Both the position numbers and the translations under genes were made by a program. Below, in pieces: positions 1 through 11,514 of a stretch of DNA of 11,514 bases. The notes beneath the pieces were generated by a model. The model worked only from the letters and a program-made list of their open reading frames with translations. It was not told where the DNA came from and made no database searches. Each line of letters opens with the position of its first letter. Position 1 is the stretch's first letter. The DNA lies in contig JBDRYB010000040.1 in NCBI GenBank assembly GCA_039803205.1, forward strand, positions 1 through 11,514, written 5' to 3'. This DNA comes from a candidate division WOR-3 bacterium (GTDB lineage Bacteria > Hydrothermota > Hydrothermia > JBDRYB01).

Positions 1-10
1 GAGAATGAGA

Positions 11-27
11 TGTCAATGATCTTGACA
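11..27. promoter_or_regulatory. Inverted repeat TGTCAA-N5-TTGACA (back-to-back -35 hexamers or operator)
   Basis: tgtcaa (11-16) and ttgaca (22-27) are perfect reverse complements. Each half reads as a consensus -35 on its own strand. Confidence 0.5.
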
Positions 28-51
28 ACATGGGGTATAATTTGTTATGCT
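22..51 (+). promoter_or_regulatory. Putative sigma70 promoter for the 209-463 gene
   Basis: Perfect -35 TTGACA (22-27), 18-bp spacer, -10 TATGCT (46-51) preceded by extended-10 TG at 43-44. AT-rich context. Confidence 0.55.
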
Positions 52-208
52 TTGCGCCTTTATATGAAAGAACACAGCCCAATCCTCCTCAAAGGCCTCG
101 TGAGAACAACAGGGGCCAGGGAATACGGTCTGAGGTGGAGAAGGGTTGTTCTCATACTTGAGAAGGCTACTGTGAGAAGAAAGGTAAACAGAACAAGGAG
201 AAACAAAC

Positions 209-463
209 ATGATGTGGGCTCATCCGTGCAAAGATGATGTTGAGCTCCTCTTAGCTTGTGGGAAGGGTCCTGTTCTGGTGAGATATCTCAAGGCCTGGGC
301 CTTAGGGAAGGGCTGGAGCAGGACAAAGTTCTACAGGAAGCTGGCCAGGCTCAGGAAATACGGGTGGATAATCCAGAAAGAGGCAGTGGTTTGGGTCAGC
401 AAATTGGGAATAAAGGTCATCAGGGCTTGGGAAAAAGCGAGAGCCAACAAATTGGGTTCTTAA
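209..463 (+). CDS. Small basic winged helix-turn-helix DNA-binding protein (MarR/ArsR/PadR-like fold)
   Basis: RBS AAGGAG at 195-200, 8 nt before ATG. Recognition-helix/wing pattern WSRTKFYRKLARLRKYGWII..EAVVWVSKLGIKVI resembles S..T..R.L..L...G.I.....y.lT..G of wHTH proteins. Confidence 0.65.
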   Translation: MMWAHPCKDDVELLLACGKGPVLVRYLKAWALGKGWSRTKFYRKLARLRKYGWIIQKEAVVWVSKLGIKVIRAWEKARANKLGS

Positions 464-475
464 GGAGTCTATCTG

Positions 476-799
476 ATGAGGATAGCGCCAGCTGGAAGAG
501 CCAGACCATCATGGTCCTATCCGATAAAAATATCCGACGAAACGAGAACACGGGGGGCAGAACCCAACAAACCCCTCGCTTGCCGTGATTCCCTGGGAAC
601 CTGGTCAAGGGGAAAGAGGTTCCTGATAACAGAGGACGGAAGGGAGGCCTTACTGATGAGAAAGAGGTGGCTGAAGAATAATGGGAATTGGCATGTTTTC
701 AGTGAAAATTCAGCTCCTCTTAGTTTGCCCCTTGATATTCCACGCGTTTTCATGTATAAAATAGATGTGCATGCACAACTAAAAGAAGGAGGTTTTTGA
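476..799 (+). CDS. 107-aa hypothetical protein: 30 unique residues plus the tail shared with B2 (orphan tail module or remnant)
   Basis: RBS TAAGGAG at 461-467. From NKPLACR onward it is identical to the B2 C-terminus except one V/L change. It overlaps the internal promoter, so coding status is uncertain. Confidence 0.4.
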   Translation: MRIAPAGRARPSWSYPIKISDETRTRGAEPNKPLACRDSLGTWSRGKRFLITEDGREALLMRKRWLKNNGNWHVFSENSAPLSLPLDIPRVFMYKIDVHAQLKEGGF

Positions 800-833
800 A
801 CCATGATCGGGATTGTTTTGTTTCTGCTTTCGG
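566..833 (+). repeat. Junction block J1, copy 1 (tail peptide + promoter + RBS + start of A gene)
   Basis: Direct repeat of 7619-7886 (offset 7053), with 2 mismatches before the ATG and 2 in the first codons. 788-910 also closely matches 4151-4273. Confidence 0.97.
732..760 (+). promoter_or_regulatory. Putative sigma70 promoter upstream of A1
   Basis: TTGATA (732-737), 17 bp, TATAAA (755-760), then RBS AAGGAGGT (786-793). Box positions and 17-bp spacing are kept in the diverged copy at 4104-4132. Confidence 0.7.
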
Positions 834-2233
834 TTCAGCCAGGAAAGCCATGGGACTATACCCCTCTCTCCCCCAGGGATACTTCCTGGAATGTTGAGCT
901 AGTTGGATGGGTGGATGGGGTGGGGGAGGTGGAAGCCCTCGCGGCATCAGAGGACGGGAGGGTGGTTTACGCGAGTGCAGGGGATACTCCGTGGAGGGAC
1001 AGCTTGGTTATCGTGGACATCTCGGATCCAGCGAATCCTTATATCTACAAGAGGATAGGGCACGATAAGCTGGGTTGCGATGTAGTTACTGTCATAGACA
1101 CCTTTCTCTATGTGCAATGGTGGGGGCCCTCCCGAGTTTGGATCTCTGAGCTCTGGGTTATGGACATCAGGGATCCCCTGAATCCTCAGCTTGTTAACAT
1201 AGCTTACCACTATGAGAGTAACGCCAAAGACTCCCTTGAGTGGTGGGGATGGGATGGCCGCGTTTACCGTCATCCTTCTAAAGATACAATTTTCTATGCT
1301 TTTGGATGGCTGAAATCCTTCAGTATAAGTGATCCACTGAACCCAAAGCTGATAGGCGCCTTAGCGATCAGTACTGGAATCCAATCTGTCTCATGGCCGT
1401 ATGCCTTTATACTCTTGGGTGGTGTTCCTCACTCCTACTGGGAAATCTATGACCTCTCCGACCCCTCTCATATGTTCCTTGTTCACAGGGACTCTGTATA
1501 TGAGCCATATGAGTGGCCCAAATGCATAGCCGCGTGGGAATATAACGGAAAGAGGTATGTTTATATCCACGGAGGGGCAAGCTACGACTACTCCTATGAT
1601 GTGACAGATCCGACAAATCCGAGGCTTGTGCACTGGGGGCACAGGGAGAGGGGAGCCATATCTTTGGTTCATGGGCTAAGGGGTTATGGAGGATATTATG
1701 GTTTTGCTGTATTTGACCTCACTGACCCCTATTATATTCCCGTGATTGCGGAGTATCCTATTGAACCTCCCCTCACATACATAACCCATCCCTATCTGTG
1801 GGCTAACGGCTATGTTGTTACGAGAGCGGGTATTTATGGAGGCAACCACGGCCTCGCCATCTTCCACTACATCTACGACACTATCCCAGAAGACACATCA
1901 GACACCACAGAGCATTACCTTGAATGGGTCAGGACAATCTACACCGGGCCTGAGCTCAGCTTTTCAATCTCTCAACAAGCTCATGTTTCCTTCACTCTCT
2001 TTAACATCTCAGGCCAGAAAGCCCATGAGAGAGACCTCGGAACATTAGCTCCTGGCCCTCACACAATATCCCTACCTGGCCTTAAGCCAGGGGTCTATTT
2101 CCTCCATCTCAGGATAAACAACAAGCTCATAGAGAAGAAGATCATCTTCACACAGGAAGGGGGTTTTTACCGGGATGACAATCCCATAAAACCAGCAAAC
2201 AAAGGCTCAAAAGAAACCAAGAGGAGGTTGTAA
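803..2233 (+). CDS. A1: LVIVD-repeat beta-propeller protein with C-terminal T9SS/Por-type sorting domain
   Basis: Six repeats such as LVIVDISDPANP, LWVMDIRDPLNP, YSYDVTDPTNP. Acidic linker DTIPEDTSDTT. Sorting-domain motifs FTLFNISGQK..LKPGVYFLHL..KKII. Short hydrophobic N-terminus and strong RBS. Confidence 0.88.
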   Translation: MIGIVLFLLSVQPGKPWDYTPLSPRDTSWNVELVGWVDGVGEVEALAASEDGRVVYASAGDTPWRDSLVIVDISDPANPYIYKRIGHDKLGCDVVTVIDTFLYVQWWGPSRVWISELWVMDIRDPLNPQLVNIAYHYESNAKDSLEWWGWDGRVYRHPSKDTIFYAFGWLKSFSISDPLNPKLIGALAISTGIQSVSWPYAFILLGGVPHSYWEIYDLSDPSHMFLVHRDSVYEPYEWPKCIAAWEYNGKRYVYIHGGASYDYSYDVTDPTNPRLVHWGHRERGAISLVHGLRGYGGYYGFAVFDLTDPYYIPVIAEYPIEPPLTYITHPYLWANGYVVTRAGIYGGNHGLAIFHYIYDTIPEDTSDTTEHYLEWVRTIYTGPELSFSISQQAHVSFTLFNISGQKAHERDLGTLAPGPHTISLPGLKPGVYFLHLRINNKLIEKKIIFTQEGGFYRDDNPIKPANKGSKETKRRL

Positions 2234-2241
2234 ACCATGAA
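1854..2241 (+). repeat. Junction block J2, copy 1 (A linker + sorting domain + RBS + first codons of B)
   Basis: 388-bp direct repeat of 5244-5631 (offset 3390), 19 mismatches by manual count, no indels. Confidence 0.97.
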
Positions 2242-4162
2242 GAGGATATGCAAGACCATAGTGGCCATCGTGGCCACGGCTGGGATGTGTCTGGGATTCT
2301 ACGGCCAGCCATTCGGGGTGAACCCTGCTGGGTTCAACTACTTCAGAGACTTCCCTCATCCTAATGTGAAGACCCTCTGGCAGGACCTTACTCCTGGGCC
2401 TGAGGAGGCCTATATCTGGCACGGGAAACCAGGGGATTGGGGATTGGGGACGCGCCTTACCTGGGCAGACCTCTACCTCCCAAGATATGCGGTTGGCTTT
2501 GATGATTGGGGTGGTGGACCTCCAGCCTGGTGGGAATATGACTGGAACAAGCCCAAACCAGGATATTGGTTTCCACCATACTGGCTTTATTGTGATTCCC
2601 TCGTTGAAACCGCGAGGAAGCTCAAGCAAAACGGAAGGAAACCAGTTTGTGTTCTCTTTAGCTGGGATATGCCCAAGTTCCTGCCCGATTGGTCAAAGGG
2701 ACCCCCATATCCAGCCAGGTATGTCTCACCTTGTCCATTTGGGTGGAATGAAGCTTTTCCCGTTTCTCCGCCCCACGGGGTTCAGATAAGGGTCTACACC
2801 GACTTTGATGGTGAAGTGCCCCCTGAGTATTACATGGCTACATTTGATGACGATGTCCTTGATACTGTCTTCCACTGGGCTTTGGCTGAGAAAGCTTTGG
2901 GGGAAGGGATGAGCGAGGGCTGGCTCATCAACCCGTATACCCAAACAGAGGAATACAACCGGTGGAAAACCGACATGAGGGAGATGGCACGGGAGCTAAA
3001 AAGGGCAGGGGCTGAGGGGAACATAGACTACTTCATCATAGGATGGCTTGGAGCACCCGCGGACTGGTATTACAGGGTATTTTGCTGGGAACCGCCTTTG
3101 GAGATACCAGGTTATCCTAATAGGGCTGACTCCATCGTTCTCTGCGGAAAGGGGGCTCCAGAATCTCAAGGCGGTTATGGTCCCCCCATATTCATAGAAA
3201 ACCCCGACGCCACCTGGGCCATAAACGAGATGCACTGGAGAGGGTTTGATCCTGTGGACCCCCCAGGAGAACAACATGTTCGGTTCTGGACTAGGATAGT
3301 GCTCCTGCCTGATACGAGCATAGACACCATACCTTCCCCATCGGATACCGTAGCGGTTGTGGTGGTTCACCTCTGGGCCGTGAATTACTGGAAGCCAAAA
3401 CCAGATGAGCCGCCGAACTCAGCCGCGCCCCCCAGCATAAGCGACACCTTTGTCCTGGTTGTCAGCTCTGAGTTCCGGGACTGGGTTGTCTCAACAACAA
3501 ACCCCAAGTGGAAATACGAATGGTATCTCAAACCCCTGCTTGAGATACTCCAGGATGAACTTCCTGGTGTAAAGAGGGTTGTATGGCTCGGGGAGCAGAA
3601 CGCTGGGTATCACGGGGGATGCATGCCGGAACCGGGAGGGAATAGGCCGTATTGGCCCGGCGTGCAGAGATGGCACCTGTTCTACGGGTGGCTCAGGGAT
3701 AATGGGATAGATGGTTATCCTGGATGCTGGTTTTGGGGGGATAGCATGAGATCGCACTGGATGCTCGATTATCCAGGGCATTCGTGGCCAGACCCCACGG
3801 GCATCCTTGACCACGCCTCTCAGCTTTTAATCCAGACAGGCGGAGCCTCTCTCATAGACGGCATATCCTTCAACCTCTACATCTGCCACTGGGTAGAAAA
3901 CTGGAACCCGAACGACCCAGAATCGGACCCCTACAAGCGTATAGGCCCTGACATGGAGCAGATAGCCGCCTTCAATGACTCCCTGGGAGGGAAGGAGATA
4001 CTTCTGAGGGAAATCATCCCTCCAATTGCCGGAAAATCCCGGGATGAGAAAGAGGCTGTTTCTCATGTTTTAAATGAAAATTCAGCCCCTCTCATATTGT
4101 TCCTTGATAGTCCACGTGTTTCCGGTTATAAGCTTATTAGCGCGCTAAGAGGAGGTTTTTGA
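2237..4162 (+). CDS. B1: secreted GH-A-like TIM-barrel protein, C-terminally truncated and fused to a degenerate J1 tail
   Basis: Signal peptide MKRICKTIVAIVATAGMCLG. Motifs PFGVN, LTWADL, DSLVETARKLKQNGRKPVCVL, WLGEQN, DGISFNLY, KEILLRE. Clear paralogue of B2 and B3 but lacks their segment after ITE(L/M)G. Confidence 0.7.
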   Translation: MKRICKTIVAIVATAGMCLGFYGQPFGVNPAGFNYFRDFPHPNVKTLWQDLTPGPEEAYIWHGKPGDWGLGTRLTWADLYLPRYAVGFDDWGGGPPAWWEYDWNKPKPGYWFPPYWLYCDSLVETARKLKQNGRKPVCVLFSWDMPKFLPDWSKGPPYPARYVSPCPFGWNEAFPVSPPHGVQIRVYTDFDGEVPPEYYMATFDDDVLDTVFHWALAEKALGEGMSEGWLINPYTQTEEYNRWKTDMREMARELKRAGAEGNIDYFIIGWLGAPADWYYRVFCWEPPLEIPGYPNRADSIVLCGKGAPESQGGYGPPIFIENPDATWAINEMHWRGFDPVDPPGEQHVRFWTRIVLLPDTSIDTIPSPSDTVAVVVVHLWAVNYWKPKPDEPPNSAAPPSISDTFVLVVSSEFRDWVVSTTNPKWKYEWYLKPLLEILQDELPGVKRVVWLGEQNAGYHGGCMPEPGGNRPYWPGVQRWHLFYGWLRDNGIDGYPGCWFWGDSMRSHWMLDYPGHSWPDPTGILDHASQLLIQTGGASLIDGISFNLYICHWVENWNPNDPESDPYKRIGPDMEQIAAFNDSLGGKEILLREIIPPIAGKSRDEKEAVSHVLNENSAPLILFLDSPRVSGYKLISALRGGF

Positions 4163-4273
4163 ACCATGATCGGGATTGCATTGTTTCTGCTTTCGGTTCA
4201 GCCAGGAAAGCCATGGGGCTATACCCCTCTCTCCCCCGAGGATGCCTCCTGGAATGTTGAGCTCGTGGGATGG
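4043..4273 (+). repeat. Junction block J1, degenerate copy, continuing into the conserved A1/A2 5' end
   Basis: gatgagaaagagg (4043-4055 = 655-667). catgtttt..tgaaaattcagc.cctct, cttgata.tccacg and ggaggtttttgaaccatgatcgggattg align with copy 1. High identity to A1 continues to ggatgg at 4273. Confidence 0.9.
4104..4132 (+). promoter_or_regulatory. Putative sigma70 promoter upstream of A2, inside the B1 coding tail
   Basis: TTGATA (4104-4109), 17 bp, TATAAG (4127-4132). RBS GAGGAGGT follows. Confidence 0.62.
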
Positions 4274-5623
4274 CTTGATTCAGTGGGAGTGGAAATAGGG
4301 AGTATGGTGGCCCATGAGAACGGTAAGGTGGTCTATATGAGCGTGAGAATGAGCGGGGACACCAGCGCCATATTGGTTTTGGACATCTCGGATCCGACCA
4401 ATCCTTACATCTATAAAGAAATACGCAACGATAGCCTCCGCAGAGCAGGAATAGCTGGCAGAACTGGAAATTACCTTCATGTGTGGTGGAGAGATTACTT
4501 TGGCCCCAACAAATTTGTGTATGTGTGGGATGCTTATGACATCTCAGACCCCCTTGAGCCGGTGTATGTGAAAACGATCTGGACATATGTAGGTGGATGG
4601 GAAAAACAGCCGGGGAACATGTTCTGGGGTGGTGGCTGGGTCCGCGACACCATCCTTTACGGAAAGGACGAATACAAGGCTTTTAACATAACCGACCCAT
4701 TAAACCCTATTCTGCTTGGTAGTGTAAATGCTGGTGGTGGTTATTGCTCCACTTTCTTTTATCCTTATGCTTACTCTGCTCACCCCCGTGATACAAGCGG
4801 ATTCTTCTTTTTTGAGATAGTTGACATCTCCGACCCCACAAACATGTTCCTGGTTAAAACTGATACCCTCTGGGCCCCTTTTGCTCAATATCCCATGGCA
4901 ATTGGCGCTTGGCAAAGCCCGGAGGGCAGAATTTATGTTTATATGGCTGGTCTCAGCGGCTACGCGTGGAGCCTTGATGTGACTGACCCACATCACCCCG
5001 TAGTTCTCCATTGGGGCATGAGGGACGAACAGATAGTCTATGGAGGAATAACCCGGGGGAGCAGGTTCTATGGCTTTGGTTATGAGAATAATCTGGTAGT
5101 CTATTCCCTTGAAGACCCCTACTGGGTTCCAGTGATAGGGAGATACCGGTGCGATTCTATAGACTATACTGACGGGGGCACCTGGGCTAACGGATACATA
5201 GTGGCCAAAGGGAGACCTTATCCATTTGATACATTTGATCTCATCGCCATCTTCCACTACATTGGGGACACTATCCCAGAGGACACATCAGACACCACAG
5301 AGCATTACCTTGAATGGGTCAGGACAATCTACACCGGGCCTGAGCTCAGCTTTTCGATCTCTCAACAAGCTCGTGTCTCATTCAGCTTGTTCAACATCTC
5401 AGGCCAGAAAGCCTATGAGAGAGACCTCGGAACATTAGCCCCTGGCCCTCACACAATATCCCTACCTGGCCTAAAGCCAGGGGTCTATTTCCTCCATCTC
5501 AGGATAAACAACAAGCTCATAGAGAAGAAGATCATCTTCACACAGGAAGGGGGTTTTTACCGGGATGACAATCCTATAAGACCAGCAAACAAAGGCTCAA
5601 AAGAAACCAAGAGGAGGTTGTAA
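4166..5623 (+). CDS. A2: LVIVD-repeat beta-propeller protein with C-terminal T9SS/Por-type sorting domain
   Basis: Repeats ILVLDISDPTNP, AYDISDPLEP, FNITDPLNP, FEIVDISDPTN, WSLDVTDPHHP, LVVYSLEDPY. C-terminal ~125 aa almost identical to A1. Confidence 0.88.
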   Translation: MIGIALFLLSVQPGKPWGYTPLSPEDASWNVELVGWLDSVGVEIGSMVAHENGKVVYMSVRMSGDTSAILVLDISDPTNPYIYKEIRNDSLRRAGIAGRTGNYLHVWWRDYFGPNKFVYVWDAYDISDPLEPVYVKTIWTYVGGWEKQPGNMFWGGGWVRDTILYGKDEYKAFNITDPLNPILLGSVNAGGGYCSTFFYPYAYSAHPRDTSGFFFFEIVDISDPTNMFLVKTDTLWAPFAQYPMAIGAWQSPEGRIYVYMAGLSGYAWSLDVTDPHHPVVLHWGMRDEQIVYGGITRGSRFYGFGYENNLVVYSLEDPYWVPVIGRYRCDSIDYTDGGTWANGYIVAKGRPYPFDTFDLIAIFHYIGDTIPEDTSDTTEHYLEWVRTIYTGPELSFSISQQARVSFSLFNISGQKAYERDLGTLAPGPHTISLPGLKPGVYFLHLRINNKLIEKKIIFTQEGGFYRDDNPIRPANKGSKETKRRL

Positions 5624-5631
5624 ACCATGAA
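5244..5631 (+). repeat. Junction block J2, copy 2
   Basis: Direct repeat of 1854-2241. Confidence 0.97.
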
Positions 5632-7852
5632 AGAGGTGCTAATACTTGCCCTGCTCGTGGTTCCAGCCACGAGCGCTGAGCACATATACGGAATGACGGC
5701 TCAAGGAGCTAACTACCTGCCAGGAGAAGGCTGGGATCCATACCTTGAGCAGATATACATGGGCCTGAACATGGGACCTGTTGTAGTAGGGGCATCCGAT
5801 GGGAGCAGAGTCGGGGATGAAATGTTCTATTGGTGTCACTTCTATATCCCACTAGGGGCATTTCACTATGACGGCCTATGGCACATGCCTGAACATGTTG
5901 CTCGGATTGTTGACCAGTCCCGTAGGATAAAGGATATGGGGAGAGGCCCCATCATTTGGCGGTTCGGAACCGTATTCCCTCAGTTTGTTCCTTCGGGAAG
6001 CGGATTGGTGTGTCCGGGCATAGATGACAGCATCTTCAGCTGGGACGAGGCCTTTCCTGAGGATAAGTCTCCACCTCCTCCACATCATGAGGATAGCGTT
6101 GAGATCCTCATATATAATGGCGACCCACACAATCTCTCAAGATACACCGACAAGCTCCCAAACAACACCCTGGACACGGTGATGAAGTGGGCCATGAACG
6201 GGGTCCTTGGAGTAGGTGTTTATGGAGGAAGCTCCTTATATCCTGAAGGACACCAGCCAGAAGGACTACCCTCCCTAGATGAGCTACTCTACGCTGACAT
6301 GTCTTGGGCTTTTGAGTATCTTAAGCAGATAGAGGGCCACGAGGTTATAGATTACATCTATATAGGCGAGGGAGGGACTGAGCCGCTGATGGGCCCATGG
6401 AACTTCTGGAGGGCATTTGTGTTGAATCCGCCTTTGCCTGACGAAAACCCTGAGGATTCTATTATACCTCCCGATTCAATAGTTTTGCTCGGCAGGGGCA
6501 CAGGATATGATTATAAAGCACTTGGTTATGGCGATTTAGAAAACAACGACTGTCCCTTTGCCATAGGCCCCCTCCACTGGGCAATGGAGACCCGCCACGG
6601 CCCACAGGGCAAATATCTGATGTGGTGGGCAAGGGTTACACTCCTGCATGAGGACATCCCCCAGGACTACACCACGACCATAAAGGTCTCTATCTGGGCA
6701 GTTGACAGGATAAGACAATACGAAGATGCATGTGCAGTAGGAAATGCCCTAGGGCCTGAGGACCCCCCTTCTCTTGAGATGACCTTCAACCTGAGAGTAG
6801 ATCCAGATTACATAAACCGGGTGAAAGAGATAGCGTCTCCAAAGTGGTGGGGCCAGCACTACTATGCTCCTATCCTCAGAGCCGCAGAAGATCACCTTTC
6901 CGGAACAGATGTGAAGATGCTGGTCTTCATCGGGGAGATGAACAATGGGGTCAGGGGGAGACAGCCTAACCCCCTGCGGTTCCGGGAGTGGATGGGTCCA
7001 GAATATTACGGTTGGGCCGGCAATCTGAGAACTCCTGATACCGTGCCACCGGAATTTAAGGCCCTTCTCAACGACGCTGACAGCCTCCTGGCAGGCATTG
7101 CCCTGGCCGGGGTTGATCCCGATGTGGCTGTTGATGGCTATGGCATCCACCTCTATGTTCATTCTTACTCCTGGGACACTGTTCCGGAGTGGATGCCCTA
7201 CGCTACCCTGCCTGACATCCTGGACACCCTTATACTCAGCAAAGGAACCGGGGATCACTCTCCTTACTATGGCCAGAAGGACATCTTTATCACGGAGCTG
7301 GGAGCCGCGATTGACACCGGAGGGTATGTGAATTTGGACTGTCAGGGTGCTCTCTGCTGTATATACAACCAGCCGCCAGTCCAGGCCAGGGTCATGGTTC
7401 AGAGCTATGACAGCTACAGGCATTACAGGGAGAAATATGAAAACACCCACAGATTCAAGCTCAAGGGGCTCCTCTGGTTCACCTATGGGACATGGGACAT
7501 TAACTTTTCTGTTGCCCAGAAATACCCATATGAAACTGCCGGACCTGAGGAGCCATATTGGCCTCTTCCCGCTTACTACACTCACAATCTCTACGCGGAG
7601 ACTTACGGAAACCCCTCGAACAAACCCCTCGCTTGCCGTGATTCCCTGGGAACCTGGTCAAGGGGAAAGAGGTTTCTGATAACAGAGGACGGAAGGGAGG
7701 CCTTACTGATGAGAAAGAGGTGGCTGAAGAATAATGGGAATTGGCATGTTTTCAGTGAAAATTCAGCTCCTCTTAGTTTGCCCCTTGATATTCCACGCCT
7801 TTTCATGTATAAAATAGATGTGCATGCACAACTAAAAGAAGGAGGTTTTTGA
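5627..7852 (+). CDS. B2: secreted GH-A-like (GH5/GH39-type) TIM-barrel protein with an inserted domain and J1-encoded tail
   Basis: Signal peptide MKEVLILALLVVPATSA. Motifs DGYGIHLY (beta6), KDIFITELG (beta7 nucleophile), QARVMVQSY (alpha7), LKGLLWF (beta8), WPLPAYY (terminal KPAY-like motif). The only B gene that looks intact. Confidence 0.72.
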   Translation: MKEVLILALLVVPATSAEHIYGMTAQGANYLPGEGWDPYLEQIYMGLNMGPVVVGASDGSRVGDEMFYWCHFYIPLGAFHYDGLWHMPEHVARIVDQSRRIKDMGRGPIIWRFGTVFPQFVPSGSGLVCPGIDDSIFSWDEAFPEDKSPPPPHHEDSVEILIYNGDPHNLSRYTDKLPNNTLDTVMKWAMNGVLGVGVYGGSSLYPEGHQPEGLPSLDELLYADMSWAFEYLKQIEGHEVIDYIYIGEGGTEPLMGPWNFWRAFVLNPPLPDENPEDSIIPPDSIVLLGRGTGYDYKALGYGDLENNDCPFAIGPLHWAMETRHGPQGKYLMWWARVTLLHEDIPQDYTTTIKVSIWAVDRIRQYEDACAVGNALGPEDPPSLEMTFNLRVDPDYINRVKEIASPKWWGQHYYAPILRAAEDHLSGTDVKMLVFIGEMNNGVRGRQPNPLRFREWMGPEYYGWAGNLRTPDTVPPEFKALLNDADSLLAGIALAGVDPDVAVDGYGIHLYVHSYSWDTVPEWMPYATLPDILDTLILSKGTGDHSPYYGQKDIFITELGAAIDTGGYVNLDCQGALCCIYNQPPVQARVMVQSYDSYRHYREKYENTHRFKLKGLLWFTYGTWDINFSVAQKYPYETAGPEEPYWPLPAYYTHNLYAETYGNPSNKPLACRDSLGTWSRGKRFLITEDGREALLMRKRWLKNNGNWHVFSENSAPLSLPLDIPRLFMYKIDVHAQLKEGGF

Positions 7853-7886
7853 ACCATGATCGGGATTGCATTGTTTCTGCTTTCGG
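7619..7886 (+). repeat. Junction block J1, copy 2
   Basis: Near-identical to 566-833. Identity starts abruptly at aacaaacccctcg and ends after ctgctttcgg. Confidence 0.97.
7785..7813 (+). promoter_or_regulatory. Putative sigma70 promoter upstream of A3, inside the B2 coding tail
   Basis: TTGATA (7785-7790), 17 bp, TATAAA (7808-7813). Same boxes as 732-760. Confidence 0.7.
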
Positions 7887-9184
7887 CGGAGCCGGGGGAG
7901 GCCTATGTCCCATTCGGGATTGACTCCATGAACATGAGGATGGTGGGATATCTGGTGGATACATCTAGAAACGGCTTTTGGCGCTTGGCCGTAACAGAGG
8001 ACATGAACTACGCGTATACCTACGATGCTTATCTCGTTATCATAGACATGCGGGACAAGGAAAACCCAAGGATAGCCAGAGTGATAGACAGCATAAAACC
8101 TTGGGCGCTTCTGGTAAAGGATACCCTGCTGTTCTTGATCTGGAACCATTTCACTATTTGCGACATCTCAGACCCCCTGAACCCGGTTCCAATAGGTCAC
8201 TGCGACTCCGTTTACGGAAGGGAGGACCTGATATACCTTGAGGGTCTAAATAGGGTTTGTATAGCCGATTGGAAGGTCACGATAATAGATGTCTCTAACC
8301 CCACATCTCCCAAGCCAACATGCACTGTCACGCTCGGTGGAACAGTGCCCCAGGCCTGCTATGTTCCCCCTTACCTCTATGTTATCAAGTCCGATACCCC
8401 GTATTCTCACGCCTACATCTTTGAGCTCAAGGTGAACCCGGATTCCCTCAAACTCCTCAACAGGATTGACCATTGGACCCCTAATAACTGGGATTATGGC
8501 ACCCGGACCATAGCGGCCTGGAAGGACGATTCCTCCGGGAGGACCTACCTCTACTGCCTAGGGGGCACAGTGTGCTATGTCTTTGACGTGACTGATCCCC
8601 TGGACCCCATTACGGTGAATTATGGCAAGATGGACCCAACTTGCAACCTGTCCAGGGTGGATGGCCACCTTCTTTATTCAAGGTCAGGGTGGTTAGGCCA
8701 ACATAAAGACGGAATAACCATTTGCGATCCCAAAATGGACCCTGCGTTTTTCCCGATAGTTGGGTTTTACAGGTGGTCAGAATTAGGAGGCGAGTTCTGG
8801 GACATCTGGGACTTAAGGCCAAAAAACGGATGGATTTTCGTATCAGCGACCCTTCACAATTTCAGAGACGAGATGGTGGGGGCAAGCTTCGGTATCTTCT
8901 ACACTCCCCTGGGCGCTCCGGGCACCTCCATCTGTATCCCTGAGACTTTCAGGGTCGTCGTCACTTACCCAGGGCCGAGGCTTTGCCTTACGCTATATTC
9001 CAAGTCAAACGTGTCCCTCAGCCTCTACGATGCTGGGGGTCGTCTGGCAATCAGGAAGGACCTGGGCAGGCTAAACCCAGGAAGCCACGCTATCCCCTTG
9101 GGCCACAATCTCGCTCAGGGGGTCTATTTCCTTCAGGTGAATATAAACGAAAAGAGGTTCTTAGAGAAGGTGGTGATAAAATGA
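7856..9184 (+). CDS. A3: LVIVD-repeat beta-propeller protein with canonical T9SS/Por-type C-terminal domain
   Basis: Repeats LVIIDMRDKENP, FTICDISDPLNP, VTIIDVSNPTSP, YVFDVTDPLDP. C-terminus LSLYDAGGRL..LAQGVYFLQV..EKVVIK-stop. Confidence 0.88.
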   Translation: MIGIALFLLSAEPGEAYVPFGIDSMNMRMVGYLVDTSRNGFWRLAVTEDMNYAYTYDAYLVIIDMRDKENPRIARVIDSIKPWALLVKDTLLFLIWNHFTICDISDPLNPVPIGHCDSVYGREDLIYLEGLNRVCIADWKVTIIDVSNPTSPKPTCTVTLGGTVPQACYVPPYLYVIKSDTPYSHAYIFELKVNPDSLKLLNRIDHWTPNNWDYGTRTIAAWKDDSSGRTYLYCLGGTVCYVFDVTDPLDPITVNYGKMDPTCNLSRVDGHLLYSRSGWLGQHKDGITICDPKMDPAFFPIVGFYRWSELGGEFWDIWDLRPKNGWIFVSATLHNFRDEMVGASFGIFYTPLGAPGTSICIPETFRVVVTYPGPRLCLTLYSKSNVSLSLYDAGGRLAIRKDLGRLNPGSHAIPLGHNLAQGVYFLQVNINEKRFLEKVVIK

Positions 9185-11215
9185 AAAGGACAGCCATAGG
9201 CATAGGACTGATGATGGTGAGCCCTCTTGGAGCGCAGAAAGACCCCCTCTACGGGGTCACGGAGGCTCGTGATACATACTGGACTGACAGCGTAGGGTTT
9301 GGTCTAACAGGAATAGTTAGGCATTGGGACGGACTCTATGGGCCTCCTGAAGTTGAGATTCCTCAGGAGGGCCTGATCTTTGACCCAATGCCAAGGGTGC
9401 TAGAGGATGGTCAAAAGGCAAAGAATATGAAGGACAGAGGCCTCTCAGTTGAGTGGAGATTCTGCCTGGGAGCGGTTCCTGTGATATACTCACCCCAAGA
9501 ACAGAGAAGCATAGACGAGACCTCCATGCCATTCGGATACGACCAGGTTTATCCAAACCCTCAGTATTTTGATGGGGAGTCAGTTTCCATCATCCTTCAT
9601 GTGTGTAAGGACAGCCCCTGGCAGGATAGACCAGAGTATAAGTATTCCATACTAGATTATCAATGTCCACAATGATGTCATAGATACAGTTGCCAGGTGG
9701 GCCATGGAGGGGGTCCTTGCAGCTTGGGCCTGGCCCCACAAGTGCGTGTATGAGATGTATTCTCCGGGCGGAGAGGCTCACGATACCATCTGGGAGAATG
9801 ACATCCCGGGCATAATTCAGGCCCTGAAACAGCCTGTTCCTGGCGGCGGCCCTGTTTATGAATACATGGACTACATGACCATATTCGGAGCGCCGAGCGG
9901 GTCTGGGTATAGCTTCTGGTGGGTTTTCGCAAAGGAGCGGGATCGGGAAGATACCGTCAACTTTGAGGAAGGCCTTGTAACCGGAAACCTCCATTACCGT
10001 TTCTGTCCCTGGCACGGTAAAGATGGGGAGAATAACAACTACACATACCCACATGTAGGTATCTGGTGGCAAGCTATGGTAATCGTGGAGCCCGATAGGG
10101 ATCACATTAGCTATGACGATGACTGCCAGGCCTGGGTCAGGTTTGAATTCTATGCGAGAACATCCTATGACCACCTGTATAATGCCTGGGCGGGTTTTGT
10201 TCACGCGTGGACATGGGAGGAAATCAAGAAAATCAAAGAGGAGGATCCCTTGTTCCAGCCCAGTTTCGTGGTAACCGTTCACCTCAGTGTAGAACCATCC
10301 TTCCGAGACTGGGTCAGGGATGTGCTGTGGGACCCAGCTTGGGGTGCCAGGGTATATCATATTCCCCTTGCCAGAGCCATTCAGCAAGACCCTGAACTCA
10401 CGGACGAGATAAAGGTAATGCGCATGGGTGGGGAGATGAACTGCTTGTGGCCTCTAGGCGGGGAGGAATATCCACATGGTCAGGGCACATTTCCCTATTG
10501 GCTCGGGCATGGTCAAGATGAAGGTGAAGCTGGCCTCAAAAAGATGTTCTTCGGTGGCGCTTTTAGCAACGATGACCCGCACAACATGGACAGGCTGGAC
10601 AAACAGATCCTAGAAATGCAAGTGAGGGCCTTGGATCAAAATCCAGAGCTCGTGAGCTATCTTGATGGCTATACCTATAACCTCTATGTCCACACGCTTC
10701 CATGTATTAATTGTGAGAATAACCACCCTCCCATGCCTTACGATACCTTTTACACTATGATGGCAGACATCCATGCCATACACGGGCCTGGCGGGGATTA
10801 TCCAGGTGAGGTTCTCATCACAGAGATGGGCGTTGTTGCTGATCCGAGAAACCCGGTTGAAATGGCAAACAAGGCCACGCTTGTAGTCCATCACTATGAT
10901 GTGATTGAGAGGGCGAGGGAGGAAATACCAAATTTTCCGGTGGTCTCCGGAATTTACTATGCCTTTGATGGGGGTGACTGGAACCTCTTTCTGAGGCTTC
11001 CTAATGGAGATGGAGAGTGGTGCCCCACACCAGCGGTATACGCCTATCAACTCCATGCTTACACCTACAACTATAACAGTCCTACCATGTCGTATCCAAA
11101 CAAACCCCTCGCTTGCCGAGATTCCCTGGGAACATGGTCAAGGGGAAAGAGGTTCCTGATAACGCGAATATTTGCATCCTGCCGAGGGTCAGCTTTAACA
11201 TTCATGATGAGGTGA
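9181..11215 (+). pseudogene. B3: secreted GH-A-like protein split by a +1 frameshift near 9656-9672 (pseudogene or sequencing error)
   Basis: Start at 9181 overlaps the A3 stop (ATGA) and encodes signal peptide MKRTAIGIGLMMVSPLGA. That frame stops at 9675. The next frame from 9656 reads IINVHNDVIDTVARWAMEGVL, matching B2 PNNTLDTVMKWAMNGVL. Later motifs are GGEMN, DGYTYNLY, VLITEMG, CPTPAVY. Confidence 0.8.
11099..11163 (+). repeat. 65-bp core of J1, copy 3
   Basis: Matches 566-630 with 2 mismatches, then diverges abruptly. Confidence 0.95.
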
Positions 11216-11218
11216 AAA

Positions 11219-11514
11219 ATGCTCATGTTGATCCTTTGGGCTCTGCCTTTCCTTCCTGAGAAGGGGGAAGGCTCGGTTTTTAGCTGGAACACTGGCTCCG
11301 GCTACACCCCTTTCAGCACCATAGACACGGCCTGGAATGTTGAACTCCTTGCTACCTGGGATGATGGCAGGAATTATGTTGGGGGCATAGGGGTCGCAAC
11401 TTATCAGAACTATGTATACTTATCGCAAGCGACAATAGGAGGCTCGGGGGAAGGAATAACCATTCTGGCTCTTTACGACTCCCTGGGAAAGACGGTCATC
11501 AGAAAGGTGGGCAG
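11219..11514 (+). CDS. A4 (partial, runs off the window): fourth A-family propeller protein, absent from the supplied ORF track
   Basis: RBS GAGGTGA at 11209-11215. Open frame MLMLILWALPFLPEKGEG..GYTPFSTIDTAWNVELLATWDD..YVYLSQ matches A1/A2 YTPLSP.D.SWNVELVGW.D. Confidence 0.8.
   Translation, partial: MLMLILWALPFLPEKGEGSVFSWNTGSGYTPFSTIDTAWNVELLATWDDGRNYVGGIGVATYQNYVYLSQATIGGSGEGITILALYDSLGKTVIRKVG

Follow-up and report, generated by a model that had tools for sequence, protein, structure and literature searches.

The window, by which we mean the whole stretch of 11,514 nucleotides analysed here (contig JBDRYB010000040.1 of a candidate division WOR-3 bacterium), carries alternating genes of two families, A and B (Table 1). 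The A-B-A-B-A-B-A order and coordinates of the original prediction are borne out. At 7 of 7 junctions, a stop codon lies 3 bases before the next start or overlaps it. Remnant 0, read as part of an ORF at 476-799, matches the middle of a B gene of assembly G002 (566-685, 90.8%) and L027 (560-676, 88%). Further copies of the spacer behind it are found at about 4064-4165 (diverged) and 7739-7855 (98.5%), and its promoter-like site is present in each unit. A promoter and terminator scan returned nine promoter-like sites against 12.5 expected, none of them within the spacers; TTGATA-17-TATAAA was unlisted. The single Rfam match in the stretch, below the gathering score, was discarded as chance.

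Table 1 Features of the window
Feature	Position	Strand	Remarks
Left flank	1..489	.	97.8% to G000:C39:1485-1973; first 127 bases identical
84-aa ORF within left flank	209-463		Without Pfam match
Remnant 0	560..685	+	Start of B constant C-terminal part, no B front before it
Spacer	686..802	+	Promoter-like site TTGATA-17-TATAAA (by eye) and ribosome binding site
N block of A1	788..910	+	92.7% to 4151-4273
A1	803..2233	+	Short signal peptide, LVIVD-repeat propeller, type IX-like sorting domain
C block	1854..2241	+	A sorting domain, tail and B start; 95.1% to 5244-5631
B1	2237..4162	+	Front end only
A2	4166..5623	+	Old, different propeller core between A1-like ends
B2	5627..7852	+	Complete GH clan A-like barrel, leftover, read-through
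A3	7856..9184	+	Own sorting domain
B3	9181..11215	+	Pseudogene, two frames
A4 start	11219..11514	+	Another A subtype, runs off contig end

All three B genes of the window are cut short. The B proteins of relatives run to 1,600 aa or more, with a long C-terminal part and a type IX sorting domain behind a barrel like that of GH clan A; the window copies are without the sorting domain and about 900-1,000 aa of the C-terminal part. The homology of B1 to the full-length G002 protein ends at 4012, just past the putative nucleophile Glu, so that about 90 residues of the barrel, its last strand included, are missing; no constant-part codon is kept, and 49 codons of read-through lead to a stop 3 bases before A2. 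In B2, a barrel with an inserted beta domain (5627-7618) is followed by 38 codons (7619 to about 7732) of the constant part, whose start reads NKPLA, and by 39 codons of read-through. B3, frameshifted near 9660-9670 in the window as in contigs of the public sets X1 and X2, keeps 22 constant-part codons (11099-11164), then 16 codons of read-through and a stop 3 bases before A4. The idea that each unit is a complete secreted pair retaining its sorting domain is not supported. B1 and B2 retain long open frames, which fits selection on these short proteins.

The B cores were also expected to end in a shared junction sequence, J1. B2 and B3 do so, B3 with 68 bp only, whereas B1 ends in a diverged copy of the spacer that lies behind sequence of the 566-630 type. 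The 5' part of this B-to-A repeat sits in the middle of an ORF in G002 (about 1,020 residues follow) and in L027. Five copies of the leftovers vary at 10 positions, 9 of which are third positions of codons; since the differences are almost only at silent sites, the leftovers look as if they were coding until recently.

Relatives place these cuts in context. The full-length P0018 (1,609 aa), whose front is 46% identical to B2 over 683 aa, has FlgD_ig/Por_Secre_tail above cut-off at its C-terminal end. P0016 is 97.5% identical to it over 557 aa and then stops; going by these protein sequences, one B front end is recorded both full-length and cut. In P0002, P0011 and P0003 the cut falls at the RE|II point, as in B1, and the spacer that follows is again the same; their fronts show 46% and 61% identity to B1. 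Possibly B1, P0002 and P0003 go back to a single old truncated gene and have since diverged. Cores of the B2, B3, G002 and L027 types end in the same 22 codons, while B2 and B3 share only 25-38% of amino acids with the others. The A-B layout recurs on C39 (a second locus or allele of the window), C13 and L027, and the B' genes of C39 include one of 938 aa without a sorting domain and one of at least 1,378 aa, each in an A'-B' pair. The window is an array of incomplete genes that share a constant-region piece with a full-length gene, the full-length forms coming from relatives: the G000 assembly holds no full-length B with the window's constant part, and residues 298-665 of the G002 B are unmatched there.

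The family is narrowly distributed. A B profile matched 3 of 272 genomes of the phylum, all of one genus; with P0018 included it matched 38 of 64 genomes of the class, the matches listed outside that genus covering the C-terminal region only. No A-B orphan layout occurred at 12 loci with long sorting-domain proteins (9 loci from other families, 3 from G002), scans of a genome-contig collection gave no relatives of the array, and of two word-based protein searches one yielded no longer B forms and the other returned B2 only. Of the type IX translocon parts searched, SprA_N and PorV are above cut-off in G000. Sorting domain and translocon together mark P0018 as a type IX substrate, A1-A3 weakly so, and the window B genes not at all.

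The glycosidase-type fold originally read for B is supported by a predicted (beta/alpha)8 barrel in the B2 model, which is of middling quality (pLDDT 54.7). Against known structures the whole barrel aligned (best Z 14.1, rmsd 4.2, 280 residues, about 10% identity), and the top 50 structural rows are clan A-type hydrolases or homologues (Z 12.1-14.1); Foldseek gave a best E of 4e-3. Pfam and PDB sequence searches returned no match for B. Like members of GH clan A (GH5, GH10, GH53, GH1, GH39, GH51), B has the barrel and a conserved Glu at the end of putative strand 7, the nucleophile position (10 of 10 rows covering the column; the strand numbering is our own reading of the model). In contrast to them, it carries an inserted beta domain of ~130 residues, and the strand-4 acid/base NE motif is mostly absent: a distant G002:C20 protein has WNEP and B2 a possible match in GEGGTEP, but 7 of 9 rows lack Glu, and GExN lies one strand later in 8 of 9.

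The sorting domains of A1-A3 give weak type IX-type matches, all under cut-off (Por_Secre_tail in A1, E 0.002, below the curated value). B1-type sequence follows an A1-type gene in G000, in G002 and, as a fusion, in G001. A predicted complex of the B2 barrel with the A2 propeller scored 0.05, in a run without controls, and speaks neither for nor against binding. The A genes probably stay expressed, since the orphan B frames run on to a stop beside the next A start.

The near-identical blocks at both ends of A1 and A2 (Table 1) are real, and between them the cores are strongly diverged, as was claimed (37% protein identity, 49% DNA). A further stretch, 566-833, is 98.5% identical to 7619-7886; exact repeat matches reach 123 bases at most. 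Synonymous sites are shared in the blocks and not in the core: fourfold sites differing between A1 and A2 number 2/18 in the N block and 6/51 in the C block (8/69 together) against 33/52 in the core (Fisher p = 2e-9). A1 is moreover a mosaic by ancestry: its core is 56-68% identical in amino acids to A genes of other species against 37% to A2, while its sorting domain is 95% like that of A2 against 73-76% like theirs. Because of the silent-site pattern and this mosaic ancestry, recent DNA exchange between the blocks, with homogenised silent sites, is supported. The C block is absent from A3 (36% aa there), which has only the first ~10 codons in common with A1 and A2, and the B signal peptides lie outside the shared blocks. 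Spanning the end of A and the start of B, the C block could uncouple A from B, weakening strict pairing. The original prediction saw J1 and a second block, J2, as recombination arms; mosaic, recently exchanged blocks agree with this, but the B-to-A repeat codes for protein in its 5' part and is no dedicated arm there.

Public contigs from one study (X1-X4, contigs only; X1 may be the source sample) bear on both assembly and variation. Chimeric assembly, named beforehand for the blocks as a refuting case, is countered within the cores by single X1 contigs that span 2212-4179, 5602-7602 and 7857-11126 with 0 differences, the first of them reaching from B1 across its cut into A2. Since single contigs bridge them, the truncation and the A-B-A adjacency stand independently of the repeats; the contigs support cores and adjacency, and unit order across repeats lies beyond their reach. 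At A4, an X1 contig continues for 1,189 letters. Different cores do occupy the same slot in related DNA: X3 has other cores after 924 and before 7598, and in X2 and X4 a B2-like end is joined straight to 11097 and A4.

Parts of this logic have been described. For Rhs arrays, the displacement model predicts leftovers of varying length (PMC2935791), and in Rhs, CDI and MafB systems homologous recombination in the constant part has been proposed or shown to attach an orphan (PMC2935791, PMC3482391, PMC3967940). The window resembles them, as portrayed in the passages cited, in its adjacent incomplete genes, its old, distinct variable domains, its variable constant-part leftovers and the small partner gene of each unit. 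Unlike in those systems, the variable domain is here N-terminal, the partner gene upstream, and the orphans lie upstream of the intact gene that would end the array; they keep start, signal peptide and promoter-like site and lose the export tag. The C-terminal variable domain and toxin-then-immunity order of polymorphic toxins (cited part of PMC3482391) are absent here; one constant part or slot does carry different variable domains, those in X1-X4 coming from one study.

Two systems share the upstream partner. In the cited parts of the Tannerella forsythia KLIKK peptidase reports, a small gene precedes a type IX-secreted enzyme with an N-terminal catalytic domain in tandem pairs, the upstream stop overlapping or lying within 5 bases of the enzyme start, and paralogues share near-identical DNA blocks; the KLIKK genes are complete, each with a sorting domain, and the potempins are lipoproteins of 98-132 aa (PMC9890683, PMC4404884). 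The A-B pair likewise has a small gene directly upstream, coupled to a B that in its full-length form carries a type IX sorting domain. It differs in that A is a ~450-aa LVIVD propeller with a sorting domain and B is glycosidase-like, with no peptidase, KLIKK end or lipoprotein inhibitor; the passages cited mention neither orphans nor swapping for KLIKK (PMC9890683, PMC4404884). The reverse lipase toxin TslA of Staphylococcus aureus, as presented in the cited part of PMC10730906, has an N-terminal enzyme, a C-terminal export part and upstream TilA immunity genes. N-terminal enzyme and upstream partner genes shuffling by recombination are common ground, whereas TslA uses type VII secretion and its arrays consist of immunity genes, not cut enzyme fronts (PMC10730906). 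Our literature search, with supplements outside its range, found no matching system; the neighbourhood lists of PMC3482391 could hold reversed cases. The statement that this is not a described system was half right: the logic is that of the rhs displacement model, and the mirrored form is what remains distinct.

We consider it reasonably probable that the array consists of orphan cassettes which N-terminal displacement, by way of homologous recombination, has left behind, a mirror of Rhs arrays with the partner upstream as in KLIKK/potempin pairs. The working pair would be A, a secreted propeller, and a long B with a variable glycosidase-like N-terminal domain, this position following from the type IX sorting domain, which must be C-terminal. 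Incoming or rearranged DNA comprising spacer-promoter, A, B front and the start of the constant part would recombine by a RecA-type homologous route into the start of a resident B's constant part. The new front would thereby be joined to constant part and sorting domain, and the old A-B front pushed upstream with a short, variable leftover; such leftovers would also allow an orphan to be rejoined to the constant part or lost by deletion. Orphan B proteins, unsortable by type IX, would decay, as B3 may illustrate. We infer the recombination route, a full-length B behind A4, and expression; the expression site is placed there by inference because G000 has no full-length B with this constant part. 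Also counting against this reading are the long open frames of B1 and B2, the possible common descent of the cut B1, P0002 and P0003, and the C block as a possible uncoupler of A from B.

An ordinary tandem cluster of paralogues is unlikely. Here old A-B duplicates would have had their ends homogenised by gene conversion and their B genes shortened by deletions, and would now be decaying or encode periplasmic single-domain enzymes, with no expression-site exchange. The pattern at silent sites needs no more than gene conversion; repeated secreted paralogues (137-216 sorting-domain proteins) and insertion-sequence scraps abound in the genome, the B1-type cut in three other records could be one ancestral deletion, and the assembly is without the full-length partner. 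It leaves unpredicted, however, the loss of the same part in all three B genes with cuts clustered at the constant-part start, the lone leftover at 560-685, the 97.5% full-length/cut pair and the other cores at the same blocks.

That every unit is a working secreted propeller/glycosidase pair whose modules are swapped through dedicated arms, as first proposed, is quite improbable: the blocks are real and mosaic, each unit has its promoter-like site and the B2 barrel is complete, but the missing sorting domains, the absent last barrel strand of B1, the frameshift of B3 and the coding nature of the arm argue against it. Very improbable is an assembly artefact in which strains of a mixed population were chained through repeats. 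The left contig end is an assembly-graph branch common to C39 (127 bases identical), X1 and X2 cover both ends about 1.5-2 times as deeply as the cores, alternative joints exist, and the 123-base longest exact repeat is near the 127-base contig overlaps; against this, difference-free contigs bridge B1 to A2 and A3 to the B3 leftover, and X1 core depths are even (25-31).

Integron cassette arrays are built around attC sites, short unit-boundary repeats that begin AAC and end near GTT. The window too has a short AAC...GTT repeat at unit boundaries, a 65-base element whose homology starts with AAC, with GTT about 55 bases on, at attC-like spacing. This shape and an apparent position-4 match between R boxes prompted an integron reading, which was dropped when the changes proved to be silent codon changes. 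A large serine recombinase gene (resolvase + recombinase) does lie on C39, about 420 bases left of the shared flank, without tie to the blocks, and no dedicated recombinase is demonstrated for them; none such was found in the G001 and G002 assemblies, although both have A/B genes. That the element is an attC site or a target of this recombinase is hardly credible, with no IntI above cut-off in G000, nor any with E<=1e-30 among 41 draft genomes (search without a positive control), bottom strands folding no better than shuffles (z 0.18-0.36), and the element protein-coding, mid-ORF in relatives, varying at third positions and cut at different points among units.

Returning to displacement of orphan cassettes, we suggest tentatively, at a little short of probable, that the target of B is a surface or extracellular glycan, be it part of a competitor's envelope or food, and that A serves B as a dedicated partner, with inhibitor or chaperone as its likeliest role. 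More speculative, and rather doubtful, is that this WOR-3 genus has a type IX-exported polymorphic attack system of reversed polarity, in which N-terminal hydrolases would be swapped onto constant stalks, an upstream cognate propeller would neutralise each, and displaced pairs would serve as a spare-part and immunity bank with read-through relaying translation. Its fronts would be a new clan A-like glycosidase family here, and propeller, SprT-like and lipase-like at sister loci.

The biology of WOR-3 bacteria is little known, and the main text of a phylum-wide paper (PMC12542636) is without 'secret', 'peptidase', 'recombin' and 'integron'. From a thermophile, a hot-spring bacterium, comes here a glycosidase-like family without Pfam or PDB sequence match and with a putative atypical active site, and LVIVD propellers gain a testable role as enzyme partners. 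The polymorphic arrays in the review passages cited have variable C-terminal tips with the partner behind, and the window is apparently their mirror image. If a C-terminal tag is required for export, as in type IX, an array built on the same logic should be mirror-imaged, and a small gene followed by a cut front whose end corresponds to part of the middle of a longer paralogue provides a search template for type IX-bearing phyla.

The window carries seven genes on one strand in the order A-B-A-B-A-B-A. LVIVD repeats occur in A1–A3, which also match Por_Secre_tail weakly; the glycosidase-like B genes have no Pfam match. By comparison with relatives, each of the three B genes in the window is just a front end, because the sequence opening the B-to-A repeat is continued elsewhere: in the related genome G002 it sits mid-frame with about 1,020 residues still to come, at the relatives' locus L027 it likewise lies inside a continuing open frame, and in the complete B protein P0018 (1,609 aa; 46% identity to B2 along 683 residues of its front) the front is followed by about 900 residues and a sorting domain over cut-off. 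An exhaustive profile search for B gave 10 proteins, P0018 being a cluster member of one. Of this C-terminal constant part, B1 retains no codons, B2 38 and B3 22; the B1 cut falls within the barrel, about 90 residues before its end. Across five copies of the 22 shared leftover codons, nine of ten variable positions are third positions and nine of ten variable codons are silent. Three relatives' proteins (P0002, P0011 and P0003) share the B1 cut point and continue into the same spacer; the P0002 and P0003 fronts are 46% and 61% identical to B1. Another, P0016, is 97.5% identical to P0018 over 557 residues and ends just past the strand where B1 ends. B3 has a frameshift near 9660-9670, also present in contigs of the metagenome runs X1 and X2; in run X3 it instead has an internal 1.3 kb loss. 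We lean towards reading the window as a mirror of rhs displacement by homologous recombination, with orphans upstream. The main gap in this reading is an intact B, which is not in the assembly of the source genome, G000.

The near-identical blocks of the original prediction are borne out, with identities of 92.7%, 95.1% and 98.5%. At fourfold sites, A1 and A2 disagree in 8 of 69 block positions and in 33 of 52 core positions (p = 2e-9); protein constraint by itself therefore does not explain the blocks. The core of A1 resembles A genes of other genomes (56-68% identity) more than it does A2 (37%). Its sorting domain shows the opposite pattern, at 95% identity to that of A2 and 73-76% to the three closest others; from these alignments, the A genes are mosaics. 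A cluster of paralogues undergoing gene conversion and decay is a possible but unlikely alternative to mirrored displacement.

All seven junctions are tight: the stop either lies 3 bases ahead of the following ATG or overlaps it as ATGA. No stop interrupts the B frame in the read-through tails, which is modest support for read-through coupling, given base-shuffle chances of 0.057, 0.061 and 0.39 and the relatedness of the first two tails. By eye, three spacers hold a TTGATA-17-TATAA site, absent from the promoter scan's list.

A B2 model from 12 sequences (pLDDT 54.7, pTM 0.64) matches clan A hydrolases across the whole barrel (best Z 14.1), with a best Foldseek hit to GH1 (E 4e-3). Language-model neighbours score 0.92-0.93 (GH53, Glyco_hydro_cc, GH5), and the recognition value lies below the tool's mark. 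Taking clan A catalytic positions to apply to B, the strand-7 Glu is retained in 10/10 aligned rows; the canonical acid/base motif is absent in 7/9, and GExN is present one strand later in 8/9. On this evidence enzymatic activity is plausible. In G000 and G002, B1-type sequence is preceded by A1-type genes; the related genome G001 and two other records have A fused to B's inserted domain. This hints that A acts together with the front of B, although all these cases may share one origin. That all units are working secreted pairs, as originally predicted, is improbable given the truncated B genes.

A second family, A-A-B', lies ahead of infC in both G001 and G002; G001 also has an A after thrS. 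In G000, thrS adjoins infC and the A-A-B' pieces lie elsewhere, one A (internal stop) directly after rplP and B' upstream of rplE.

G000 comprises 2.3 Mb in 50 contigs, the window being the whole of C40. It plausibly has a type IX-like route of export, since 137-216 of its 2,061 ORFs have sorting-domain-like C-termini by our own iterated profile and SprA_N and PorV both score over cut-off. The relatives' proteins carry the source names WOR-3 or Candidatus Hydrothermia; the metagenome runs containing the window stretch are hot-spring samples.

Population data came as contigs only from four of five listed runs of one study, X1 possibly being the source sample. Chaining of different strains by the assembler is improbable: 2212-4179 and 7857-11126 are both spanned by difference-free contigs, which shows that the cut in B1 and the A3-B3 unit are real. 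X2 and X4 each have a contig connecting a B2-like end (to 7616) with 11097 and A4. It has the third copy's base immediately ahead of the shared stretch and, in X4, carries three differences over 128 letters, so a different B allele occupying the slot ahead of A4 is more likely than a clean deletion. X3 has unrelated sequence after 924 and before 7598, which we read, from the 30 letters shown, as belonging to a different A core and a different B end. At both window ends in X1 and X2, depth, which is not copy number, is about 1.5-2x that of the cores, no more than a hint of mixed arrays.

The window's first 489 bases are common to contig C39, where a large serine recombinase lies to the left. 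Site-specific recombination is very unlikely as an explanation; the attC likeness weighed for the B-to-A repeat is judged by the usual attC anatomy. On C39, B' has 938 aa (without sorting domain) and then 1,378+ aa; the A' genes are 95% identical in DNA over their first 40 codons, with cores mostly at 51-66%. The C39 array (FG-GAP type) and the C40 array (glycosidase-like) may be separate islands sharing a left end, or else alleles of one locus. On C13, a 728-aa gene ends within a stretch 91-93% identical to long genes of C25 and G002:C162, and another propeller gene follows. L027 is cut about 10 codons further along this stretch, followed by FN3 lipoprotein-like and SprT-like genes. The B barrel family occurs in 3 of 272 genomes of the phylum, all of this genus, and the orphan A-B layout is absent at 12 further loci encoding long secreted proteins.

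Related loci and neighbouring features
Location	Feature	Observation
Window 560-685	Solitary fourth leftover of constant part	
Window 803-840, 4166-4200, 7856-7890	A gene starts	Hydrophobic signal peptides, very short and lacking basic residues, unlike B genes, which begin MK
G000:C39:2572-13080	Second A'-B'-A'-B' row, FG-GAP propellers	First B' cut; second exits contig into sequence C31 reaches behind transposase remnant
G000:C39:1-1973	C39 path	C40 diverges right after serine recombinase gene and 84-aa ORF without Pfam match
G000:C13:42617-48376, C11:52326-55123, C43:1-5069, C25:23275-27018	Long secreted genes	Common middle/C-terminal modules, differing fronts (lipase-like AHSMGG, HEMGH metallopeptidase-like); some cut or split
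L027:1629-2855	B barrel end and leftover in one frame with module otherwise in C25-type long gene	Suggests constant parts of different long genes shuffled too
L025:723-2759 (G001:C25), P0029, P0040	Region with B's inserted beta domain, without barrel	Fused to an A gene, behind its sorting domain
L038:2-4342 (G002:C20), L037, L041; G000:C12:38210-39571, C28:2-1804, C47:1-1005	Second A-A-B' family	B' 872 aa, canonical WNEP motif, no sorting-domain match
G000:C23 (30 kb)	Looks like prophage or foreign element (by eye)	Low GC (44%), terminase-like, portal-like, very long ORFs
G000:C36:131-6420	Three tandem dynamin-like GTPase genes (by eye)	Adjoining cas gene cluster

Literature searches, over a library with few subscription papers, listed no mirrored orphan array. 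In its logic the window resembles orphan arrays of the Rhs type; we do not class it as one, because it departs from the definition (C-terminal variable part, toxin first) and toxicity is only putative. KLIKK peptidases with potempins match it in gene order and coupling; their genes are complete, unlike the window's B fronts (excerpts of PMC9890683, PMC4404884). Reversed toxins with upstream immunity are known from type VII secretion (PMC10730906, in part).

Jackson et al. (PMC2935791) account for rhs strings by homologous recombination in which the former C-terminal tip is pushed downstream, taking along a piece of the core whose length varies; Koskiniemi et al. (PMC3967940) report re-attachment in the case of one orphan, and passages of Zhang et al. 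link toxin-then-immunity order to 3' tip swapping (PMC3482391). With the export tag at the C-terminus, the polarity would be mirrored, as is seen in the window: variable part and partner would lie 5', and displaced orphans would accumulate upstream, with leftovers at their 3' ends.
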